IMG/VR virus record: IMGVR_UViG_3300020198_000887
Coordinates: 1-64,000 of that record
DNA length: 64,000 nt
DNA from: a virus
Strand: one strand, 5' to 3'
Shown: one piece after another, positions 1 to 64,000 of the stretch
How the letters are laid out: each line of letters starts with the position of its first letter
Position numbering within the stretch: position 1 is the first letter of the stretch
Notes under the pieces: generated by a model
The model's database searches: none
What the model saw: the letters and a program-made list of their open reading frames with translations, nothing else
Told to the model about the DNA's origin: nothing
Made by a program: the position numbers and the translations under genes

Positions 1-271
1 CAACTGTAATTTTGACCTTAGGGGAAGATCATGAATAAATTAATGAAAGTAGCATTGATGGCATTGGTATCCAGCTTTGCGGTTGGTTGCGCAACCAACG
101 GCGACGTTGAAAATCTGCAAACACAAAGTTGGACAGCATGTTCAAAAAAATCACAACATAAGTAATAAAATTTAGAAGATTCATGGAATCTTCTAAAAAT
201 ATCCGTTGTATAATTGCAGACAAAGATTTAGACACATTAACACTTATACCGAAGGTGAATCCAAAAATTTT

Positions 272-502
272 ATGAAAATTGTTAAATTAAATAAGACACA
301 CACTTTATTTCATAAAGGATGTACAGTTGCATTGCGTTTCAATTCACCTTGGTCATCAGGGGCCATTCAATGTAGAAAAGCTCTAGCAACCATTGATAAT
401 ACAAAATGGTTTAAATTTAATAGTGGTCATAGAAGACCATACTGGATTGGTTTTACAGATGAAAAATTAGTAACTTGGTTATCATTAATAGTCGATAATT
501 AA
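272..502 (+). CDS. hypothetical phage protein
   Basis: ORF 206..502; ATG at 272 after AAGGTG is the likelier start. Confidence 0.5.
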   Translation: MKIVKLNKTHTLFHKGCTVALRFNSPWSSGAIQCRKALATIDNTKWFKFNSGHRRPYWIGFTDEKLVTWLSLIVDN

Positions 503-710
503 AAAAATGTGCCATAAGCAGTGAAAAATGTAGTGGTATGTATGTGATACAAATATTAAGTTCTTTTCAGCATAATTAATTGGGAAATACAAGCGACACT
601 AAATCGTAAGTTAGAAGGTTCAAATCCTTCAAAAAACAAAGAACCTGCTGTTAAAAATAACTCAACCATATTCAATACATAAACAATAAACTTATTTGAT
701 AAGTAGTTGT

Positions 711-1154
711 ATGTTAACAATTTATACCAATAATCAACAGCATACAACATATATAAAATTAACTGAAAAAATATCACAATTTGATAATGTTGGAATTTTA
801 TACTTGCACTTACCATTTTATGATGGTATAATAGATAAAATCAAACTAGATTACGATGTTCCATATAATGATGTTATATCAATAAATGAACATACGAAAA
901 ATTATAAAAGTTTACGGGATAAATTTAAGCGTGAACATTACCATAAAGATTTTGAAATGCGATATTTCACAAATGGGACTGCTACATTTTCAATAAGTAT
1001 TAATAATACGATCTTTGAACTTATAGTGGAACCAAATGATTTGATTTGTATACCACCCAATGTCAAGCATTGGTTCGATGCTGGGGATAATCCAAATTTT
1101 ACAGCAATACGATTTTTTACTGATAAAAATGGATGGGATGCAATTTATACTTGA
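711..1154 (+). CDS. mtnD: acireductone dioxygenase (ARD/MtnD-like cupin)
   Basis: EHYHKDFEMRYF (metal-binding EHxH..E), DLICIPPNVKHWFDAG and FTAIRFFTDKNGW match ARD cupin motifs. Confidence 0.8.
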   Translation: MLTIYTNNQQHTTYIKLTEKISQFDNVGILYLHLPFYDGIIDKIKLDYDVPYNDVISINEHTKNYKSLRDKFKREHYHKDFEMRYFTNGTATFSISINNTIFELIVEPNDLICIPPNVKHWFDAGDNPNFTAIRFFTDKNGWDAIYT

Positions 1155-1179
1155 CAGTTGACCACAGTTGGTATATAAT
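1151..1179 (+). promoter_or_regulatory. sigma70-type promoter for the RNA cluster
   Basis: TTGACA (1151-1156), 17-nt spacer, TATAAT (1174-1179). Confidence 0.8.
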
Positions 1180-1195
1180 ACATATATAGATTAAA

Positions 1196-1279
1196 AGGAT
1201 AGCTACAGCATCAACCAAATTACAGGTTCGATTCCAGTCCCTATAATGGGACTGCTTAACTGGTAAAGCATCTATCCTG
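1196..1279 (+). ncRNA. Y-RNA/YrlA-like RNA copy 1 (closing stem + CAGCA, reduced permuted tRNA module)
   Basis: AGGATAG pairs with CTATCCT; encloses T-loop GGTTCGATTCC, looped acceptor-like stem AGTCCC-TATAAT-GGGACT and D-arm GCTTAACTGGTAAAGC, in the order T, acceptor, D. Confidence 0.7.
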
Positions 1280-1334
1280 ATGAAGATTTATTGCGTTATG
1301 GCGATATGGAGAAATTGGTAAACTCAGCAGACTT

Positions 1335-2023
1335 ATGAAATTGAGCACACGTGATAGAAACACCCGGGTGAATGTACTTAAATTCGGTGAACTCTTAACA
1401 GGTAATGCTGATGACAATACCGAGCTAAATTTTGGATTGTATGTTACGACCTCTATATGTTGGGGTAAATGCATGACAGTTTGGACATAGTAATCGTAGA
1501 TTCGATAATTCATTATTTGTATTATCACCATCTATGTGATCTAATTCAAGCGAAATTGGTTTAGATAACCATTCGGATAAATTACAAGATGAACATATTG
1601 GGTTAAAAACCCCATTATTAAGTAATTTTATTTTTAATTTATATGAATGGATAGTTGAACCCTTTTGTAGATATTCTTCAATTGGTTTTGATCTTTCTGG
1701 AAATTTTCTTCCACCTAGATTCTGTCCAGTGAAATGACTAGTATCTAAATTAAAATGTTTTATAGCACGTTTCAATGTGGTATAATTCCCACCAGCTGGT
1801 GCAACATTTAATTTTTGTAATACTTGTCTTAAAGATACAGAAGTAACAACAGCGTTTTGTAAATCAGTTAACGTGTATTTAAATAGTTTCATAAAATAAT
1901 CCATTAGAAGTGTAGAGACTTAACAGGTACTACCTACGTTGTATTTATGCAATATGGTAAAGATAAAGTCCAGACCACAAACTATGTTTACTAAATATAG
2001 GTAGTGAAAACTATAGTGGTACG
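1335..2023 (+). mobile_element. group I intron in tRNA-Leu(UAA) after U34
   Basis: core elements AAATTCGGTGAA (P), CAATACCGAGC (Q), GTGTAGAGACT (R), AAGATAAAGTCC (S); 5' exon ends in U, intron ends in G. Confidence 0.9.
1425..1904 (-). CDS. HNH homing endonuclease, antisense within the intron
   Basis: CSSC...LELDHIDGDNTNNELSNLRLLCPNCH zinc-HNH motif; lies between intron Q and R elements. Confidence 0.88.
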   Translation of the reverse strand: MDYFMKLFKYTLTDLQNAVVTSVSLRQVLQKLNVAPAGGNYTTLKRAIKHFNLDTSHFTGQNLGGRKFPERSKPIEEYLQKGSTIHSYKLKIKLLNNGVFNPICSSCNLSEWLSKPISLELDHIDGDNTNNELSNLRLLCPNCHAFTPTYRGRNIQSKI

Positions 2024-2080
2024 AAAATCTGCCGTCGAAAGACTTCCCGGTTCGAGTCCGGGTATCGCTACCAAACAAAT

Positions 2081-2173
2081 GAAGAGTTGGGTGAGTGGTT
2101 AAAACCACCTTCCTGCTAAGAAGGCATACGGTTAAAAGCCGTATCGTGGGTTCAAACCCCACACTCTTCGCCA
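2081..2173 (+). tRNA. trnS: tRNA-Ser(GCU)
   Basis: GAAGAGT/ACTCTTC + GCCA; CCTTC-CTGCTAA-GAAGG; long variable arm. Confidence 0.92.
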
Positions 2174-2178
2174 AGTTT

Positions 2179-2233
2179 ATGATACATTTAGCAGTTTAAA
2201 AAACAAACTTAAAATTTGAAAAAACGTATCCTG
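2179..2233 (+). ncRNA. Y-RNA-like motif copy 2 (short, degenerate)
   Basis: ATGATACATTTAGCAG...CGTATCCTG, close to copy 3 ends (AGGATACATTCAGCAA...CGTATCCGG); A-rich interior. Confidence 0.5.
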
Positions 2234-2419
2234 TATAAATATTATATTCAACAACATATAGAATGGTATGAAATATACAAAGAAGTTGGGTTTGACGAGT
2301 TTGTAAGAAGAACTGGGTATAATTATTCAAAACCAAATTTAGTAACAGCATTTTCTAAATTAGTTCCGAATTTTATTCCACAAAACGGTAAGAAAAGATA
2401 TTCCCCTGTAGCTCAGTAG
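2216..2419 (+). pseudogene. ORF fragment, possibly the C-terminal remnant of an endonuclease-type gene
   Basis: protein-like 67-aa frame with no convincing start/RBS, running into tRNA-Asn. Confidence 0.3.
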
Positions 2420-2670
2420 GTAGAGCAGTTGACTGTCAAAAGGCAGCTTCTATTGGAAACAATAGTTGAAAAATCCATCAAATTCGGTGAAACCTAAAAT
2501 CGTATGAATATGGCAATACCGAGCCAAGCCTGGAAATAGGAAGGTGTAGAGACTAGACGGTGGAGACCTAAGTTCATAAGAATATGGTCGTGGTATAGTC
2601 CAGAGAGTAATGAAAATTGCACAAATCTGTAATCAATTGGTCGGCGGTTCGAGCCCGTCCGGGGGAGCCA
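2402..2670 (+). tRNA. trnN: tRNA-Asn(GUU), intron-containing; exons 2402-2436 and 2630-2670
   Basis: TCCCCTG/CGGGGGA + GCCA; spliced anticodon arm GTTGA-CTGT|TAA-TCAAT. Confidence 0.88.
2437..2629 (+). mobile_element. compact group I intron (193 nt, no ORF) between anticodon positions 35 and 36
   Basis: P1 CTGT|C-AAAA-GGCAG with U-G at the splice site; AAATTCGGTGAAACC, GGCAATACCGAGCC, GGTGTAGAGACT, GGTATAGTCC; terminal G. Confidence 0.88.
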
Positions 2671-2675
2671 AAATG

Positions 2676-2799
2676 CATAGCGTCGGCTTTACGCTATGGT
2701 AGGAAAGTGCCTACTGCTCAACGTATATGAGTATCTGCGAAGCAGAAACCTACGGGTTGCCTAACAAACTACAACTAGAGTTGTTATTCGAGTAACAAC
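2676..2799 (+). ncRNA. unidentified multi-hairpin structured RNA
   Basis: five abutting hairpins 2676-2758 plus a hairpin at 2780-2799. Confidence 0.45.
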
Positions 2800-2814
2800 A
2801 TAAGCAACTATTAT

Positions 2815-2891
2815 TGCGAGCTCGACTGTCTGGTGATGTCACCAGTTTCATAAGCTAGTTTAGGTCGGTCCGATTCCGGCACTCGTTTCCG
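2815..2891 (+). pseudogene. degenerate tRNA with CAU anticodon
   Basis: cloverleaf spacing with TTCATAA loop; mismatches in acceptor and anticodon stems, TCCGATT T-loop, no CCA. Confidence 0.6.
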
Positions 2892-2899
2892 GGTATTAC

Positions 2900-2965
2900 C
2901 GGAGATTAGACCAGTTTGGAAGGGCGATCCTATAGGTTATATGTTTTAAATCCTACCACTTCCGA
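2900..2965 (+). pseudogene. highly degenerate tRNA remnant (Pro-like body)
   Basis: CGGAGATTAGACCAGTTTGG...AAATCCTACCACTTCCGA resembles the 5' and 3' ends of a tRNA; middle is scrambled. Confidence 0.3.
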
Positions 2966-2992
2966 TGAGTTATACATATAAAAATTTAGCAT

Positions 2993-3069
2993 GGTCGGGT
3001 GACGGAATAGGCATACGTACAGATTTTAGATGTCTGGTGTTGGGAGTTCGATTCTCCCATCGACTACCA
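2993..3069 (+). tRNA. trnL: tRNA-Leu(UAG) with short variable loop
   Basis: Leu-type D arm ACGGAATAGGCATACGT; CAGAT-TTTAGAT-GTCTG; GGGAGTTCGATTCTCCC; ACCA end. Confidence 0.75.
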
Positions 3070-3197
3070 TATTAAAAAAATATTCATGGACCATGAATAG
3101 TGAGACAAATAATTTCTAACTACTTCATTGTGGTTTATATTTGGTACTGACCATGATTATGATTAATAAATATTAAAACATAAAATAAGGATGTATA

Positions 3198-3362
3198 ATG
3201 GCAGCAAGAAATGATGTAACTGGTGACCCTATTCAAACTAGGCCATCCTCTCAAGCATACCGTGACAATTGGGATGCTATTTTCGGTAAAAAGAAAGAAG
3301 ATAAAAAAGCGGTATCTGATACTTCACAAGAGAACAAATCTCTTGACAATAATAATAATTAA
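3198..3362 (+). CDS. small hypothetical phage protein (54 aa)
   Basis: AAGGA RBS; MAARNDVTGDPIQTRPSSQAYRDNWDAIFGKK; below the ORF-track cutoff. Confidence 0.7.
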   Translation: MAARNDVTGDPIQTRPSSQAYRDNWDAIFGKKKEDKKAVSDTSQENKSLDNNNN

Positions 3363-3371
3363 GGATATAAT

Positions 3372-3581
3372 ATGTCAACAGTTAGTAAATCAAGCAGACC
3401 ACGTAATGCACCTGGTAAAACACGTAATGGTAAAGTTAAAATTGTTTCACTTACATTATATCAACTACAAGAAATGATAGCAACTGTACATAGACCACGT
3501 GATAAATGTAAATATCAAAATTATATAAATGTTCTTATTAAAAAGGTAAATAAAAATGGCCGTAGAAATAATAAAATGTAG
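3372..3581 (+). CDS. small basic hypothetical protein
   Basis: AAGGA RBS; 69-aa ORF. Confidence 0.6.
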   Translation: MSTVSKSSRPRNAPGKTRNGKVKIVSLTLYQLQEMIATVHRPRDKCKYQNYINVLIKKVNKNGRRNNKM

Positions 3582-3708
3582 TTGTTCAGGCACACCAGCT
3601 GCTGAATTCCAAGACAAAACATATGGAAAAGGTATGCGAGTTATGAATTTAGATTTTAAAAAAGTAAACGCAACTTGTACAGTATGCGGTGCTAAACATA
3701 GGAATTAA
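3556..3708 (+). CDS. small zinc-ribbon protein (50 aa)
   Basis: MAVEIIKCSC...QDKTYGKGMRV...CTVCG; AAGGT RBS. Confidence 0.6.
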   Translation: MAVEIIKCSCSGTPAAEFQDKTYGKGMRVMNLDFKKVNATCTVCGAKHRN

Positions 3709-3716
3709 AGAATACA

Positions 3717-3792
3717 GCCCCTGTAGCTCAGTTGGTAGAGCGATTCACTTAAAGTGAGGATGATGTGGGTTCAAATCCTGTCGGGGGCCCCA
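3717..3792 (+). tRNA. tRNA with Thr-like class I body but anticodon loop CTTAAAG (UAA); function uncertain
   Basis: GCCCCTG/CGGGGGC + CCCA; canonical D and T arms; short variable loop. Confidence 0.65.
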
Positions 3793-3797
3793 ATTTT

Positions 3798-3909
3798 AGG
3801 ATACATTCAGCAAATCTAAAGCACCCTAGATGTCGTAGGTTCAAATCCTACATTCTCATAATGAGAATTAGCTCAGTTGGTAGAGCGCCAGGCTAAAAAC
3901 ACGTATCCG
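3798..3909 (+). ncRNA. Y-RNA/YrlA-like RNA copy 3 with a complete circularly permuted tRNA domain
   Basis: GGATAC/GTATCC closing stem + TTCAGCAA; CCTAG, ATGTC, T arm GTAGGTTCAAATCCTAC, ATTCTCA-TAA-TGAGAAT, TA, D arm GCTCAGTTGGTAGAGC, G, CCAGG. Confidence 0.82.
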
Positions 3910-3931
3910 GTTTTAATTACACGAGGCAAAC

Positions 3932-4207
3932 ATGACAACACAAGTAACAGCAAGACATATTTTAGTTGATACACTAGAAGAAGCGCAAGCATTAGCAAAA
4001 CAAATCAATGAAGGTTCAGATTTTGCACGATTGGCCAGACAACATTCAAAATGTCCTAGTGGAAAAAACGGTGGTGATTTGGGTACATTTGGCCGTGGAA
4101 TGATGGTTCAACCATTCGAAAATATTTCATTTGAACTAGAAATTGATGGGGTGAGTGACCCAGTACAAACACAGTTTGGGTATCACCTAATCAACAGAAC
4201 TGCATAA
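3932..4207 (+). CDS. ppiC: parvulin-type peptidyl-prolyl isomerase
   Basis: ARHILV, FARLARQHSKCPSGKNGGDLG, VQTQFGYHLI. Confidence 0.93.
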   Translation: MTTQVTARHILVDTLEEAQALAKQINEGSDFARLARQHSKCPSGKNGGDLGTFGRGMMVQPFENISFELEIDGVSDPVQTQFGYHLINRTA

Positions 4208-4208
4208 A

Positions 4209-4493
4209 ATGACATACCAAATTATTAACGAACGTGTTCTGGTTAAAAAACCAAACGACCCTAAAAAATCAGCATTTGGAATCATCATTGCCAATGACTC
4301 TTCTGAAAAAACTATTACTGGTGAAGTAATTGGAATTGGTGAAGGAAAACCATTGGAAAATGGTGATTATAGACCAATGACAGTTAAGGTGGGCGACAAA
4401 GTAATGCTACCGAACGGTATTGGGATTGAAGTAACGATTGATGAGCAAGAATGCATTGTTATTAAAGAAGATGATATTCTGTTAATAATGTAA
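4209..4493 (+). CDS. groES: co-chaperonin GroES
   Basis: ERVLVK...GIII...GEVIGIGEG...PMTVKVGDKV...IKEDDIL. Confidence 0.9.
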   Translation: MTYQIINERVLVKKPNDPKKSAFGIIIANDSSEKTITGEVIGIGEGKPLENGDYRPMTVKVGDKVMLPNGIGIEVTIDEQECIVIKEDDILLIM

Positions 4494-4500
4494 TGAAAAA

Positions 4501-4585
4501 GGGTTAGTTTCAGCAATATTATTGTACATGAAAAATACCAGACGCCAGGTAGGGAAATAAGCAATACCCAATGGCGACTAACCCG
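4501..4585 (+). ncRNA. Y-RNA-like motif copy 4
   Basis: GGGTTAGT/ACTAACCC stem, TTCAGCAA, internal CGCCA...TGGCG helix. Confidence 0.65.
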
Positions 4586-4592
4586 TATAAAT

Positions 4593-4677
4593 GCTGAAGT
4601 GACAGAATGGTTATGTACCGGTCTGCAAAACCGTAATTCCGAAAGGTAGTGTGGGTTCGTCCCAATCTTCAGCTCCA
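4593..4677 (+). tRNA. trnC: tRNA-Cys(GCA), atypical (long variable region, short T loop)
   Basis: GCTGAAG/CTTCAGC + TCCA (U73); loop CTGCAAA; extra CC-GAAA-GG arm. Confidence 0.7.
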
Positions 4678-4684
4678 TATTGTT

Positions 4685-4895
4685 AGGATGGGTTCCGCAA
4701 TAAAATTTAATTAATTCTATTAGTATAAATGCTACACTGGATGTATACAGTTATATGTAATGGATATTGCTAGAAAGAGTAACTAGATATGCTCCAATCT
4801 GAATATTGGATATTTCTTATAGAAATAAGATATGGTTGCGGATTATATCTGATGACAACCAGAAACAATAAAATACATCAAATCCGACCATCCCG
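4685..4895 (+). ncRNA. Y-RNA-like motif copy 5 with ~180-nt multi-hairpin insert
   Basis: GGATGG/CCATCC stem with GTTCCGCAA; internal hairpins such as TCCAAT/ATTGGA and TGGTTG/CAACCA. Confidence 0.55.
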
Positions 4896-4913
4896 TATAA
4901 CTTTTTTATTTTT

Positions 4914-5143
4914 ATGTCATATATAGTAGAATTACCACTTACCGCGAATATTGTCCAGAATGGTGGAAACAATTATGTTTAAAATATAATTCAATATCCG
5001 AAGATGAACTTTTAGAAGATACTATTCGTTCATATAGTATTGAAAATGGCGTAACTATACATCTTGATGAAGACCATGATGCAATTGAATACATTGAATT
5101 TAATAGTGAAGCACGATTTCAATGGTTTTTATTAAAGATATAA
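4914..5143 (+). pseudogene. probably frameshifted small phage gene
   Basis: ATG 4914 frame stops early; the -1 frame reads EYCPEWWKQL...EFNSEARFQWFLLKI* with no own start. Confidence 0.35.
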
Positions 5144-5171
5144 TTGACACCATTCCAAACTCTGCTTTAAT
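5144..5171 (+). promoter_or_regulatory. sigma70-type promoter of the TROVE-like gene
   Basis: TTGACA, 16-nt spacer, TG-N-TTTAAT. Confidence 0.55.
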
Positions 5172-5179
5172 ACAATTAT

Positions 5180-5219
5180 AGATTAGTAACAGCAATCAAG
5201 ATTACTACATACTAACCTG
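5180..5219 (+). promoter_or_regulatory. Y-RNA-like motif copy 6 in the 5' leader of the TROVE-like gene
   Basis: AGATTAGTA/TACTAACCT with ACAGCAA, ending 5 nt before the AGGAG RBS. Confidence 0.6.
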
Positions 5220-5234
5220 AAATAGGAGATATTC

Positions 5235-6746
5235 ATGACTACATTCGTAGAAGACGCACGAGAACAAGAATCACGCATATCAAATGGGGTGGCTGCTCAT
5301 AAGACCACTACCAATAAAGCAGTGGATTTATTCTTTAATATTGGTGCAAGTAGAGGAAAGGACATTATTCCAGCGTTTACCGCAGCATATGCGGAAAACA
5401 AAGATCTAGCACTTCGTATTGCATTATGGGCGCGTGATGCTCGAGGTGGTGCAGGTGAACGTAAATTGTTCAGAGATATTCTTGTGCATTTAGAAACTGT
5501 TGACACCGATGCTGCAAAAGCATTAATTAATAAAACAATATTGGTAGGAAGGTGGGATGACTTATTAGTGTTTAAGACACCGGAATTGCAACAAGTGGCT
5601 TTCACTAAAATTAAAAACACACTTGTTGCAGGAATACAAGCTAAATCATTATTAGATAGATTTGATGCAATGACTGAAGAAGAAACACTAAAACAAAAAC
5701 TTCAATCACAAATATTCGAAGCAAAATTAGTTGCAAAATGGATGCCTCGTGAAAACTCGGCAAAAAGAAAAATTGCTCAAAAATTAATTAAATTTTTTGG
5801 ATGGTCGCCAAAATATTATCGTAAAACATTGGTTTCATTGACTTCGGTGGTTGAAAACAAAATGTGTGCGAATGATTGGGATAATATTAACTTCAGTCAT
5901 GTTCCATCTTTAGCTAGCTCACGTTATAAAAAAGCGTTTAATCGTCATACACCAAAATTTGCTGAATATGTACAATCATTGATCAACGGTGAACCAACTG
6001 TCAAAGTCAATGCTGGTGCAGTATACCCATATGATATTATTAAAGGAATTGGTATATATGGGTATGATAAAACTGAAAATGCCCATATCGTTGCACAATG
6101 GGATTCTCTTCCAAATTATGTAGGTGATGCTAATATTTTACCTTTGGTTGATGTTAGTGGGTCTATGCAGTGTAGAGCTGGTGGTAATAAATCCAACTCA
6201 GATGTCACGTGTATGGATGTAGCAGTATCCTTGGGGTTATATATAGCTAATAAAAATTCTGGTAAATTTAAAGATACCTTTATCACGTTTAGTGAAACCC
6301 CTGAATTGCGCACATTGCGTGGTAATATTGTGGAAAAAGCAACACAAATGATTGCCTCAAATTGGGGTATGGGAACTAATTTACACGCTGCATTTGACTT
6401 GATTTTAGACGTAGCAACCAAGTTTGATGTTCCACAAAGTGAAATGCCAGAAATGCTACTTATTCTGACGGATATGCAATTTAATTGCTGCACACATTAT
6501 GATGATAGTGCAATTAAAATGATTGAACGTAAGTATACCGCAGCTGGTTATAACACCCCGTTGGTTGTATTTTGGAATATCAATTCATCTGATAACGTCC
6601 CAGTGAAAGCAGACAAATCAGGTGCAGCATTGGTTTCAGGGTTTAGTTCTGCTATCGTTAAATCATTATTGGCAGCTGATATGGGTAATTTCACACCAGA
6701 AGGCATTTGTCTTAACACAGTAATGATTGATAGATATACTATTTAA
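5235..6746 (+). CDS. TROVE/Ro60-like protein with C-terminal vWA domain (DUF2828-type)
   Basis: helical N-terminal region (RDARGGAGER, GRWDDL, AKWMPRE); MIDAS DVSGSM, GTNL, LTDMQF, VFWNI, LVSGFS. Confidence 0.82.
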   Translation: MTTFVEDAREQESRISNGVAAHKTTTNKAVDLFFNIGASRGKDIIPAFTAAYAENKDLALRIALWARDARGGAGERKLFRDILVHLETVDTDAAKALINKTILVGRWDDLLVFKTPELQQVAFTKIKNTLVAGIQAKSLLDRFDAMTEEETLKQKLQSQIFEAKLVAKWMPRENSAKRKIAQKLIKFFGWSPKYYRKTLVSLTSVVENKMCANDWDNINFSHVPSLASSRYKKAFNRHTPKFAEYVQSLINGEPTVKVNAGAVYPYDIIKGIGIYGYDKTENAHIVAQWDSLPNYVGDANILPLVDVSGSMQCRAGGNKSNSDVTCMDVAVSLGLYIANKNSGKFKDTFITFSETPELRTLRGNIVEKATQMIASNWGMGTNLHAAFDLILDVATKFDVPQSEMPEMLLILTDMQFNCCTHYDDSAIKMIERKYTAAGYNTPLVVFWNINSSDNVPVKADKSGAALVSGFSSAIVKSLLAADMGNFTPEGICLNTVMIDRYTI

Positions 6747-6831
6747 AATGTGGGGGTTAAATACCATCCAATAGTATGTAAATATCATCAATTTAAATTA
6801 GATCAACGAAAAACTTTTGAATCAGTGAACT

Positions 6832-6862
6832 ACCTTATACCTTCATGGTATAGGGTTTTTTG
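6832..6862 (+). terminator. intrinsic terminator
   Basis: ACCTTATACC-TTCAT-GGTATAGGGT followed by T-run. Confidence 0.7.
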
Positions 6863-6962
6863 CTATAGAGTATAAAAAATAGTTGATATCAGCCAAAATA
6901 CTGACTAAACTTTTTATATATTGTAGGTAGACTACAATACACCGTCCATCGGAGCAAGACTT

Positions 6963-7508
6963 GTGAAAACATTTATAACAGCGGATTTACATTTCAATCA
7001 CGCAAATATTATGAAATATAGTCCGAAGTATAGACAATTTGATAATGTTGACCATATGAACAGTGAAATTATTAATGTTTGGAATTCAACAGTTGAATCA
7101 GAAGATGTTGTTTACATTTTAGGTGATGTTGCATTTTGTGAAGCGAGTATGGCCGCTAAATTTTTACAACAATTAAATGGTAAAAAGATATTAGTAGAAG
7201 GGAATCACGATCATAAACTAGTAAAGAATACATTTTTTAGGAACCAATTTGAAGAAATACACAAATATCTTGAAATAGTATATAATGGGTATAAAATATG
7301 TATGTTTCATTACCCGATTTCAGAATGGAACCAATGTCACCGAGGTTCTATAATGTTACACGGCCATTTGCATGGTAATGTCAGTGGGTTAGAGCATATT
7401 CGAGTTCGAGACGTTGGGTTTGATGCAACTGGTAACGTTGTTTCTTTACTAGATGATATTATTGAAGATGCACTAACAAGTGATATTAGACTACACGGAT
7501 GGAGATAA
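6963..7508 (+). CDS. calcineurin-like metallophosphoesterase
   Basis: ADLHFNH, LGD, GNHD, HYP, LHGHLH. Confidence 0.88.
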   Translation: MKTFITADLHFNHANIMKYSPKYRQFDNVDHMNSEIINVWNSTVESEDVVYILGDVAFCEASMAAKFLQQLNGKKILVEGNHDHKLVKNTFFRNQFEEIHKYLEIVYNGYKICMFHYPISEWNQCHRGSIMLHGHLHGNVSGLEHIRVRDVGFDATGNVVSLLDDIIEDALTSDIRLHGWR

Positions 7509-8014
7509 TGGATATAATTGAAAAAGCACGAATATTTGCAACGGCAGCACATAGCGCGGTAGGACAGAAGCGCAAGTATACCAATGAGCCATATATCGTT
7601 CACCCAACGGAGGTCGCACATATTGTCCGTGGGATATCAGGTAGTACTATTGAAATGATTTCGGCTGCGTATCTTCATGATGTACTAGAAGATACTAATG
7701 TGCCAATTGGTACCTTGCGGGAAGAATTCGGTGATGAAATTACTGAATTAGTTATATGGTTAACTGATGTAAGTAAACCTGGTGATGGCAATCGTGCTAC
7801 TAGAAAGGCCATCGATGTAGCACATATCAAACACGCACCACCAAATGCAAAAACTATAAAACTTGCTGACATTATATCGAATGTACAAAGCATAGTTGAG
7901 CATGATCCAGATTTTGCTACGATATATATTGACGAGAAGAAAGCACAGTTAGCTGTATTAACAGAAGGCCATCCAGTATTATATAACCTAGCAAAGGCGT
8001 TAATTGATTATTAA
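7508..8014 (+). CDS. HD-domain hydrolase, SpoT/Mesh1-like (p)ppGpp hydrolase family
   Basis: AH..QKRK...PYIVHP, LHDVLEDT, EEFG, LTD, IKLADIISN. Confidence 0.85.
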   Translation: MDIIEKARIFATAAHSAVGQKRKYTNEPYIVHPTEVAHIVRGISGSTIEMISAAYLHDVLEDTNVPIGTLREEFGDEITELVIWLTDVSKPGDGNRATRKAIDVAHIKHAPPNAKTIKLADIISNVQSIVEHDPDFATIYIDEKKAQLAVLTEGHPVLYNLAKALIDY

Positions 8015-8047
8015 CTAGCGATGTCTATGAATATCTCTTTATATTTT

Positions 8048-8055
8048 ATAAATAT
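8048..8055 (+). promoter_or_regulatory. T4-like late promoter TATAAATA
   Basis: TATAAATA ~40 nt before a structural gene; TAAATA cores also precede 14398, 18424, 21165, 31415, 38816, 42404, 46099 and 50125. Confidence 0.6.
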
Positions 8056-8094
8056 AAGATAAGATCGGTATGATCACGGAAACGGAGATAGCAC

Positions 8095-10260
8095 ATGTCG
8101 CTACGATTAAGACGAGGCACAAATGCCGAAAGATTATCAGCAACAATTGATTCAGGTGAATTAGTATATGTAACTGATACTAATAAACTATATATTGGTG
8201 ATGGACAAAGTCCAAACCATGGGGTAAACATTTTATCAACATCTGCTGGTATTGGGTTATCATGGAATGACACAACCCAAAAAATTGACCTGAGTTCAGC
8301 AACCATGACTACTGCAAATATTGCTGAATTTGGGAATTTATATTTTACTGCAGAACGGGCGCAAGATGCAATATCGACCCTATTTTCACATAATTCACAT
8401 AATGGCATAACATTTCAATATGATGATTTGAATAATAAAATTAATGCAACTGTGGTACCATTGTTACCTTCCAATAGTGTTGGGTTTTTATACAACACCG
8501 GTAATGGTACATTATCTTGGAATACTACCAACTTTGCATTACAAAACATAGCAGAAGATACTACACCTATGTTAGGTGGGTCATTAAATTTGAATGGCAA
8601 TGATATTATCGGATATGGTGATATTACTATTACCGGAAAAATTGAGTTAGATGGCACTGTGCAGGGTAATATAATACCTAATATTTCATCGGTGTATACA
8701 TTAGGAAACATCAATTATCGCTTGAGCCAAGCATATATCAACACCGTTTACATTGGAAATGAAAATATTTCAAATGATGGTGGGCTAACTATCAGTTCAG
8801 TAACGAATCCAAATGTTTATATTAATAATGTCGGACCGGCACCAGCTAGCTTACGTCTCAGGAAAGCAAAGGGGGCTGTTGGTGATTTACAAACAGTTGC
8901 AGTAAATGACACAATATATGAAATTAAATGGGATGCATATACTACTGATAATGGTTACTTACCAGTGGCTGGAATTGTTGCGAAAGTAACAAACCCCCCT
9001 ACTACGACAGTTGTCCCAACAAAACTTGATTTCTATACAACTGACATTGATGGCAGTAATACGGTAAAAGTATCAATTTTATCTAATGGGCGCTTATCTG
9101 TAATAAATGGGTTGACAACGCATGGGTTAACGTTGGAATATGATACATTATCAGCTAATAATGTAAGTGGATTTGTCCGAATTAATGGTAAGTTGAGTGT
9201 TTCGCAGGACATAGTTGTATTAGGTGATATTCAAGACGCATTTGGCAGATCTCTTATATCTACCCCATTGACTAACCATTTTTATGTAAATCCACAAATG
9301 CCAGGAACATATACCCCTGATGGCAGTATTCAAAAACCATTTTTAACAATCGCCGACGCGCAATTCGCCGCAACACAACTTATTGTTGATGAAGTAATCG
9401 CGCCGTCTGAAGGAAATCCAATTTTTATTGTGTTGCAAGGAAATGTTGTAGAAGATGTAATTTTAGATCATGGGCATATTTTCTTAATCGGGCAATACGG
9501 TGGAATTCATGCACCCATTTACATTTATGGAACTATTACCATAAATGGGTCTGATACAACGGTAAATTCATACGAACTTAATCAATTCAGTATCCAAGGT
9601 GTTTCGGTAGTTTCACCGGACCAGCACGCAAGCATTTACTTTACTGGGGCTAACCCACAACAATTAATGTTAAAAGATGTATGGTTATCCGCGAGTGGCA
9701 ATCAAACCGGGACAGTTCCGTTTACAGATGCTGGTGGTTATAGCATATATTCCGACAACACTGGTATACGATTGAGTGATAACACGCGGTCAACCATTCA
9801 CGGCTCGGATATTAAGTTTAGTCATTCAGGAGCAGGTGATGTATATTGCATTAACATGCTACATGGGGTTTGTGAATTAAGTCACGTCGAAACTAGTAAT
9901 ATTACCCAATTTGGTGCAGTTAAGTCCGGGGCAGCACTTACTTTGCAAAACTCAACCATTATTGGGAATGGGGAGAGTGTGATTGAAGCCTATGGAACTG
10001 GGGTTCTAACATTGACTTCATGCCTACTTGTGAATACTCAACCTAATTCAAATGGGATTAAATTAAATAGCGGCACATCCACTGTTATTATTGGTAACTG
10101 TACGTTCAATATACCGGCGGGTAGTGGAAAAGCGGTGTATAATATCACATCTGGTGGGGCGTTATTCCACTCAGGTAGTATGTTTATGCCTAATTCAAAT
10201 AATAAAATAACAAGTACTATTTTGGCAACTGAATTAGTGACAATATTTGATAATACATAA
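8095..10260 (+). CDS. tail fiber/spike-like virion protein
   Basis: N-terminal LRLRRGT...GELVYVTDTNKLYIGDG fiber motif; DGSIQKPFLTIADA; beta-helix-like C-terminus. Confidence 0.75.
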   Translation: MSLRLRRGTNAERLSATIDSGELVYVTDTNKLYIGDGQSPNHGVNILSTSAGIGLSWNDTTQKIDLSSATMTTANIAEFGNLYFTAERAQDAISTLFSHNSHNGITFQYDDLNNKINATVVPLLPSNSVGFLYNTGNGTLSWNTTNFALQNIAEDTTPMLGGSLNLNGNDIIGYGDITITGKIELDGTVQGNIIPNISSVYTLGNINYRLSQAYINTVYIGNENISNDGGLTISSVTNPNVYINNVGPAPASLRLRKAKGAVGDLQTVAVNDTIYEIKWDAYTTDNGYLPVAGIVAKVTNPPTTTVVPTKLDFYTTDIDGSNTVKVSILSNGRLSVINGLTTHGLTLEYDTLSANNVSGFVRINGKLSVSQDIVVLGDIQDAFGRSLISTPLTNHFYVNPQMPGTYTPDGSIQKPFLTIADAQFAATQLIVDEVIAPSEGNPIFIVLQGNVVEDVILDHGHIFLIGQYGGIHAPIYIYGTITINGSDTTVNSYELNQFSIQGVSVVSPDQHASIYFTGANPQQLMLKDVWLSASGNQTGTVPFTDAGGYSIYSDNTGIRLSDNTRSTIHGSDIKFSHSGAGDVYCINMLHGVCELSHVETSNITQFGAVKSGAALTLQNSTIIGNGESVIEAYGTGVLTLTSCLLVNTQPNSNGIKLNSGTSTVIIGNCTFNIPAGSGKAVYNITSGGALFHSGSMFMPNSNNKITSTILATELVTIFDNT

Positions 10261-10278
10261 TAATTTTATTAATCTACG

Positions 10279-10310
10279 AAAAATAGGTGCATAACGCACC
10301 TATTTTTTTG
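10279..10310 (+). terminator. intrinsic terminator
   Basis: AAAATAGGTGC-ATAAC-GCACCTATTTTTTT. Confidence 0.8.
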
Positions 10311-10318
10311 TTTAAAAG

Positions 10319-10347
10319 TTGACTATCCCTGAACTGTGATATATAAT
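10319..10347 (+). promoter_or_regulatory. sigma70-type promoter
   Basis: TTGACT, 17-nt spacer, TATAAT. Confidence 0.7.
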
Positions 10348-10376
10348 AATAATAATCTATAACTATTCTTCAACCG

Positions 10377-10886
10377 ATGAAAAAAATGAAATATAGTCCA
10401 GACAAATGGACTTTTAAAAAAACCAACAGATTGGCAATCTTAACAGATAACGGGACTGCCACCGCCGATGATGTGTATTTTAATAGGCTATTAGAAAATG
10501 AACAACTTGATCTAGCACGTGACCAAGATACCGAGTGGCAGAAAAATAATTTAGAATATACATTGAGAACAACCGACTACATTATCGAAAAAGTTGTAGC
10601 AAGTGACACATATGCTCAAAATTTATATGCGGCATTATGCAATAATCAATTTATTCATCTAGACAACAGTTGGAATATTCTTAAAGAAAACTATTGGAAT
10701 TGCAGTTGGAAATACGCTGGTGGTATAATAGCTGATATGATAGGATATGGTGATTACATGGATTGGTATTGCTCTGGGATTCCATCGGGCGATGATGGCC
10801 CATCTGGGAATGTTCATGAAGGAAAAGTGACGGATGAAATTAGAAATGACCTTAGACTTATGGGATGGGTGGTAATAACAAAATGA
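10377..10886 (+). CDS. hypothetical phage protein
   Basis: 169-aa ORF; YAQNLYAALCN...DYMDWYCSG. Confidence 0.75.
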   Translation: MKKMKYSPDKWTFKKTNRLAILTDNGTATADDVYFNRLLENEQLDLARDQDTEWQKNNLEYTLRTTDYIIEKVVASDTYAQNLYAALCNNQFIHLDNSWNILKENYWNCSWKYAGGIIADMIGYGDYMDWYCSGIPSGDDGPSGNVHEGKVTDEIRNDLRLMGWVVITK

Positions 10887-11050
10887 CTACATATGCGGTA
10901 GATGAAATAGTTGAAGAAATACCAGGTGATACTGATAACATTTTGATGAAAATTCCTGATGAAATAATACAACATAATGGGTGGTTACCTGGTGATTTAA
11001 TAGAAATTACTATAGAAGATGAGAAATTAATAATCAAAAAACATGAGTAA
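10883..11050 (+). CDS. AbrB/MazE/SpoVT-like DNA-binding protein
   Basis: MKIPDEIIQHNGWLPGDLIEITIEDEKLIIKK. Confidence 0.65.
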   Translation: MTTYAVDEIVEEIPGDTDNILMKIPDEIIQHNGWLPGDLIEITIEDEKLIIKKHE

Positions 11051-11261
11051 AGAAGATGCAATCGAAATGACAGGGAAAGTAGATGACGTACTACCTGGAA
11101 ATATGTTTAAAGTAACAATTGATGATACTACACATACACTTGTGTGTTATCTAGCGGGTAAACTTAAACAACACAAAATACGAGTTATTCAAGGTGACAG
11201 GGTAAAAATCGAAGTCAGTCCATATGACCTTAATAAAGGTAGAGTAATTTATAGGTTATAA
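11043..11261 (+). CDS. infA: translation initiation factor IF-1
   Basis: MSKEDAIEMTGKV...LPGNMFKV...GKLKQHKIRVIQGDRVKIEVSPYDLNKGRVIYR. Confidence 0.95.
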   Translation: MSKEDAIEMTGKVDDVLPGNMFKVTIDDTTHTLVCYLAGKLKQHKIRVIQGDRVKIEVSPYDLNKGRVIYRL

Positions 11262-11262
11262 C

Positions 11263-12102
11263 ATGAAAATAACCGTAGTATCTGATCTACACCTAGAATT
11301 TAGTCCAATATCATTCTCTAATTCCCAAAATGCCGATATATTAATATTGTCTGGTGATATATTAATATCTGAAATTTTACATGATTACCCTAGAGAACGG
11401 GAAGAATTGCCACACTACGAACCCAGACAAATACAAGCATTGCGATTTCGTGAATTTTTAAAAGAATGTTCAGAACAATTTAAACATGTAATTTATGTTT
11501 CTGGAAATCATGAATTATATTACGGCAAGTTTTATGCCGGGATTGAATATCTGCGTGAAGAATGTTCATTTTTTCAAAATGTTCATTTTCTAGAAAATAA
11601 TTCTGTGACAATTGATGATGTTCTATTCATTGGTGCTACATTGTGGACAGATGCAAACAATAGTGACCCATTGACACTGTGTAACTTACCGTCTATGATA
11701 AATGATTATAAGCTTATTCGGAATGATCATTGTGGAGTTAGAAAATTAAGAATTGACGACACTGTTAAACGACATCGTGAATCTATTGCATACATTGCAG
11801 AAGCTGTTATAAATGCACCATCTGATAAAAAAATAGTAGTTGTTACCCATCATTCACCATGTCTCTTGAGTATCCCTGACAAATACAAAAATATGTATGA
11901 AATGAATGGAGGGTATCATAGTGATTTATCCAAATTTATTTTGAATAACCCACTGATAACATTATGGACACACGGACATACCCACACAATGCAAAATTAT
12001 ACCGTTGGTGAAACCAGAATCGTGTGTAATCCGCGTGGATATGAAAATGCTTCATATAGTGAAAATACCGGATGGAACCCTAATTTAATTTTGGAGATAT
12101 AA
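11263..12102 (+). CDS. metallophosphoesterase
   Basis: SDLHLE, GD, GNHE, THHSP, HGHTH, NPRGY. Confidence 0.88.
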   Translation: MKITVVSDLHLEFSPISFSNSQNADILILSGDILISEILHDYPREREELPHYEPRQIQALRFREFLKECSEQFKHVIYVSGNHELYYGKFYAGIEYLREECSFFQNVHFLENNSVTIDDVLFIGATLWTDANNSDPLTLCNLPSMINDYKLIRNDHCGVRKLRIDDTVKRHRESIAYIAEAVINAPSDKKIVVVTHHSPCLLSIPDKYKNMYEMNGGYHSDLSKFILNNPLITLWTHGHTHTMQNYTVGETRIVCNPRGYENASYSENTGWNPNLILEI

Positions 12103-12103
12103 A

Positions 12104-12295
12104 GTGACACAAGAAACACAACAAACTCAACAATCAGTAAGCGATATGGTCCGTATTACTGCTAATAACACTATTAACTTTTTTAATGAAATTGCAAATC
12201 ATATTGACCAACTAGAAAACAGGATTCGTGTACTAGAAGCACAAATTGAACAATATGAAAAGTTGTCTGTTGCCGAATTCGACGACCACAAATAA
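12104..12295 (+). CDS. small coiled-coil protein
   Basis: GGAG RBS; coiled-coil periodicity. Confidence 0.6.
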
Positions 12296-12333
12296 TATAT
12301 TCACATAATTTTTTAAACACACAAGGAAATAAA

Positions 12334-12924
12334 ATGCCATCATTAATTCCAATGGTTGTAGAACAAGAAGCAAGGGGTGAACGTTCGTATGATATTTACA
12401 GTAGACTACTTAAAGACCGTATCATCATGTTAGATACTGCGGTGGATGAGCATTCCTCTAGTATATTAGTAGCGCAGTTATTGTTCTTAGAAAGCCAAAA
12501 CAACGATGATATTCAATTTTACATTAATAGCCCAGGAGGAGTAATTACGGCTGGGATGGCAATTTATGATACAATGCAATTCATTAAACCCGATGTATCC
12601 ACTATTGTTATGGGTCAAGCATGCTCAATGGGGTCGTTCTTGGCACAAGCAGGTGCACCTGGTAAACGATACATGTTGCCAAATGCAAGACACATGATTC
12701 ATCAACCAAGTGGTGGTGCACGTGGTATGCAAAGTGATATTGAAATTCAATATAAAGAAATAACGAAAATGAAACAGATTTTAACACAATTATATGTTGA
12801 CCACAACACTGCAGGTAAGACATATTATGATTTTGAACGGGACATGGACCGCGATACATTTATGAGTGCGCACGAAGCATTGGCTTATGGGCTCTGTGAT
12901 GAAATTGTAACTAAACGCGATTAA
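12334..12924 (+). CDS. clpP: ATP-dependent Clp protease proteolytic subunit
   Basis: [25 protein letters not shown] (Ser), MIHQP (His), DRDTFM. Confidence 0.96.
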
Positions 12925-12952
12925 TTAATACATATTTCTAGCAGACTGATAG

Positions 12953-14275
12953 GTGAAACAAATGAAAACACCATGGGAAGTAATCACATTACTAGAATCC
13001 GATAATAGACGATTAGTTAAAGAATCTATCATTAATGAAGAACTAAACTCGTCTAACAATGTCTTTTTTGAAGGATGTCGGTTAAGTTTAGACCCAATGA
13101 CAACATTTGGGATTAAGCAAGTCGATGTAAAATCTAATGAATCTGGGCCTGGACTTACCTGGGAACAATTTTCAAGTGTTATTCGGAATTTAGTTGACCG
13201 GACAACCACTGGAAACGCCGCACGTGCCCTAATATCTGAATTAATGACCCAAGCAACAATTGATGAATGGAATAATTGGTATAGACGAATATTAATTAAA
13301 GATCTACGGTGTGGGATAAGTGAAAAAACCATCAACAAAGTTGTTAAAAACCACGAAAAATATACTATCCCGGTTTTCAAATGCCAACTTGCACACGATA
13401 GCGCCAACCATGAATCAAAAATAATTGGTAAGAAACTATTAGAAGTTAAATTGGATGGAATTAGGGTTCTTACTATAGTTTATCCAACTGGCAGAGTAGA
13501 CCAATATAGTAGAAATGGTAAACAGTTATTTAATTTTGAACAAATTAGACAACAATTTTCATTAGTAGCAAAAACCCTTCATAAACCAATGGTATTTGAT
13601 GGTGAAATTATGAGTACATCCTTTCAAGATTTGATGACACAAGTGACTCGCAAAGAAAATGTTTCAACCAATGATGCAGTGTTATATTTATTTGATATGA
13701 TACCATTAGCGGACTTTGAAAAAGGACAGTTTGATGTTCCACAAGAACAAAGATCAAAATATCTTAAAGAATGGTTTAGTGATAAGATTTTCTTACAACT
13801 TCATAATGTACGAATAGTACAACAAGAACTAGTAGATTTGAATACATCTGATGGATATAACCGGTATCTACAGATAAACCAATCTGCGATTGATGGTGGG
13901 TATGAAGGGATCATTCTAAAAGACCCAACCTCATCATATATTTGTGATAGAACCGTTGCTTGGTTAAAACTTAAACCATTCATTGAAGTATCCCTGGAGG
14001 TAATTGCTGTTGAAGAAGGGACAGGAAGAAATAAAGGACGACTCGGGGCGCTGGTATGTAAAGGCATCGACGATTCGATAGAAATTGTGGTTAACGTGGG
14101 TAGTGGCTTTAGTGATCAGCTTCGATGCGATATTTGGCAACACACTACAAATGTTGTTGGGCACATGGTTGAAATCCGTGCTGATGCCATAACACACAAC
14201 AAAGATGGCACGTATAGTTTACGTTTTCCAAGATTTAAAAGTTTTCGTGGGTTTGTACCTGGTGAAAAATTGTAA
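12953..14275 (+). CDS. lig: ATP-dependent DNA ligase
   Basis: EVKLDGIR, FDGEI, LFD, EGIILKD, WLKLK, VGSGF, SLRFPRF. Confidence 0.93.
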   Translation: MKQMKTPWEVITLLESDNRRLVKESIINEELNSSNNVFFEGCRLSLDPMTTFGIKQVDVKSNESGPGLTWEQFSSVIRNLVDRTTTGNAARALISELMTQATIDEWNNWYRRILIKDLRCGISEKTINKVVKNHEKYTIPVFKCQLAHDSANHESKIIGKKLLEVKLDGIRVLTIVYPTGRVDQYSRNGKQLFNFEQIRQQFSLVAKTLHKPMVFDGEIMSTSFQDLMTQVTRKENVSTNDAVLYLFDMIPLADFEKGQFDVPQEQRSKYLKEWFSDKIFLQLHNVRIVQQELVDLNTSDGYNRYLQINQSAIDGGYEGIILKDPTSSYICDRTVAWLKLKPFIEVSLEVIAVEEGTGRNKGRLGALVCKGIDDSIEIVVNVGSGFSDQLRCDIWQHTTNVVGHMVEIRADAITHNKDGTYSLRFPRFKSFRGFVPGEKL

Positions 14276-14397
14276 TAATATAACAATTTATAATAATTCG
14301 TATAAATATTTTTAATAGCTATCTCCCCGCAAAAAAATGTTTAACTGTCGTTAAACATCAATTAAATTAGTCAATAAAAACCTATAGGAGGTATCAT

Positions 14398-15032
14398 ATG
14401 GCTAGTACATTGGAATCAGTAGAAGCAGGAGTCAACGACAACCCACTTCTGAATAAACTAAACCTAACATTAGGTATTACATTATATCTAACGTTTTATT
14501 CTTTCATCCGTTGGTACGAATACGTTTACGGCTGGTCAGCCGGTCTGGACTCATCCGCACCTGAGTTCGAAACATACTGGATGAACATGTTGTAGTTGTC
14601 GAAGTTATCCTGTTCGCAGGTATTAACGGCTACATATGAAAAACATGTGAACGTAAAGTTATGTCAATCACTCCATGTAAAGAATTGCGTCGTCATTTCA
14701 CACACTGGACATGATTGGTATGTTACGGTTGGGCTATCTACTGGGGCGCTTCTTACTTCACAGTGCAAGACGGTACATGACACCAAACTATCGTTCGTGA
14801 TACTGACTTTACACCAAGTCACATCATCGAATTCTACCGGTCATACCCAATCTACATCATCATTGATGCCGCTTCTTTCATGTATGCAAAAACAAGACTG
14901 CCTACATACCAAGAAGGTTTACACTTGATGTATCTGATTGCTGTTATCGGTCCTTTCATGATTCTGCCAAACGTTAGGTTGAATGAGTGGGGTTACACAT
15001 TCTGGTTTATGGAAGAATTATTTGTCGCTTAA
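14398..15032 (+). pseudogene. pmoC: particulate methane monooxygenase subunit C pseudogene
   Basis: RWYE.VYGWSAGLDS.APEFETYWMN; after a frameshift [57 protein letters not shown]; TGA at 14637, 14712, 14778. Confidence 0.93.
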
Positions 15033-15136
15033 ATGCAGGGCGCATATTGTATAAATATTCATGTTGATACTCCGTGTAAGTATTGAAGTAGATGGGAATT
15101 GCCGTTCCGCGATCTACATCCTTTTATCGTTACTAT

Positions 15137-15165
15137 TTGACAATTTTTATTAATGATGTTATGAT
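15137..15165 (+). promoter_or_regulatory. sigma70-type promoter
   Basis: TTGACA, 17-nt spacer, TATGAT. Confidence 0.65.
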
Positions 15166-15197
15166 ATAGTTTACAATATAATATAGGTAGATAGATC

Positions 15198-15455
15198 ATG
15201 ACATTTATTCAAAAACATAAATCATTATTTGGAAAATTTAAAACATCTGCCGGATATCCAGTTATTATCGATCACAGTTATACTGGTTTTGATAAAATAG
15301 TTGGATTTGTGTGTTTTAGATGCGATTACAATATGCCTATAGAATGGAATATTAATGGAAAACCATTAATATTGCCATTACATCAAGGATTAGGATTAGT
15401 ACCGTTAAAAGAAGTAGTTAGTTACGAAGTTATTCCACTTGAAGAAAGATCATAA
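15198..15455 (+). CDS. hypothetical protein
   Basis: 85-aa ORF after promoter, AGGT RBS. Confidence 0.65.
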   Translation: MTFIQKHKSLFGKFKTSAGYPVIIDHSYTGFDKIVGFVCFRCDYNMPIEWNINGKPLILPLHQGLGLVPLKEVVSYEVIPLEERS

Positions 15456-15458
15456 ATT

Positions 15459-15608
15459 ATGGAAAAAATCATTAATGTAATATTTACGGTTGTGGTTGTA
15501 ATGTGGGTAACATGGGTAGTATTAGGTATAATTTACAATCATAGACCTGAAACAGAAAAACAAGAACTAACAGAACCCACAATAATTGAACTTCATAAAG
15601 ATGAATAA
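15459..15608 (+). CDS. small membrane protein (49 aa)
   Basis: MEKIINVIFTVVVVMWVTWVVLGII hydrophobic segment. Confidence 0.5.
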   Translation: MEKIINVIFTVVVVMWVTWVVLGIIYNHRPETEKQELTEPTIIELHKDE

Positions 15609-15763
15609 TGGATCACATCGAACCGTTGGAACGGTGTCCAAAATGCAATGGTGCATTGTTGTTATTTAGATCTATGAATAAAAAATGCTGTGTTGATTGC
15701 AGAGCAGAATATGATTGGTATCTAAAAGAACATCAAAAACCATTAATACAACATCAACGATAA
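15608..15763 (+). CDS. small zinc-finger protein (51 aa)
   Basis: CPKC...CVDC; TAATG coupling to the upstream ORF. Confidence 0.55.
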   Translation: MDHIEPLERCPKCNGALLLFRSMNKKCCVDCRAEYDWYLKEHQKPLIQHQR

Positions 15764-15802
15764 CTAACAACATACACTAACATACGGAATAAGAGGAATA
15801 AT

Positions 15803-16168
15803 ATGTCTATTTTTAAAGATCAAGAAGAATTCATGATAGCATGCGGTCAAGGGGTTGATACATACGACCAAGAACAATACAATCTATACTTAAATCTTAT
15901 CCGCGAAGAATTTAATGAATTGCAAGTCGCCATTGCAGATAATGATAGACTTGAACAATTAGATGCGTTGCTAGACTTAATTGTCGTAATTGTTGGTGCT
16001 ATGCATTCAGCTGGGTTTGATGGTGAAGGTGGTTGGGAAGAAGTTATTCGGTCAAACATGAGTAAACTTGATCCGGTAACAAATAAAGTGATTAAACGTG
16101 AAGATGGAAAGGTGTTAAAACCAGAAACATATTCTCCACCAAATCTAGAACCATTTTTAGTAAAATAG
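15803..16168 (+). CDS. MazG-like/PRA-PH nucleotide pyrophosphohydrolase
   Basis: LIREEFNEL...DALLDLIVV...EVIRSNMSK...REDGKVLKP. Confidence 0.85.
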   Translation: MSIFKDQEEFMIACGQGVDTYDQEQYNLYLNLIREEFNELQVAIADNDRLEQLDALLDLIVVIVGAMHSAGFDGEGGWEEVIRSNMSKLDPVTNKVIKREDGKVLKPETYSPPNLEPFLVK

Positions 16169-16253
16169 CAACGTGGTATATATACAAAATAGTTTAAAAC
16201 TGTTTTGGATTTAATACAATAACATATTAATTCATTATATAGGTAGCCAAAAA

Positions 16254-17096
16254 ATGTCAATACATACAAACTATTGGTCATGCAGTAAATTTGCAGATTG
16301 GTTGCGTGGAACGGCCGTTCCACGCGCTGCGTCCGGTACTGAGTGGAAAAAATGGGATCAAAAAGCCAAACAAAAACATCCATATCGGTACTGGATGGCA
16401 GAAACCGGATTACACAAATTACAAGATTTTATTTATTGGCCATACGAAACCTTTCATAGTATTCGCTATTATATTAATAATAGGTGGGTTACTAAAAGTC
16501 ATGCATTGACATCTAGTAAAATTGATATTAAACCTGGACAATGGCAAGATGTTGGCTATCGATTTTTACCTTGTTTATTTAACGAGTTAGTAAACTTTGT
16601 GGAAGTTGAACAAGCTTGGCATCACGTTGTGTGGGACACCGAGGCACGTAAAAAATTTTGTACTCCTTGGTGGAGAACAACTTTTTTTAAATGGAGATCT
16701 TGGAGATGTCCAGAAGCTGGTATTGCGTATCTTGATTGGGCGAGTAGTTTAACATTTGATAAACAATGGATGTCAGAATCCAATGTAGATTTCGGCAAAC
16801 CCACCCCCCAGGCATTGGTAGCACAAGAGATAAAAACATTATATTTATGGTGGGTAGAAACATATCGTAATCGTCCTGACCCATATGATGTTAGTGGATG
16901 GACTGAAATATGCGAACGAAAATTACCTGATGGTGATATAATGTCATTTCTTGACGATGACATTATATCACCAGAGGAACGTGATGAACGTGCAGATTCT
17001 TTAAAAAGACTTCTTGAAATTGAAGAACAATATGAAAAAGAAGAAGACGAAATGCTTATTAGATTAATTAAAATTAGAAAAAGTTTATGGACGTAA
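16254..17096 (+). CDS. conserved hypothetical phage protein (Trp-rich)
   Basis: 280-aa ORF ending EEDEMLIRLIKIRKSLWT. Confidence 0.75.
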   Translation: MSIHTNYWSCSKFADWLRGTAVPRAASGTEWKKWDQKAKQKHPYRYWMAETGLHKLQDFIYWPYETFHSIRYYINNRWVTKSHALTSSKIDIKPGQWQDVGYRFLPCLFNELVNFVEVEQAWHHVVWDTEARKKFCTPWWRTTFFKWRSWRCPEAGIAYLDWASSLTFDKQWMSESNVDFGKPTPQALVAQEIKTLYLWWVETYRNRPDPYDVSGWTEICERKLPDGDIMSFLDDDIISPEERDERADSLKRLLEIEEQYEKEEDEMLIRLIKIRKSLWT

Positions 17097-17173
17097 TTGA
17101 TAATTACAACCAATAATACAATATATTGGTTTCGAATGATTAAACACAATATGCCAATAAATGGAATATAATT

Positions 17174-18376
17174 ATGGCTAAAATCGCTAAAGATAAAAAA
17201 TGTAAATCGAAAAAAATAACAAGTATTACTATTCGGGAAAATCGTGGAAAAGATTTAAGTCCTGGGTGGGCTGACTGTGATTCAATGACTGCGAGTGAAT
17301 ACTTAAAATACTATCATGCTGCAATGCAGTACTATAACTTGCAACTTAGTGTCAAAGATTTGAAACCATCCGTTATTAAATGGATGGAAAACAATTCTAT
17401 AGATACCGTAATGTTGTCACAATATAAAAAAACCAAAGATTGGCGAACCAGTGTAACCATGGGGTCTATTGCGAATTGCTTATTGAAAGGGATGCCTGAA
17501 CATAGGGATGACTTTAATAATGGTAAAAATACAAAAGAATGGTTAATGACTGCTATATCTACTGCTATTTACGACAGCAAACATGATGAAGTCGCCAATG
17601 AAACTGATATCGACACCCCATCATCTACCCCAGTAATTAATATTCAAGAACGTGTGCGAGAAGCAACACATCGGATGGTTGAAGAAATCGAAGAAGCAAT
17701 CGAGGTATGGATTAAAACCCCCGATGATTTCAATCCGAAACAACTAAAAGTTAACAATCTGTTAAAAGTTAAAGAAGCGAAGCCAACACACGCAAGAATA
17801 ATCCGAGATTACTATACAAAAAATATGCAAGAACTGCTTCTAGCAATTGAAGGCAAAGATGAAGACATTAAAGAAGGGTATAGTCATCGTAATAAAAAGC
17901 AGCTCAATTCATTGTTATCATTTTACAAAGAAATCGAATCTGCATGTGTGATGTTAATGGAAGAGGCCAAGGTAACACGCAAGCCCCGCGCTAAAAAAGC
18001 TGTACCGAAAGATAAATTGGTGAGCAAATTAAAATATTTGAAGGTATTTGAACCATTGAAATTGGTGTCAATTAATCCGACTGATATCATCGGGTCTAAA
18101 GAATTATGGATTTATAATACTAAAACTAGAAAATTGGGTAGATATATTGCGGATGAAATGGTTGGCCCAATTGGAGTAAAGGGAACAACGTTGGTGGGAT
18201 TTGATGAAAATAAAAGTATTCAAAAAACAATAAGAAAACCAGAAGAAAAACTCAAAGAATTTAAAAATGCTGGGAAAATTGCGTTAAGAAAATTTTTAGA
18301 CGACATCAATGCAACTGATACTAAAATGAATGGTAGAATAAATGAGGATATTATATTATTGAAAGTCGCTAGTTAG
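17174..18376 (+). CDS. conserved hypothetical T4-like phage protein
   Basis: 400-aa ORF; SINPTDIIGSKELWIYNTKTRKL...KTIRKPEE...GRINEDIILL. Confidence 0.75.
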   Translation: MAKIAKDKKCKSKKITSITIRENRGKDLSPGWADCDSMTASEYLKYYHAAMQYYNLQLSVKDLKPSVIKWMENNSIDTVMLSQYKKTKDWRTSVTMGSIANCLLKGMPEHRDDFNNGKNTKEWLMTAISTAIYDSKHDEVANETDIDTPSSTPVINIQERVREATHRMVEEIEEAIEVWIKTPDDFNPKQLKVNNLLKVKEAKPTHARIIRDYYTKNMQELLLAIEGKDEDIKEGYSHRNKKQLNSLLSFYKEIESACVMLMEEAKVTRKPRAKKAVPKDKLVSKLKYLKVFEPLKLVSINPTDIIGSKELWIYNTKTRKLGRYIADEMVGPIGVKGTTLVGFDENKSIQKTIRKPEEKLKEFKNAGKIALRKFLDDINATDTKMNGRINEDIILLKVAS

Positions 18377-18423
18377 GTGAATTAGTTGGGTTTTTTGAAT
18401 AAATATATAAAAGAGACCTAACT

Positions 18424-19896
18424 ATGACACAATTACTCAACATTCAATCTGATAAAGTATACATTCCCAAACTTGAACTAAATGAGACTGCCGGGCAAGT
18501 TTCACATAATGGTTCAATTTGTGTATCTGAAACATTAACTGCTAATGAGTTATATGTTAATACTATTAAAGTTAATAATTTAATAACCGATAATGGAAAT
18601 TCTTCGGACATCGGTAACTGGGTTGTTAACACAGAATCTGAATTGAACGGAAAAGGATTTCGGTGGACGTGGGGTGAAGGAACTACCCAGTTAGTTTACA
18701 AGTCTGGTAGGGTATGGAGTAATAGTGATTTCGATATTGCTAGTGACAAGTCATATAAAATAGATAATGTTGAAGTTATTGGGTTGAATCATCTCGGAAC
18801 CCAAATAAAAAAAAGCAATTTGACTGAAGTAGGGTCATTAAAAAACCTAAACGTTGTGGGTGATACCACAATTGGTGAATTTGCATACTTTAATACAATA
18901 TATAACAGACTTGGATTAGGTACATCTGAACCAAGTGCAGCAATCAGTATTATTGACAATGATGTTGAAATTTCAATTGGCAGCCCACGATATGGATTAG
19001 CTAGTATTGGCACATTTTCTAACCACGATGTCGCTATCATAACTGATAATACCCCACGTATTACTATTAAAAATAATGGTGAAATTCAGATAGGCAATGA
19101 AAGTGATAAAAATGGAGTATTAAAAGTTTTTGGATCAATTCATGCCGAGTGTATTGTGACCGACACCCGGTTGGAAAGATCATCCTCATTAGAGTTCAAA
19201 ACATTTAAGGATGATACCATCTATGGAAAGGGATTAGCGTGGATAAGTAATGGGTATACCAAGCATCTATATATTGCGGAAGGTCCTGACAGACTTTATT
19301 CAAGTGAATCAATAGATATCGGACCAGACCAAGCATACTATGTCAATGGTACCGTTGCATTATATAGCACTGGGTTAGGCAGGAATATATTACATTCTAA
19401 TTTACTAACAGTGGGTGCACTGGAATCACTAGTGGTCAATGGTGAAGCATCGTTACTTGGCAAGGTTGTCGTAGATAACACCATACATGTAAATAACATC
19501 CAACTTTCCGAAAATATTTCAATTACGCCCTCCGGTATTACATGTGCGAACAGTATGGTAGTATCTGTACAACAATCTGGTATCATATATGCTGACACCA
19601 ATGAAATAATTATTGGGGATAAACTATATTCAACAAAGCCAGTTAAAGTACACGGTACGTTATCGATTGGTATATCAAACCCTGACCCTACTGTCAAACT
19701 ATCAGTTAATGGAAATGTAAGTTTTGATGATAAAAAATTTATCAATGGGCTATCATCCCCGACCACTGGAACACATAAAAAGGGAGATATTTGTTGGAAT
19801 CAAAATCCAACAGAGTATGGATATGTTGGATGGATTTGTTTACTTGATGGAACACCTGGTGAATGGGTTCCGTTTGGTGCTATTGGTAGACAATAA
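18424..19896 (+). CDS. fiber-like virion protein
   Basis: TAAATA upstream; SNLTEVGSL/SNLLTVGAL repeats, RLGLGTSEP, KGDICWNQNP...GWIC...GTPGEW. Confidence 0.7.
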   Translation: MTQLLNIQSDKVYIPKLELNETAGQVSHNGSICVSETLTANELYVNTIKVNNLITDNGNSSDIGNWVVNTESELNGKGFRWTWGEGTTQLVYKSGRVWSNSDFDIASDKSYKIDNVEVIGLNHLGTQIKKSNLTEVGSLKNLNVVGDTTIGEFAYFNTIYNRLGLGTSEPSAAISIIDNDVEISIGSPRYGLASIGTFSNHDVAIITDNTPRITIKNNGEIQIGNESDKNGVLKVFGSIHAECIVTDTRLERSSSLEFKTFKDDTIYGKGLAWISNGYTKHLYIAEGPDRLYSSESIDIGPDQAYYVNGTVALYSTGLGRNILHSNLLTVGALESLVVNGEASLLGKVVVDNTIHVNNIQLSENISITPSGITCANSMVVSVQQSGIIYADTNEIIIGDKLYSTKPVKVHGTLSIGISNPDPTVKLSVNGNVSFDDKKFINGLSSPTTGTHKKGDICWNQNPTEYGYVGWICLLDGTPGEWVPFGAIGRQ

Positions 19897-19898
19897 CA

Positions 19899-20246
19899 TT
19901 GAATAAAAATCGGGAATCGTGTTCCAACATACTAACAACACATAAAGACTATATCACAGAAATAAGCGCGAACCGTAAAAATTGGTTATATGCTAGTATA
20001 ATAGTTTTCGTGGGCTGCAGTGCAACTGTCGTTTGGTGGGATGATGTTGTAAACATGCGAACAAAATCTGAATTGTGGTGCATTATTTCAATTATCCTAG
20101 TTATATGCATCAACTGGTGGTATTGGACATTAGTAGTTATATCGCAAATAATACGATATCAACACAAAGAATACAATATGATTCACGAGCTGTTACCCGA
20201 AATCGCAATTGCACGAGAAATACATGATGAATTACGAAACCACTAG
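19899..20246 (+). CDS. two-TM membrane protein
   Basis: two hydrophobic segments. Confidence 0.55.
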   Translation: MNKNRESCSNILTTHKDYITEISANRKNWLYASIIVFVGCSATVVWWDDVVNMRTKSELWCIISIILVICINWWYWTLVVISQIIRYQHKEYNMIHELLPEIAIAREIHDELRNH

Positions 20247-20374
20247 CATACTAAAATTAATGGTGAAATTAAGAATTGGCTTACAAGTATGGTATTATTG
20301 ATTTATAGTTATATATTATCAATGTATGTCGTTATATCCACAATTACTGGCTGATTGACAAATACTAACGACTA

Positions 20375-20395
20375 AAAAGGGGCTTATCGCCCCTT
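20375..20395. terminator. terminator between convergent genes
   Basis: AAAAGGGGC-TTATC-GCCCCTT. Confidence 0.6.
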
Positions 20396-20397
20396 AC

Positions 20398-20781
20398 TTA
20401 CTGTGCTTTTGGTTTTCTACCACGCGGTTTTGGGGTATTTTCTACCACTTTGTTCTTCGCATCCTGCTTAGAAACATATTTTTTAACCACTGCTTCAATA
20501 TCTTCAATATCTACCACACCATGTGTCAACTCAGTGACTTTTTTAGAAACACGTTTTTTAACCACTGCTTTTACATCGTCGATATTCACTTTGCCATCAT
20601 TATTTACATCTGCAATTTTTTTAACCACTGCTTTTACCTCATCGGTATTCACTTTGCCATCATTATTTACATCTGCAATTTTTTTAACATGTTCCTTTAC
20701 TGTTTTTTCGATAACAGCCACTTCCTCTGCAATTTGGGCTGATTTACTTAGTCCCAACAATTTTTTAATAAATTCAAACAT
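20398..20781 (-). CDS. protein with two EF-hand/dockerin-like repeats and a basic tail
   Basis: DVNNDGKVNTDE and DVNNDGKVNIDD; KPRGRKPK tail; AAGGAG RBS. Confidence 0.75.
   Translation of the reverse strand: MFEFIKKLLGLSKSAQIAEEVAVIEKTVKEHVKKIADVNNDGKVNTDEVKAVVKKIADVNNDGKVNIDDVKAVVKKRVSKKVTELTHGVVDIEDIEAVVKKYVSKQDAKNKVVENTPKPRGRKPKAQ
20556..20688. repeat. 63-nt coding tandem repeat (x2)
   Basis: KKIADVNNDGKVNxDxVKAVV duplicated. Confidence 0.85.
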
Positions 20782-20802
20782 ACATTTCTCCTTGTAATCT
20801 AT

Positions 20803-21090
20803 TTATAATTGAGCAATGGTCTTTAGACTAGAAACTGGCATATCCCAAATATGTCTACTTTCTACACCCTTCATCTGGGCAAATCTTTTTACATCGCACA
20901 GATGACATACATGATAAAAATTGTTATTTAATCTAGTTGGATCCATCATACCTCGTTCACGCTGGAACATACTCCCACAACAATCACATCTAAACGTTAA
21001 AACTGATTTTTTTCTAGTATAGGAATGGACTTTTCCAAGTTTACTAATACGCTGGTGGTGGGATAATACAAATTCTGATTTTATAAGCAT
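20803..21090 (-). CDS. hypothetical Zn-binding phage protein
   Basis: CDCC...HVCHLC. Confidence 0.7.
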   Translation of the reverse strand: MLIKSEFVLSHHQRISKLGKVHSYTRKKSVLTFRCDCCGSMFQRERGMMDPTRLNNNFYHVCHLCDVKRFAQMKGVESRHIWDMPVSSLKTIAQL

Positions 21091-21164
21091 ATAATATTTA
21101 CATTAAGATTACAAAAAATGTTGATAAATATAATGATAACGAATCCCACGAGGTAAAAATCAAC

Positions 21165-24100
21165 ATGGCAAAACAAATAATTGATATAGGTGTACAAGGT
21201 AATGACGGAACAGGTGATAGTATCCGTGAATCATTTCGTAAAGTAAATGAAAATTTCAACGAAATTTATAGCATTTTTGGAGCTGGTGGAACAATTAAAT
21301 TTACAAACCTTGATGATGCACCATCTTCATACGGGGTTAACCAACTCATCATGTCTAATACAACCGGAACTTCGTTAACTGCACGTTCAATTATTGCTGG
21401 CGCAGGTATTGATATTAACAAATCTAGCAATAGTCAACTTGTAATTTCAGCAGATGTTGCAAATCTTGCCGGGGACGCAAGTCCACAACTAGGGGGCGCG
21501 TTAAACACCAATCATTTTGCAATTGGTAAATTATCTGATCCAAGCCCGGAGTTAGTTAACGCATTTAACATTGCGTGGCCTAATTCAACAACTACTATAG
21601 ATGAATTACCAGTAACCCTTGGATATGCCAACAGAACGTATGTTAAAACATCAGAAAGTGGGTTCGTTAGTGGCCCACTACGGGTTCGAAATGAACCAAT
21701 AGAAGCAAATACCACTGATAAAGATTATGATTCGTCATTGAGTGGTAACTACTTATCATCAGAAGTTATGCCACGTAAAGACACTGTTCGCCGAACTGGT
21801 GATACGATGGCTGGGAAATTATATTTAAACGACCATCCAGCACCGTTAGATGGATATGGAACCCCAACTGGTGCAAATGATTTACAAGCTGCAACTAAAT
21901 TTTATGTAGATAATACTACATTTACAAGCAATGTTAATTTATTCGTATCAACATCAGGGGACGATTTACAACTAAAATCACCTGCTGGTAAAGAAGGCCG
22001 CTTTTGGCAATATGCATACAAATCTGTAGGTGCCGCCGCGTTACAAGCGGAAAACTTAATTAATTTGTCATCAAACGAGCCAGGCCCATACAAACAACGT
22101 ATATCATATACAACCGGCCATGACCAAACATTCTCAACAATCCAAAGTGTAACACTAACTGGTGGGAATTCGGCTAATGCTGGTTATACTAACGCATACG
22201 ATTTATTGCAATCAAATAAAGAATTCATTCAGCGAGAAACAATTGCATATATAAACAAAAAATATGTTAATAAATTCGATTATGACAAACCCAAATATAA
22301 ACTCAATATCCAAACTATATTGGATGCAATTGGATATGACATAGTTTTAGATACAACATATAATTCATACCGGATTGCTGCGAGTTATTTTGATGAAGCT
22401 AATACCGAAGTGTTAACAAACCAACTTATACAAACTATCGATGCTATTAAGTACACCAAAGAACAACTAGTCAATTATTCATATAGCACCATTAATTTAC
22501 AATCTTATATTGATAATGTAATCAACGCACTCTGCTTTGATTTCGCATTCCAATCAAACTACCAAAGTGTACAAGTTGGGATATTATTTGAATCTGCTAA
22601 CACTAATTTAAATAAATCTGAGATAAATGCAGTATTACTTGATTTAAAAAGTAAACTTATAGTATTACCTAGTGTTCTGATGTCGCCACAAATAGTGTCA
22701 TCTATTAATGATAACATAAATATAATTCTCGACATAATTGTATCTGGTACAATACCAAATGTAAAAATGCCGAGTAATAAAGGAACAACAACTGGTAAAA
22801 CAAGTGCTAAAGATTTATTATTAAATAATATCTCATTTATTCAAGCAGAAATAATTGGATTTTTAAGCGCAGAATTCCCGACAGTTATATATGATAAACC
22901 AACTGTTCGACAAGACATAAAACACATTGTCTGGAGTATTACATATGATTTACTTTATGGTGGTAATACACAAAGTATATACGCAGGTACCCACTATTTG
23001 CTCACTTCAATTCAAAATGCACCACATGATAAAAGTGCAGCAATACACGCGGCAATTGGGTATATCAACACGCTGGCACAAATAATAATCATTAACGGTA
23101 GTTTGCCATTAGTATATCAACAGAGTGTCAAGCAGTATAAAAATGAAACATTTAATAATGGGTCGGATGCCTCTGTCTCAATTTCACAAAATATTTCAAT
23201 TATTCAAAATATTGTTGAATTAAACACAAATTATACAATAATACCGCCATCTATATCATCGATTGGTACTATTCTTACTAATGCTAGAACTGAAATTTTA
23301 AATAAAAAATCTTCTTATAAAAATGAAGCAGTGGATTACGTTAACAATAATTTCGCTGTTATTAATAATCTAGCTATTACATCAAAGATAACTAATTTGT
23401 TTGATATTATAATTAATACATTAACAACTGGTATTGGTATTTTATCAAGTCCAATATTTATCAGTCCATCTACATTGAGTAGTGGGTATGAAAATGCTAG
23501 ACAAGCAATTATTGCAAATATTAATTTTATTACTGATGAAACTGTCGCCTGGGTGACTTCAGCATACCCAAATTTTGATTACAATGGAAACCCAGTTACT
23601 GGCCAAGCTACTTGTAAGCGTGATATAAAATACATATTAGAAGCTATTGCATATGATATTACATATGGCGGGAATTCTGCAAGTATTCATGCTGCCAAGA
23701 AATACTGGTCTAATAATGTCACTGTTATTCCAAATGAACAAATAACAACAATATTAGCAATTGGCCATATCCAAACAATGGTGGCATTACTTTCCCAAAA
23801 TATTACCGTTACACCCACTTTTTCATCTACCCCCCAAGTACGAAATACTGCGTGGAGCAATGGTTCAGATGCATCCGCCACGATAACTGAATTATTCACT
23901 ATTATTAAAGATATTATTGAAACAAACTCAGAATATAATGTTCAATACCCATCATTAACAAATTATGATTCAGTATTAACATCTACTAGACAATTGATAC
24001 TTGATACTAAAGAAACAGTTTCAGTAAACACAATTCAATACTTAGATACAACATTTACTGGTAGTTTTAATTACGATGAATCTAGCTGTTTTCGTGACAT

Positions 24101-27100
24101 CGGGTTAATTGTCGACGCAATGGCTATTGACCTTGTAACAGGCGGCACATGGCAATCTATCAACGCCGGTAAAAGTTATTATAAAAATGCAAGTTCTCAC
24201 GCAATTGCAATTGGTACACAATTTAGTGAAACAATAGACGGCATCGAATTTGTTAAAGGGTTGGGATTACAAGTTTTAACTCAAACCACTGCTAGTCGGT
24301 ATCAAACATTATTCACACAAACATTTGATAGTGTAAACCATGCGTCTATAAATGCGAATGATACTTTCATTTATAACATGGAAACCATTACAAACATAAT
24401 CAAATTTGGGGTCGGGGCCGCCCCCACGCCAACATTTGGCAGTGGTATTTGGAATATTGTGATTGATAATGGTGGCAATGGATATGTTGATCAAGGTTCA
24501 CCATTGAATAACGATATTATACCAGCAAAAGCATTAATTGGTACTGATTCATTGGCATACTCTTCTATTGTCAAGTATATACCAGAGAGTGCACCCGGGG
24601 TTGATACCATCCAAGTTAGAATGACTAAGCCTGGGTTATATACGGTTGGTGAACAAGTTGAATTTGGTGAAACTGTACGTGATCTTAACATCACTATTTT
24701 TGTAGAAAGTGGGGTGTATTATGAAGACTACCCAATTAGATTACCCGCAAATTGCTCTATTAAAGGGGATGATATCAGAAGAACCATTATTAGGCCACGT
24801 GACCGTGTCTCACAATCACCATGGCGTAAAATATTCTTCTATCGTGACGCAATAGTTGATGCAATGGAAGTCGGGGTGGTCAATTATACTGGACCGAACT
24901 ATGCACCCAACACTAACATAACACTTAGCGGTTCATCAGAAAAAATCATTGTAACTTTAGCAAATGGCCAAGCGTCATCTACCTGGATTGGAAAAGTTAT
25001 TACTGACAACAACATAGTAAAACGTGGTAAAGCTATTATCGATTCAGTAAGTGGCAACTTTATGAATTGTTCAGTAATATACCCATTCAGTACTATCGGG
25101 GTTCTTAATACTGGGGACTGGTTCATATATGATTCTATTAACTATGGACGACATTATTTAACTAATCCATTAGATATTACTAGTCCGTCCAAAAATAACA
25201 AAGACATTGATGTATTCCTATGTAATGATGCAACCCGTATTTCCAATATTACATTTCAAGGACATGGTGGATTTGCAATGGTTCTTGACCCTGGTGGCCA
25301 GATTAAAACTAAATCACCGTATGGTCAAGATTGTTCATCATTTACCCAAAGCACCAATAAAAAACGGTTTGCTGGCGGGCAATATGTGGATGGGTTTGCT
25401 GGTCGCTTAACTGGAACTATAACCGATATTGCAGACAATGGTATAACACTAACAGTGGTTGGTGGTCCTAATAGTGGGTTGGATATTCGCCCTCCACACC
25501 CACCATGTGCATTTTATGTACAAGGCCAACGATATCAAGTAGATGACATTGTAAGTTTTGATGCATCAACTGCAACGGTTGTGATGACACTAAATGTCGC
25601 AACACCATACAATGCAGCAGATTCATATAATAATTCAAAATGTTCACGTGATGTCGGGTTGATTATTGATGCAATTGGATATGATATGGTATTGGGTTCA
25701 AACTTCCAGTCAGTTAAAGCTGGCTTATCATATCTTCGTTCGTATTCGAATACAGTTATTAATAGACAAAAAATTCAAACAATTGCTGGTATTAATAAAG
25801 CAAAAGAATTGGCTAATGCAACATCATCCAATTCCAGTGTGCAATCTGCAATAAATGATAGAATGAATATTATTATGTCTATTATTGAACACGGAATTAC
25901 AAGTATACCCGCAATTACGTATCCAACACCAGTTGGGGCAAGCGAAGATTCGGTCAAAGCTAAAGATATACTAGTTGCCAATCGAAAATTCATTCAAACT
26001 GAAATTACCGCATGGATCTCTAGCAATTATGCTGTCAAATTAATCCCAAACTACAATGCACTAACATGTCAGCGTGATGTAGGATATATTCTTGATGCAA
26101 TGGTGTATGATTTATTTTATGGTGGGAATAGTCAAACTAGGGATTCGGCTGAAGCATACTGGCGGATTTCTGGAACTGCAACCAGCTATATTATTGGTGA
26201 AGAATCTGTTACTATTGCAGCATATACTAGATTAAAAACGATTATACAATCTATAGTTGCGGGGACATCCATCACCAAATCATCTGGTAATACAAGAACG
26301 CAAGTGACTGATAACCCCCCAACTAATCCAAGTTCTTTCAATACTATACTATCATCATTGAGTGATATATTGATAGATTATATACCAGACCACAGTTATA
26401 CTAGTGGAACAGCTGATTATCCAACTATTACACAACAATCTAGTAGTCTACAAACTGCCAGAACCGCTATTTTAACGGCGAAACCAACTATTCAATCATC
26501 TGTAATCTCTTTCTTAAACAGTGGAGGTGGCTTAAAAATAAACATTGAAATGGGTGGCAATAAATCCATGATAGCAAATGATTTTGCCATGATTAATGAC
26601 CTCGGATACGCAATTATCGCTACCAATGGGGCAGTTTCTGAACAAATGTCAACCTTTAGCTATTACTGTCACACCCATTTCTGGGCAAACAATGGTGGGC
26701 AAATTCGTGCAATAGCCGGGTCCAATTCACACGGAAAGTATGGCTTGCGGGCATCTGGTTATGATGTAACTGAATTACCAGATTCAGTTACATTAGCTAA
26801 TAATCTAATTCAAACTGCAAGAATTTACAAGCAAGGTGTGGTATCCAATGAAATGACACCAACTGCAACAACACAATCATTGGCATTATGGATAATAGGG
26901 TATGAGTACGAACCACTGAACGGGTGTGAAGTTGAAATAGATCACACTGTTTTTAATGGGGGTATTTCCAGATACGAAGCTAACTCCATTGAACATACTA
27001 ATATTACAATTAGTGGGCAAAATGTTCTTAAATTATATTTAAACACATCTGGTAATAATGGAACATCAACAACCGGGTTACATACCGAATTATACCATGG

Positions 27101-30100
27101 CCAACTAGTAATCATTCGATCATTGCGAAATGTTAAATTTAATAATATATCCAATGTTCAGCCAACTAGACCAAGTACAGCATTGCAATACAGCGATAAG
27201 TTGGCGGATATATATCGTGTTACTTCATACCATTTGACTAACTCAACTGGTGAAGTATTACCAAATAACGTTGCAATTCTTCAAAGTGACACCGCGTTTG
27301 ATTATTTTAAAATTACAACAGATATTTCTAATATCAATACAGTTGATCCATCTGACCCAAGTAAAACACAGGGATCTACGGTTGGGGACACCAAAATTGC
27401 AGTATTACATATAAGTCAGCAATCAACAATCGACCAACTTAACAAAGGAACATATATTACAGCATGGAATGGTCGACTACATCGTATATTAGGTTATGTC
27501 AGTCCTGAAGTCATTGCTACAGCTGATGTCGTAAGTGGAAATACTAACAGTACAGCCGTAATTGTGAACAATGTAATTGGGGTTATCGAAGTTGGTGATG
27601 TAGTAAATTGCATTGGAATTACCAATGGACAAACGGTTACCAACATATCATACAACAGTGACACACAACAAACTACTGTCACATTAAGTGCAGCACCCAC
27701 CGCGATTCCATCTGGAAATATAACGTTTGGTATAGCAAGTAATGGATATATTGACATAGATCCAACTGCCATAATTAATAATGCGGGTGATGGGAGTGGG
27801 GTTAGTGCATTAACATTTAAAAATAAAACATCATCACCAGGTAATACATTATATAAATTAGTAACATTTGATATACCATATAATAGACATCAGTTGTACC
27901 CACCAGTAGATAGTTATATTACAATTTCTAATCAAACAACAGATGGGTTTAATAGGTCTGCTCAGGTAGTTGATGTCACAAGTAACACACAACTTACCGT
28001 CACAACAACCTCTGGCTTACTGATTGGTATGACCGTGACCATTTCATCAACTGCTGTAACTGTTAGTGGTGGATTTGGTACAACTATACTAACAGTAAAT
28101 TCAGTCAACGGTGGTATTCAAATAGGGGATTATGTTAGAGGGACGGGATTTGATGAAACACAATATGTAACTGGTGTATCTACTATAGATACTACCACTA
28201 CCATTACGTTAAATACGCCACCAGTTACCTCACCTAGTGGAACGTTGACCTTTGTTAGCGCAAACCGCTCGATTATACAATCAATTGATGACGCAAATAA
28301 GTTTACCGTTAGTCCAGCGTGTTGGGTACCAAGTGGGTGTACAGTTAACGCATCCGTTGTGACATCTGTTAAAAACATCACCATAACTAATGGTGGTACT
28401 GGGTACACATTACCACCTATCATTACATTTATTGGGGGCGGTGCAGAAATCAATGCTATTGCTACCTGTACAATTAGCAATGGCAGTATTGATACGGTAA
28501 CATTAGTGAGTCCTGGATACAACTATACCAGCACACCTAGTATTCAATTGAGTTATGGTGATGCCGTCTTAACTGCCGAGCTTACTGATAATGTGAATGT
28601 AGCTGGAACTGCGTCAGTAGGTGTTTCCACTGCTACAATAACTACTTTATACCAGGCAGATCCAGGTGACTTTATTATAGGAACACAACGAACAGCTTCT
28701 GGGGTTGTCAGTAAAAGTGGGGATGGGCCGTACAGTATAACATTATCATTCACATCAACTACCGCACCCGCGATTAACAAATTTTATAGGGTATCCGGTA
28801 ATAGTAATTCCTTATACAATGGGTTCTGGAATTGTAGTGCTAGTACTAGCACTAGTATTACGCTGGAATATCCATTGGATCCTGGTACATTTGCGACTGG
28901 AATAACACACATAACAGAAGAAGGTACTACCGCAATAAGTTCTGTAATAGGTATTAGTAAGCCATTTGATTCAGTTACGGCAACCGTGTTAAGAGCGGGA
29001 TATACATCCGGTGCTTCCGCACAAATAACAACCCGTATTAGTTCGTGTCGAGCCACTAATCATGACTTCCTGGATATTGGAACCGGCAGTTATTCCACTA
29101 CCAATTATCCATATCAAATTTATGGAAATCCAGCAATTAGCCGTCAATCCGAAAATGAAATTCAAGAAGATGGTGTTGGTCGTTGTTTCTACACTTCCAC
29201 CGACCAAAATGGGGTATTCCGGGTTGGTAGATACTTTACTGTTGACCAGGGTACCGGAACGGTCACACTCAGTACTAACATTGCATTATCAAATGTAGAT
29301 GGTCTCGGATTTAAACGTGGGGTTGTTGTTTCTGAATTCTCGTCTGATACGTCAATGACAAACAACACACCTGATGTGATCCCAGTACAAAGTGCTATAC
29401 GTGGATATATTGATAAACGATTGGGTATAGATCATAATAACCAACCAATATTACAAACGGATTTAATCGGTGCTGGGTATTTGGCGCTGGATGGATCATT
29501 ATCAATGAAATCAGCCCTAAACATGGGTAAATTCAAAATCACCAATTTAGCGACCCCTACGGCAAGTACAGATGCTGCCACCAAGCTGTACGTTGATCAT
29601 GCAATATCAGGCAACGAGCAAATTTTTTCCGGTGTTATTGGTGATGTACTATTTACTTACAATGATACTGGGATTGTGGTAACATCGGCAATTGGGGCTA
29701 ATAAAGTTGTTAATTCAATGATTAGTCCAACTGCGGCAATTCAACAAAGTAAACTTTCATTGAATTATGCAACAACACGGTTAAATGCAACTGGAATCAC
29801 ATCCTCTGATTTGGGAATAGCATCGTTCGATACCGCAAATTTCACAATAACAAATGGATGGGTTGGGATAAAACCTAACTCTATTACCAAATCACAAATG
29901 GCACCAATTGGTAATGGCTCCATTCTTGGAAATTTTAGCGGGATTGCAGCAAATCCAATAGAAGTTACCGCAGGGACAGTCGTTACACAAGGTGATGGTA
30001 TTAAAAATACTGCATTTACCGCCAGTGGATTAATGACTGTTGCATATGATGGTTCTAATACACTCAATAATGCATATTCAGTAACATTAACAACCACAAC

Positions 30101-30896
30101 TGGGCAAGCAAATCGCATCGTCAAAACTGGTGCTAATGGTGAAATTGATGTTTCACAACTAAAAATCGATAATTATAAAATAATTGACACAAGTACCGGT
30201 CCATTGACCGTGACATTTACCACCCCGGGTGGGTATGACTTCTTGTCTGCATCTGGTACAACTGGGTCAAATACCACGGTAATCTCGACATGTTCGATGG
30301 ATTTTACTGGTGGAACTGTTAAAGTTCGTGATTTTACCACGGGTGCAACCAGCACCACCGGTACCATAACAGGGCATTGGATAATTGGAAGCTCAAGTCA
30401 AGTTGATTTTACAAATGGTATATTAAAAACAACTACATTAACTACTGGTGCTGCTGCAACAAGTGGTACCATTACTGGTAACTGGATTTTGTCACCAGGT
30501 AGTAAAATGCAAGCTACTTACGCTGACTTGGCAGAATATTATGAGGGTGATTTTGATTATGCGCCAGGAACGGTTATGGTATTTGGTGGTGATAAGGAAG
30601 TCACTAACGCATCTACAATAAATGACACTCGGTTAGCTGGTGTTGTAACAACAAATCCTGCATATGTATTAAATGCTGAACAATCTGGAATTAAAGTTTG
30701 TATAGCATTGATTGGACGAACACCGTGTAAAGTTATCGGTAAAATTAAAAAAGGCGATTTATTAACCACCTCAAATACCCCCGGATACGCTATTAAAGCG
30801 GCTGACCCAAAATTGGGGTCTATAATTGGAAAAGCATTGGAAGATAAAGACACTGGTGAAGCTGGTGTTATTGAGATTGCAGTAGGGAGGGCATAG
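21165..30896 (+). CDS. giant baseplate/tail-associated protein (3243 aa)
   Basis: gp9/gp10-like N-terminus (IDIGVQGNDGTGDSIRESFRKVNENF), CxRD-type helical repeats, C-terminal ADLAEYY...GKALED intramolecular-chaperone-type domain. Confidence 0.8.
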   Translation: MAKQIIDIGVQGNDGTGDSIRESFRKVNENFNEIYSIFGAGGTIKFTNLDDAPSSYGVNQLIMSNTTGTSLTARSIIAGAGIDINKSSNSQLVISADVANLAGDASPQLGGALNTNHFAIGKLSDPSPELVNAFNIAWPNSTTTIDELPVTLGYANRTYVKTSESGFVSGPLRVRNEPIEANTTDKDYDSSLSGNYLSSEVMPRKDTVRRTGDTMAGKLYLNDHPAPLDGYGTPTGANDLQAATKFYVDNTTFTSNVNLFVSTSGDDLQLKSPAGKEGRFWQYAYKSVGAAALQAENLINLSSNEPGPYKQRISYTTGHDQTFSTIQSVTLTGGNSANAGYTNAYDLLQSNKEFIQRETIAYINKKYVNKFDYDKPKYKLNIQTILDAIGYDIVLDTTYNSYRIAASYFDEANTEVLTNQLIQTIDAIKYTKEQLVNYSYSTINLQSYIDNVINALCFDFAFQSNYQSVQVGILFESANTNLNKSEINAVLLDLKSKLIVLPSVLMSPQIVSSINDNINIILDIIVSGTIPNVKMPSNKGTTTGKTSAKDLLLNNISFIQAEIIGFLSAEFPTVIYDKPTVRQDIKHIVWSITYDLLYGGNTQSIYAGTHYLLTSIQNAPHDKSAAIHAAIGYINTLAQIIIINGSLPLVYQQSVKQYKNETFNNGSDASVSISQNISIIQNIVELNTNYTIIPPSISSIGTILTNARTEILNKKSSYKNEAVDYVNNNFAVINNLAITSKITNLFDIIINTLTTGIGILSSPIFISPSTLSSGYENARQAIIANINFITDETVAWVTSAYPNFDYNGNPVTGQATCKRDIKYILEAIAYDITYGGNSASIHAAKKYWSNNVTVIPNEQITTILAIGHIQTMVALLSQNITVTPTFSSTPQVRNTAWSNGSDASATITELFTIIKDIIETNSEYNVQYPSLTNYDSVLTSTRQLILDTKETVSVNTIQYLDTTFTGSFNYDESSCFRDIGLIVDAMAIDLVTGGTWQSINAGKSYYKNASSHAIAIGTQFSETIDGIEFVKGLGLQVLTQTTASRYQTLFTQTFDSVNHASINANDTFIYNMETITNIIKFGVGAAPTPTFGSGIWNIVIDNGGNGYVDQGSPLNNDIIPAKALIGTDSLAYSSIVKYIPESAPGVDTIQVRMTKPGLYTVGEQVEFGETVRDLNITIFVESGVYYEDYPIRLPANCSIKGDDIRRTIIRPRDRVSQSPWRKIFFYRDAIVDAMEVGVVNYTGPNYAPNTNITLSGSSEKIIVTLANGQASSTWIGKVITDNNIVKRGKAIIDSVSGNFMNCSVIYPFSTIGVLNTGDWFIYDSINYGRHYLTNPLDITSPSKNNKDIDVFLCNDATRISNITFQGHGGFAMVLDPGGQIKTKSPYGQDCSSFTQSTNKKRFAGGQYVDGFAGRLTGTITDIADNGITLTVVGGPNSGLDIRPPHPPCAFYVQGQRYQVDDIVSFDASTATVVMTLNVATPYNAADSYNNSKCSRDVGLIIDAIGYDMVLGSNFQSVKAGLSYLRSYSNTVINRQKIQTIAGINKAKELANATSSNSSVQSAINDRMNIIMSIIEHGITSIPAITYPTPVGASEDSVKAKDILVANRKFIQTEITAWISSNYAVKLIPNYNALTCQRDVGYILDAMVYDLFYGGNSQTRDSAEAYWRISGTATSYIIGEESVTIAAYTRLKTIIQSIVAGTSITKSSGNTRTQVTDNPPTNPSSFNTILSSLSDILIDYIPDHSYTSGTADYPTITQQSSSLQTARTAILTAKPTIQSSVISFLNSGGGLKINIEMGGNKSMIANDFAMINDLGYAIIATNGAVSEQMSTFSYYCHTHFWANNGGQIRAIAGSNSHGKYGLRASGYDVTELPDSVTLANNLIQTARIYKQGVVSNEMTPTATTQSLALWIIGYEYEPLNGCEVEIDHTVFNGGISRYEANSIEHTNITISGQNVLKLYLNTSGNNGTSTTGLHTELYHGQLVIIRSLRNVKFNNISNVQPTRPSTALQYSDKLADIYRVTSYHLTNSTGEVLPNNVAILQSDTAFDYFKITTDISNINTVDPSDPSKTQGSTVGDTKIAVLHISQQSTIDQLNKGTYITAWNGRLHRILGYVSPEVIATADVVSGNTNSTAVIVNNVIGVIEVGDVVNCIGITNGQTVTNISYNSDTQQTTVTLSAAPTAIPSGNITFGIASNGYIDIDPTAIINNAGDGSGVSALTFKNKTSSPGNTLYKLVTFDIPYNRHQLYPPVDSYITISNQTTDGFNRSAQVVDVTSNTQLTVTTTSGLLIGMTVTISSTAVTVSGGFGTTILTVNSVNGGIQIGDYVRGTGFDETQYVTGVSTIDTTTTITLNTPPVTSPSGTLTFVSANRSIIQSIDDANKFTVSPACWVPSGCTVNASVVTSVKNITITNGGTGYTLPPIITFIGGGAEINAIATCTISNGSIDTVTLVSPGYNYTSTPSIQLSYGDAVLTAELTDNVNVAGTASVGVSTATITTLYQADPGDFIIGTQRTASGVVSKSGDGPYSITLSFTSTTAPAINKFYRVSGNSNSLYNGFWNCSASTSTSITLEYPLDPGTFATGITHITEEGTTAISSVIGISKPFDSVTATVLRAGYTSGASAQITTRISSCRATNHDFLDIGTGSYSTTNYPYQIYGNPAISRQSENEIQEDGVGRCFYTSTDQNGVFRVGRYFTVDQGTGTVTLSTNIALSNVDGLGFKRGVVVSEFSSDTSMTNNTPDVIPVQSAIRGYIDKRLGIDHNNQPILQTDLIGAGYLALDGSLSMKSALNMGKFKITNLATPTASTDAATKLYVDHAISGNEQIFSGVIGDVLFTYNDTGIVVTSAIGANKVVNSMISPTAAIQQSKLSLNYATTRLNATGITSSDLGIASFDTANFTITNGWVGIKPNSITKSQMAPIGNGSILGNFSGIAANPIEVTAGTVVTQGDGIKNTAFTASGLMTVAYDGSNTLNNAYSVTLTTTTGQANRIVKTGANGEIDVSQLKIDNYKIIDTSTGPLTVTFTTPGGYDFLSASGTTGSNTTVISTCSMDFTGGTVKVRDFTTGATSTTGTITGHWIIGSSSQVDFTNGILKTTTLTTGAAATSGTITGNWILSPGSKMQATYADLAEYYEGDFDYAPGTVMVFGGDKEVTNASTINDTRLAGVVTTNPAYVLNAEQSGIKVCIALIGRTPCKVIGKIKKGDLLTTSNTPGYAIKAADPKLGSIIGKALEDKDTGEAGVIEIAVGRA

Positions 30897-31384
30897 TGGC
30901 TAAACAACATATTAATATTGGTAAAACAGCAAATGACAAAAGTGGCGATCCGTTAAGGGTCGCCTTTGATAAAATAAATCTTAATTTTACTGAACTGTAT
31001 ACCACATCGGTGAACAACACATCTGCGATACTTATAGTAGGACAGGATGCATTAATTAGGGATAATTTATCAGTTAGAGTAATTAACAATAATAATGCAC
31101 TAGATATTCAACTAAAATACCAAAAATCAAATTTTAATGTATATGTAAGTGCGTATAGAACTTATCCTACCACGGCAAATATCTATTCTGGCAAGATACT
31201 AAAAACAGAAGATAACACAACGTGGGATACGGTTGGTAGTCTTCTTACGGCAGGCGATACTATTGGTATTACGTTCACAGACCATAGTTTGTTTAACGTA
31301 TATAAAGTTACGGTAACTGCAGATACTATACCACCAGGGGATGGCACAATTGGAAAGGCACTCTGTACGATTGAAAAGCTATAA
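30896..31384 (+). CDS. baseplate-associated protein with gp9/gp10-like N-terminus
   Basis: INIGKTANDKSGDPLRVAFDKINLNF. Confidence 0.7.
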   Translation: MAKQHINIGKTANDKSGDPLRVAFDKINLNFTELYTTSVNNTSAILIVGQDALIRDNLSVRVINNNNALDIQLKYQKSNFNVYVSAYRTYPTTANIYSGKILKTEDNTTWDTVGSLLTAGDTIGITFTDHSLFNVYKVTVTADTIPPGDGTIGKALCTIEKL

Positions 31385-31414
31385 TAACGGTAAATACATA
31401 AGAGAGAGCAGAAC

Positions 31415-31987
31415 ATGACAATACAATTAATTAATTTAGGTAGTTATGCAAATGATGGAACTGGCGATGATTTGAGAACAGCATTTCAAAAAGTCAATGC
31501 GAATTTTACCGCAATTGGGGATATTCAAATATCAAATGGGGTTAATATTGGGGGTGGCGTTGGTGTTTTTAATCAAAAAAATAATATAAATTTAGAATTT
31601 AAATCCCTTACAAGTTCAGATAGCAGCATATTTTTTAATCAGCTCGCCAGTACGATTGATGTACGTGCTATTACCAAAATTGAATCTGATGAAATTCCGA
31701 CATTGGGTGGAAATCTTGAATTAAATGGACATACCATTACCACTGTTAATGGTGGTAATATAGAATCAAAAGTTTATAATAATGATGTTAACATTTTAAG
31801 TTCGGTAATTTCAATTTTTATAAACTCTAATATAAATTTTGATTTAGGTTCATTGCTTAACCCATCCGGGAAAACTGAAATTAACCAAACAGGGGTCACT
31901 ATAGATATGAATGGTACTAATGTTACCAGTGGATTCAGAACACCATTACAAAATAATATGTTAGATTTTGGATTTTTAGGCAAGTAG
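31415..31987 (+). CDS. baseplate-associated protein with gp9/gp10-like N-terminus
   Basis: INLGSYANDGTGDDLRTAFQKVNANF. Confidence 0.7.
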   Translation: MTIQLINLGSYANDGTGDDLRTAFQKVNANFTAIGDIQISNGVNIGGGVGVFNQKNNINLEFKSLTSSDSSIFFNQLASTIDVRAITKIESDEIPTLGGNLELNGHTITTVNGGNIESKVYNNDVNILSSVISIFINSNINFDLGSLLNPSGKTEINQTGVTIDMNGTNVTSGFRTPLQNNMLDFGFLGK

Positions 31988-31998
31988 AGAACGAACTA

Positions 31999-34500
31999 AT
32001 GACATTAACTATATGGACAGCAGAATCCGGCACATCACTTGGTACTATTCAAGAACGCATCCGACTTACTGAATCATTCTCGAACAAGGCCGAACCTGTA
32101 TATTACAAAATATTGCCAACGTCTGACCCACGGGGCGTCACATTTACATTAATATCGGGTGCATTGCCACCTGGGTTGAGATTAGTCGATAATACTATAC
32201 TTGGCACACCGTACGAAGTTGCGAGTGAATCTAAATTTACATTTTGTATTCGGGCATCAAAAGATGGTGATATTTCTGATAGAACATTTTACTTTATTGT
32301 GCAGGGTGCAGATGCACCACGATTTGCATTGCCGACCGGGTATTTAGATATTGGAATTAATCATCAGTATTATGTTAAAGATAGAACATTCGTCAACTAT
32401 CAAATACTTGTATTCGACACGGATATAGCCACTGGGCAAAAATTAAGTTTTTTTATATCGAGTGATGAGGGTGAATTGCCGCCTGGTCTGTCACTCACTG
32501 AAGATGGTAGAATAGTTGGGTATGTCAATCCATTACCAACTATGAAAATTTCAGATGGAGATGGCACATACGGCAGTGGGTATTACGATTCGTTTGCATA
32601 TGACTTCAGTGTGCGGCCAGATAATGGATATGATACATATGAATATGATTCCGCCGCCAATTCTGGGTATTATGATTATAATACACAAGCAAAACTACCA
32701 TCTACGATTAGTCGGAATTATCAATTTATTATTTCCGTTACGGATGGGTACACGGTATCTAAACGAACATTTGGTATTTATGTAGTTGGGGATGACTATT
32801 TTAAGGCAGACAACACAACATTGCTTGATGGCGTAAGTTTATTTACTGCAGATGCTACTTCTGTTAGAACACCAGTGTGGAAAACAGACGGCAATTTAGG
32901 TTCGGTAAGAGCAAATAATTATCTCATAATGGTGTTGGATGTATATGATACTGATGAAATTCATTACACATTGGGGGTAGCAACTGAACAATGGGCACAG
33001 AATCACCAATATAAAGTTGATGATGTTATATTATTTGCATCCAACTCATATATTTGTTTAGTAAACCATACATCGACATCAATTATTGACCTATCAAAAT
33101 GGGGTGTTTATGGATTACCGCCAGGTGTTATGTTTAATTCAACCACTAGTGAAATATATGGTAGAATCCCATATCAACCAGCAGTAAGTAAACCATATTT
33201 TTTCAATATAACAGCTCATCGGGTGGGGAGTGATAATGAAATTGCTTCAACTACCAAATTATTTAAAATAACCGTATTAGGTGAAATAGATAGTTTTATT
33301 GAATGGATTTCTGATAACAACATTGGTACTATCGGTGCCAACTATATCTCAAACTTTAAAGTAATTGCAACAACAACAATTAAAAATGCATCTGTTACCT
33401 ATCATTTATCATCTGGTACACTGCCATATGGATTATCACTATTGTCAACTGGTGAAATAATCGGTAAAGTAAATCAATTCAATATTCCAGAAAAAAATAT
33501 AAAAGGACTGACAACATTTGACTATAACCGGGCTGAAACAACCTTTGACAATAATGGAACAACAGTTGATCGTAAATTTAAATTTACGATAGATGCAAAA
33601 GATAATTATGGTGTCAGTTCATTATCTAAAGAGTTTTATATAACAGTATCGTCACCACAAAAAACACTGTACAGCAATATTAAAATTAAACCATTTTTAA
33701 AGCATGAACAACGTGCAGTATGGAATAATTTTATTAATGATTCTAATATTTTCACACCATCAAATGTTTATAGATTAGACGATCCTAATTTTGGTGTTCA
33801 ACATGATTTATCATGTATTATATATGCAGGAGTTGAATCAAAAAATGCTGCTGCATTTGTTAGCGCAATTGGGTTAAACAATAAACGAAAGCAATTTCGA
33901 ATTGGTGAAATAAAATCAGCAGTCGCGATTGAACCTGGTACAAAAAATAAGATATATGAAGTAGTATATATGTCATTAATAGACCCATTAGCACCGGCAA
34001 ATAAAAAACTAAAAAGTAAACTAACCACGTTATATAAGTCAAGTGATAAAATCACCGCAGATAATAATAAGTCAATATGGAGTCGTGATATTAATGAACT
34101 CAATACTGCCGCGCCCACTGCTACCAGACCTATCCCAACTGTGTCAGTCGATAGTACTGGGTATAATGTATCAGATGAATATGCAAAAAATTATTTTACA
34201 AATAGTATATCAATATGGCGAGAAAACATCAGTAAAGTTGGTTCAACTGAAAGAACATATCTTCCATTATGGATGAGAAGTATCCAACCAGGTACAAAAA
34301 AAGAGATGGAATTCGTGTTGGCTGTTCCATTATGTTATTGTAAAGTTGGAATGTCTGAAAATATTCTTTTACAAATAAAAAATAGCAAGTTTGATTTTAA
34401 AAATATAGATTACACTATTGATAGATACATAATTGATTCAGTTGCTGGTGATTCTAGTGATAAATATCTTGTATTCAACAATAATAGGATAACAATATGA
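31999..34500 (+). CDS. baseplate wedge-like protein with Ig-like repeats
   Basis: repeated SGALPPGL/GELPPGLSL/GLPPGV/SGTLPYGLSL motifs; LPLWMRSIQ. Confidence 0.7.
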   Translation: MTLTIWTAESGTSLGTIQERIRLTESFSNKAEPVYYKILPTSDPRGVTFTLISGALPPGLRLVDNTILGTPYEVASESKFTFCIRASKDGDISDRTFYFIVQGADAPRFALPTGYLDIGINHQYYVKDRTFVNYQILVFDTDIATGQKLSFFISSDEGELPPGLSLTEDGRIVGYVNPLPTMKISDGDGTYGSGYYDSFAYDFSVRPDNGYDTYEYDSAANSGYYDYNTQAKLPSTISRNYQFIISVTDGYTVSKRTFGIYVVGDDYFKADNTTLLDGVSLFTADATSVRTPVWKTDGNLGSVRANNYLIMVLDVYDTDEIHYTLGVATEQWAQNHQYKVDDVILFASNSYICLVNHTSTSIIDLSKWGVYGLPPGVMFNSTTSEIYGRIPYQPAVSKPYFFNITAHRVGSDNEIASTTKLFKITVLGEIDSFIEWISDNNIGTIGANYISNFKVIATTTIKNASVTYHLSSGTLPYGLSLLSTGEIIGKVNQFNIPEKNIKGLTTFDYNRAETTFDNNGTTVDRKFKFTIDAKDNYGVSSLSKEFYITVSSPQKTLYSNIKIKPFLKHEQRAVWNNFINDSNIFTPSNVYRLDDPNFGVQHDLSCIIYAGVESKNAAAFVSAIGLNNKRKQFRIGEIKSAVAIEPGTKNKIYEVVYMSLIDPLAPANKKLKSKLTTLYKSSDKITADNNKSIWSRDINELNTAAPTATRPIPTVSVDSTGYNVSDEYAKNYFTNSISIWRENISKVGSTERTYLPLWMRSIQPGTKKEMEFVLAVPLCYCKVGMSENILLQIKNSKFDFKNIDYTIDRYIIDSVAGDSSDKYLVFNNNRITI

Positions 34501-35093
34501 GTAGTAACATAATTTTTTCAACAATTGACACTGCATACCCAGTTGCTGGGCAAGATAATGATAGTCAAGGATTTCGGGATAATTTCACAATAATTCATGA
34601 TGCATTGGGAATAGCATATTCAGAAATAACCACTTTACAACAAAATGCCCTTCTAAAAGCAACAATTGACCAAACCAATGATACAGTGGCAAATGACTTG
34701 CATCAAAGTAGTATTAATAATGGCACATATACCAACTTTTTTGGAATTGGTAAAACATCTTCTGCAAATTCATCAATTATAATTAATATCGCAAGCGCGT
34801 CCGTACAAGTCGTTGCATTAACATCTAATAGTACAGTGAGTTTTGCAGGATGGCCTGGGGATGACTCAACTAGTGTATACGGGGTGATTAGATTACATTT
34901 TTCAAGTACTGAAATTGGGACTGAACGCACAGTTACCTTCCAGCCGTCAAACACTGGGGTACTTTTATATGATTCAAACTTCCAAACCCCATTTAAAGTA
35001 AACACCAATTTCGCAGGTAAACAACAAGTGGTTGACGTTTGGAGTTTTGATGGTGGGACTACTGTATTTTTAAAACATGTCGGTGAATTTTAA
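34497..35093 (+). CDS. virion structural protein
   Basis: YPVAGQDNDSQGFRDNF N-terminal motif; coupled to the upstream gene. Confidence 0.65.
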   Translation: MSSNIIFSTIDTAYPVAGQDNDSQGFRDNFTIIHDALGIAYSEITTLQQNALLKATIDQTNDTVANDLHQSSINNGTYTNFFGIGKTSSANSSIIINIASASVQVVALTSNSTVSFAGWPGDDSTSVYGVIRLHFSSTEIGTERTVTFQPSNTGVLLYDSNFQTPFKVNTNFAGKQQVVDVWSFDGGTTVFLKHVGEF

Positions 35094-35323
35094 TGCACCC
35101 ATTGATTAATGATTTAGGATCATTAAAAGATGCTGAAATCGAGGCAACACTAACTGAGTTAGGAAAAAAATACTTTATGACAACTAATTTGCAAGTGCGT
35201 GAACAAATTTCGCTGGTATTAGACACATATAAAGAAGAATTAACCACCCGTAGAAGAAATGAGTGGGTTAAAATGCAAGAAAATAGAGAAAAGGGACTTG
35301 ACAAACTTATCAATATCAATTAA
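35093..35323 (+). CDS. hypothetical protein
   Basis: TAATG-coupled 76-aa ORF. Confidence 0.65.
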   Translation: MHPLINDLGSLKDAEIEATLTELGKKYFMTTNLQVREQISLVLDTYKEELTTRRRNEWVKMQENREKGLDKLININ

Positions 35324-35326
35324 AAT
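35298..35326 (+). promoter_or_regulatory. sigma70-type promoter
   Basis: TTGACA, 17-nt spacer, TAAAAT, 6 nt before ATG 35333 (possibly leaderless). Confidence 0.55.
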
Positions 35327-35332
35327 ACGTTT

Positions 35333-35845
35333 ATGCGACTAGATAAGTTTTATAATCCAATATTCAACGAAACTGATGTATTTAATATCCTTTATCAAGG
35401 CGATACATCAGTTCTTTCAAAATTATCAGTAGATATAACCCAAGATTTAATAACTCTTGCGCAAATAGGTGAGTTTAATTTTCCTATATTACCAGCAGAA
35501 TCTGATTCACCTGAACTTTATCATAAATCTCTACAATCCCAGTGGTTTTTTACAGAAGAATACAAAAATTTTGATATAAAACAATTTTGTATAGATAAAT
35601 GTAATTCAGATGTCGAACGAACCAGAATTTATGAAGAATTTACTGAGTTTGAACGACTCGGTATGATAGATTTATTGAGATGGTGCAAGTATTTTGTTGA
35701 TACTTGCACACATCAAGATGTAATATGGGGTGTTGGCCGGGGTTCTAGTGTGGCTAGTTATGTGTTATATATAATTGGTATTCATAAAATTGATAGTATT
35801 AAATATAATTTAGATTGGCGTGAATTTTTAAAGATAAGTACATAA
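35333..35845 (+). CDS. stand-alone DNA polymerase III alpha (DnaE)-like fragment protein
   Basis: WGVGRGSSVASYVLYIIGIHKIDSIKYNLDWREFL resembles the DnaE GRGS motif region. Confidence 0.75.
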   Translation: MRLDKFYNPIFNETDVFNILYQGDTSVLSKLSVDITQDLITLAQIGEFNFPILPAESDSPELYHKSLQSQWFFTEEYKNFDIKQFCIDKCNSDVERTRIYEEFTEFERLGMIDLLRWCKYFVDTCTHQDVIWGVGRGSSVASYVLYIIGIHKIDSIKYNLDWREFLKIST

Positions 35846-35861
35846 TTACAAGGAGATTATT

Positions 35862-36224
35862 ATGACAATGAAACAACCACAAAGAGGTGTTTATCGTTCT
35901 CTTAGGGGAAAAGAAGTAGACATGACTAAATTAATTAACCAAAACGAATTAACTGTTGCGGTTGGTAACGTTAAAGTGAATGCACGAGGTGATGAAATAG
36001 GACCAGGTGGGAGAATTATCCGGAAAGAAGAAGACATTGTCACTGCCGCACGTGGGCAAAATGCATCTGGGTACCAACAGCCAGTGATTAATGAGCAACT
36101 TCAACAATCGGTGACCCCGCCAGAATCACCATCATCAAAAACAGCAGGACCCACCCAGCAAAAACCACAAATGAAACAAAATGTTAAAGATATTTCAAAA
36201 ATGGATCCAGCAGGTGATGAATGA
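35862..36224 (+). CDS. hypothetical phage protein
   Basis: AVGNVKVNARGDEIGPGG; AGGAG RBS. Confidence 0.7.
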   Translation: MTMKQPQRGVYRSLRGKEVDMTKLINQNELTVAVGNVKVNARGDEIGPGGRIIRKEEDIVTAARGQNASGYQQPVINEQLQQSVTPPESPSSKTAGPTQQKPQMKQNVKDISKMDPAGDE

Positions 36225-36607
36225 GTTTCATCAAATGTGAGAAATTAACCCCTTTGCACGATAGCGTTCTTATCACAGATATGTCATTTGATGAACAAGT
36301 AACATCAGCTGGGATCATCATAGGCAGCGATGACGGTAAATCAGAAGGAATTAAGCCACGCTGGGGCAAAGTTTATGCGGTTGGTCCAAAACAAGATAAA
36401 ATTAAAGTCGGGGATTGGATCTTAGTTGAACATGGTAGATGGACCCGTAGTGTCAAAATAGAAATAAATGAGTCCGATATAGAAGTTCGCCGTGTAGAAA
36501 CAAAATCTATTATGATGACAGCAGACACTAAACCAACTGACATTTATTTTGGTGTTTCCAACAAATCAAATATACACACATTTGATTTTAGTAAACCAAT
36601 GTTTTAA
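36221..36607 (+). CDS. groES: second GroES-like co-chaperonin
   Basis: PLHDSVLI...TSAGIII...WGKVYAVGP...IKVGDWIL. Confidence 0.8.
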   Translation: MSFIKCEKLTPLHDSVLITDMSFDEQVTSAGIIIGSDDGKSEGIKPRWGKVYAVGPKQDKIKVGDWILVEHGRWTRSVKIEINESDIEVRRVETKSIMMTADTKPTDIYFGVSNKSNIHTFDFSKPMF

Positions 36608-36630
36608 CAAATACACAATAACCCATTACC

Positions 36631-36658
36631 TTGACAGATTCTGGGTTATTGATATAAT
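36631..36658 (+). promoter_or_regulatory. sigma70-type promoter
   Basis: TTGACA, 16-nt spacer, TG-N-TATAAT. Confidence 0.6.
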
Positions 36659-36687
36659 ACAACCTTTTAACTATCGCAGAGAATTAA

Positions 36688-37635
36688 ATGTCTATATCAG
36701 AACTTTGGGTTGAGAAATATAGACCATCAACAACTGATGGGTATGTTTTTAGAGATAATTATCAAAAACAACAAATAACGAATTGGATTAATGAAGGGGC
36801 AATCCCACATCTTTTGTTAAGTGGAACTGCTGGAGTAGGAAAAACAACCCTTGCTAAAATTTTGTTTAATCAACTAAACATCCATCCATATGACATAAAA
36901 GAAATAAATGCATCAAGAACAAATTCAGTCGATGATATACGAAATATTATTGTAAATTTTGTATCAATGATTCCATTTGGGAAATTCAAAGTAGTGTTAC
37001 TTGATGAAGCAGACTACCTATCTATAAATGCACAAGCAGTATTGCGTGGGGTAATGGAAGAGTATCATACTACGGCTAGATTTATATTAACGTGTAACTA
37101 TCCAAATAAAATTTTACCAGCCATACATAGTAGATGCCAAGGATTTCACATAGAAAAAGTCGACCAGACCGAATTTACCACTCGAATTGCCACAATTCTA
37201 ATATCGGAAAATATTAATTTTGAGTTGGATACATTAGATACTTTTGTGAAATCAACATATCCAGATTTACGAAAATGTATTAACTTAGTTCAAATGAATT
37301 GCGTAGATGGTACATTATACACCCCACAACAAGGTGATGGTAATAACTCTGATTACAAAATCGAAATGGTTCAATTATTCAAAGCAGGAAAAATCAATCA
37401 AGCAAGAAAATTGATTTGTAGTCAAGCACGACCAGATGAAATTGAAGATATATATAGATGGTTATATGATAATATTGAATTATTTGGTGACGATGACATG
37501 CAAGAACAAGCAATTCTTATTATCAAACAAGGGTTGGTTGATCACACCTTAGTTATTGACCCAGAAATTAATCTTGCTGCCACATTAATTAGACTTTCAA
37601 ACATATGCGAGAATCGAGAAAAAGAACATTTGTAA
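36688..37635 (+). CDS. clamp loader ATPase subunit (gp44/RFC-like)
   Basis: WVEKYRP, GTAGVGKTT, INAS, LDEAD, TCNY, SRC. Confidence 0.92.
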   Translation: MSISELWVEKYRPSTTDGYVFRDNYQKQQITNWINEGAIPHLLLSGTAGVGKTTLAKILFNQLNIHPYDIKEINASRTNSVDDIRNIIVNFVSMIPFGKFKVVLLDEADYLSINAQAVLRGVMEEYHTTARFILTCNYPNKILPAIHSRCQGFHIEKVDQTEFTTRIATILISENINFELDTLDTFVKSTYPDLRKCINLVQMNCVDGTLYTPQQGDGNNSDYKIEMVQLFKAGKINQARKLICSQARPDEIEDIYRWLYDNIELFGDDDMQEQAILIIKQGLVDHTLVIDPEINLAATLIRLSNICENREKEHL

Positions 37636-37808
37636 AAACTATTAGTTGGAGAGCTATAGCAACGATTGTATCATTTATTGTTGCGTATATCGTTTCCAAC
37701 GACTTAACCATCGCTAGCAGTATCGCTAGCATGCAAGTATTAATCCATACGTTATTATATTATATTCATGAACGTGTATGTTGTAAAATGCTGTGGGGTA
37801 ACCTGTAG
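37605..37808 (+). CDS. DUF2061-like small membrane protein
   Basis: ESRKRTFVKTISWRAIA...YYIHERV. Confidence 0.75.
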   Translation: MRESRKRTFVKTISWRAIATIVSFIVAYIVSNDLTIASSIASMQVLIHTLLYYIHERVCCKMLWGNL

Positions 37809-37918
37809 AAGGAGGGCACTTGGTACCCTCCAATATGTTTTACTTGACTAAATGTTAAATTTTGGCATTGAACATATTACAGCGCATTAGAATATATCTA
37901 ATCCACAAATGAATAATT

Positions 37919-38638
37919 TCAGTCTTCATCATATAGATTCAAAATTTCCTTAATTACAGGGTGTCGTTCAATGTCGTCAACCCCAAATTCTATAAGTTCA
38001 ATTAAACAGGGGGTTTTATCTTTCATTCTACGAATGAAATCATCCAAGCCATTTCCACCAAGTCTATCTGCCTGGTTCAAATCGCCCGTGATCACCATTT
38101 TTGAGTTATCGCCGATCCTGGTTAATAGCATTTTCATTTGGTTAACTGTAGTACCTTGAATTTCATCGGCTACTATATATGCATTTTTAAAGGTTCTTCC
38201 GCGCATGTACGCTAATGGGCTTATTTCTATAACACCTTCCTCTAAATATCTGGTAATATCTCTTTTCTGATAATATTCTGCAAACACATCAAAAATAGGT
38301 TTGGTCCATGGGGCCATCTTTTCTTCTAATGTGCCCGGTAAGAAACCCAAATCTTCATCTACTGAAACGGCGGGTCTTGTCACAATGATTTTTTCAATTT
38401 TTCCTTCTTGGAATAATTTAATTCCATATTGAACTGCCAGTATAGTTTTTCCAGTACCAGCTGGGCCAACTGCAAAAATAATACTAGTGGATTCATTCTG
38501 CAACTTATGCAAGTATTCTATTTGACTTTTATTTCGTGGGGCCAGGGTGACTTGTTTACGCTTTGCTGGTAAGTAAGGTTGAAAATCTATTATGTTAACT
38601 TCTGATGTAAAACGTTTTTTATTCACTTTTCTACTCAT
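37919..38638 (-). CDS. phoH: PhoH family protein
   Basis: GPAGTGKT, RPAV, GFLPG, LAYMRGRTF, DEIQ, GDLNQ. Confidence 0.93.
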   Translation of the reverse strand: MSRKVNKKRFTSEVNIIDFQPYLPAKRKQVTLAPRNKSQIEYLHKLQNESTSIIFAVGPAGTGKTILAVQYGIKLFQEGKIEKIIVTRPAVSVDEDLGFLPGTLEEKMAPWTKPIFDVFAEYYQKRDITRYLEEGVIEISPLAYMRGRTFKNAYIVADEIQGTTVNQMKMLLTRIGDNSKMVITGDLNQADRLGGNGLDDFIRRMKDKTPCLIELIEFGVDDIERHPVIKEILNLYDED

Positions 38639-38815
38639 TCAGTAATCTCCTACTTTGTGTGAGAAATAGGACTTGTAGTGACCGCCATGATAACTACATT
38701 GGTCCTACATTCGTATTTACCACATTTAATCAAAAATAATGAATGCCTATAATGTAAACAGATGGATATAATTTTATTTCGACTAAATACAAGTAGATTA
38801 TTCTAGGATTTTATT

Positions 38816-39400
38816 ATGCATGATGTATTAGATATTATTAAAAACATACAAAGTTTATATGAAAGTAATTCAAGTCTTGCTGTTCTTAAAGATGTTGAAC
38901 GTGTACTTGATGAATTAGATATGTATGTTTATGATAATTGGATTGATGGCGAGTTAGCATATGGCCCAAAAATTGATAGGCATTGGATTACTGTTGGATT
39001 TATGTGGCCACACCAAAAAATGCCAGACCCAATTGGTGGTAAACGATTGATTGATATCGGATGTAAGGTGAAATATCAAAAATCACATTTAGTCGAACCA
39101 CGGAAGATAAAAACAGCAGACGATATTAGACCAGGAACAAAAAAAGGTAAAATAGATAGCCATCCGATATGGATCGTTGAAATACAAATGCCTAAAAAAG
39201 TGGCATTTGAGATTTATAAAGGGTACATGCACAAAATGAAAAACGAGACCCAACATCAAATAACAAACACAAATACCCAGCAAGTTACACCTGCAATACC
39301 TGCACCAATCGCGCCAGGTGTACCTGGGGTATCTGGTGCTGTCGCCCCACAAGCAGGTATGCCAATGGCAGGTATGACGCCACGATCACCGGTAATTTAA
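38816..39400 (+). CDS. conserved hypothetical phage protein
   Basis: 194-aa ORF after TAAATA; Pro/Ala-rich tail. Confidence 0.75.
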   Translation: MHDVLDIIKNIQSLYESNSSLAVLKDVERVLDELDMYVYDNWIDGELAYGPKIDRHWITVGFMWPHQKMPDPIGGKRLIDIGCKVKYQKSHLVEPRKIKTADDIRPGTKKGKIDSHPIWIVEIQMPKKVAFEIYKGYMHKMKNETQHQITNTNTQQVTPAIPAPIAPGVPGVSGAVAPQAGMPMAGMTPRSPVI

Positions 39401-39402
39401 GA

Positions 39403-40146
39403 ATGCAAAATATCACAGAAAATTTAAGAAAAAATGATTTACGGAATTTGGTAAAGAAAGTATTTGAAATAGACTCATATAAAAGTAAAATAGGTGACGA
39501 CATCGACGTCGTTGTATTAAGTTTTACGGTTGATAGTGAAGACCCAGCAAAAGATTTGGAAAATTTTGTAGAAATGGGGTACGATTTTGTATTAGACGCC
39601 GACATATCACCAGGTGAAACTGATGATGGAACATATAAGGTATTTATTGAATTAGAACGTGGTAGACATACAGCAGACCAAATTTTAGAATTATTGGTAG
39701 GGATAGAACGATTAACTGGTATGCCTGATATGAGATTTCGCTATTTTAAAAGTTTCGAGAGTCATGACGCGACAATTGAAAACTTAACATCAATAATACC
39801 GAGTAATAAAGAATCATATAAACTTGCCACTAACAAACACAGCCTAAATAATTATAGTAATTTTTTTGCTGCCAGTTCTGCGGATAAAATTAATGTACTA
39901 GATGAATCCATTACTTTTAAAAAAATATGGGGTGACCAAGTAACATTTAATATAATTAAAAGTGGCGCGGTAAATGACGTATATAATTCTGTTAAAGGCC
40001 CACTTATGATGGAAAGTAAAGATATTGCTGAGATACTCTTTTTTACGAAATACATTGGTAATTACAACATTACAAAAATAAACAACACATATATATTTGA
40101 AAACAGCAATTGGGCTGTTGCATTGGAGAAAACTAATGTCATTTAA
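39403..40146 (+). CDS. conserved hypothetical phage protein
   Basis: 247-aa ORF adjacent to the previous gene. Confidence 0.75.
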   Translation: MQNITENLRKNDLRNLVKKVFEIDSYKSKIGDDIDVVVLSFTVDSEDPAKDLENFVEMGYDFVLDADISPGETDDGTYKVFIELERGRHTADQILELLVGIERLTGMPDMRFRYFKSFESHDATIENLTSIIPSNKESYKLATNKHSLNNYSNFFAASSADKINVLDESITFKKIWGDQVTFNIIKSGAVNDVYNSVKGPLMMESKDIAEILFFTKYIGNYNITKINNTYIFENSNWAVALEKTNVI

Positions 40147-40762
40147 GTTTGATTTCAAAAAAGAACATTTGTCACAAATAATACCAGGTAACCCATATTT
40201 AGATTATTGGTATAATGCATTAACTATGATACTACCTGATTATGATATTGACACAATACCCAGAGTTGCGGCGTTTTTGGCACAAACTGCGCATGAAAGC
40301 GGTAATTATAAATTTCTAAAAGAAAATTTAAATTATAGATCTACCTCTTTACGTAAAGTATTCCCAAAATATTTTCCAACTGATGCATTGGCAAACAAGT
40401 ATGCACACAATCAATCTGCAATTGCAAATAGAGTATATGGTAATAGAATGGGGAATGGACCTGAAGAATCAGGAGATGGATTCCGCTATTGTGGTCGTGG
40501 CTTAATACAACTAACAGGCAAAACTAATTATACCAAATTTGCCGAATCTATTGATACGCCAGTTGACGAAATACCAGACTATTTATCTACTTTTGAAGGT
40601 GCTGTGCAGTCTGCATGCTGGTATTGGGAAGAAAATAACCTTAATCGTTGGGCTGACCAAGGTGATATATTAACATTAACCAAACGGATTAATGGCGGTA
40701 CTATTGGATTAGAATCTAGAAAAACTCATTACGAACATGCAAAAAAAGTATTAAATTCATAA
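40136..40762 (+). CDS. glycoside hydrolase family 19 endolysin
   Basis: AAFLAQTAHES, ENLNY, YGNRMGN, GRGLIQLTG, INGG; GGAG RBS before ATG 40136. Confidence 0.9.
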   Translation: MSFKFDFKKEHLSQIIPGNPYLDYWYNALTMILPDYDIDTIPRVAAFLAQTAHESGNYKFLKENLNYRSTSLRKVFPKYFPTDALANKYAHNQSAIANRVYGNRMGNGPEESGDGFRYCGRGLIQLTGKTNYTKFAESIDTPVDEIPDYLSTFEGAVQSACWYWEENNLNRWADQGDILTLTKRINGGTIGLESRKTHYEHAKKVLNS

Positions 40763-40776
40763 GTTTGGAATATTAA

Positions 40777-41217
40777 ATGATAATTCTGCACCTGTTACCA
40801 GATAGTTTTTTAGCAATGGTTGTTCATATCATACTAGTGTTAGGAATTGGTGGGACAGTGTTGGATATGTTTATTCGATATATACCTGGTATTATACAAT
40901 ATAGAATTCCACTTAAAGTTTTATCTACTTTATTATTAATTTCTGGAATTTACTTAGAAGGAAGTTATTCAACAGAAATGATTTGGCGAGCTAGAGTCAA
41001 AGAAGTTGAAGCAAAAGTTGCATTAGCAGAAGCACAATCCAAAGAAGCAAATGTAATTATTCAAGAAAAAGTAGTTGAAAAAATTAAAATAGTAAAAGAA
41101 AAGGTATTCGTTAACCAAATTAAAATTAAAAAAGAAAAAGAAATCATTAATGCAGAATGTAAAATACCAATAATTGCAATTCAACGATACAACGCTGCAG
41201 TAGCAGGGGGTGGATAA
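40777..41217 (+). CDS. putative i-spanin (Rz-like)
   Basis: N-terminal TM segments followed by coiled coil; follows the endolysin. Confidence 0.6.
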   Translation: MIILHLLPDSFLAMVVHIILVLGIGGTVLDMFIRYIPGIIQYRIPLKVLSTLLLISGIYLEGSYSTEMIWRARVKEVEAKVALAEAQSKEANVIIQEKVVEKIKIVKEKVFVNQIKIKKEKEIINAECKIPIIAIQRYNAAVAGGG

Positions 41218-41480
41218 TGAGTACAGGTACTATTTTATTTTTACTTGTACTCACTGGATGCACAACTGCTGTTCCAGTAACAGTAAAATTTCCAGAGGCA
41301 CCATCTATTTTATTAGAACCTGTTCCAGTATTAAACCCATTAGAAGATAATAAACATGATTTGAGTGACATATTAGAAAATGTTAATGAAAATTACGGCA
41401 CATATTATGAAATTCGTGAAAAACTTCAAGAGTGGCAATATTGGTACAAAAAACAAAAAGAAATTTATGACAAAAATTAA
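41217..41480 (+). CDS. putative o-spanin lipoprotein (Rz1-like)
   Basis: lipobox LTGC followed by a Pro-rich segment. Confidence 0.65.
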   Translation: MSTGTILFLLVLTGCTTAVPVTVKFPEAPSILLEPVPVLNPLEDNKHDLSDILENVNENYGTYYEIREKLQEWQYWYKKQKEIYDKN

Positions 41481-41489
41481 GGAGTAATA

Positions 41490-42065
41490 ATGTCAAGAGA
41501 AAATTACAACAATATGACATCAGCAGAAAAAGCAGGTGAAGACTTTATGTCAAAAAATTGGAGACCAATGATGGCAATGACATACATGTTAACATGTTTG
41601 TTTGATTTTATTATTGGACCTATCCTTTATAATATATTACAATTCTATAATCCAGGACAACATTTAGATATGTGGCAACCATTAACTTTACAGGGCGGTG
41701 GATTGTATCACATTGCAATGGGGGTTGTATTAGGTATTACTGCACACGGAAGAACACAAGAAAAAATAAATGGGGCAGATGGTTCACTAGTCTCTAGTTT
41801 TACTAATGTAATATCACGTCAACATAATAGCCAACCAGTAGCACCAATTCAAGCTGCCCAAAATTTCCCAGCAGCAACCCACGGATTCACTCAAGAACCG
41901 ACAGTAAGTGCTAATAAATTTGGAAACGTTGTTCCACAACCAGTAGCACCAATTCAAGCTGCCCAAAATTTCCCAGCAGCAACCCACGGATTCACTCAAG
42001 AACCGACAGTAAGTGCTAATAAATTTGGAAACGTTGTTCCACAACCAGAAGAACCGATTCTATAA
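41490..42065 (+). CDS. holin-like membrane protein
   Basis: NWRPMMA...FDF..P...WQPLTLQGGGLYHIAMG..LG...GRTQEK; lysis-cassette position. Confidence 0.65.
   Translation: MSRENYNNMTSAEKAGEDFMSKNWRPMMAMTYMLTCLFDFIIGPILYNILQFYNPGQHLDMWQPLTLQGGGLYHIAMGVVLGITAHGRTQEKINGADGSLVSSFTNVISRQHNSQPVAPIQAAQNFPAATHGFTQEPTVSANKFGNVVPQPVAPIQAAQNFPAATHGFTQEPTVSANKFGNVVPQPEEPIL
41832..42047 (+). repeat. perfect 105-nt coding tandem duplication
   Basis: QPVAPIQAAQNFPAATHGFTQEPTVSANKFGNVVP x2; copies start at 41832 and 41937. Confidence 0.92.
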
Positions 42066-42075
42066 GGAGAGTTTT

Positions 42076-42333
42076 ATGAAATTTTTAACATTATTACTTG
42101 TATTTTTTGTATCAACACCAATTATTGCGGCGGAATGTGCCCCACCCGTTGATAAAATTACCGAAGAAAAAGCAGTTCCTGCTAAGAAAAAGCACAAAAA
42201 ATATAAAGGAACAATAATTCCATCTGAAGTAAAAAAAGTTGAACAAAAAGTAGCAGCACCAGTTGTTGAAGCACCTGCCAAGAAAAAACACAAAAAATAC
42301 GAAGGAACTAAAATCCCTGACGTAAAAAAATAA
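42076..42333 (+). CDS. small secreted Lys-rich protein
   Basis: signal peptide; PAKKKHKKYxGT x2; AAGGAG RBS. Confidence 0.7.
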   Translation: MKFLTLLLVFFVSTPIIAAECAPPVDKITEEKAVPAKKKHKKYKGTIIPSEVKKVEQKVAAPVVEAPAKKKHKKYEGTKIPDVKK

Positions 42334-42342
42334 GACATATAT

Positions 42343-42376
42343 TTGACAGGTTAACCATTACATAGTATTATAAATA
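42343..42376 (+). promoter_or_regulatory. overlapping sigma70-type and late promoters before dnaJ
   Basis: TTGACA-17-TATTAT overlapping TATAAATA. Confidence 0.55.
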
Positions 42377-42403
42377 ATATATAATATTTAACCTGTTTTT
42401 ACT

Positions 42404-43243
42404 ATGACTGATTACTATACAACCCTAGGCGTTGACAAACACGCAACGCAAACTGAGATAAAAAAAGCATATAGACGATTGGCGAATACCCACCACCCAG
42501 ATAAAGGTGGTGATCAATCCAAATTCAAGGATATATCGGTTGCATATGATACACTTGGCGATCCTGAAAAAAGGTCGCACTATGATAGCCGACAATCAAA
42601 TGACTCAGCTGGATTTACCACTCATCACTTCCGTGACTTCCATGACATATTTGGGCACCATTTTGGTGGGAACCCATTTTTTAATGATGCATTTAGACGA
42701 CAACACGTTCAAAAAAACAGGGACTTAAATCTACAGTGCACTATTTCACTGGGTGATTCGTTCTCGGGGAAACAATTAGAAGCAAAATACACGTTACCAA
42801 GTGGAAAACCACAAAGTGTGATAATTAATGTTCCTGCGGGAGTAAAACATGGTGATAATATAAAATATCCTGGACTTGGTGATGATTCAATATCAAACAT
42901 ACATCGCGGTGATTTGAATGTAACTATTTTAGTATCGGCAGATGAAAAATTTGACAGACGTGGTGATGATCTGTACACTACGGTTGAAATTAACGCAATT
43001 GAAGCAATGATTGGGTGTAAAAAACAAATAAAATCCATTACAGGGGAATCAATGATTATTGACATCAGAGCTGGGATCGAACCTGGTGCAGAATTCGCGA
43101 ATAATGGTGCTGGATTCAAAAATTTACAATCCCATCAAGTAGGTAGATTTGTATCAGTAATTAAAATAGTACCACATGCAATAACTAATCCAGAAATAGT
43201 TGATAAACTACGACAAATTTTAACACAAATCAATTCTCAATAA
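42404..43243 (+). CDS. dnaJ: DnaJ-family co-chaperone (type II, no zinc finger)
   Basis: DYYTTLG, HPD motif, G/F-rich linker, DnaJ C-terminal domain. Confidence 0.9.
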   Translation: MTDYYTTLGVDKHATQTEIKKAYRRLANTHHPDKGGDQSKFKDISVAYDTLGDPEKRSHYDSRQSNDSAGFTTHHFRDFHDIFGHHFGGNPFFNDAFRRQHVQKNRDLNLQCTISLGDSFSGKQLEAKYTLPSGKPQSVIINVPAGVKHGDNIKYPGLGDDSISNIHRGDLNVTILVSADEKFDRRGDDLYTTVEINAIEAMIGCKKQIKSITGESMIIDIRAGIEPGAEFANNGAGFKNLQSHQVGRFVSVIKIVPHAITNPEIVDKLRQILTQINSQ

Positions 43244-43259
43244 CAATACAGGAAATATA

Positions 43260-44819
43260 ATGGTAGAGCCAAGTAACGAACTAGAAGAAGTTTTCAGTAA
43301 AGCTGCAGATACCGTAAAAAAACTACACCATGAATATATAACAATAGAACATGTATTGTTCGCTATGTTATCAAACCAAAGGTTTGTTGATATAATTAAT
43401 AATTTCGGTTCAAACGCAGAAGACTTACGAAAACTGGTTACAAACCACTTGCAAACTAAATGCGAGGACATTACGACCACCGAACAAGTTACCCACCCAA
43501 AGAAAACAGCCGCGTTTGAACGGCTGCTAAATAAAGCATTTACACAAGTAATTTTTAATAATCGACAACGTGTGGAAATCACTGATGCCTTTTTAATGAT
43601 GTTAAATGAAAAACGTAGTTGGGCATTTTTCTACATTTCACAAGTTGGTATTGAAAAAGAAAAATTTGCTGATTATTTAAATACAACAGCAGATGCGGCC
43701 GATGAAGAAGCCCCAGATGAGCTTGACCCCCGCCACATTAAATCGTTACAAGCATATACAACTGACCTCAACGACCAAGTGTTGAAAGGAAAAATAGACC
43801 CAGTGATTGGACGAGTTGATGAACTTGAAAATATCGCATTGGCACTTGGTCGCCGATCTAAAAACAACGTGATTTTAGTTGGGGACCCAGGTGTTGGTAA
43901 AACTGCGATTGCAGAAGGTCTTGCATACAATATTGTAAATGGTGGAGTTCCAGATTTTTTGAAAGATTATACTGTTTATAATTTAGATATATCGGCAATG
44001 CTTGCCGGAACAAAATATCGGGGTGATTTTGAAGAACGCTTTAAACAAGTAATTAAAGCACTTGATAAAAAAGGAAAAACAGTTCTTTTTATTGATGAAG
44101 CACATATGATCAGTGGTGCAGGTGCATCGGCAAGTTCAGCAAATGACCTTGCTAATATGATGAAACCTGCACTAAGCAAGGGTAATATTAAAGTCATTGC
44201 ATCAACTACTTGGGAAGAATATCGCAAACACTTTGAAAAAGATCGCGCATTAATGCGTCGATTCCAACGTATTACGGTCGATGAACCATCACAAGAAATG
44301 ACTTTAAAAATCTTAAAAGGATTAAAAAAATATTATGAATCACATCATAATGTAAAAATTAAAACTGATGCATTGCAATCTTCAATAAAATTGTCAGTAA
44401 AATATCAAGCTGATAAAAAACTGCCAGATAAAGCAATTGATTTAATTGATTGTGCCTGTTCACGATTCAATTTAAAATTGGCGGATGACCGAATTATTAC
44501 AGAACGTGAAATTCAATATGAATTAGCGAAAATGATTAATATTCCAGAAGAACAAATTATGGAAACTGAGAGTAATACATTAGTCGATTTGCAAGAAAAA
44601 CTTGAAGCAGATGTTTACGGTCAAGATGCTGCGTTAACTGAAGTGGTTGATAAAATTATAGTTGCACAAGCCGGGTTAAAACCAGATAATAAACCAATCG
44701 GGTCTTTTGTATTTATGGGTCCAACCGGCTGTGGTAAATGTTTAAGTTACGATCAAGAAATAACTTTACAAATTCCCCAAGATATGTACAATTTTGCTAT
44801 CAAAAATAACTTAATTTAG
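43260..44819 (+). CDS. clpA: ClpA-like AAA+ ATPase, N-terminal part + 26-aa split-intein N-fragment (44739-44816)
   Basis: Clp N domain, GDPGVGKT, FIDE, then GPTGCGK|CLSYDQEITLQIPQDMYNFAIKNNLI*. Confidence 0.9.
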   Translation: MVEPSNELEEVFSKAADTVKKLHHEYITIEHVLFAMLSNQRFVDIINNFGSNAEDLRKLVTNHLQTKCEDITTTEQVTHPKKTAAFERLLNKAFTQVIFNNRQRVEITDAFLMMLNEKRSWAFFYISQVGIEKEKFADYLNTTADAADEEAPDELDPRHIKSLQAYTTDLNDQVLKGKIDPVIGRVDELENIALALGRRSKNNVILVGDPGVGKTAIAEGLAYNIVNGGVPDFLKDYTVYNLDISAMLAGTKYRGDFEERFKQVIKALDKKGKTVLFIDEAHMISGAGASASSANDLANMMKPALSKGNIKVIASTTWEEYRKHFEKDRALMRRFQRITVDEPSQEMTLKILKGLKKYYESHHNVKIKTDALQSSIKLSVKYQADKKLPDKAIDLIDCACSRFNLKLADDRIITEREIQYELAKMINIPEEQIMETESNTLVDLQEKLEADVYGQDAALTEVVDKIIVAQAGLKPDNKPIGSFVFMGPTGCGKCLSYDQEITLQIPQDMYNFAIKNNLI

Positions 44820-44849
44820 TAAAATGTTCTAAAATTACAAGAGGTCTAT

Positions 44850-46043
44850 ATGATTACAACTACAATACCAATTGGTAAATTTTTTACAATACTTGAACAA
44901 TATGAAAAACTTCATTTTGAACCAGAACAAGAACAATTTTTAAATTCAACGGTTAGAATTCCGGATGAGAATGGTAATTGGATCCAAGTTACTGCTGCTA
45001 TCACAAAACAGGACGATGGATTGTCAATTAAATTTAATAATGGTGATGAAATTAAGGCGGCCCGTAAACATTTAGTGTATGATGGGAATTCATGTGTATT
45101 TCTTGAATCGTTAAACATAGGAGACCATATTCAGAAAGCAACAGGTGAAATTATAGAAGTTGTATCAATTGACACAATTTCTGATAAGACTTTTTTTGAT
45201 TTGACCGTGGATTCGGATACACATTTATATCAAACAAGTAATAAAATTATACACCATAATACGGAAACTGCAAAAGCATTGGCAAAACACCTTGGTTCTA
45301 CCCTGGTACGATTTGATATGTCCGAATACCAAGAAAAACATAGTGTTAGTAAACTAATCGGTTCACCACCAGGTTATGTTGGGTTTGAAGAAAATGCTGG
45401 GTTGTTGATTACACAAATTCAAGAACACCCAAACGCAGTATTGTTGTTAGATGAAGTTGAAAAAGCACATCCTGATGTTGCAACAGTGTTATTACAAGTA
45501 ATGGATAATGGATTTATTACTGGGTCAAATGGAAAGAGGGCGGATTGTCGTAATATCGTATTAATTTTAACAACCAATGCTGGTGCACAATCCGCTGAAA
45601 AAAATGCAATTGGTTTTGGTAAACAAGATAAGGATTATTCGGATGAAGATTTGAAAAAATTCTTTACGCCAGAATTTAGAAATAGATTAGATGGTATTAT
45701 CACATTTAATAAACTTGGAAAAGACTCAATGACAAAGGTAGTTAACAAATTTATTGATGAACTACGCGAACAAGTAAAGGAAAAATCAATACGTATAAAA
45801 ATAACAAAGGATGCATCTAACTGGTTGTTAGAAAATGGGATTGACCCAAAAATGGGTGCCAGACCACTGCAGCGTGTTATTGATAAAGAAATTAAGCGAA
45901 ATCTTGCTAAAATGATGTTGTTTGGTGATTTAAAAAATGGTGGCATACTAACAATTGGTGTTGACAACGATAATATTTCACTGACAGCTGCATCAAACAA
46001 TATTAAAACAATCTCGTCAGAAGACATTGAAATGGTTATGTAA
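44850..46043 (+). CDS. clpA: split-intein C-fragment (137 aa, 44850-45260) + ClpA-like C-terminal part
   Basis: AARKH, FFDLTV, IIHHN|TETAKALA...RFDMSEY...LLDEVEKAH...GARPL; AGAGG RBS. Confidence 0.9.
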   Translation: MITTTIPIGKFFTILEQYEKLHFEPEQEQFLNSTVRIPDENGNWIQVTAAITKQDDGLSIKFNNGDEIKAARKHLVYDGNSCVFLESLNIGDHIQKATGEIIEVVSIDTISDKTFFDLTVDSDTHLYQTSNKIIHHNTETAKALAKHLGSTLVRFDMSEYQEKHSVSKLIGSPPGYVGFEENAGLLITQIQEHPNAVLLLDEVEKAHPDVATVLLQVMDNGFITGSNGKRADCRNIVLILTTNAGAQSAEKNAIGFGKQDKDYSDEDLKKFFTPEFRNRLDGIITFNKLGKDSMTKVVNKFIDELREQVKEKSIRIKITKDASNWLLENGIDPKMGARPLQRVIDKEIKRNLAKMMLFGDLKNGGILTIGVDNDNISLTAASNNIKTISSEDIEMVM

Positions 46044-46098
46044 TCAGTCGAATAAGCCCATGTAATGGATAAATATATAATATTACTTGGGCTTGACT

Positions 46099-46473
46099 AT
46101 GCGTATTACGGAATTATTAGAAGGTAAAACATTTAACGAAATGGACTTTGTCACACATACTGTTGACAAAGGTAAAAGAGAACTTAATTTTGATATTATG
46201 GACGACTTAATTTTCTTCATGAATAATGATGACGACGCATACCGTCGTCATTTATATCCAGTCGTATCAAAATGTGTGAATAAACATAACAATGATAAAA
46301 AGACATCTGCAAAAATGTTTGCAGATGCGGTAAAAGAATGCTATAGTATGTATATTAATGAATATCCAATTCGTGGAATGTCATCATCAATCACCGATGA
46401 ATGTCTTAAAGAAACATGCAAAAAGTTACACGATTTGGTCTGCCAACACATTGACAATGACAAATATAAATGA
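46099..46473 (+). CDS. hypothetical phage protein
   Basis: ORF after GATAAATA; MRITELLE N-terminus. Confidence 0.7.
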   Translation: MRITELLEGKTFNEMDFVTHTVDKGKRELNFDIMDDLIFFMNNDDDAYRRHLYPVVSKCVNKHNNDKKTSAKMFADAVKECYSMYINEYPIRGMSSSITDECLKETCKKLHDLVCQHIDNDKYK

Positions 46474-47120
46474 GTGGAAATGCAATTACCAATGCTAAAC
46501 CAATATCAAAACACGATTATCATCTTCTAACACACAACTTAAAGTTGTTACTTCCAAATGGCCTTCCACTATATCCATTTGGAAGTGCAGGCAAAAAAGA
46601 AATCAGCGGAGATGTAGATTTTTTTATCGACGCTGATGAACTGTTAACATTTATTCCATCATCAACCCACCTAAATCTGCTAGATTGTAGGGAACACTTA
46701 TACAATTTTTTTATCAACAACGGATTACACGCTTCCAGGACCGGAATTAACGTGCATGTTGGTGTTACTTTGCATAATAAAAACATTCAAGTAGATTTAA
46801 CAATAGTTAAAAATGCCGCCAAAATCGCATATCTTCATGCCCATGTATACGATAATGAACAGGTAACGGGCAAAACTATTGTTAGTATTTGGTGTGATTT
46901 AGCAAATCTTACATCACCTGAATTAATGATAAGTCCCTATAAAGGATTACTAAATCGTACTACGAGAGACCTTATTACACTGGATCCAACAGAAATAGCG
47001 AAAATTATTATTGGCCCATCTGCAACTGAATATGATATGCGGTCGCCATCAAGGTTACTAGCTGCTGTCAAAGATAATCCACTTAAATATCAACACATAA
47101 AACAAACATACTTCAAATGA
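46470..47120 (+). CDS. Pol-beta superfamily nucleotidyltransferase-like protein
   Basis: FGSAGKKEISGDVDF (GS..DxD) and IQVDL third Asp. Confidence 0.65.
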   Translation: MSGNAITNAKPISKHDYHLLTHNLKLLLPNGLPLYPFGSAGKKEISGDVDFFIDADELLTFIPSSTHLNLLDCREHLYNFFINNGLHASRTGINVHVGVTLHNKNIQVDLTIVKNAAKIAYLHAHVYDNEQVTGKTIVSIWCDLANLTSPELMISPYKGLLNRTTRDLITLDPTEIAKIIIGPSATEYDMRSPSRLLAAVKDNPLKYQHIKQTYFK

Positions 47121-48178
47121 AACTATCCGGTAGGGCATTTAACCACCTAGAAGACCTAGTGTTCTTTTATGGGTATGATGGTGTGTTAGAAGCCATTCAA
47201 CATATTAAAGAAATGTCAAATAATTCAGCTGCCATACGGATGAAATGGGATGGTGGGTTGCAAATTTATTGGGGGAGGGAGTATGTAAATGGACCATTGA
47301 TCATGACAGGGCATAATGGATGGGCACGTGGATATAAATGTACAACCACAGATGAATTATATCATTTTATCGTTAATCAATCTGGGAAGAATAGAGAAAA
47401 TGTATCCAATGAAAGAAAAGAATTTGCTTTACAATTTGGTAAATTATTTCCATTATTAGATGCAGCCACCCCTCGAGATTTTACCGGATTTGTGTATGCA
47501 GATGCATTATTTTTAACACGGCCGGTGTTATTTAATAATGTATATTCATTTTGTCCAAATCATACCGGATATTATGTTGATAAGGATACCACGATAGGTA
47601 CTCGTATTGGAAAATCCGAAATTTTATTAGTTGGACATGCATACTTTAACGCATTTGGTATGCGGGATGAACAACAAACCCCATTAGATACATTTGATAT
47701 ATTCAACATTACAGATGAAGCAATAATATTAAATCCATATTATTCGAAAACTATTATACACTATGATTTAGATGAAAAAACAGAACACAAATTGCATTCA
47801 CTTGCCGCACACATAGATGATTTTTTAGCACCAATCACCGGTGTTAGTTCATTTCGTGATTATATATACAAATATATTAATTACAAAATGAAAAATGCTT
47901 CTGATGATAGTTTTTTTCAATGGATGGTCAACAAAAGCAGCATTAGTCAGCCACAGCAAACAAAAATTAAAGCACGTTTTGAGTGGTATAATTCTGGAAA
48001 CAGTCTATTCACCCTGGTCAATGAAATTATGGCTATTAAAAATAAAATAATAACCGAACTTGCCCCACATGACCACGATATTAAAGCATATAATCCAGAA
48101 GGATGGGTAATTTATGCAAATAATACAAAACAACTTGGGAATATTAAGTTAGTTCCGAGGCATCAATGGACACCATAG
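47117..48178 (+). CDS. uncharacterised ligase-fold-like protein
   Basis: HLED, MKWDG (KxDG-like), PEGWV, IKLV resemble ligase motifs I, IV and V. Confidence 0.55.
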   Translation: MKLSGRAFNHLEDLVFFYGYDGVLEAIQHIKEMSNNSAAIRMKWDGGLQIYWGREYVNGPLIMTGHNGWARGYKCTTTDELYHFIVNQSGKNRENVSNERKEFALQFGKLFPLLDAATPRDFTGFVYADALFLTRPVLFNNVYSFCPNHTGYYVDKDTTIGTRIGKSEILLVGHAYFNAFGMRDEQQTPLDTFDIFNITDEAIILNPYYSKTIIHYDLDEKTEHKLHSLAAHIDDFLAPITGVSSFRDYIYKYINYKMKNASDDSFFQWMVNKSSISQPQQTKIKARFEWYNSGNSLFTLVNEIMAIKNKIITELAPHDHDIKAYNPEGWVIYANNTKQLGNIKLVPRHQWTP

Positions 48179-48705
48179 GAATTTCATACGGTAGATTCAA
48201 TCCCCCGCACAAAGGCCATGTCGCAGTATGGGAACAAGCTGCTACTTGCGACTACTTCTACCTCGGTACAAACCCATCAACAACTGGGAACAAAAATCCA
48301 CTCCCATATGACATCAAAGTTGAGCTAATAGAACTTTTGTGTCCAATTACCCATCATCATGTTTTGCCAGAAAAAAATCTTTTTACGTTAACCACCACTA
48401 TCTATGATATGCACGGTAGTAACAATGAATTACGGGTATATACCGACGAAGAATGGTTATTTAACTCATTAATAAAATATAATGGTGTTTTGAGTACACA
48501 CGGGTATTATTACTTTAACAAAATCATTAACATTAAAACAGAAAGGGTGTGTTCATCCACCTCATTAAGAAAGGCAGTTGCTAATCAAGATAAAATGTTA
48601 TTTTATCAACTTGCAGGAATACCCATTGATACTGAAATTAGGATAAATAATAAAGTATATAAATTTTTTAATTTAATTGAAGAATTTATTGGAATAGACA
48701 ACTAG
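48166..48705 (+). CDS. HxGH cytidyltransferase/NMNAT-like protein
   Basis: YGRFNPPHKGH, KNPL, SSTSLR. Confidence 0.8.
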   Translation: MDTIGISYGRFNPPHKGHVAVWEQAATCDYFYLGTNPSTTGNKNPLPYDIKVELIELLCPITHHHVLPEKNLFTLTTTIYDMHGSNNELRVYTDEEWLFNSLIKYNGVLSTHGYYYFNKIINIKTERVCSSTSLRKAVANQDKMLFYQLAGIPIDTEIRINNKVYKFFNLIEEFIGIDN

Positions 48706-48743
48706 CTACGTAGCTGTTGACTATCTAGATAAGGATATTAAAA

Positions 48744-49658
48744 ATGCGCGATGATGATAGTTTAACACCACATATATTATTGGAAGGATTATATAACATT
48801 CTTAAAAACAATGGTGTCCGGTTGGATGAAAAGTCGTCATCAAAAGCCCAACAACGATTTATGGGGATGGTACATGCTGCACAACACGGAGACACTACCG
48901 CAAGTCCAGCAGTCGCCAATGTCGCCAAAACAATGACCAAAAAAGCCGCGACAGATTATGCTAAAACCAAACACGACGGGTTGCCAGAAAAAATAAAAAA
49001 AGAAAAATGCTCCAACGAAACAATTACTGATGAAGAATTGTCAATGTTCTCCAGACAAAATATTGGAAAAAGAACTGGACGCGGGCAAAGTGATAATCCG
49101 TGGAATCATTTACACAAAACCCGATTTGACAGACGATTTAAAAGCAGGTCTAGTTCACGTGTTCGGGAAAACTATATGTTAGCAGATGAATGTGCTGGAG
49201 TTGGGATTGTTAATACTCAAAATTCAACACATGATGTTAGTCCATCCACATTACAAAAAAATTTAAATGCATTTCAGTTAGAAGAAGCATTGGTCGATAT
49301 GTATAATACATTGATAGAAAGTGGTAATAAACCATTATCTAACGATGCAAAAAGCAGTATTAAAGGTGCAATTACTACCCCGGACGCCAATAATTCGGGG
49401 GATTCATACAAAGCTTATCGGTTCGGTATTGCATTAGCAGGGGCACCATACTATCCAACCAAAGCAACAAATGATATAGGCGGGGACCCACTACTTACTA
49501 CATATACTGATGTTGAAAGAGATATGATTAATTATGCGGCTATTCAATCAAATGTTGGCCAGTTAAAACAACTTACCTCAAATAAAAGCGTGGAAAAAGA
49601 TGACGTCTATACTAAAAGTGTTATCTCGCCAGCAAAAAGAAACAAATATGGTGTGTGA
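48744..49658 (+). CDS. probable internal virion protein
   Basis: SKAQQRFMGMVHA...DYAKTKHDGLPEK module; several (L/I/V)xE sites. Confidence 0.6.
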   Translation: MRDDDSLTPHILLEGLYNILKNNGVRLDEKSSSKAQQRFMGMVHAAQHGDTTASPAVANVAKTMTKKAATDYAKTKHDGLPEKIKKEKCSNETITDEELSMFSRQNIGKRTGRGQSDNPWNHLHKTRFDRRFKSRSSSRVRENYMLADECAGVGIVNTQNSTHDVSPSTLQKNLNAFQLEEALVDMYNTLIESGNKPLSNDAKSSIKGAITTPDANNSGDSYKAYRFGIALAGAPYYPTKATNDIGGDPLLTTYTDVERDMINYAAIQSNVGQLKQLTSNKSVEKDDVYTKSVISPAKRNKYGV

Positions 49659-49930
49659 TGAGGCAAGTAAGGATAACCACCGCTGATTTATTAGCATCAA
49701 ACGAAAATGATTGTTATTTAGCACCAGATGACCCAATACATGAATTTAAAAAAATAAGTCATCTTGGTGGTCTAGGTAGCAGTGAAGTTTTAGCTAGGTA
49801 TAATAACTTATCATTGCCTAAAATACACGGTAGTGACAAGGGAAAAATCGCCAGAGAACACGGAATTGAACCAGGAACCATCAAATGGTTTACACATTGG
49901 TTTGCAAGGACCACTAATGAAAATTCATGA
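49655..49930 (+). CDS. hypothetical protein
   Basis: coupled ORF; GIEPGTIKWFTHWF. Confidence 0.65.
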   Translation: MMRQVRITTADLLASNENDCYLAPDDPIHEFKKISHLGGLGSSEVLARYNNLSLPKIHGSDKGKIAREHGIEPGTIKWFTHWFARTTNENS

Positions 49931-50102
49931 AATAATTAAAGAGACCACAACGGCTGGTGCGACTTGTGCAGCCAATGTTGGTATAGGTGTTGTTTACCCA
50001 AATAAGGGACCTAAACAAAAAAAGAACAAAGATGGCACAGTGGTAAATGCATTGGACCAAAACACCAACTTAATAACTGGTGGCAGCATTAAAAGAGTAT
50101 AA
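49917..50102 (+). CDS. small probable virion protein
   Basis: MKIHEIIKETTTAGAT. Confidence 0.55.
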   Translation: MKIHEIIKETTTAGATCAANVGIGVVYPNKGPKQKKNKDGTVVNALDQNTNLITGGSIKRV

Positions 50103-50124
50103 ATATAGGATATTGGAGTATACC

Positions 50125-51477
50125 ATGGAAGAAAATAAAAAACAATTAAATGAATTAGGCCCACCCGTGAATGCAATGCCTATTGACCAACCGTCTGGGT
50201 TATTGCCAGACGGTAGTGTTGATAAAGAAGGTGCAATGGCGAAAGCTGATTTGTTTAAATTATCGAATTACAGTTACAAACTATTTAAAAAACTCGAAGA
50301 TGAGCAACAATTGGAATCTTGGGTTCAAGCTAAAATTACTAAAGCAGCTGACTATATTGCATCAGTGTATCACTATCTAGAATATGAAATGAAATTTAGC
50401 GAATATGGCGCTAAATTGGAAAATAGTGATGTCTATTCTGAAAGTCAAAAGGCTGAACTAAGAAACAAATTAAGTGAAGCAAAAGACACTATCCGCGCTC
50501 TTAAAATAGCGCAAGCAGAAAAACTTGCTGAAAGTAAATCATCAAAATCTAAAAAAGAACATACAAAAGATAAAGATTCTGAAGATGAAGATGACATCCG
50601 TTCAAAATATGACAGTGATGAAGATTTTTATTATGATTATCCAGAAGCAATGCCGGATTCATATGCCAGACCACACGAACGCGTTGCAGAATCAGGTACA
50701 AGTAAAAAAGCCGTATCGGTATCTAAAAAAGCGAAAACTATTACCAAACCAAATAAAGTTTCTACTAAAAATACTAAACAATGCGACGGCAAAAACGCAG
50801 CAGCTACTACAATGTGGAAAAATATCAAGGAATCTATTGAACATAGTTTTGGGGAAGGTATTTATTCAACTGAAACACAGCAAACAGAAGATTTAGGGGG
50901 TAATATTGAAAAATTCCCACCAGTTAACCCAGAAAACATTAAAGCAGGTAGAATGGCTAGTCAAGGTTATCCAGATTTAGTTCAAGCTGAAAAATCAGTA
51001 GAACAAACCATCGCGGGATTACAAAAAACACATCCAAAATTATATGATTATATTCAAAAAAATCCCGCGTTGATTGATAAGATTAAATCAAAACCATCAG
51101 TATTTTTGGACCTGTTGACAAACCCAATTTTTCAACCAACGGATGAAGATCAATCAGCCGATAGAGAATTTTCTGCAAAAAACGTGGGCACAGCTGTTGG
51201 TAATGTTGTGCAAGGTGTAAAAAATACTGCTGATGCTGTTAGTGGTGCATATGATTCTACAAAAGATGCTATTAGTGGTGCATATGATTCTACAAAAGAT
51301 GCTATTAGTGGTGCATATGATTCTGCAAAAACTGCAGTATCTGATTTTGAAAAAGGATATGATTCAGCAACCAAGCAACCAGCACCTAAAAAAACACAGA
51401 AAGTCAATGAAGAAGAGTATTGGGATTTTACAACACTATCGGAATTAGTTGATATTAAAAAATTGAGCGGATTATAA
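50125..51477 (+). CDS. probable internal head protein
   Basis: TATAAATA and GGAG upstream; LESWVQAKITKAADYI; ends IKKLSGL; many (L/I/V)xE sites. Confidence 0.65.
   Translation: MEENKKQLNELGPPVNAMPIDQPSGLLPDGSVDKEGAMAKADLFKLSNYSYKLFKKLEDEQQLESWVQAKITKAADYIASVYHYLEYEMKFSEYGAKLENSDVYSESQKAELRNKLSEAKDTIRALKIAQAEKLAESKSSKSKKEHTKDKDSEDEDDIRSKYDSDEDFYYDYPEAMPDSYARPHERVAESGTSKKAVSVSKKAKTITKPNKVSTKNTKQCDGKNAAATTMWKNIKESIEHSFGEGIYSTETQQTEDLGGNIEKFPPVNPENIKAGRMASQGYPDLVQAEKSVEQTIAGLQKTHPKLYDYIQKNPALIDKIKSKPSVFLDLLTNPIFQPTDEDQSADREFSAKNVGTAVGNVVQGVKNTADAVSGAYDSTKDAISGAYDSTKDAISGAYDSAKTAVSDFEKGYDSATKQPAPKKTQKVNEEEYWDFTTLSELVDIKKLSGL
51232..51330 (+). repeat. 33-nt coding tandem repeat (x3)
   Basis: DA(V/I)SGAYDS(T/A)K x3. 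Confidence 0.9.
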
Positions 51478-51478
51478 T

Positions 51479-52123
51479 ATGGATATGAAGAAATTTCTAC
51501 GGGCACTAGATGATGCCATAACAAAACCTGTGGAAGGATCTGATGATATTAAAAAACCTTTGTCTATAATAACAGAAGGAACTACAACGCATAAGGTTAG
51601 TTTACCTGTTCAAATGGCTATGCAACATTATGCTGCAGCTATGCCATCTACCGTTGAACAGCCTTCATTGTTAAAACGATATTTTGCCGAAGCAGAAGAA
51701 GCAGTTAATCAATCCAAAATTGAAAAACGACAATTAATAAACCAATATGCAAAAATAATTGCAGAAAGAGTTCTAATGAAAGAATCTAGTGCAACATCAG
51801 CCACAACTGCTAAAAATAAGAATGGTATGACGGCTGGAATCTCAGCAGACCCTCAAGCAATGGGTAGTAACCCCGTAGATATAATTAAAATGGATGTACC
51901 ATTATTGTTACGAGTACTCGAATATGCAAGGGAAGATGCCAAGACCGACATCGACCTGCATAATGTTGTTACAAAATTAATTGATTTTGGTAAAACAGAG
52001 GATGTCTTAACAATGACGCATTACGAAGCCATTGTTGGTGAGCAAATGTTATTACCAGACCCATCCAGTAATAAACACGTGAATATGGCGGCAACTACTC
52101 GGGTAAGAAAAGGAAATAAATAA
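51479..52123 (+). CDS. probable virion protein
   Basis: MDMKKFL; DVPLLLRVLEYAREDA. Confidence 0.65.
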   Translation: MDMKKFLRALDDAITKPVEGSDDIKKPLSIITEGTTTHKVSLPVQMAMQHYAAAMPSTVEQPSLLKRYFAEAEEAVNQSKIEKRQLINQYAKIIAERVLMKESSATSATTAKNKNGMTAGISADPQAMGSNPVDIIKMDVPLLLRVLEYAREDAKTDIDLHNVVTKLIDFGKTEDVLTMTHYEAIVGEQMLLPDPSSNKHVNMAATTRVRKGNK

Positions 52124-53899
52124 ATGGATTTTAAAGCATTATTATACAAGTTAGATAAATTAAATGAAAACACCACATCTAATGATATTAATTTAATTAT
52201 TGCCGGGACTGAGCAGAATGAAGCAGAACGAATTAAAAAATTATCTGCGGCAGCTACCAGATTAAATGTAGCTGGACTATATGACCCCGTCACTGGAAAT
52301 TATGTCACCAAATTGGGTACTATCGAAGATAAAGGGACCAACGAACAAACTTTAGAATTAGCTAGACTTGGGTTATTACCAGCAAACGCAAATCTTGGCA
52401 CTGCTGGAGTATTTGATAATGAACAAATCCATCAACATTATGTACAAGCAATGCACGACTTATCAAAACAGTCTGCCCAACGGTCGACTACCCAACAAGC
52501 AGAAATTGATTACATCAAAGGATTAATTGACAAATATGAAAAAGAAAAGGGTTCACTTATTATAAAAGAATCTACCCTTTCATCACAACTTATTGAAAGT
52601 TTTGGGTATCAGCCAGATTTATTGCAAGAATATAGTCTAGAACAATTAAAACAAGATGCTGCCGATTTTGGTATGGGGGTGGCTTCTGGTGCAACACTTG
52701 GTCACGACGTCGATTGGTACGCATGGATTCGTTCTAAATTTGATGATATTAGTGAAGAAAAAGCACGTGAATTGGCGTTGGCTGCGAAAAATGCAGCCAA
52801 AGAACGTAGTCCATGGTTGTATGACGCAGGTATGGTGGCACCAGGAGTAGCAGTTGGTGGATTACCCGGGCTGGCATATGTAGGTGCAGATCTCATGTAT
52901 GGAAAAGAAGAATTTGCCGTCCCACCTGAAGTAAGTCGCGTGGTCAATTCGGTTAAATCACAGCCAGAAGTAAATCAACAAACTGCTGATAATGCAAAAA
53001 ACGAGGTTGCTGCAAAATTAAATGTCAATAGTGAAGATCATGCCGAAATTGTCAATCAAGTAAAACACACGGCGAAAACTCAGAACAAGTCTGATGCAGC
53101 GGTATTGGCAGATTTGCTTGGGATTGAACCAGAACAATTAAATGAAACCATCGATATTTCAACTTTAACAGAAGATGAAAAATTAAGATATTTCAAATAT
53201 AAAATCATGATATTGGAAGGTAAATTAGGAGCTGCTTCTGCATTATTCAAAAGTTTTTTAAATGGGGTTCGTGGTACAGCGCCGCAAATTTCCGGGAAAG
53301 CTAGTAAAGCTGGTAAAGATGGCAAGGGGGCAAAGACAAAAGGATCTAACGCAAACGCAGGCCAACCAACCCCCACTGCATCGGTAATAGCAAACAACGC
53401 TGGGAAAGCCATAAACATTGGCGGAAAAGTAGTAAGTGCAGTTTTGGCAGGCATTATCAATGTTGGCGGGCCAGTAACTAAATTTTTATGGAACCATAAA
53501 TATATATCACTTATTGTTGCACTTGCTGCGTGGGGATATACGTTCAATGCAGACGGCAACCTTGAATCAACAAATGGGGCAAAATTACCGATTGCATCTT
53601 CGGATACTAATAATACAGATAATAACACCGCAGCGATCCAACCTGGTGGGCAATCACAATTGAGTCAGGCTCGCCCGGTAGAACCAGAAGATACTGAACT
53701 TGCTGCGATAAATAAAAGAATAGCATCACATCAACAATGGTTTGATCAGCGCAACACATCTAATCAACCATCTGCAGATTTGGAAATGTTAAAATCTGAA
53801 ATATCGTCAAGATTAAAATTAGCAAGTTCTGATGCAGCACCGGACATCAAAAAACAACTAGATGATTTAAAAGCTCGGTGGCAAGCCGTTATTAAATAA
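52124..53899 (+). CDS. probable virion/ejection protein
   Basis: 591 aa, Ala/Gly-rich with hydrophobic segments and (L/I)xE sites. Confidence 0.6.
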   Translation: MDFKALLYKLDKLNENTTSNDINLIIAGTEQNEAERIKKLSAAATRLNVAGLYDPVTGNYVTKLGTIEDKGTNEQTLELARLGLLPANANLGTAGVFDNEQIHQHYVQAMHDLSKQSAQRSTTQQAEIDYIKGLIDKYEKEKGSLIIKESTLSSQLIESFGYQPDLLQEYSLEQLKQDAADFGMGVASGATLGHDVDWYAWIRSKFDDISEEKARELALAAKNAAKERSPWLYDAGMVAPGVAVGGLPGLAYVGADLMYGKEEFAVPPEVSRVVNSVKSQPEVNQQTADNAKNEVAAKLNVNSEDHAEIVNQVKHTAKTQNKSDAAVLADLLGIEPEQLNETIDISTLTEDEKLRYFKYKIMILEGKLGAASALFKSFLNGVRGTAPQISGKASKAGKDGKGAKTKGSNANAGQPTPTASVIANNAGKAINIGGKVVSAVLAGIINVGGPVTKFLWNHKYISLIVALAAWGYTFNADGNLESTNGAKLPIASSDTNNTDNNTAAIQPGGQSQLSQARPVEPEDTELAAINKRIASHQQWFDQRNTSNQPSADLEMLKSEISSRLKLASSDAAPDIKKQLDDLKARWQAVIK

Positions 53900-53929
53900 C
53901 AACAAACTCAATAATTACCACAAAACCAA

Positions 53930-53959
53930 AATATGGCGGGTATTAATACCCGCCATATT
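53930..53959 (+). terminator. terminator hairpin
   Basis: AATATGGCGGGTAT-TA-ATACCCGCCATATT. Confidence 0.7.
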
Positions 53960-53971
53960 CTTACAATATAA

Positions 53972-54000
53972 TTGACAATAACATATCATTATTGTATACT
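53972..54000 (+). promoter_or_regulatory. sigma70-type promoter
   Basis: TTGACA, 17-nt spacer, TATACT. Confidence 0.75.
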
Positions 54001-54034
54001 ATACAAGTTTAATAACCCACAATAAGGAGATAAC

Positions 54035-54289
54035 ATGAGTCGTTCATATGGCCAAGAAGAAAAAGCTAAACTCGAAAAATTGATCAACGAAGGCGGCACA
54101 GTAATGCGCGAAATTGATGATTTGAGAGAAAGTTTAAAAGAAACTGTAAAAGCAGTCGCAGATGAATTAGACATTAAACCTGCAATCATTAATAAAGCAA
54201 TCAAAATTGCATATAAAGGTGATTGGAATAATCATAACGATGATTGGCAAGAAGTAGAAGCGATTTTAGATATTACAAAAAATATTTAA
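54035..54289 (+). CDS. T4 DsbA-like small dsDNA-binding protein
   Basis: EIDDLRESLKETVKAVADELDIKPAIINKAIKIAYK; AAGGAG RBS. Confidence 0.6.
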   Translation: MSRSYGQEEKAKLEKLINEGGTVMREIDDLRESLKETVKAVADELDIKPAIINKAIKIAYKGDWNNHNDDWQEVEAILDITKNI

Positions 54290-54379
54290 AAAATTGCAAA
54301 TTTAATGGAAAGGTAAGCAGGGCCACAATCCGCATTTTTGGTGCTTATGAGCCTGAAATCATAAAAATGGAGATTATAA

Positions 54380-54536
54380 TATGGGAATTAACAAAGACTA
54401 CGACTTTGAAGCATGTGAAACTTGTCCACCACTTTACGAATTTGCAGCTAGGTGTTCATGTAAAATAGAAGACGTACTGGTAGATATATCAAAAGAACTC
54501 AATGAAGGTATCTCTTTATGGGAGGATTCTGAATGA
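54380..54536 (+). CDS. small Cys-containing ORF (~51 aa) abutting the polymerase start; ends approximate
   Basis: MGINKDYDFEACETCPPLYEFAARCSC...; GGAG RBS; ends in an ATGA overlap. Confidence 0.4.
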
Positions 54537-57175
54537 GTTACGTAGATGCAATGTTTGACCGCGATTCGGACTTCATCAAAGTGGTAGAACGAATTAATGG
54601 AAAACGGGTATTCAAAGAATACCCAGTACGCCATACATTTTATTATGAAGATACCCGTGGTAAATATAAATCCATTTATGATACACCAGTCACAAAGGTA
54701 GTATGCAAAACAACCAAGGACTTCAGAAAAGAATTATCAATTAACAACAATAAAAAATTGTTTGAAGCTGATTTAAATCCAGTGTTTGTATGCCTAAGTT
54801 CCCAATATCAACATCAGGATCCCCCATCCCTAAATGTAGCGTGGCTCGACATTGAAGTGCGATTTGACCCAGAACGTGGCTATGCATCACCAGATGATGC
54901 ATTTATGCCAATTACTGCGGTCGCGGTTCATTTACAATGGCTAGATACTCTTATATGCCTTGCCGTCCCCCCACCAACATTGACAATGGATGAAGCAGTC
55001 CTGTTGGTGGAAGAATTTCCGAATACACACTTATTCAACACAGAAGCAGAATTATTAGATGCATTTTTGGATCTAATTAAAGATGCTGATGTATTAAGTG
55101 GGTGGAATAGCGAAGGGTTTGATATTCCATATCTCGTAAACCGGGTCACAAAGGCATTGAGTAAAAATGATACTCGTAGATTTTGTTTATGGAATCAATT
55201 CCCAAAACGCAGGGAATATGAAAAATATGGTAAAGAGGCCGTCACGTATGACTTAGTCGGGCGAGTTCATTTAGATAGCTTAGAATTATACAGAAAATAT
55301 ACCTATGAAGAACGGCATAGCTATCGGTTAGATGCTATTGCAGAATATGAATTGGGTGATAGAAAAACTGCATATGAAGGAACGTTAGACCAATTATATA
55401 ACAATGATTTTAAAAAATTTATTGAATATAATAGGCAAGATACCATGCTGTTAGAAAAACTTGACAAAAAATTAAAGTTTTTAGATTTAGCAAATGCAAT
55501 TGCACATGAAAATACTGTATTATTACAAACTACAATGGGCGCGGTCGCTGTTACTGAGCAAGCAATTATAAATGAAGCACATGACAGAGGATTCGTTGTA
55601 CCAAATCGTAATAGACAAGATACAAATGACGGTATGGCGGCTGGAGCATATGTTGCACACCCTAAAGAAGGGATACATGATTGGATCGGTTCCCTTGACA
55701 TTAATTCACTATACCCATCAGTTATTCGAGCATTAAATATGGGGCCAGAAACCATTGTTGGGCAACTATCACCCGCAATGTCTAACTCTTTTTTAAAAGG
55801 TCAATTAGCAAAAGGCAAATCAATTACCGCTGCGTGGGAAGGACGATTTGGTTCGTTGGAATATGATGCTGTTATGAATCGTGAGGTTGATACTTATATA
55901 ACAATCGAATGGGAAGAAGGCGGTTCGGATACAATTAGTGCAGCTAATATTTATAAATTAATTTATGAGTCAAACCAACCATGGATGCTGAGTGCTAATG
56001 GCACTATTTTTACACATGAACGGGAAGGTATCATACCAGGATTATTGAAACGATGGTATTCTGAACGTAAAGAGATGCAGAAAAAATTAAAAGAAGCCAT
56101 TACTTCAGGCGACAAAGAACAAGAAGAATACTGGGATAAACGACAACTAGTCAAAAAAATTAATTTGAATAGTTTATACGGTGCTATTCTTAATCAAGGC
56201 TGTCGGTTTTTTGATAAGCGAATTGGTCAATCAACTACACTAACTGGTAGACAAATTGCCAAACATATGGCAGCAGAAGTGAATAAAATTATTACTGGTG
56301 AATATAATCATGTTGGGAAATCTATTATATATGGTGATAGTGTAACTGGTGATTCAATGATTATATCCAACCAAGGTAGAATTACTATCGAGGAGTTATT
56401 TAATCGGTGTAATAACAACTACACATCAGGATCAAAAGAATATGGTAACAACGACGATATAACAGTAATGGGGTTTACTAATTCACCAGAAATGTGTAAT
56501 ATTCATTATGTAATGAGGCATTATACAACCAAAGATTTGTATGAAATAACATTAGAGAATGATAAACAAATTACTGTAACACAAGATCATAGTATAATGG
56601 TTATTAGAAATAATAGTATGATTGAATTAAAACCTACTGACATATCTGAATCAGATCTGTTTATATGCTTATCAAATGATATGAAAGAAGTAGAATTAGT
56701 ACAATATAAACAAATTGTCTGTAAAGGTTCAATTACTGATTATGTTTATGATATAAGCATCAATGGTGATAACCATATGTTTTTTGCGAATGAATGTTTA
56801 GTTCATAATACTGATAGTTGTTCTGCTGATACTATTATTAGAAGTAATTGGGGAGATTTGACCATTGAACAGCTATTCAATGCTGGTCAAATGTTTAGTA
56901 ATGAACAGACGGAACATGGTGTTAAGGAATACTCTTCTCATATGGACTTACAAGTGGTTTCATATGATGATTCTACTAATCAATCATATTATGGAAATGT
57001 AAATTACATCTATCGTCATAAAGTTTCAAAAGAACGCTGGGAGATAGAAGATGAACTTGGTCACAAAATAGTAGTGACTGGTGATCATTCAATAATGGTT
57101 GAGCGTAATGGTAAGTTGATAGAAATAAAACCACGGGATATTTTAGATACTGATATATTAATATGTCTTAATTGA
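54533..57175 (+). CDS. polB: family B DNA polymerase N-terminal part, with cis mini-intein (56339-56809) and split-intein N-fragment (56816-57172)
   Basis: Exo I DIE, Exo II WNSEGFD, Exo III YNRQD, DINSLYPS, KINLNSLYG, YGD|SVTGD...VHN|TD|SCSAD...TGDH...CLN*. Confidence 0.93.
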   Translation: MSYVDAMFDRDSDFIKVVERINGKRVFKEYPVRHTFYYEDTRGKYKSIYDTPVTKVVCKTTKDFRKELSINNNKKLFEADLNPVFVCLSSQYQHQDPPSLNVAWLDIEVRFDPERGYASPDDAFMPITAVAVHLQWLDTLICLAVPPPTLTMDEAVLLVEEFPNTHLFNTEAELLDAFLDLIKDADVLSGWNSEGFDIPYLVNRVTKALSKNDTRRFCLWNQFPKRREYEKYGKEAVTYDLVGRVHLDSLELYRKYTYEERHSYRLDAIAEYELGDRKTAYEGTLDQLYNNDFKKFIEYNRQDTMLLEKLDKKLKFLDLANAIAHENTVLLQTTMGAVAVTEQAIINEAHDRGFVVPNRNRQDTNDGMAAGAYVAHPKEGIHDWIGSLDINSLYPSVIRALNMGPETIVGQLSPAMSNSFLKGQLAKGKSITAAWEGRFGSLEYDAVMNREVDTYITIEWEEGGSDTISAANIYKLIYESNQPWMLSANGTIFTHEREGIIPGLLKRWYSERKEMQKKLKEAITSGDKEQEEYWDKRQLVKKINLNSLYGAILNQGCRFFDKRIGQSTTLTGRQIAKHMAAEVNKIITGEYNHVGKSIIYGDSVTGDSMIISNQGRITIEELFNRCNNNYTSGSKEYGNNDDITVMGFTNSPEMCNIHYVMRHYTTKDLYEITLENDKQITVTQDHSIMVIRNNSMIELKPTDISESDLFICLSNDMKEVELVQYKQIVCKGSITDYVYDISINGDNHMFFANECLVHNTDSCSADTIIRSNWGDLTIEQLFNAGQMFSNEQTEHGVKEYSSHMDLQVVSYDDSTNQSYYGNVNYIYRHKVSKERWEIEDELGHKIVVTGDHSIMVERNGKLIEIKPRDILDTDILICLN

Positions 57176-57178
57176 TAA

Positions 57179-57328
57179 TTCGATAAGAGAAATAGTGCTA
57201 TCCGTCAAGGATTCGATGTATATGTTATTTGGGAATCTGATTGGAATAAAAATAAAAATAGTATAATAGAAAATATAAAAGATTGGTGGAATAATGGCAA
57301 TAACAAAACTAAAAATCAAATCAATTAA
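57179..57328 (+). pseudogene. C-terminal remnant of a Vsr/DUF559-like homing endonuclease
   Basis: FDKRNSAIRQGFDVYVIWESDWNKNKNSIIENIKDWW with no start codon, between the split-intein halves. Confidence 0.65.
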
Positions 57329-58277
57329 ACATCTAGGCAATTTTGATGATGAATACGTATATGACATTGGGATGAAAAATGAAGCACATCCTTGGTTTTT
57401 TGGGAATAATATTTTAATTCATAATTCCTGTTATTTCTCAGCATATTCTACGTTAAAAACTGATATTGACAATGGGACTATTCCGTGGAGTAAAGAAGAT
57501 ATATCTGCATTCTACGATGGAATAGGAAACCTGGTAAATGGTACCTTTCAACGATTTATGCTAGATGCATTTAACTGCCCTGCATCACGGGGTGAAGTTA
57601 TCAAAGCAGGGCGTGAAATCGTTGGGGTTAAGGGATTATTTATTACCAAAAAACGGTATGCAGTGTTAGTATATGATAAAGAAGGTAAACGAAAAGACAC
57701 CAATGGTAAACCTGGTGAAATCAAAGCAATGGGGTTGGATTTAAAGAGATCAGATACCCCAGAATACATGCAAACATTTTTAAGTGACGTCCTTGAAATG
57801 GTATTAGATGGGGTACCAGAATCCGAGGTATTAGATACAATTAAAAATTTTAGATCTAGTTTCAAAGCATTGGATGGGTGGGAAAAAGGATCACCTAAAC
57901 GTGCTAATAATATAACTAAATATCAAAAATTAGAAGAAAAACATGGAAAATCTAATTTACCAGGCCATGTTAGAGCCAGTATAAATTGGAATACCTTGAA
58001 AAGAATTTTTAATGACAAATATTCCATGAATATTACAGATGGTGCAAAAGTAATTGTGTGCAAATTAAAACCAAATCCATTGGGTTTCACAAGTGTAGCA
58101 TATCCAGTAGATGAATTAAGATTGCCGCAGTGGTTTAAAGATTTGCCGTTTGACCACGATGAAATGGAAGCTACCATAATTGACAAAAAGGTAGAAAACT
58201 TGATTGGTGTTCTTAACTTAGATTTACAAAGTACCAATGAAAAAACTACCTTCAGTAAATTGTTTTTCTTCAAATAA
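57294..58277 (+). CDS. polB: split-intein C-fragment (44 aa, to 57425) + family B DNA polymerase C-terminal part
   Basis: YVYDIG...FFGNNILIHN|SCYF...KKRYA...MGLDLKRSDTP. Confidence 0.93.
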   Translation: MAITKLKIKSIKHLGNFDDEYVYDIGMKNEAHPWFFGNNILIHNSCYFSAYSTLKTDIDNGTIPWSKEDISAFYDGIGNLVNGTFQRFMLDAFNCPASRGEVIKAGREIVGVKGLFITKKRYAVLVYDKEGKRKDTNGKPGEIKAMGLDLKRSDTPEYMQTFLSDVLEMVLDGVPESEVLDTIKNFRSSFKALDGWEKGSPKRANNITKYQKLEEKHGKSNLPGHVRASINWNTLKRIFNDKYSMNITDGAKVIVCKLKPNPLGFTSVAYPVDELRLPQWFKDLPFDHDEMEATIIDKKVENLIGVLNLDLQSTNEKTTFSKLFFFK

Positions 58278-58281
58278 TTAA

Positions 58282-58310
58282 TTGACAATTTAAATAATTT
58301 ATAGTATACT
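58282..58310 (+). promoter_or_regulatory. sigma70-type promoter
   Basis: TTGACA, 17-nt spacer, TATACT. Confidence 0.75.
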
Positions 58311-58332
58311 ATATTAAAACTAAAGGATTTAC

Positions 58333-59061
58333 ATGAAAGATTTTTTACAAGATGTGATCTCGCATACACATGCAATCGGGGTTCTACCAATTATCAAAAT
58401 TACATCGTCCGAATCCCAAACAAAAATAGAATCAATTTCCGAAGATTTATCATTGATTTTTGATGCAGTTACCAATACCCCAGTTCCCAATTTGAACGGT
58501 GAATACGGGTTGGCTAATTTAAATATTTTAGATCTACACCTCAAGTGTCCCGAATACAAAAAAGATGCAAATATAACATTTACCACCATTATTAAAGATA
58601 ATGTCACAATAATAAATGGTATTCATTTTGAAAATTCTGCTGGTGATTATTCAAATGATTATAGATTTATGTCAAAAGAAATAGTTGATTTAAAAATCAA
58701 AACTGCAGGGCATAATATTTCAAAATGGGATATTACATTTGAACCTATTCAAGCAAATATCCAACGGTTCAAATACCAAGCATCCGCACATACAAATGAA
58801 ACATTCTTTAAATTTTCAACGAAGGATGGGAATTTAATGGTTAACTTCGGTGATCAAATAACACACAGTGGAAGTTTTATGTTCCACCAAAATGTATCTG
58901 GTAAATTAAAAAATAATATTTCCATTCCTATCACCGAATTTTTAAGTGTATTGAACCTAGTTGGTGATAAAACCATAAAAATCATTGATGTAGGGGCGGT
59001 TCAAGTCACCGTTGACAGTGGGTTGGCTGTTTACAATTACACATTCCCATCACATAACTGA
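58333..59061 (+). CDS. putative sliding clamp (gp45-like)
   Basis: 242 aa directly after polB; alpha/beta pattern ending VTVDSGLAVYNYTFP; clamp loader present in the window. Confidence 0.6.
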   Translation: MKDFLQDVISHTHAIGVLPIIKITSSESQTKIESISEDLSLIFDAVTNTPVPNLNGEYGLANLNILDLHLKCPEYKKDANITFTTIIKDNVTIINGIHFENSAGDYSNDYRFMSKEIVDLKIKTAGHNISKWDITFEPIQANIQRFKYQASAHTNETFFKFSTKDGNLMVNFGDQITHSGSFMFHQNVSGKLKNNISIPITEFLSVLNLVGDKTIKIIDVGAVQVTVDSGLAVYNYTFPSHN

Positions 59062-59071
59062 GGATAAATAA

Positions 59072-59424
59072 ATGGGCGATGAATTTGATTTGAATAAATT
59101 GGTTGATATTTTTGATACTGCAATAAATTTTCTGATAATCCAGCGGTAAAAACGTGCTTCAATAACTGAATGATAGTAACTGCGATTGCACACACAGAAG
59201 ATAAAGAATCCATTGGTCCATTCCGTGGATTAATTAACCGGATTGCCACGGTGGAACGAGAACTGCATCTCAAAATGGAGTATTTAGAATATTCCATTAA
59301 ACAATTGGAACAGGCAAACAACAACGGATGACCAAACTCGACACTGGTACCCGGACAGAGAATGTGGCTAGACAGCACTCGCATAAATTCTAATGGCGGT
59401 AGTCCGTACACTGCCATTTCATAA
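59072..59424 (+). pseudogene. decayed hypothetical gene
   Basis: AGGA RBS; MGDEFDLNKLVDIFDTAI, then frameshift to SDNPAVKTCFNN* and further stops. Confidence 0.4.
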
Positions 59425-59473
59425 CCGCTACTCGATAGCATTTTTAATAACATTATTATACAAGGAAGATATA

Positions 59474-59716
59474 ATGGCTAAAAACTACAAAACATTCTCA
59501 TATTTTGAATCACGCCCAGACATCGTGAAACTTTTTGAAGACCTAGAAGCATTTCACGATTTTTGTAGATTCGAACTCAGAAAATTTGATCCTGCTGAGT
59601 TATATCGCAAAGATTCAAAATCATATGGTGCGTTTTTGGCAAGTAAACGCCCAAAAAAACCATATCAGGGAAATCGCCCATGGGATAAAAATAAATCAAA
59701 ATTTATTAAAAAGTAG
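59474..59716 (+). CDS. hypothetical protein
   Basis: AAGGAAG RBS; FEDLEAFHDFCRFELRKFDPAELY. Confidence 0.7.
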   Translation: MAKNYKTFSYFESRPDIVKLFEDLEAFHDFCRFELRKFDPAELYRKDSKSYGAFLASKRPKKPYQGNRPWDKNKSKFIKK

Positions 59717-59765
59717 TTAATACGGTGGTGATTTATCACCACCTGTTTATTCAAGGAAGAACACA

Positions 59766-60164
59766 ATGAATGATACCATAACGATTACTTTACCATCGGA
59801 TGGCGCTGATACAACTGATACCATCACAATTACTTCGTCAGATCTTAATATATATGATTATTCAGTACCATCTTTTTATTCAGATACGATAATCTCAGCC
59901 GTAAACACCGTATCACCAGTGTCTTCAACAATGACCAATTACTCACCAACACCGATATTTACCACTAGCTCGTATTCGAGTATTGATACTAGCTGGTTAT
60001 TTACACCGCAACCAACTCCCTTTATATCTGGATTTCCAGAGTGGGATGATTTTACAAATATGCGCAACGAATATCCAACATTAGACAACGCATTTGAAAA
60101 TTTAAAAATTGTGTATAAATTATGCGAAAGTGATTGGGAAAGTACCAAGAGAGAATCACAATGA
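59766..60164 (+). CDS. hypothetical Ser/Thr-rich protein
   Basis: AAGGAAG RBS; EYPTLDNAFENLKIVYKL. Confidence 0.65.
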   Translation: MNDTITITLPSDGADTTDTITITSSDLNIYDYSVPSFYSDTIISAVNTVSPVSSTMTNYSPTPIFTTSSYSSIDTSWLFTPQPTPFISGFPEWDDFTNMRNEYPTLDNAFENLKIVYKLCESDWESTKRESQ

Positions 60165-60448
60165 CAATACCTGTCCCATATGTTATGAATCAAAATGTGG
60201 CTGATTCAACAAACGCTATACTTAGTAGTACACTTCCAACCACCAATACAGTACATATACACGGTGAATTGATGATGAATGGCGAAAATATTGATGACCG
60301 ATTAAAAAGAATAGAAAAAATGTTGCATATTCCATCAAGAAATATTATAATGGAAGGAAAATATGATAAGCTCAACAAGCTTTGGAAAGAATACATTGCA
60401 ACACTCGAATCACACACCACTTGGGAAAATATTAAGGAATCATCATGA
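60161..60448 (+). CDS. hypothetical protein
   Basis: ATGA-coupled ORF. Confidence 0.6.
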   Translation: MTIPVPYVMNQNVADSTNAILSSTLPTTNTVHIHGELMMNGENIDDRLKRIEKMLHIPSRNIIMEGKYDKLNKLWKEYIATLESHTTWENIKESS

Positions 60449-60624
60449 AACCAACCGTCATACTATCAGAAAGCTGCATTGAAAATTACACCGGAACAAT
60501 TGCTGAATTAGATAATGTAAAAAAAATGTTAAGTAAACTGACCATTGATGATTTTGAAAATATAGCAACATCTATTACATTTAATGCAGATAATTTTGAT
60601 AAAATATTTGAGATTCAGCTATGA
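60445..60624 (+). CDS. small hypothetical protein
   Basis: ATGA-coupled 59-aa ORF. Confidence 0.45.
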   Translation: MKPTVILSESCIENYTGTIAELDNVKKMLSKLTIDDFENIATSITFNADNFDKIFEIQL

Positions 60625-60794
60625 GCTTATCAAGACAAGAAATTAAAGATAAAATCTGCATGGTCGAAACTGACTTGGAAAATTTGCGCAACAACTCATC
60701 AAGTGATAAAAAACTTTCTATCTTATCTGAATACCGTGATTATTTAAAAGATGAACTTAAATTACTTGATCAATCCCAGCAGGACACCCAATGA
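60621..60794 (+). CDS. small hypothetical coiled-coil protein
   Basis: ATGA-coupled 57-aa ORF. Confidence 0.45.
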   Translation: MSLSRQEIKDKICMVETDLENLRNNSSSDKKLSILSEYRDYLKDELKLLDQSQQDTQ

Positions 60795-61258
60795 CTAAAT
60801 TAACAGCAGAAATACCAGCTGCTGGTATAATGAAAACGAATGACTTTGGTGATTCAATCTATTATGCGGTCGCATGTCAATGTGGAAATCCAGATGATAT
60901 GATTAGGTTTTCTGTTGAACTCGAAGTGGATTCATATGAGATCACTCTTAATACTGAATTCACAACGAAATCTTCCTACTGGAAGACCCCATTTAAAGAA
61001 ACCAGTAATTTTAACAATAGTACATTGTGGTCCATTGATTATTGCACTAGACGATTTTTAAATAGCATATACCATCGAGTTATTACTTCTTGGGAAGTTT
61101 GGGTCTATGGCTATATCACTCATTACGAATCAACTATAATGAGTGAACAGCAAGCACTGAATTATGCAAATACCATAATGCAATCAATTGAAAATTTAAA
61201 CCAATTAAAAAGTAAAAATAAAGAAAAATATGAAACTGACGCGCAAGATGGGTGCTAA
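60791..61258 (+). CDS. hypothetical protein
   Basis: AGGA RBS; CQCG motif. Confidence 0.65.
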   Translation: MTKLTAEIPAAGIMKTNDFGDSIYYAVACQCGNPDDMIRFSVELEVDSYEITLNTEFTTKSSYWKTPFKETSNFNNSTLWSIDYCTRRFLNSIYHRVITSWEVWVYGYITHYESTIMSEQQALNYANTIMQSIENLNQLKSKNKEKYETDAQDGC

Positions 61259-61403
61259 TGGATATTTTAATTAGAATTATTGAACTGTGTGTAGGATTAT
61301 TTGTATATTTGGGGGGTCGGTTGCCTCGTAATTATAGTATGTTCTAAAAATGCATTGTCTAAGTGTGACCAATGTAAAACTCGATGTGAATGTGAGAAAA
61401 ATA

Positions 61404-61859
61404 ATGATTAAGAAATTTTTTAAAGATATTATTGGTATTACCAATAAAGAAGCCAAGAAAAGAGAAGCAGAGATGGTCAAAGAACAATTGGCTGTTAAAA
61501 AACAAAAACGAAAAGAAGCCGCTGAAAAACGAAAAGACAAAAAGGAAAGTAGTAATTTATCGCCAAAGGAAATTGCAACTAAACGAAAAGAACCTTGGGT
61601 TGATGTTATTGGCTTCAAAGTAAATCAACACAATATTAGAAATGGTTTTTATGAACTAGATTGGAATGAATTCTTCATTGCTGAACTTAAAAAAGAAGGA
61701 TACGGGTACAATGGTGACCCAGATGAAGAAATTGTAGATAGATGGTTCAGAGATATTTGTATCAACGCGGCTGCTGAAGAAGGTATCGACATGAATGATA
61801 GAACAGCTGGATATATAAATGTTACTAAACTCACCGGTGGAAAAGCCGAGGTAAAATAA
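61404..61859 (+). CDS. conserved hypothetical phage protein
   Basis: KEPWVDV...GFYELDWNEFFI...EEIVDRWF. Confidence 0.7.
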   Translation: MIKKFFKDIIGITNKEAKKREAEMVKEQLAVKKQKRKEAAEKRKDKKESSNLSPKEIATKRKEPWVDVIGFKVNQHNIRNGFYELDWNEFFIAELKKEGYGYNGDPDEEIVDRWFRDICINAAAEEGIDMNDRTAGYINVTKLTGGKAEVK

Positions 61860-62845
61860 TGACTTATATAATAATTGACTTGTCAAATTTGTTTCACCGT
61901 GCTAAACATGCGATCCAAGGCAGTGCTGAATTAAAACTTGGAATGTCTTTGCATATTACACTTAATGCAATCCGTAAATGTTGGCAAGATTTCAATGGAA
62001 ACCACGTAGTGGTGTGTTTGGAAGGACGGAGCTGGCGAAAAGATTTTTATGACCCATACAAACGAAACCGGGACGTATTAAGAGCAGCAATGACCGTAAA
62101 AGAGAAAGAAGAAGAAGAATTGTTCTGGGAAGCATATGCCCAATTTAACTCATTTCTGATTGAAAAAACTAATTGTACCGTCTTACAACACCCATTACTA
62201 GAGGCAGATGATTTAATTGCTGGCTTCATTCAACAACACCCTACATCAACCCACGTTATCATTAGTACTGATAGTGATTTTCAACAATTAATTAGTGAAA
62301 ATGTCAGTCAATACAACGGTGTTGATGATATTCATATAACTAATATTGGGTATTTTGATGCAAAAGGAAAGCCAATTAACGATAAAAAGACTGGTAAAAT
62401 AAAAATGCCAATTAATCCAGAATGGATGCTTTTTGAAAAATGCATACGCGGTGATAAAAGTGATAATGTGTTTTCCGCATATCCAGGTGTTCGAACAAAA
62501 GGCACAAAAACCAAGGTTGGATTAACCGAAGCATTTGCTGACAAACATAATAAAGGGTATGCGTGGAATAACTTAATGTTGCAACGATGGGTTGACCACA
62601 ATGACGACGAACATCGAGTTTTAGATGATTATGAAAGAAATAGACGATTAATTGATTTATCATACCAACCAGATGAGATAAAAGAAATAATCAAAGAAAC
62701 AATTAACACGAATGCTATACCAAAAGATATTTCACAAGTTGGTATTCGTATGTTAAAATTTTGTCAATCGTTTGATATGAAACGAATGATGGATAACATT
62801 CAGCAATTCGCTGAACCGTTACAAGCAAAATATACAGGGGAATAA
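61859..62845 (+). CDS. rnh: RNase H/5'-3' exonuclease (T4 rnh/FEN-like)
   Basis: IIDLSN, SWRKDFY..YKRNR, EADDLIA, ISTDSDF, GDKSDNV. Confidence 0.88.
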   Translation: MTYIIIDLSNLFHRAKHAIQGSAELKLGMSLHITLNAIRKCWQDFNGNHVVVCLEGRSWRKDFYDPYKRNRDVLRAAMTVKEKEEEELFWEAYAQFNSFLIEKTNCTVLQHPLLEADDLIAGFIQQHPTSTHVIISTDSDFQQLISENVSQYNGVDDIHITNIGYFDAKGKPINDKKTGKIKMPINPEWMLFEKCIRGDKSDNVFSAYPGVRTKGTKTKVGLTEAFADKHNKGYAWNNLMLQRWVDHNDDEHRVLDDYERNRRLIDLSYQPDEIKEIIKETINTNAIPKDISQVGIRMLKFCQSFDMKRMMDNIQQFAEPLQAKYTGE

Positions 62846-62847
62846 CA

Positions 62848-63045
62848 ATGAAAATAACAGTACCAAGTGACAAATTGACAAAAGTAGAAGAATCATTAAC
62901 ATTATACAAATATGATAATGGATACATGATTGAAGTAAGCGGTCGGGACGCGGATGATGAATGGGTAGTATCCAAAATTATCGTGTCTTCATTGGATGAA
63001 GTATTTGAAATCATCAAAAATGTAGATTCATTACCACGATCTTAA
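62848..63045 (+). CDS. hypothetical protein
   Basis: 65-aa ORF; YDNGYMIEVSGR. Confidence 0.65.
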   Translation: MKITVPSDKLTKVEESLTLYKYDNGYMIEVSGRDADDEWVVSKIIVSSLDEVFEIIKNVDSLPRS

Positions 63046-63046
63046 T

Positions 63047-63649
63047 ATGACATCCCTATTAACATCACGAACATACAAAATTGAAATTAGCGGCAATGGC
63101 GGTGAAATTGTTGTAGGCAAGGTTAATCGGGCAGCATACGATTATCTTGACAAATATGAAATTGACATCACTGAGATGGTTGATGACGCCCATAATGAGT
63201 TAGAAATCCCAGCAGAATATTTGATTATCAAGAATGGTGTATGGGAAGAATGTGATAATATTGCACATGAAAATGGCGCAACAATGGATGCGTTAAGTAC
63301 CATCACAGTTTACGATGAAATGGGTGATAAAGTGTGGACTGCGCCGTTGGACATTGACTACTTAACAACCAATAACATTGAATGTGAAAAAATAGCAGAA
63401 CAGTATATTCATGGCCTCATTGATTTAGACGCTGTTTTCAAAGGGCAGTCAACTGAAAAAGGTTTATTTTTTGGTGGTACGTTTACTTCATTAAGTGAAT
63501 TTATCCCATCACAATTAAAATTTGAATACAGTAATATTGACGGATGGGTAATATTCGCAAGTATTCAATATGATGGTGATTATGTTGATAATTACGAATA
63601 TGATACTAAGATAACTGATATGTTTTTTGACCTTATTTTAATAAAATAA
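63047..63649 (+). CDS. hypothetical acidic protein
   Basis: 200-aa ORF. Confidence 0.7.
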   Translation: MTSLLTSRTYKIEISGNGGEIVVGKVNRAAYDYLDKYEIDITEMVDDAHNELEIPAEYLIIKNGVWEECDNIAHENGATMDALSTITVYDEMGDKVWTAPLDIDYLTTNNIECEKIAEQYIHGLIDLDAVFKGQSTEKGLFFGGTFTSLSEFIPSQLKFEYSNIDGWVIFASIQYDGDYVDNYEYDTKITDMFFDLILIK

Positions 63650-63655
63650 TATTAC

Positions 63656-63684
63656 TTGACACATTGTACAATGTGTGTTACAAT
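63656..63684 (+). promoter_or_regulatory. sigma70-type promoter
   Basis: TTGACA, 17-nt spacer, TACAAT. Confidence 0.7.
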
Positions 63685-63733
63685 ATCCTTGTTTTTTAAA
63701 TAATACTTATTTCAACTTTATAGGAAATTTAAT

Positions 63734-64000
63734 ATGACCGATATCATTACAAATGAAATTGCATCTGGTACACGAGATAAAAAACCTGGACATAAACATC
63801 AATTATCAACTGTTCCGTCTTTTCTTGATAAATTAAATATCAGAGGAAAATACGAAAATCATAAATTAGCAAAAGCATGGGCTTGGCGAAACTATGACCA
63901 CGGGGAAGTATTTGCCAATTCATTAGAAGTTGAAAATATTACATTTAATCAAAATATTTTTATTGAAGATACGACAGACCTTTATGCAAAACTTATCCGA
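63734..64000 (+). CDS. hypothetical protein, truncated by the window end
   Basis: AGGA RBS, ATG 63734, open to the window edge. Confidence 0.55.
   Translation, partial: MTDIITNEIASGTRDKKPGHKHQLSTVPSFLDKLNIRGKYENHKLAKAWAWRNYDHGEVFANSLEVENITFNQNIFIEDTTDLYAKLIR

What the first reader, a model, noticed from the sequence alone, without database searches (positions are those of the whole stretch)
1196..6746. Six-member family of modular Y-RNA-like RNAs dispersed in the tRNA cluster, upstream of a TROVE/Ro60-like gene
Seen: six elements share a 5'/3' closing stem followed by three nucleotides and CAGCA(A), with compensatory changes. They are 1196 AGGATAGCTACAGCA..CTATCCTG; 2179 ATGATACATTTAGCAG..GTATCCTG; 3798 AGGATACATTCAGCAA..GTATCCGG; 4501 GGGTTAGTTTCAGCAA..CTAACCCG; 4685 AGGATGGGTTCCGCAA..CCATCCCG; 5180 AGATTAGTAACAGCAA..CTAACCTG. 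Each encloses a different cargo: permuted tRNA, A-rich loop, single helix, ~180-nt multi-hairpin, or short loop. Established: Ro60/Rsr proteins (TROVE + vWA) bind Y RNAs through a stem formed by the RNA's 5' and 3' ends, and the rest of the RNA acts as an effector module. Inference: a phage RNP system in which one DUF2828/TROVE-like protein docks onto a constant handle and carries several interchangeable RNA modules, e.g. tRNA decoys against anticodon nucleases or tethers for RNA decay/repair enzymes. I am not aware of RNA partners having been defined for this divergent family.
Basis: partly seen in the sequence, partly recalled or inferred. Interest (0 to 1): 0.92.

Follow-up and report, generated by a model that had tools for sequence, protein, structure and literature searches.

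The report
Phage Ro60-like protein's partner RNAs
A large lake-water phage carries six small RNA genes that share one conserved "handle", just upstream of a gene for a protein shaped like the RNA-surveillance ring Ro60. The same handle sits beside this gene in very different phages, so these RNAs are most likely the protein's partners, in a family I found in neither Rfam nor the papers I could search.

Summary
Six elements at 1196-5219 (+) share a 7-bp closing stem, three bases, CAGCAA (or one or two changes), variable cargo, the 3' arm and a G. Copy 2 is degenerate.

The family is real. In 80 related phage contigs the handle occurs 357 times on the gene strand against 44 on the other. It clusters upstream of the gene, and the stem covaries.

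The handle also flanks the homologous gene (30-43% identity) in phages of Listeria, Staphylococcus, Mycobacterium, Campylobacter, Synechococcus and E. coli. It is absent from T4 and T5, which have tRNA clusters but lack the gene.

A reverse search seeded only by the RNA pattern recovered the gene for 35 of 64 stem-paired matches and for 0 of 16 unpaired ones.

The protein (Pfam DUF2828 + DUF7788, no TROVE hit) folds like Ro60 over its full length (Z 20.9, 412 residues).

Two cargos are YrlA-like permuted tRNA mimics. One element lies in the gene's own 5' UTR against the ribosome-binding site, which suggests autoregulation.

Best reading: a Ro60/Y-RNA-like particle with a different handle. Binding and function are untested. 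The handle closely resembles the Class I RNAs of Dictyostelium.

This scan had already noted the same system on other DNA, in at least 118 genomes.

The parts
1151..1179 (+). Sigma-70-type promoter-like site (TTGACA, 17 nt, TATAAT; 12 of 12) just upstream of E1
   Evidence: consensus match only
1196..1279 (+). E1: handle RNA with a minimal permuted tRNA-like cargo (T-loop GGTTCGATTCC, capped hairpin, D arm). Motif CAGCAT.
   Evidence: Rfam YrlA 19.9 bits, E 1.8; R1 22.1 bits
2179..2233 (+). E2: degenerate handle RNA directly after tRNA-Ser, with an A-rich cargo. It has a U.C mismatch at pair 2 and the motif TAGCAG.
   Evidence: R1 21.8 bits, E 0.06. A canonical 54-nt element of similar size and stem occurs in L010.
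3798..3910 (+). E3: handle RNA with a YrlA-like cargo (T arm, loop-capped acceptor stem, D arm), directly after a tRNA
   Evidence: Rfam YrlA 36.5 bits, E 2.8e-5, below the gathering score of 69. RNAalifold on 22 homologues: 15 of 20 pairs with compensatory change.
4501..4585 (+). E4: handle RNA with a G-C first pair (a compensatory change). The cargo is one imperfect helix.
   Evidence: z -3.0
4685..4895 (+). E5: handle RNA with a cargo of about 190 nt, motif CCGCAA, directly after the tRNA at 4593-4674
   Evidence: In the 194-262-nt class of relatives only the handle aligns.
5144..5171 (+). Promoter-like TTGACA, 16 nt, TTTAAT, which would start the mRNA at about the first base of E6
   Evidence: Several relatives have consensus promoters at this place.
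5180..5219 (+). E6: handle in the 5' UTR of the DUF2828 gene. The Shine-Dalgarno AGGAG (5224-5228) starts 4 nt after the handle's last G.
   Evidence: (an element ends 11-28 nt before the ATG in 69 of 80 related loci); R1 36.5 bits
5235..6746 (+). Gene for a Ro60-like protein (503 aa): DUF2828 helical-repeat ring part plus a DUF7788 vWA domain with an intact MIDAS motif (D306, S308, S310)
6832..6856 (+). Intrinsic-terminator-like hairpin plus T run after the gene

Best explanation
The six elements are genes for small non-coding RNAs. They are transcribed with the tRNA cluster and share a docking handle. The handle is a 7-bp helix made by the RNA's two ends (5' A-G-N5, 3' N5-C-U), an unpaired NNA-CAGCAA on the 5' strand, an A-rich 3' strand and a final G.

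The handle is most likely the binding site of the protein encoded at 5235-6746. That protein is a divergent Ro60-like ring with a vWA domain. The whole would be a Ro60/Y-RNA-type particle in which one protein can carry several RNAs with different cargos. Here two cargos are tRNA mimics of the YrlA kind.

The copy in the gene's own leader abuts the ribosome-binding site. It would let surplus protein shut off its own translation.

By analogy with Ro60 (Rsr) and its Y RNAs, and because the genes lie among tRNA genes and, in Listeria phage AG20, beside RNA-ligase genes, the particle probably acts in RNA surveillance or tRNA damage control during infection.

Shown here: the RNA family, its covariation, its linkage to the gene, and the predicted fold. 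Inferred: binding, autoregulation and the cellular role.
For: RNA family:
- In 80 related loci there are 357 elements on the gene strand against 44 on the other, and 296 upstream against 36 downstream of the gene.
- The leader stem is 99.2% paired. Five of 7 pairs show double changes. Slid controls give 24-40% pairing.
- In 78 distinct IMG/VR pattern matches that leave two stem positions free, 64 have both positions paired against 14% expected, p 4e-41.

Linkage to the gene:
- Perfect 7-bp handle elements lie beside the homologous gene, on its strand, in phages of Synechococcus, Listeria, Campylobacter, Mycobacterium, Staphylococcus and E. coli (Felix O1-like).
- A covariance model built only from lake-phage leaders finds them.
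- Genome-wide in five complete phage genomes, 10 of 11 hits lie within about 10 kb of the gene on its strand.
- T4 gives one hit at E 0.98 and T5 gives none. Both lack the gene.
- The RNA-seeded search recovered the gene for 35 stem-paired matches and 0 unpaired ones. Fisher p 5e-4 among those assessed at record level and p 4e-3 at locus level.

Protein:
- AlphaFold2 model with pLDDT 92.
- VIA-align Z 20.9, rmsd 3.9 A over 412 residues to Xenopus Ro60. All of the top ten are Ro60/TROVE chains.
- The MIDAS residues are invariant.

tRNA-like cargo.

Leader: an element ends 11-28 nt before the ATG in 69 of 80 loci.

Precedent: Ro60 binds Y RNAs by a 5'/3' stem next to a motif-bearing bulge, and several Y RNAs can serve one protein (PMC4201824; PMC12135203).
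Against: - No binding, expression or RNA-end data exist for this phage. No RNA run holds it.
- The handle lacks the CGAA motif used by canonical Ro60.
- Pfam TROVE does not match the protein.
- Vibrio phage K491 shows no clear handle beside its gene, and KVP40 gives only one weak hit.
- One 75%-complete record has a stem-paired match but no gene.
- The look-alike Dictyostelium Class I RNA is reported to bind an RRM protein directly, so another protein could read the handle.
- No RNA-repair gene was found in the 142 kb held.
Confidence: 0.72

Rival explanations
1. The handle is read by some other factor, such as a host or phage RNA-binding protein or a processing nuclease that trims and stabilises RNAs cut out of tRNA operons. 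The Ro60-like gene would then be only a functional neighbour that does not touch the handle.
For: - The flanks are U-rich (UUUU before the handle, UU after), as expected of cleavage sites.
- The elements often follow tRNAs directly.
- The Dictyostelium Class I RNA with the same signature is reported to bind the RRM protein Rnp1A directly.
Against: - The handle follows the gene even where no tRNA cluster adjoins it, as in the Staphylococcus and Mycobacterium phages.
- It is absent from the tRNA-rich phages T4 and T5.
- It lies in the gene's own leader in 69 of 80 loci. That is the classic layout of a protein that binds its own mRNA.
Confidence: 0.15
2. The elements are split or permuted tRNA genes and their relics. 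The handle would be a splicing or ligation signal like the bulge-helix-bulge of archaeal and algal permuted tRNAs, and the end products would be working tRNAs.
For: - E1 and E3 are circularly permuted tRNA bodies.
- In Synechococcus phage BUCT-ZZ01 the handle hairpin sits where the anticodon loop would be, in tRNA-shaped genes with CCA ends.
- RtcB and RNA-ligase genes lie near the gene in Listeria phage AG20.
Against: - Most cargos are not tRNA-like. Of 231 distinct upstream elements, 39 carry a T-loop motif (27 of them in the 71-135-nt class) and 90 are 70 nt or shorter.
- E3's acceptor stem is capped by a 3-nt loop, and no anticodon is restored by joining the ends.
- One copy is an mRNA leader.
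- No RtcB or Rnl2-type ligase was found in the DNA held for this phage.
Confidence: 0.06
3. The elements are a selfish short repeat (MITE-like terminal inverted repeats) or a chance similarity with no RNA function.
For: The arms are short inverted repeats around variable inserts. Loose scans give many chance matches on both strands.
Against: - There is an eight-fold strand bias.
- The changes are compensatory.
- An asymmetric motif is conserved from Gram-positive to cyanobacterial phages.
Confidence: 0.02

Closest known systems
Ro60 (Rsr) with Y RNAs: Salmonella and mycobacteriophage YrlA/YrlB (Rfam RF02553; Chen et al. 2014, PMC4201824), Deinococcus Yrn1, and Thermus phage phiLo Ro60 with Yrl1/Yrl2 (PMC12135203)
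   Same: - The protein is a ring of helical repeats plus a vWA domain.
- The RNAs are closed by a 5'/3' stem next to an unpaired conserved motif, and they are encoded within a few kb on the gene's strand.
- Several RNAs serve one protein.
- At least one RNA carries a tRNA mimic with a T arm, a capped acceptor stem and a D arm.
   Different: - The protein has no detectable TROVE sequence signature and belongs to Pfam DUF2828/DUF7788.
- The handle motif is NNA-CAGCAA on a 7-bp stem, not the GNCGAAN(0-1)G/CGAA bulge.
- Rfam YrlA scores are 36.5 and 19.9 bits against a gathering score of 69.
- One handle copy sits in the gene's own 5' UTR.
- Relatives show three ways of joining handle and tRNA body.
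Dictyostelium Class I RNAs (Rfam RF01414; Aspegren et al. 2004; Kjellin et al. 2021, PMC7919456)
   Same: The published signature is GTTGRCCTTACAGCAA ... GTCAACTG (PMC5054030). These RNAs have a short covarying stem joining the two ends, a motif ending in ACAGCAA next to the 5' arm, a start at (A)AG, an end at CUGU, and a variable remainder. The phage consensus is A-G-N5, NNA, CAGCAA ... N5-C-U-G-U.
   Different: - RF01414 does not hit the six elements of this window.
- In other phages its best hits do fall on handle elements, but at 15-26 bits against a gathering score of 41.5.
- Class I RNAs are 42-65 nt long, eukaryotic, driven by their own DUSE promoter, and reported as unique to Dictyostelia with the RRM protein Rnp1A as direct binder.
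- I did not test whether Dictyostelia encode a DUF2828 protein.
Autoregulatory mRNA leaders that mimic a protein's RNA target (ribosomal-protein operons)
   Same: A copy of the protein's presumed RNA site lies in its own leader next to the Shine-Dalgarno sequence.
   Different: Regulation is inferred only from position. It has not been tested.
Circularly permuted and split tRNA genes (Cyanidioschyzon merolae, Nanoarchaeum)
   Same: The tRNA body is encoded in permuted order, closed by a terminal helix.
   Different: There is no bulge-helix-bulge motif. Most family members carry no tRNA body. Joining the ends recreates no anticodon.

Membership tests
Pfam DUF2828 (PF11443) + DUF7788 (PF25043) | Scores above the curated cut-offs | tested here: met
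   DUF7788 154.7 bits (cut-off 27.1) and DUF2828 75.2 bits (cut-off 29)
Ro60 / TROVE proteins | TROVE domain recognisable by sequence (PF05731) | tested here: not met
   No hit at E <= 1 in the protein or in the whole 142-kb record. A PDB profile search gives only E about 0.06 to Ro60, over the vWA part.
Ro60 / TROVE proteins | Ring of helical repeats closed by a C-terminal vWA domain with a MIDAS motif | tested here: met
   Predicted model, pLDDT 92.2. Z 20.9, rmsd 3.9 A, 412 residues aligned to 2i91_A. The ten best chains are all Ro60/TROVE. D306, S308 and S310 are invariant.
Ro60 / TROVE proteins | Binds Y RNA on the outer surface and RNA 3' ends in the central hole | not testable with these tools
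   Needs biochemistry or a structure
YrlA (Rfam RF02553) | Score at or above the gathering score of 69 bits | tested here: not met
   E3 36.5 bits (E 2.8e-5) and E1 19.9 bits (E 1.8). The Whirlwind element scores 38.3 bits.
YrlA (Rfam RF02553) | tRNA-like domain: T arm, loop-capped acceptor stem, D arm | tested here: met
   E3 and 21 homologues give an RNAalifold consensus with 15 of 20 pairs compensated. E1 was judged by its fold and motifs. E2, E4, E5 and E6 lack this domain.
YrlA (Rfam RF02553) | Ro-binding stem with the GNCGAAN(0-1)G / CGAA motif | tested here: not met
   The conserved motif is NNA-CAGCAA. The Rfam alignment does not pair the outer stem.
YrlA (Rfam RF02553) | Encoded within about 4 kb of the protein gene on the same strand | tested here: met
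   All six lie 16 to about 4040 nt upstream on the + strand
Dictyostelium Class I RNA (Rfam RF01414) | Score at or above the gathering score of 41.5 bits | tested here: not met
   None of the six elements is hit in the own genome. In other phages handle elements score 15-26 bits.
Dictyostelium Class I RNA (Rfam RF01414) | Short covarying 5'/3' stem, adjacent motif ending in ACAGCAA, ends AG... and ...CUG(U) | tested here: met
   The family consensus matches. In this window CAGCAA is exact in E3, E4 and E6, and the AG...CUG ends are exact in E1 and E6.
Dictyostelium Class I RNA (Rfam RF01414) | Length 42-65 nt, own DUSE promoter, dictyostelid host | tested here: not met
   The elements are 40-211 nt long and sit in a phage tRNA operon

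The most novel reading that the evidence does not exclude
The CAGCAA-handle RNAs of phages and the Class I RNAs of social amoebae are one RNA family, and its cognate protein is the DUF2828 Ro60-like ring (a family with eukaryotic members, per the protein atlas). That would define a second Ro60-parallel ribonucleoprotein lineage spanning viruses and eukaryotes. It would also give a molecular partner to amoebal RNAs that have been unexplained since 2004.
Probability: 0.15. Interest if true: 0.95.

Novelty: new variant of a known kind. Interest (0 to 1): 0.84.

Why it matters
The DUF2828/DUF7788 protein is widespread. It is found in 710 of 50,697 phage records and in over 5,800 protein clusters. 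Depositors label it "RNA-binding" or "Ro-like", and I found no paper that defines an RNA partner.

A conserved, easily recognised handle would do three things. It would assign partner RNAs to this protein. It would add a second recognition code beside the classical Ro60/Y-RNA one. It would also annotate many "spacers" in phage tRNA clusters as genes.

The cargos include permuted tRNAs, tRNA bodies without an acceptor stem, and whole tRNAs with the handle in place of the anticodon loop. These point to a tRNA-centred role in infection, possibly against host nucleases that cut tRNAs. That role can be tested in cultivable phages. The match to Dictyostelium Class I RNAs offers a testable lead on an old orphan RNA class.

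Tried and rejected
- Megablast of the region against phage records found nothing. A single-protein scan of IMG/VR found nothing. An alignment query then worked.
- The first structure model, from 27 close sequences, was poor (pLDDT 57) and I discarded it.
- Sequence-profile searches of the PDB gave no significant Ro60 hit.
- Loose stem-plus-motif scans give equal noise on both strands and were not used as evidence.
- The large-cargo class (E5 type) gave no consensus structure beyond the handle. The mixed short tRNA-like set also gave only the handle.
- No RNA holder was listed among public runs. All holders are lake or freshwater DNA metagenomes.
- Rfam RF01414 on the phage's own genome gave only noise.
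- No RtcB, Rnl2-type ligase or TROVE gene was found in the 142 kb held, which is about 37% of the genome by CheckV's estimate.
- The protein atlas gave no information on amoebae.
- The Annual Review on bacterial Ro60 (PMC10870794) is not held.
- Complex prediction was not used, because it does not test protein-RNA pairs.

Full report
**Source.** The window is the first 64 kb of a 142-kb IMG/VR virus record. CheckV estimates it at 37% complete, so this is a very large phage. It has 35% G+C and is held in lake-water metagenomes. Positions 1150-5230 form a tRNA cluster on the + strand. It holds tRNAs, a group I intron and small ORFs, and is followed by a 503-codon gene.

**Observation.** All six elements are at the stated coordinates. 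Each has a 7-nt 5' arm, three bases, a CAGCA(A)-type motif, a variable cargo of 18-190 nt, the complementary 3' arm and a G.
- E1 and E4 have seven Watson-Crick pairs.
- E3 and E5 lose only the outermost pair. E6 has an A.C mismatch at pair 3.
- E2 has a U.C mismatch at pair 2, which is G-C in the other five copies, and the motif TAGCAG. It is probably a decaying copy.
- Folding gives the closing stem in every case and clear cargo structure for E1, E3 and E4 (z about -3).
- The pattern statistic (8 found against 1.28 expected) is circular, so I turned to relatives.

**The family in relatives.** Homologues of the protein at 59-72% identity lie on 80 IMG/VR contigs.
- The sequences just upstream of the start codon show the same element in nearly all loci, with different but complementary arms.
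- A specific scan found 357 elements on the gene strand against 44 on the other. Of these, 296 lie in the 341 kb upstream of the gene and 36 in the 404 kb downstream.
- The consensus is a U-rich lead-in, A-G-(G/A)-(A/U)-U-N-N, N-N-A, CAGCAA, cargo, an A-rich stretch, N-N-A-(U/A)-(C/U)-C-U, G, U-U.
- On 38 distinct leaders the stem is 99.2% paired. Five of seven pairs carry double changes. Slid controls give 24-40% pairing.
- An unbiased test supports this. The pattern AGGATNNNNACAGCAAN{18,48}ATCCTG leaves two stem positions and their partners free. In 78 distinct IMG/VR matches both are complementary in 64, against 14% expected (p 4e-41), with four pair types at each position.

**Linkage to the gene across distant phages.** tblastn finds the protein in 710 of 50,697 phage records. 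Depositors often label it "RNA-binding" or "Ro-like".
- I fetched seven distant examples at 30-43% identity. Six carry two to four perfect 7-bp stem, NNA, CAGCAA ... stem, G elements directly beside the gene on its strand.
- These six are Synechococcus phage BUCT-ZZ01, Listeria phage AG20, Campylobacter phage CPX, Mycobacterium phage Whirlwind, Staphylococcus phage S-CoN_Ph10 and the Felix O1-like phage HY02.
- The outer stem sequence is lineage-specific (AGGAU, AGACC, UGGAC, AAGNC and others). The NNA-CAGCAA part is the same in all six.
- Vibrio phage K491 shows no clear element.
- A covariance model built only from the lake-phage leaders (R1) finds the distant elements at 22-35 bits. All 12 hits with E <= 1 in 128 kb are on the gene strand.
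- Across five complete phage genomes, 10 of 11 hits lie within about 10 kb of the gene on its strand.
- T4 and T5 are tRNA-rich phages without the gene. They give one hit at E 0.98 and none. KVP40 has the gene and gives one weak hit 7 kb upstream on the same strand.

**Reverse test.** Of 80 loci recovered by the RNA pattern alone, 64 have the free stem positions paired and 16 do not.
- The gene was found in the held locus (23, all on the same strand) or elsewhere in the record (12) for 35 of the paired matches.
- It was found for none of the unpaired matches. Fisher p is 5e-4 at record level and 4e-3 at locus level.
- Most records without the gene are small fragments. One 75%-complete record is a true exception.

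**Protein.** Pfam gives DUF7788 (155 bits) and DUF2828 (75 bits) and no TROVE hit.
- The family is very large: 5,843 representative clusters at E <= 0.001.
- With a 149-sequence alignment the AlphaFold2 model reaches pLDDT 92.2 and pTM 0.91.
- The 12 best Foldseek rows are all Ro60/TROVE entries (1yvr E 3.9e-9).
- VIA-align gives Z 20.9, rmsd 3.9 A and 412 aligned residues against Xenopus Ro60. It gives Z 16.4 against Thermus phage phiLo Ro60 and Z 13.8 against Deinococcus Rsr. vWA-only matches stop at Z 12.7 over 170 residues.
- The MIDAS residues D306, S308 and S310 are invariant.
- So the protein has the Ro60 architecture without its sequence signature. This rests on a predicted model.

**Cargo.** Among 231 distinct upstream elements in relatives, 90 are 70 nt or shorter, 51 are 71-135 nt (27 with a T-loop motif), 43 are 136-200 nt and 47 are longer.
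- E3 and 21 homologues, including the Whirlwind element, give an RNAalifold consensus of handle, T arm, loop-capped acceptor hairpin and D arm. Fifteen of 20 pairs are compensated. This is the YrlA design.
- Rfam YrlA scores 36.5 bits on E3, 19.9 on E1 and 38.3 on Whirlwind, all below the gathering score of 69.
- Relatives show two further ways to join handle and tRNA. In BUCT-ZZ01, two tRNA-shaped genes with normal acceptor stems and CCA carry the handle as a GUAA-capped hairpin followed by AUU-CUGCAA where the anticodon arm should be.
- In L074 the handle replaces the acceptor stem of an otherwise native D arm, anticodon arm and T arm.
- The large E5-type cargo has no consensus that I could find.

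**Leader copy.** In 69 of 80 loci an element ends 11-28 nt before the ATG.
- In the window E6 ends at 5219, the AGGAG lies at 5224-5228 and the ATG at 5235.
- Promoter-like hexamers would place the mRNA start at about the first base of the handle. I read this by eye in the window; several relatives have consensus promoters there.
- A 55-kDa protein bound there would cover the ribosome-binding site. I therefore infer translational autoregulation.
- A perfect consensus promoter lies before E1, and a terminator-like hairpin follows the gene.

**What is known.** Chen et al. 2014 found YrlA RNAs near Ro60 in 254 bacteria and 22 phages, but searched only genomes annotated with a TROVE protein.
- The phiLo study showed a phage Ro60 binding two upstream Y-like RNAs through a stem plus a CGAA bulge, and recruiting host PNPase.
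- A review of jumbo phages mentions ROT/TROVE proteins with a tRNA-like partner only in passing.
- The five papers that contain "DUF2828" concern plants or a tardigrade.
- Rfam 15 has no family that matches the handle.
- Within the limits of my searches, the CAGCAA handle and its link to DUF2828 proteins are undescribed.

**Dictyostelium lead.** Earlier notes of this scan pointed to the Class I RNAs. I checked the papers.
- The published pattern is GTTGRCCTTACAGCAA ... GTCAACTG.
- The class is defined by a short covarying 5'/3' stem, an adjacent 11-nt motif, a start at AAG, an end at CUGU and a variable remainder. It is reported as unique to Dictyostelia, and the RRM protein Rnp1A binds it directly.
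- This is the same signature as the phage consensus.
- Rfam RF01414 does not hit this window's elements.
- In four of five other phage genomes its best hit is a handle element, at 20-26 bits against a gathering score of 41.5.
- I could not test whether dictyostelids encode the protein. I treat this as a resemblance, not as membership.

**Verdict.** The system works like Ro60 with Y RNAs but fails two membership tests: the TROVE sequence signature and the CGAA handle with the YrlA score. I therefore class it as a new variant of a known kind. Binding, RNA ends, autoregulation and the biological role all remain to be shown. The same system was already noted by this scan on other DNA in at least 118 genomes.

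Noticed in passing
window 2402-2670: A tRNA gene interrupted by a group I intron (Rfam Intron_gpI, 59.5 bits, at 2420-2622). The 3' exon ends in CCA at about 2670.
   Followed up: partly
window 1307-2064: Apparent second split tRNA gene. The 5' half is at about 1307-1345 with anticodon loop CUUAUGA (UAU). The 3' half ends ...GGTATCGCTACCA at 2064. They are separated by about 680 nt that hold an HNH-endonuclease-like ORF on the minus strand (1425-1904; weak Pfam HNH_3, E 1.7e-4). Rfam calls no intron here.
   Followed up: partly
window 4593-4674 and 3717-3792: The tRNA at 4593-4674 is found by Rfam (39 bits) but not by ARAGORN. It has the anticodon loop CUGCAAA (GCA) and a long extra arm. The tRNA at 3717-3792 is called Phe(aaa) by ARAGORN, but the Rfam alignment puts UAA in the anticodon.
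   Followed up: no
window 2671-2814: About 140 nt of non-coding sequence between the intron-containing tRNA and tRNA-Met, with several hairpins and no Rfam match.
   Followed up: no
window 696-1154, 3932-4207, 4209-4493, 7499-8014, 8095-10260: Neighbouring genes: an ARD/cupin-like protein, a parvulin-type PPIase, a GroES-like Cpn10, an HD-domain protein and a 721-aa protein with an Mtd_N (tropism determinant) N-terminus.
   Followed up: partly
window 5235-6746, residues about 131-164: The window's protein is 503 aa, whereas its closest homologues are about 470 aa. Many hits align in two stretches that skip residues 131-164, which suggests a lineage-specific insertion in the helical ring.
   Followed up: no
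L089 737-1137 (Synechococcus phage BUCT-ZZ01, ON615601.1): A permuted tmRNA gene (Rfam tmRNA_permuted, 111.9 bits) lies in the same RNA-gene cluster, about 4 kb upstream of the Ro60-like gene.
   Followed up: no
L217 (phage T5, NC_005859.1, 30284-30644): T5's record annotates three 'stable RNAs with unknown functions' in its tRNA cluster, one of them tRNA-like. T5 lacks the DUF2828 gene and model R1 finds nothing in T5, so these are a different family.
   Followed up: partly
G000:C1:71404-71451 (outside the window): A 48-nt candidate, GGAATAG-GAGC-CAGCAT...GTATTCCG, with a 4-nt linker and 6 of 7 pairs. It may be a chance match.
   Followed up: no

What the first reader, a model, noticed from the sequence alone, without database searches (positions are those of the whole stretch)
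3798..3909. Complete circularly permuted tRNA domain opened at the anticodon loop
Seen: 3' anticodon strand (CCTAG), variable loop ATGTC, perfect T arm, acceptor stem closed by a TAA loop (ATTCTCA/TGAGAAT), canonical D arm, then 5' anticodon strand (CCAGG). The anticodon loop is replaced by the linker to the GGATAC/GTATCC handle. Established: this T-acceptor-D order is the YrlA architecture. Copy 1 (1196-1279) has a reduced version with a different sequence, so the phage holds at least two tRNA mimics. Inference: it has no anticodon or CCA, so it cannot decode, but it could attract tRNA-modifying or tRNA-cleaving enzymes.
Basis: partly seen in the sequence, partly recalled or inferred. Interest (0 to 1): 0.8.

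Follow-up and report, generated by a model that had tools for sequence, protein, structure and literature searches.

The report
Inside-out tRNA mimic in phage Y-RNA
This stretch of a large uncultured phage encodes a small RNA shaped like a tRNA whose acceptor end is sealed and whose anticodon end opens into a conserved "handle". It is a divergent, uncatalogued relative of bacterial YrlA Y RNAs and most likely the RNA partner of a Ro60-like protein encoded 1.3 kb downstream.

Summary
Window 3799-3908 holds a complete T arm, a sealed 7-bp acceptor hairpin and a D arm in permuted order. A 4/5-bp anticodon-type stem and a 6-bp handle (GGATAC/GTATCC) close it.

It is not chance, an assembly join or a dead tandem tRNA.
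- Twelve orthologues from related phage contigs keep all helices: 94% of cells paired, 16 of 27 pairs with double changes, 0/500 shuffles as good.
- A model built from them scores the element at 107.5 bits, against 37 bits or less for adjacent normal tRNAs.
- When un-permuted and given a loop, ARAGORN reads it as a canonical 76-nt tRNA.

The architecture is that of YrlA, but family membership fails on several defining features.
- Rfam RF02553 gives 36.5 bits against a cut-off of 69.
- The GNCGAA Ro-binding motif is replaced by NNN-CAGCAA.
- The neighbouring protein (5235-6746, DUF2828+DUF7788) has no Pfam TROVE hit, although its predicted fold matches Ro60 over its full length.

The RNA always follows a tRNA 3' end within a tRNA array. 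The same system occurs in cultured phages (Felixounavirus, Synechococcus phage BUCT-ZZ01).

I class it as a new variant of a known kind. Earlier notes of this scan report the same RNA-protein pairing in many other phage genomes. Binding, processing and function are all untested.

The parts
3717..3792 (+). Upstream tRNA whose encoded CCA end lies 5-6 nt before the element (context; its 3' processing would define the element's 5' side).
   Evidence: ARAGORN; Rfam tRNA 55.1 bits. In 10 of 12 orthologues a tRNA ends 4-6 nt before the element.
3799..3804 (+). Handle 5' strand, GGATAC.
   Evidence: Pairs with 3903-3908 in every fold. The helix is 98.6% paired in orthologues, with an A-U to G-C swap in L173. 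Across the wider family the stem covaries freely.
3805..3813 (+). Three variable bases (ATT) plus the conserved single-stranded motif CAGCAA; presumed protein-binding site.
   Evidence: CAGCAA sits at the same offset in 12 of 14 tRNA-like elements. GGNNNN-NNN-CAGCA with a closing stem occurs 205 times on the gene strand and 7 times on the other strand of 80 related loci.
3825..3829 (+). 3' strand of the anticodon-type stem, CCTAG (tRNA positions 39-43).
   Evidence: Pairs 4/5 with 3888-3892. Covaries in L166, L173 and L181. A competing local hairpin uses 3814-3818 with 3827-3831.
3830..3834 (+). Variable loop ATGTC (positions 44-48, C48).
   Evidence: The G15:C48 Levitt pair is kept in 7 orthologues and is A15:U48 in 3.
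3835..3851 (+). T arm: 5-bp stem with loop TTCAAAT.
   Evidence: 100% paired in 12 orthologues, 2 pairs with double changes; the GGTTCRANTCC core is invariant.
3852..3868 (+). Acceptor stem sealed by a TAA loop (7 bp).
   Evidence: All 7 pairs show compensatory changes among orthologues. Stem length varies from 6 to about 12 bp.
3869..3887 (+). U8-A9 linker, D arm (GCTC / AGTTGGTA / GAGC) and G26.
   Evidence: 100% paired. Stem variants GATC/GATC, GCAC/GTGC and GTGT/GCAC are compensatory.
3888..3892 (+). 5' strand of the anticodon-type stem, CCAGG (positions 27-31).
3893..3902 (+). A-rich 3' linker, CTAAAAACAC.
   Evidence: An A-rich run before the 3' handle strand is conserved in orthologues.
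3903..3908 (+). Handle 3' strand, GTATCC, followed by GGTTTT (most relatives have TGTTTT).
1197..1277 (+). Second, reduced tRNA-like handle RNA (GGATAG/CTATCC, CTA-CAGCAT, weak T arm, short acceptor hairpin, D arm).
   Evidence: R1 38.5 bits; Rfam YrlA 19.9 bits; fold. A 12/12 sigma-70 consensus lies at 1151-1179.
2180..2231 (+). Handle-only paralogue, right after tRNA-Ser. Its flanks are 82-87% identical to those of the main element.
   Evidence: Repeat families D14 and D17; R1 22.9 bits.
4502..4583 (+). Handle RNA with non-tRNA cargo (GGTTAG-TTT-CAGCA...CTAACC).
   Evidence: Pattern scan.
4686..4893 (+). Largest handle RNA (GGATGG-GTT-CCGCA...CCATCC).
   Evidence: Pattern scan.
5235..6746 (+). 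Gene of the Ro60-like protein (DUF2828 + DUF7788/vWA); presumed protein partner.
   Evidence: Pfam. The AlphaFold model's top 12 PDB matches (listed ranks 1-13; the tool skips one duplicate chain) are all Ro60/TROVE over the full length (TM 0.38-0.63). PHROG 850 covers both this protein and true TROVE phage proteins. hhalign gives 97.5% over the vWA half.
3343..3371 (+). Perfect sigma-70-type promoter consensus that could drive tRNA, handle RNAs, ppiC, groES and the Ro-like gene as one unit.
   Evidence: 12/12 match. The only + strand terminator-like site after the element and before the end of the Ro-like gene region is at 6832-6856. This is a consensus match only.

Best explanation
The element is the tRNA-mimicking effector module of a phage Y-RNA-like small RNA.

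Shown by sequence and comparison:
- It is a real, conserved structured RNA with a tRNA top half: a T arm stacked on a sealed acceptor stem, plus a D arm that can form the elbow.
- The RNA ends lie on the anticodon side, closed by a 6-8-bp handle followed by NNN-CAGCAA.
- It sits in a tRNA array directly after a tRNA 3' end, on the same strand as, and 1.3 kb upstream of, a protein predicted to have the Ro60 fold.

Inferred:
- It is cut out of the tRNA-operon transcript by the tRNA-processing nucleases.
- The handle with CAGCAA docks on the Ro60-like ring, as Y RNA stems dock on Ro60/Rsr.
- The tRNA-like module projects from the ring. It either recruits a host protein that recognises the tRNA elbow (an exoribonuclease such as PNPase, or a tRNA-processing or modifying enzyme) or gives the RNA a nuclease-resistant fold. 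Either way the particle would be directed to RNA, probably tRNA, surveillance during infection.
- It cannot decode. [quoted passage not shown] They are not conserved among relatives.
For: Structure:
- Canonical tRNA positions.
- Rfam YrlA alignment of T, AS and D.
- The un-permuted sequence is called a tRNA.
- 94.2% pairing, 16/27 pairs with double changes, 0/500 shuffles as good, slid controls 32-45%.
- R1 gives 107.5 bits, against 37 bits or less for neighbouring normal tRNAs.
- Minimum-energy folds of L139, L159, L161 and L177 recover all arms unaided, z = -3.6 to -4.6.

Partner:
- The model of ORF 5235-6746 matches phage, frog, human and Deinococcus Ro60 over its full length.
- It shares PHROG 850 with true TROVE proteins.
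- Handle RNAs pile up just upstream of this gene in 80 related loci and are strand-specific, 205 against 7.
- Phages with a true TROVE gene carry T-AS-D RNAs right beside it.

Not cis-regulatory: the downstream neighbour varies (ppiC, tRNA, other handle RNAs, the Ro-like gene).

Precedent: YrlA RNAs bind Rsr, are modified by TruB and DusA, and one is cut by RNase P (PMC4201824). Phage Ro60 binds phage Y-like RNAs and host PNPase (PMC12135203).
Against: - There is no transcription, binding or processing data.
- The published Ro-binding motif GNCGAAN0-1G is absent.
- The protein does not hit Pfam TROVE. Profile-profile homology to TROVE proteins was significant only over the vWA half.
- The structure model is of moderate confidence (pLDDT 71).
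- The nearest-neighbour energy of the cloverleaf-type fold (-21.3 kcal/mol) is worse than the minimum-energy fold (-29.4), which breaks the D arm and the anticodon-type stem.
- No RtcB, Rnl1, Rnl2 or CCA-adding enzyme gene was found in the 142 kb held, which is about 37% of the genome.
- Only about 13 of 80 related loci show a T-AS-D member within 6 kb upstream of the gene.
Confidence: 0.78

Rival explanations
1. A tRNA-like RNA that works without the Ro60-like protein. For example, it could be a decoy or sponge for host tRNA-directed enzymes or defence nucleases, or a processing landmark in the tRNA operon. The handle would then serve only as a processing or stability signal.
For: It is embedded in the tRNA array directly after a tRNA. 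The canonical Ro-binding motif is missing. The tRNA-like member is often kilobases from the gene, whereas the handle-only members hug it. Some orthologues carry anticodon-like 7-nt loops.
Against: The same handle and motif are shared with the copies that sit immediately before the Ro-like gene in nearly all 80 loci. T-AS-D RNAs also accompany true TROVE genes. This element has no anticodon loop, which is what most known tRNA-cleaving defence nucleases target (general knowledge).
Confidence: 0.13
2. A permuted tRNA gene of the Cyanidioschyzon type. The two halves would be joined at the anticodon side and opened at the acceptor end to give a decoding tRNA.
For: The permuted order is the same. 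The 7-bp acceptor stem with a 3-nt loop could be opened by RNase P. The un-permuted sequence scores as a tRNA.
Against: There is no anticodon loop sequence and no bulge-helix-bulge motif. Bacteria lack the splicing endonuclease (general knowledge). Orthologues have acceptor stems of 6 to about 12 bp and differently connected or missing anticodon stems, which a decoding tRNA could not tolerate. The conserved handle and CAGCAA motif have no role in that pathway.
Confidence: 0.02
3. A decaying remnant of two tandem tRNA genes, or an assembly join of two tRNA halves, with no function.
For: The D arm is identical to that of the tRNA 80 nt upstream, and the V/T region is 86% identical (families D1 and D19).
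Against: The same architecture occurs in four independent metagenome assemblies and in more distant phages. The acceptor sequences there are completely different but still complementary. True adjacent tRNAs score 37 bits or less against 107.5.
Confidence: 0.02
4. A cis-acting leader structure that regulates the ppiC-groES genes starting 23 nt downstream.
For: It ends at 3908-3910 and the ppiC start codon is at 3932. The closest relatives keep ppiC downstream.
Against: In other orthologues the next feature is a tRNA, another handle RNA, the Ro-like gene or an unrelated ORF. The element is one of a modular family that shares one handle.
Confidence: 0.03

Closest known systems
YrlA (Y RNA-like A; Rfam RF02553), partner of bacterial and mycobacteriophage Ro60/Rsr (Chen et al. 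2014, PMC4201824; structure 6CU1, 10.1101/312249)
   Same: - The ends pair in a stem.
- The tRNA-like domain runs T arm, closed acceptor stem-loop, D arm.
- The elbow nucleotides and the GCUC/GAGC D stem are conserved, and the Levitt pair covaries.
- Acceptor and anticodon-type stem lengths vary.
- It is encoded on the same strand within 4 kb of a Ro60-type gene, sometimes next to tRNAs.
   Different: - It scores 36.5 bits against the 69-bit cut-off.
- GNCGAAN0-1G is replaced by NNN-CAGCAA directly after the stem.
- There is no middle 7-bp stem.
- The partner is a DUF2828/DUF7788 protein without a Pfam TROVE hit.
- It is one of about six modular RNAs interleaved with tRNA genes, each starting a few bases after a tRNA CCA.
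Thermus phage phiLo Ro60 with Yrl1/Yrl2 (PMC12135203; PDB 9KOP, 9L5Y)
   Same: A phage-encoded Ro60 ring with several phage-encoded Y-like RNAs near the gene. These structures are the best structural matches of the window's protein model (TM 0.56-0.63).
   Different: The phiLo RNAs were picked by a CGAA motif and are not described as tRNA-like. The phiLo protein is a recognised TROVE protein.
Phage T-AS-D RNAs beside true TROVE genes, found here in IMG/VR (L041, L086, L090, L104-L106, L113, L120)
   Same: The same permuted tRNA core and the same D arm; they are also below the Rfam cut-off.
   Different: Their 5' motif is TTA-CTTCR (for example GGTTACTTCG), not CAGCAA, and the partner hits Pfam TROVE.
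Permuted tRNA genes of Cyanidioschyzon merolae and some archaea (recalled knowledge, not tested)
   Same: The 3' half is encoded before the 5' half.
   Different: Those genes mature into decoding tRNAs through a circular intermediate. This element has no anticodon loop and has a conserved handle.
Dictyostelid Class I RNAs (Kjellin et al. 2021, PMC7919456)
   Same: A short stem joins the ends. A conserved motif lies just after the 5' stem strand. The interior is variable, the 5' G is conserved, and the 3' end is CUGU with the C paired to the 5' G. Most phage relatives end in ...CC-UGUU.
   Different: They are eukaryotic, 42-65 nt long, have no tRNA-like cargo, and the known binder is an RRM protein. 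I recall the 11-nt motif as ending in ACAGCAA, but I could not confirm its sequence in the held texts. This is a lead, not a finding.

Membership tests
YrlA (Rfam RF02553 / Chen et al. 2014) | tRNA-like domain in the order T arm, closed acceptor stem-loop, D arm, with elbow-forming bases. | tested here: met
   Rfam alignment; covariation; ARAGORN on the un-permuted sequence; G15:C48 or A15:U48.
YrlA (Rfam RF02553 / Chen et al. 2014) | GNCGAAN0-1G motif near the 5' end (putative Rsr contact). | tested here: not met
   A regular-expression search found it in none of 14 elements. CAGCAA occupies that place.
YrlA (Rfam RF02553 / Chen et al. 2014) | Score at or above the Rfam gathering threshold (69 bits). 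| tested here: not met
   36.5 bits for 3807-3913; 19.9 bits for 1184-1296.
YrlA (Rfam RF02553 / Chen et al. 2014) | Encoded within 4 kb of a Ro60/Rsr (TROVE) gene and on the same strand. | tested here: inconclusive
   A Ro60-fold protein gene starts 1.3 kb downstream on the same strand. However, Pfam TROVE finds nothing in the 142-kb record.
YrlA (Rfam RF02553 / Chen et al. 2014) | Bound by Rsr; modified by TruB and DusA. | not testable with these tools
   Needs immunoprecipitation and modification mapping.
Y RNAs in general | 5' and 3' ends form a stem carrying the Ro60 site; the interior is a variable effector module. | tested here: met
   The handle stem covaries across more than 200 elements while cargoes differ. 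That the stem is the Ro site is an inference.
Functional permuted tRNA genes | Anticodon loop restored after end joining, and an acceptor stem of exactly 7 bp opened to give a CCA end. | tested here: not met
   There is no loop sequence here, and acceptor stems range from 6 to about 12 bp in orthologues.
Ro60/TROVE proteins (for the partner) | HEAT-repeat ring plus a C-terminal vWA domain with a MIDAS motif. | tested here: met
   Foldseek's top 12 matches (listed ranks 1-13) are all Ro60, aligned over the full length. The DVSGSM motif is invariant in the 30-homologue alignment and aligns with the TROVE-protein motif in hhalign. The model pLDDT is 71, so this is a prediction.

The most novel reading that the evidence does not exclude
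In this phage the sealed 7-bp acceptor stem is opened by host RNase P and given a CCA tail. That would yield a two-piece, chargeable tRNA look-alike tethered to the Ro60-like ring. Alternatively, the intact mimic titrates a host tRNA-elbow-binding defence or processing factor. In either case the particle would be an active phage weapon in the contest over tRNAs rather than a housekeeping surveillance complex.
Probability: 0.1. Interest if true: 0.8.

Novelty: new variant of a known kind. Interest (0 to 1): 0.55.

Why it matters
Ro60/Y-RNA particles are known in animals, in bacteria and in a few phages, and what the tRNA-like half of YrlA does is still open.

This element shows that the same inside-out tRNA design is kept in a much larger, uncatalogued branch:
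- The RNAs share a different handle (NNN-CAGCAA).
- They pair with a DUF2828 Ro60-like protein found in 707 cultured phage records.
- Those include Felix O1-type coliphages and a Synechococcus phage, where I found the same kind of RNA.

That gives genetically tractable systems in which to ask what the tRNA mimic recruits. It also flags mis-annotations, namely an antisense 'hypothetical protein' and a 'tRNA-Pseudo', lying over these RNAs.

Tried and rejected
- Pfam TROVE, RtcB, Rnl1, Rnl2 and CCA-adding enzyme in the phage's 142-kb record: none found. The Rnl1 control rang nowhere, so that result is uninformative.
- Sequence search of the protein against PDB chains: nothing.
- Single-sequence structure prediction: unusable, pLDDT 41. 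The 30-sequence alignment was needed.
- Search for close relatives with the single protein in viral contigs: none. The alignment query found 586.
- DNA similarity to cultured phages: only the neighbouring tRNA matched.
- Rfam at a permissive threshold: no family other than YrlA and tRNA over the element.
- Minimum-energy folding of the window's sequence alone does not return the D arm or the anticodon-type stem, so the model rests on comparison.
- Literature searches for DUF2828, for Ro-like phage proteins and for the Class I motif string gave no description of this RNA family.
- Rejected readings: cis-regulatory leader, tandem-tRNA relic, decoding permuted tRNA. Reasons are given under the rival explanations.

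Full report
**What is there**

The window is the first 64 kb of a 142-kb IMG/VR phage record judged 37% complete, so it is probably a jumbo phage. Positions 1-5200 form a tRNA array. It holds four ARAGORN tRNAs, a fifth found by Rfam, and a tRNA split by a group I intron.

Directly after the tRNA at 3717-3792 lies the reported element. Read base by base it runs:
- GGATAC (3799-3804)
- ATT-CAGCAA (3805-3813)
- an 11-nt linker
- CCTAG (3825-3829)
- ATGTC (3830-3834)
- T arm GTAGG/TTCAAAT/CCTAC (3835-3851)
- ATTCTCA-TAA-TGAGAAT (3852-3868)
- TA
- D arm GCTC/AGTTGGTA/GAGC (3871-3886)
- G
- CCAGG (3888-3892)
- CTAAAAACAC
- GTATCC (3903-3908)

All junction lengths and the bases that make tRNA tertiary contacts are canonical: U8, A14, G15:C48, G18G19, G26, T54:A58, C56, G53:C61. 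The only correction is that the anticodon-type stem has a C.A mismatch, giving 4 of 5 pairs.

**Is it more than chance?**

- ARAGORN finds nothing in the native order. When the two halves are swapped and a 7-nt loop is inserted, it calls a canonical 76-nt cloverleaf.
- Rfam's YrlA model aligns the T arm, closed acceptor and D arm at 36.5 bits, E = 2e-5 for 6 kb. No other family matches.
- The strongest evidence is comparative. Using an alignment of homologues of the neighbouring protein, I fetched 80 related phage loci. In them I found orthologous elements by nhmmer and by pattern.
- Twelve of these elements were aligned. For the five helices I specified, 94.2% of cells are paired, and 16 of 27 pairs show changes on both sides, including all 7 acceptor pairs. 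No shuffle out of 500 reaches any measure. Sliding the partners by 1-3 columns drops pairing to 32-45%.
- A covariance model built from that alignment scores the window's element at 107.5 bits. Junctions between ordinary neighbouring tRNAs score at most 37 bits.
- The closest orthologues come from four different metagenome assemblies. They have a completely different acceptor sequence (CATTTC/GAAATG) that is still complementary.

An assembly join or a decaying tandem duplication is therefore excluded.

**Variation among orthologues**

- The invariant part is the T loop, the D loop with its GG, and the T and D stems, that is, the tRNA elbow.
- The acceptor stem ranges from 6 to about 12 bp.
- The anticodon region takes three forms:
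  - a long-range stem between the two sides, as here and in L123/L124, L166, L173 and L181, with covariation at 27:43, 28:42 and 31:39;
  - a closed hairpin with a 7-nt anticodon-like loop before the variable loop (L161, L177);
  - a closed hairpin after the D arm (L139, L159).
- In the window a local hairpin (AUCUA/UAGAU) competes with the long-range stem. The nearest-neighbour minimum (-29.4 kcal/mol) prefers it over the cloverleaf-type fold (-21.3 kcal/mol).

So 'opened at the anticodon loop' is the best reading for this copy, but it is the least secure helix.

**Context and partner**

The element belongs to a family that shares a closing stem (GG....), three variable bases and CAGCA(A).
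- In the 80 loci this pattern with a matching 3' stem occurs 205 times on the strand of the neighbouring gene and 7 times on the other strand.
- Most copies pile up just before that gene.
- In the window the members are at 1197-1277 (a reduced tRNA-like copy, 38.5 bits), 2180-2231 (handle only), 3799-3908, 4502-4583 and 4686-4893.

The gene (5235-6746) encodes a DUF2828 + DUF7788 protein.
- Pfam TROVE does not detect it.
- Profile-profile comparison with true phage TROVE proteins is significant only over the vWA half: 97.5%, E = 7e-12.
- An AlphaFold model from 30 homologues (pLDDT 71) has Ro60 structures as its top 12 listed PDB matches over the full length. These include Thermus phage phiLo Ro60 (TM 0.56-0.63), Xenopus and human Ro60, and Deinococcus Rsr.
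- PHROG 850 covers both this protein and a true TROVE phage protein end to end.
- Some mycobacteriophage records already annotate it as 'Ro-like RNA binding protein'.

I tested that claim as described above.

**Independent support from TROVE phages**

A pattern scan of IMG/VR for T loop, 18-24 nt, then D arm returned 15 further phage loci with a perfectly paired 7-bp sealed acceptor.
- In 9 of 13 records, and in 6 of the 7 that are at least 90% complete, a true TROVE gene lies close by: right beside the RNA in six and 0.5-2 kb away in three, on the same strand in all nine.
- None of these RNAs reaches the Rfam cut-off.
- They carry yet another 5' motif, TTA-CTTCR.

Permuted tRNA mimics next to Ro60-type genes are thus common in phages and are under-detected by the current Rfam model.

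**What it is not**

- It is not a cis-regulatory leader. The downstream neighbour is ppiC in the closest relatives but elsewhere a tRNA, another handle RNA, the Ro-like gene or an unrelated ORF. The upstream neighbour is a tRNA ending 4-6 nt before the element in 10 of 12 cases.
- It is not a decoding permuted tRNA gene. There is no anticodon loop, acceptor stems vary in length, and there is a conserved handle.

**Mechanism**

Shown: a conserved tRNA-elbow mimic with a sealed acceptor, joined by a conserved handle, co-located with a gene for a Ro60-fold protein.

Inferred:
- The RNA is released from the tRNA-operon transcript. A 12/12 sigma-70 consensus lies at 3343-3371. The only + strand terminator-like site between the element and the end of the Ro-like gene region is at 6832-6856. 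These are consensus matches only.
- The handle with CAGCAA binds the Ro60-like ring.
- The tRNA-like module recruits a tRNA-elbow-binding host factor or stabilises the RNA.

Precedents: YrlA binds Rsr, is modified by TruB and DusA, and the 7-bp-stem YrlA of M. smegmatis is cut by RNase P and CCA-tailed (PMC4201824). Its crystal structure is a close tRNA mimic whose conserved D and T stems are proposed to bind an unknown effector (10.1101/312249). Phage phiLo Ro60 binds phage Y-like RNAs and host PNPase (PMC12135203).

The window's copy has the 7-bp stem, but its closest relatives have 6 bp. I give RNase P opening about one chance in four here and do not regard it as the conserved function. No RNA-repair genes were found in the part of the genome held.

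**Comparison with the known, and novelty**

It works like YrlA and has YrlA's architecture. It fails three membership features: the Rfam score, the GNCGAA motif, and a Pfam-recognisable TROVE neighbour.

I found no paper or Rfam family describing the CAGCAA-handle RNAs.

The protein occurs in 707 cultured phage records. I found matching RNAs in:
- Escherichia phage pinkbiff (Felixounavirus): four handle RNAs in the tRNA array after the gene, one of them T-AS-D at 50.6 bits. It is overlapped by an antisense 'hypothetical protein' annotation.
- Synechococcus phage BUCT-ZZ01, at 49.1 bits.
- More weakly, Citrobacter phage Ci1, where part of the RNA is annotated as a pseudo-tRNA.

Earlier notes of this scan report the same RNA-protein pairing in many other phage genomes. 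I treat those as leads, and my own checks agree with them.

**Verdict**

This is a real, conserved tRNA mimic and a new variant of a known kind. It is of moderate interest in itself and of more interest as one face of a widespread, undescribed phage Ro60-like/Y-like RNA system.

Noticed in passing
window 3717-3792: The tRNA just upstream is odd. It has a class I shape with anticodon loop CTTAAAG (anticodon UAA by the Rfam alignment, while ARAGORN calls Phe-aaa) and two non-standard pairs in the anticodon stem. Its D arm is identical to that of the mimic.
   Followed up: partly
window 2402-2680: A tRNA gene interrupted in the anticodon loop by a compact group I intron (Rfam Intron_gpI 59.5 bits at 2420-2622). 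ARAGORN misses the gene.
   Followed up: no
window 4593-4674: Rfam finds a tRNA (39 bits, long variable arm) that ARAGORN does not report.
   Followed up: no
L041, L086, L090, L104, L105, L106, L113, L120 (IMG/VR): Phages with a true TROVE/Ro60 gene carry T-AS-D permuted tRNA mimics next to it. These share a 5' motif TTA-CTTCR (for example GGTTACTTCG) instead of GNCGAA, and all score below the Rfam YrlA cut-off. This looks like a second unmodelled phage YrlA subclass.
   Followed up: partly
L188:890-1000: In one relative the same CAGCAA handle encloses a tRNA body in normal order (D arm, anticodon arm, T arm) with the handle taking the place of the acceptor stem. This is the opposite permutation.
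   Followed up: no
L205:6466-6592 (Escherichia phage pinkbiff) and L203:6899-7083 (Citrobacter phage Ci1): Cultured-phage copies of the RNA are covered by an antisense 'hypothetical protein' CDS (pinkbiff_41) and by a 'tRNA-Pseudo-AAC' feature. Both are likely mis-annotations.
   Followed up: partly
3' flanks of handle RNAs in L123-L202 (for example ...GTATCC-TGTT): Most elements end in CC-UGU(U). Dictyostelid Class I RNAs likewise have a short end-joining stem, a motif after the 5' strand and a 3' CUGU (PMC7919456). I could not confirm the sequence of their motif in the held texts.
   Followed up: partly
window 1151-1179 and 3343-3371: Two perfect 12/12 sigma-70 consensus promoters (TTGACA-17-TATAAT). 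The first lies about 10 nt before the reduced tRNA-like copy at 1197.
   Followed up: no
window 3932-4493: A parvulin-type PpiC rotamase and a GroES (Cpn10) gene sit between the handle RNAs, inside the same apparent operon as the Ro-like gene.
   Followed up: no
window 1425-1904 (- strand): An HNH endonuclease-like ORF lies antisense within the tRNA region, close to a tRNA-like 3' half at about 1997-2075 that ARAGORN does not call.
   Followed up: no

What the first reader, a model, noticed from the sequence alone, without database searches (positions are those of the whole stretch)
5144..5237. Minimal copy of the RNA handle next to the RBS of the TROVE-like gene: possible autoregulation
Seen: promoter-like TTGACA..TTTAAT, then motif copy 6 (5180-5219) ending 5 nt before AGGAG and 15 nt before the ATG. 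Inference: free protein binds its own mRNA leader once the trans-acting RNAs are saturated. Its position independently links the motif to this protein.
Basis: inference. Interest (0 to 1): 0.7.

Follow-up and report, generated by a model that had tools for sequence, protein, structure and literature searches.

The report
Partner-RNA handle in Ro60-like gene's leader
Just before the start of a lake phage's gene for a Ro60-shaped RNA-binding protein sits a stripped-down, weakened copy of the handle carried by the phage's Y-RNA-like small RNAs; nearly all relatives keep it there, so the protein probably binds its own message and limits its own synthesis, though no binding has been shown.

Summary
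Observation confirmed, with refined coordinates. A helix (5179-5187 with 5211-5219, one A.C mismatch) encloses unpaired CAGCAA (5190-5195). It ends 5 nt before AGGAG and 15 nt before the ATG, behind a TTGACA-16-TTTAAT promoter.

In the window alone the copy is weak: its fold is no better than shuffles, and 26% of random sites have an equally good helix. Comparison settles it. About 75 of 80 related phage loci carry the same element, ending 10-15 nt before the ATG in 54 of 62 distinct leaders. Five of eight helix pairs change on both sides.

A covariance model built only from relatives' leaders finds this copy (28.9 bits, E 0.0015) and three upstream array RNAs; nothing else in the 142-kb record reaches E 1. 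The protein (DUF2828 + DUF7788) folds as a full-length Ro60 ring.

Leader copies are always small and have weaker helices than array copies. In the window's subclade, promoter, handle, SD and gene form one conserved cassette.

Autoregulation is plausible (about 0.5) but untested. The main rival is a co-transcribed, excised small RNA. Earlier notes of this scan report the same arrangement in other genomes; I found no paper describing it.

The parts
5144..5149 (+). -35-like hexamer TTGACA
   Evidence: It is conserved as TTGACA in L004 and L006 at the aligned place, and conservation among the four nearest loci begins here.
5166..5171 (+). -10-like hexamer TTTAAT, 16-nt spacer
   Evidence: It aligns with TATAAT of L003, L006 and L004. 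The consensus scan does not list it. The expected transcription start, about 5177-5180, falls at the first base of the helix.
5179..5187 (+). 5' strand of the handle helix (UAGAUUAGU)
   Evidence: Pairs with 5211-5219: 8 pairs and one A.C mismatch. The homologous helix covaries in relatives.
5190..5195 (+). unpaired CAGCAA motif, 2 nt after the 5' strand
   Evidence: C, G, C and A of the motif are invariant in 62 distinct leaders. The same motif is present in the array RNAs.
5211..5219 (+). 3' strand of the handle helix (ACUAACCUG)
   Evidence: Invariant in the four nearest loci. CCUG (5216-5219) can alternatively pair with UAGG (5223-5226).
5225..5229 (+). Shine-Dalgarno AGGAG, 5 nt after the helix
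   Evidence: In relatives the helix ends 10-15 nt before the ATG in 54 of 62 distinct leaders.
5235..6746 (+). gene for a 503-aa Ro60-shaped protein (DUF2828 + DUF7788 vWA, DVSGSM MIDAS-like motif)
   Evidence: Pfam; phrog_850 'RNA-binding protein'; start MTTFVE conserved; AF2 model pLDDT 93.9; top 13 PDB fold hits are all Ro60/TROVE.
6832..6866 (+). terminator-like hairpin plus T run after the gene
   Evidence: Together with the promoter it makes a self-contained unit: promoter, handle, SD, ORF, terminator.
4501..4585 (+). array RNA with the same handle (GGGUUAGU, UU, CAGCAA ... ACUAACCC), followed by a tRNA-like element at 4593-4674
   Evidence: R1 25.6 bits, E 0.007; fold z -3.2; Rfam tRNA 39 bits for 4593-4674.
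4684..4895 (+). long array RNA with the variant motif CCGCAA (AGGAUGG ... CCAUCC)
   Evidence: Read. It resembles the 200-260-nt array members of relatives. R1 does not reach it.
3797..3910 (+). array RNA with a permuted tRNA-like domain (YrlA-like)
   Evidence: Rfam YrlA 36.5 bits, E 1.3e-5, below the gathering score of 69; fold z -3.5.
2178..2233 (+). small array RNA (helix GAUAC/GUAUC, motif variant UAGCAG)
   Evidence: R1 32.8 bits; R2 25.7 bits.
1195..1279 (+). array RNA (AGGAUAG, CUA, CAGCAU ... CUAUCCUG) with T- and D-arm-like hairpins
   Evidence: R1 17 bits, E 0.44; fold z -3.3.

Best explanation
The leader is a cis-encoded, minimal and deliberately weak copy of the RNA handle: a terminal helix closed by U.G, A-U and G-C pairs, plus an unpaired CAGCAA. 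The phage's Ro60-shaped protein is presumed to recognise this handle on its Y-RNA-like partner RNAs. The mRNA starts at, or within a few bases of, the first base of the helix, and the helix ends 5 nt before the SD.

Proposed mechanism: once the stronger handles of the array RNAs are occupied, surplus protein binds the leader handle. Sitting inside the 30S footprint, it blocks initiation, giving negative translational feedback by ligand mimicry.

Shown here: the element, its conservation and covariation, its position, its weaker helix, and the Ro60 fold of the protein.

Inferred: that this protein binds the handle at all, that it binds the leader copy, and that binding represses rather than stabilises.
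For: 1. About 75 of 80 related loci carry helix + CAGCAA just before the SD. The helix ends 10-15 nt before the ATG in 54 of 62 distinct leaders.
2. The helix covaries. On A4, 97.4% of cells are paired, 5 of 8 pairs change on both sides, and slid controls give 20-41%. On 70 matches, 96.8% are paired with 120 double-sided cells.
3. R1, built without the window, finds the leader (28.9 bits) and the array RNAs at 2176, 4498 and 1193. Nothing else in the 142-kb record reaches E 1. All 70 hits in 47 sources lie on the gene's strand.
4. Leader copies are 36-65 nt, against an array median of 163 nt. Their helices have 2-3 G-C pairs, against 3-4 in the array: -7.6 vs -10.1 kcal/mol, Mann-Whitney p 1.5e-10 on related sequences.
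5. In the window's subclade, alignment starts at the -35 hexamer and runs through handle and SD into the ORF; upstream DNA cannot be aligned. The handle therefore travels with the gene, not with the array. Nine of 62 distinct leaders have their own consensus promoter, whose -10 hexamer ends 5-12 nt before the helix.
6. No terminator can fit between the helix and the SD, so the primary mRNA must contain the handle.
7. More distant homologues also have a copy ending 22-37 nt before the ATG: cyanophage BUCT-ZZ01, Campylobacter phage CP30A, Rhizobium phage RHph_I1_18 and Listeria phage A511.
8. The protein has the Ro60 fold: 1yvr E 2e-9 with TM 0.57, plus phiLo 9kop, D. radiodurans Rsr 2nvo and human 9nen.
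9. Overexpression of a mycobacteriophage 'Ro-like RNA-binding protein' (LeBron gp53) is toxic to the host (PMC13148394), which gives a reason to cap synthesis. I did not check that gp53 belongs to this family.
Against: - No binding or expression data exist, and no RNA run holds this DNA.
- In most relatives the leader copy is the last unit of a tandem array spaced 8-10 nt apart, so closeness to the SD could be ordinary phage compaction.
- Small cargo-less copies also occur away from leaders, so small size is not unique to the leader.
- Some homologues have no leader copy: Ahp1, JH2 and an Erwinia jumbo phage. Whirlwind and S13 have handles only downstream.
- In A511 and the Rhizobium phage the copy next to the gene is not minimal.
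- In the window itself the helix is weak and not better than chance.
- The weaker-helix statistic counts related sequences, which amount to only about 6-8 independent helix types.
- The sign of any regulation is unknown. A 5'-terminal protein-bound hairpin could stabilise the mRNA instead.
Confidence: 0.5

Rival explanations
1. The element is only the last small RNA of the array. It is co-transcribed with the gene and cut out by the nuclease that releases the other members, and it then serves in trans as a cargo-less partner or gate RNA. It has no regulatory effect on the mRNA.
For: In most relatives it sits 8-10 nt after the previous array member, with the same UU-UAG...CUG-UU flanks. Similar small copies exist elsewhere in arrays. 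In canonical Ro60 loci the Y RNAs also lie next to or upstream of the gene (PMC4201824, PMC12135203). In A511 and the Rhizobium phage the copy nearest the gene carries cargo.
Against: When the array is displaced by about 300 nt and a promoter is inserted, the copy stays attached to the SD and the cassette is conserved as a unit. Leader copies form their own helix classes (UAGAAUGY, UAGGUUAW) that are weaker than the array's UAGGAU class. This class division is unexpected for interchangeable trans-acting members.
Confidence: 0.3
2. The element is a cis-acting 5' element with a positive or switching role. The 5'-terminal helix, alone or bound by protein, protects the mRNA from 5'-end-dependent decay. 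Alternatively, forming the handle helix frees the SD from an alternative CCUG/UAGG pairing, so that the protein activates its own translation.
For: The expected transcription start coincides with the first base of the helix. CCUG-N3-UAGG is invariant in the four nearest loci, and the minimum-energy folds of the window and L003 leaders use that pairing. Ro60 is known to stabilise its Y RNAs (established knowledge on Ro60).
Against: The alternative hairpin has only 4 pairs and is absent from most relatives. Its conservation may simply reflect conservation of the SD and of the helix strand. A plain stabiliser would not need an invariant unpaired CAGCAA.
Confidence: 0.13
3. The element is a chance resemblance or a decaying relic with no function in this phage.
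For: The helix has a mismatch and the fold is no better than shuffles. A helix this good lies next to 26% of random sites. The model built from non-leader copies (R2) does not find it.
Against: R1 gives E 0.0015. The leader is conserved from the promoter to the ATG among loci whose proteins are about 72% identical by BLASTP. The same element is found in about 75 of 80 relatives with compensatory changes.
Confidence: 0.05

Closest known systems
Ro60 (Rsr) with Y RNAs: bacterial and phage YrlA/YrlB (Chen et al. 2014, PMC4201824; Rfam RF02553) and Thermus phage phiLo Ro60 with Yrl1/Yrl2 (PMC12135203)
   Same: A ring-shaped HEAT + vWA protein. Partner RNAs are encoded next to the gene, are closed by a helix of their 5' and 3' ends, and carry a short conserved motif just after the 5' strand. 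At least one carries a tRNA-like domain. cmscan places the window's AGCAA on YrlA's GGCGA.
   Different: The protein has no Pfam TROVE match, only DUF2828 + DUF7788. The motif is CAGCAA, not GNCGAAN0-1G. RNAs come in arrays of up to seven. No handle copy in a Ro60 mRNA leader and no autoregulation of Ro60 appear in the Ro60/Y RNA papers I searched by keyword (PMC4201824, PMC12135203, PMC7824862, PMC11482910).
Autogenous translational control by ligand mimicry: E. coli thrS operator (tRNA-Thr anticodon-arm mimic) and ribosomal-protein operators (L1, S8, L20); phage T4 RegA and gp32, MS2 coat protein (my own knowledge of established systems)
   Same: A leader element copies the protein's main RNA ligand and lies next to the SD inside the 30S footprint. 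The operator appears weaker than the primary ligand, so it would be bound only by surplus protein.
   Different: Binding and repression are not shown here. The protein family is different. The element may also be released as an RNA.
Escherichia phage Bas63 gp130 (PhageMaP preprint, PMC11482910)
   Same: A phage protein reported as structurally Ro60-like, lying beside tRNA genes, with the suggestion that some of those are Y RNAs. It is needed against the Ppl defence system.
   Different: No RNA partner, handle motif or leader element is described. The related Felixounavirus JH2 shows no CAGCAA within 300 nt upstream of its homologue. I did not check that gp130 belongs to this sequence family.

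Membership tests
Ro60/TROVE-Y RNA ribonucleoprotein | Protein is a closed HEAT-repeat ring joined to a vWA domain with a MIDAS motif | tested here: met
   AF2 model with pLDDT 93.9 and pTM 0.92. The top 13 Foldseek PDB hits are all full-length Ro60/TROVE, E 2e-9 to 6e-5, TM 0.46-0.61; the next hits match the vWA domain only. D, S and S of the DVSGSM motif are invariant in 149 sequences.
Ro60/TROVE-Y RNA ribonucleoprotein | Sequence membership in Pfam TROVE (PF05731) | tested here: not met
   Pfam gives only DUF2828 and DUF7788. A profile search against PDB sequences ranks Ro60 first, but only at E 0.06 and only over the MIDAS segment.
Ro60/TROVE-Y RNA ribonucleoprotein | Partner RNA closed by a 5'/3' helix with the conserved motif GNCGAAN0-1G (vertebrates: GGUCCGA) near the 5' end | tested here: inconclusive
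   The architecture is met and covaries. The motif is CAGCAA instead; cmscan aligns it to the YrlA motif position.
Ro60/TROVE-Y RNA ribonucleoprotein | At least one partner RNA has a tRNA-like domain (YrlA, Rfam RF02553) | tested here: inconclusive
   Region 3807-3913 scores 36.5 bits, E 1.3e-5, below the gathering score of 69. The leader copy itself has no such domain.
Ro60/TROVE-Y RNA ribonucleoprotein | The protein binds the RNA | not testable with these tools
   No RNA-protein docking tool was available and no RNA run was found.
Autogenous translational operator by ligand mimicry | Leader element resembles the protein's (presumed) primary RNA ligand | tested here: met
   The leader-derived model R1 finds the array RNAs at 2176, 4498 and 1193 in the window and array RNAs in relatives. 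The reverse model R2 is too narrow and misses the leader.
Autogenous translational operator by ligand mimicry | Element adjoins or overlaps the ribosome-binding site | tested here: met
   In the window the helix ends 5 nt before the SD and 15 nt before the ATG. It ends 10-15 nt before the ATG in 54 of 62 distinct leaders.
Autogenous translational operator by ligand mimicry | Protein-dependent repression of its own translation | not testable with these tools
   Needs a reporter fusion, toeprinting or binding assays.
Any Rfam family | Match of the leader element to a curated RNA family | tested here: not met
   Nothing in 5144-5237 reaches a gathering score. The only listing in the E-value search is Mu-gpT-DE at 16 bits, E 3.5.

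The most novel reading that the evidence does not exclude
A very large, sequence-divergent phage branch of the Ro60 fold (DUF2828) sets its own level through a Y-RNA-mimic operator. A deliberately weakened, cargo-less handle at the 5' end of its mRNA is bound only after the stronger partner RNAs are filled, matching protein supply to RNA supply. This would be the first autoregulatory circuit described for any Ro60-type protein.
Probability: 0.4. Interest if true: 0.72.

Novelty: new variant of a known kind. Interest (0 to 1): 0.6.

Why it matters
Ro60 and Y RNAs are studied in autoimmunity and in bacterial RNA quality control, yet how the protein-to-RNA ratio is set is not known. Proteins of this family are encoded by hundreds of cultured phages of E. 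coli, Salmonella, Vibrio, Listeria, Staphylococcus, Campylobacter and Mycobacterium. A structurally Ro60-like phage protein, Bas63 gp130, is reported to counter a defence system (PMC11482910).

A short, covarying handle (8-bp helix plus CAGCAA) gives a direct handle for experiments:
- a candidate minimal binding site to test with purified protein;
- a ready-made pair of strong and weak sites for affinity comparison;
- a simple reporter test for feedback.

It also helps annotation. These RNAs are unannotated or mis-called as odd tRNAs in public phage records.

Tried and rejected
Contexts came from the search for related loci instead.
- A single-protein scan of viral contigs found no relative. 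The alignment query did.
- Megablast against cultured phages found no close DNA relative.
- The first structure prediction, from 19 close homologues, was unusable at pLDDT 54.8. It was replaced by a 149-sequence alignment.
- MAFFT misaligned the 3' strands when loop lengths differed. I used a well-aligned subset (A4) and model-fitted alignments.
- Model R2, built from 17 small non-leader copies, found only 2176-2235 in the window. It missed the leader as well as the clear members at 4498 and 1193, so it is too narrow to test membership.
- A simple helix criterion is not discriminating: 26% of random sites pass.
- My loose and 'strict' pattern scans were noisy, with 60 hits on the wrong strand. 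I use them only for sizes and positions.
- No RNA holder was listed among public runs for this stretch.
- Complex prediction was not used, because it does not take RNA.
- KVP40 has ACAGCAAU before its SD but no convincing helix. S13 has only a 3'-half-like AUAACCUG. I count neither as a leader copy.

Full report
**What is in the window**

The window is the first 64 kb of a 142-kb IMG/VR virus record from lake water.

- ORF 5235-6746 (+) encodes a 503-aa protein with Pfam DUF2828 and DUF7788. It also matches phrog_850, 'RNA-binding protein'.
- Its start, MTTFVE, is conserved in 18 homologues, so ATG 5235 is the true start.
- Upstream: TTGACA at 5144-5149; a 16-nt spacer; TTTAAT at 5166-5171; UAGAUUAGU at 5179-5187; AA; CAGCAA at 5190-5195; a 15-nt loop; ACUAACCUG at 5211-5219; AAAUA; AGGAG at 5225-5229; and ATG at 5235.
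- A terminator-like hairpin follows the gene at 6832-6866.

**Is the copy more than chance?**

Taken alone, no.

- The fold is -3.0 kcal/mol, z -0.8.
- A helix with 8 of 9 pairs lies beside 26% of random sites.
- CAGCAA occurs 59 times in the window, about twice the 29 expected from shuffles.
- The promoter scan skips the imperfect -10 hexamer.

The decisive evidence is comparative.

- I fetched 80 related loci whose best tblastn segments are 59-72% identical to the protein. I printed the 110 nt before each start codon.
- About 75 loci show the same design: an 8-bp helix of the form 5'-UAGNNNNN / NNNNNCUG-3', then 2-3 nt, then CAGCAA directly after the 5' strand.
- The helix ends 10-15 nt before the ATG in 54 of 62 distinct leaders.
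- Inner helix pairs differ between lineages with matched changes: GGUUAA/UUAACC, GAAUGU/ACAUUC, GAAUGC/GCAUUC, GGAUAC/GUAUCC, GAUUGA/UCAAUC.
- On a clean alignment of 19 leaders that excludes the window, 97.4% of cells pair and 5 of 8 pairs change on both sides (32 cells). Sliding the partner by 1-3 columns gives 20-41%.
- A covariance model from that alignment (R1) was run over the window with filters off. It gives four hits above a background of about 13 bits: 2176-2235 (32.8 bits), the leader 5177-5221 (28.9 bits, E 0.0015), 4498-4587 (25.6 bits) and 1193-1281 (17 bits).
- In the whole 142-kb record nothing else reaches E 1.
- Over 47 sources, all 70 hits lie on the gene's strand. Their helix is 96.8% paired, with 120 double-sided cells.

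**The family around it**

The window holds seven such elements, read:

| Coordinates | Note |
|---|---|
| about 557-647 | |
| 1195-1279 | |
| 2178-2233 | |
| 3797-3910 | sub-threshold Rfam YrlA hit, 36.5 bits, E 1.3e-5 |
| 4501-4585 | followed by a tRNA-like element |
| 4684-4895 | CCGCAA variant |
| 5179-5219 | the leader copy |

In most relatives the elements form a tandem array directly upstream of the gene, spaced about 8-10 nt apart. The leader copy is the last member. For example, L080 has elements at 3369-3419, 3513-3675, 3684-3920 and 3930-3986, with the ATG at 4001.

**The protein**

- With a 149-sequence alignment the AlphaFold model reaches pLDDT 93.9.
- The top 13 Foldseek hits in the PDB are all full-length Ro60/TROVE proteins from Xenopus, human, D. 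radiodurans and Thermus phage phiLo (E 2e-9 to 6e-5, TM 0.46-0.61). Below them are only vWA domains.
- 'TROVE-like' is therefore right as a fold. By sequence, however, it is not a Pfam TROVE member.
- Cluster L mycobacteriophage homologues are already annotated 'Ro-like RNA binding protein'.

**What separates the leader copy from the array copies**

1. Size. Leader copies are 36-65 nt; the array median is 163 nt. Small copies do also occur elsewhere.
2. Helix strength. Leader helices have 2-3 G-C pairs and belong to their own classes (UAGAAUGY, UAGGUUAW; UAGAUUAG with a mismatch in the window). Array helices are mostly UAGGAU-type with 3-4 G-C pairs. Proxy energies are -7.6 vs -10.1 kcal/mol, Mann-Whitney p 1.5e-10. 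The sequences are related, so the p-value overstates independence.
3. Linkage. In the window's subclade (window, L003, L004, L006) the array lies about 300 nt away. Between it and the leader is unalignable DNA. Conservation starts sharply at the -35 hexamer and runs through the -10, helix, CAGCAA, 3' strand and SD into the ORF.
4. Own promoters. Nine of 62 distinct leaders have their own consensus promoter, whose -10 hexamer ends 5-12 nt before the helix. The handle is therefore the 5' end of the mRNA.
5. No room for a terminator. None can fit between the helix and the SD, so the primary mRNA carries the handle.

**Wider distribution**

Among ten more distant homologues at about 30-43% identity:

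- A copy ends 22-37 nt before the ATG in cyanophage BUCT-ZZ01, Campylobacter phage CP30A, Rhizobium phage RHph_I1_18 and Listeria phage A511.
- There is none upstream in Aeromonas phage Ahp1, Felixounavirus JH2 or an Erwinia jumbo phage.
- Mycobacteriophage Whirlwind and Cronobacter phage S13 carry handles downstream of the gene.
- KVP40 has ACAGCAAU before its SD but no convincing helix, so I count it in none of these groups.

The gene-to-handle association therefore spans phages of several bacterial phyla, while the position abutting the SD is common but not universal.

**Mechanism**

I commit to the following. The leader handle is a cis site for the Ro60-shaped protein. Because it lies inside the 30S footprint and is weaker than the array handles, it most likely gives negative translational feedback once the partner RNAs are saturated. 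This is the logic of the thrS and ribosomal-protein operators, which I cite from established knowledge.

- Shown: structure, conservation, position, weakness, linkage and protein fold.
- Inferred: binding, and the sign of the effect.

The main rival is that the element is only the last excised small RNA of the array. A third reading is a 5' stabiliser or a switch using the conserved CCUG/UAGG alternative pairing seen in the subclade. These readings are not mutually exclusive.

**Literature and earlier notes**

- Chen et al. 2014 (PMC4201824) define Y RNAs of canonical TROVE proteins with the motif GNCGAAN0-1G.
- The phiLo study (PMC12135203) places Yrl1 and Yrl2 upstream of its Ro60 gene.
- A preprint notes that Bas63 gp130 is Ro60-like and lies beside tRNA genes (PMC11482910).
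- A jumbo-phage survey mentions ROT/TROVE proteins (PMC7824862).
- LeBron gp53, a Ro-like protein, is toxic when overexpressed (PMC13148394).
- My keyword look-ups in the first four of these papers found no mention of a CAGCAA handle family, a leader copy or autoregulation. The five papers that mention DUF2828 at all are on unrelated subjects.
- Earlier AI notes of this scan report the same leader handle in several other genomes, with the same 'partly supported' verdict. I treated them as leads and repeated the tests on this DNA.

**Verdict**

I rate it a new variant of a known kind, with interest 0.6.

Noticed in passing
window 2403-2672: A tRNA-like gene is interrupted in its anticodon loop by a group I intron (Rfam Intron_gpI at 2420-2622, 59.5 bits). 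ARAGORN does not call the split tRNA.
   Followed up: no
window 4593-4674: A tRNA-like element (Rfam tRNA 39 bits, long variable arm, aberrant T loop) sits 8 nt after the handle RNA 4501-4585. ARAGORN does not call it.
   Followed up: no
window 2000-2073: An uncalled tRNA-like sequence lies directly before tRNA-Ser. It has a 7-bp acceptor-like stem ending in CCA and a perfect T arm (CCCGG-UUCGAGU-CCGGG).
   Followed up: no
AAGAACCUG, with one mismatch and a T-arm-like hairpin (GAAGGUUCAAAUCCUUC). It scores only 10.2 bits with R2.
   Followed up: partly
L084 4351-4593 (Cronobacter phage S13) and L085 about 4080-4330 (Synechococcus phage BUCT-ZZ01): tRNA genes just downstream of the DUF2828 gene carry an insert made of a hairpin plus AUUCAGCA or AUUCUGCAA. 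In BUCT-ZZ01 the hairpin is GCAUUCUG-UAA-AGAAUG, the same helix as the leader type but closed at the other end. This looks like a circularly permuted handle inside a tRNA. The S13 record annotates these as a 121-nt tRNA-Ser and a 'tRNA-OTHER'; ARAGORN calls none of them.
   Followed up: partly
window 5216-5226; L003, L004 and L006 at the aligned place: CCUG of the handle's 3' strand can pair with UAGG of the SD region (4 bp, 3-nt loop). CCUG-A-N-A-UAGG is invariant in the four nearest loci, and the 5' strand opposite the CC is mismatched in all four. This may be a handle/anti-SD switch, or it may be a coincidence of two conserved elements.
   Followed up: partly
window 5637-5735 (residues about 135-168 of the protein): A 33-residue insertion is absent from all 18 close homologues. 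It is predicted to extend two helices of the HEAT ring.
   Followed up: no
window 3932-4493: A parvulin-type PPIase gene and a Cpn10/GroES gene sit between members of the RNA array.
   Followed up: no
L092 2950-3290 (Mycobacterium phage Whirlwind): Three handle RNAs with GGAC-type helices (GGACAC, GGACCCC, GGACGG), ACAGCAA and 3' ends in CCAG lie downstream of the 'Ro-like' gene. One of them has T- and D-arm hairpins. The motif therefore persists in high-GC actinophages.
   Followed up: no
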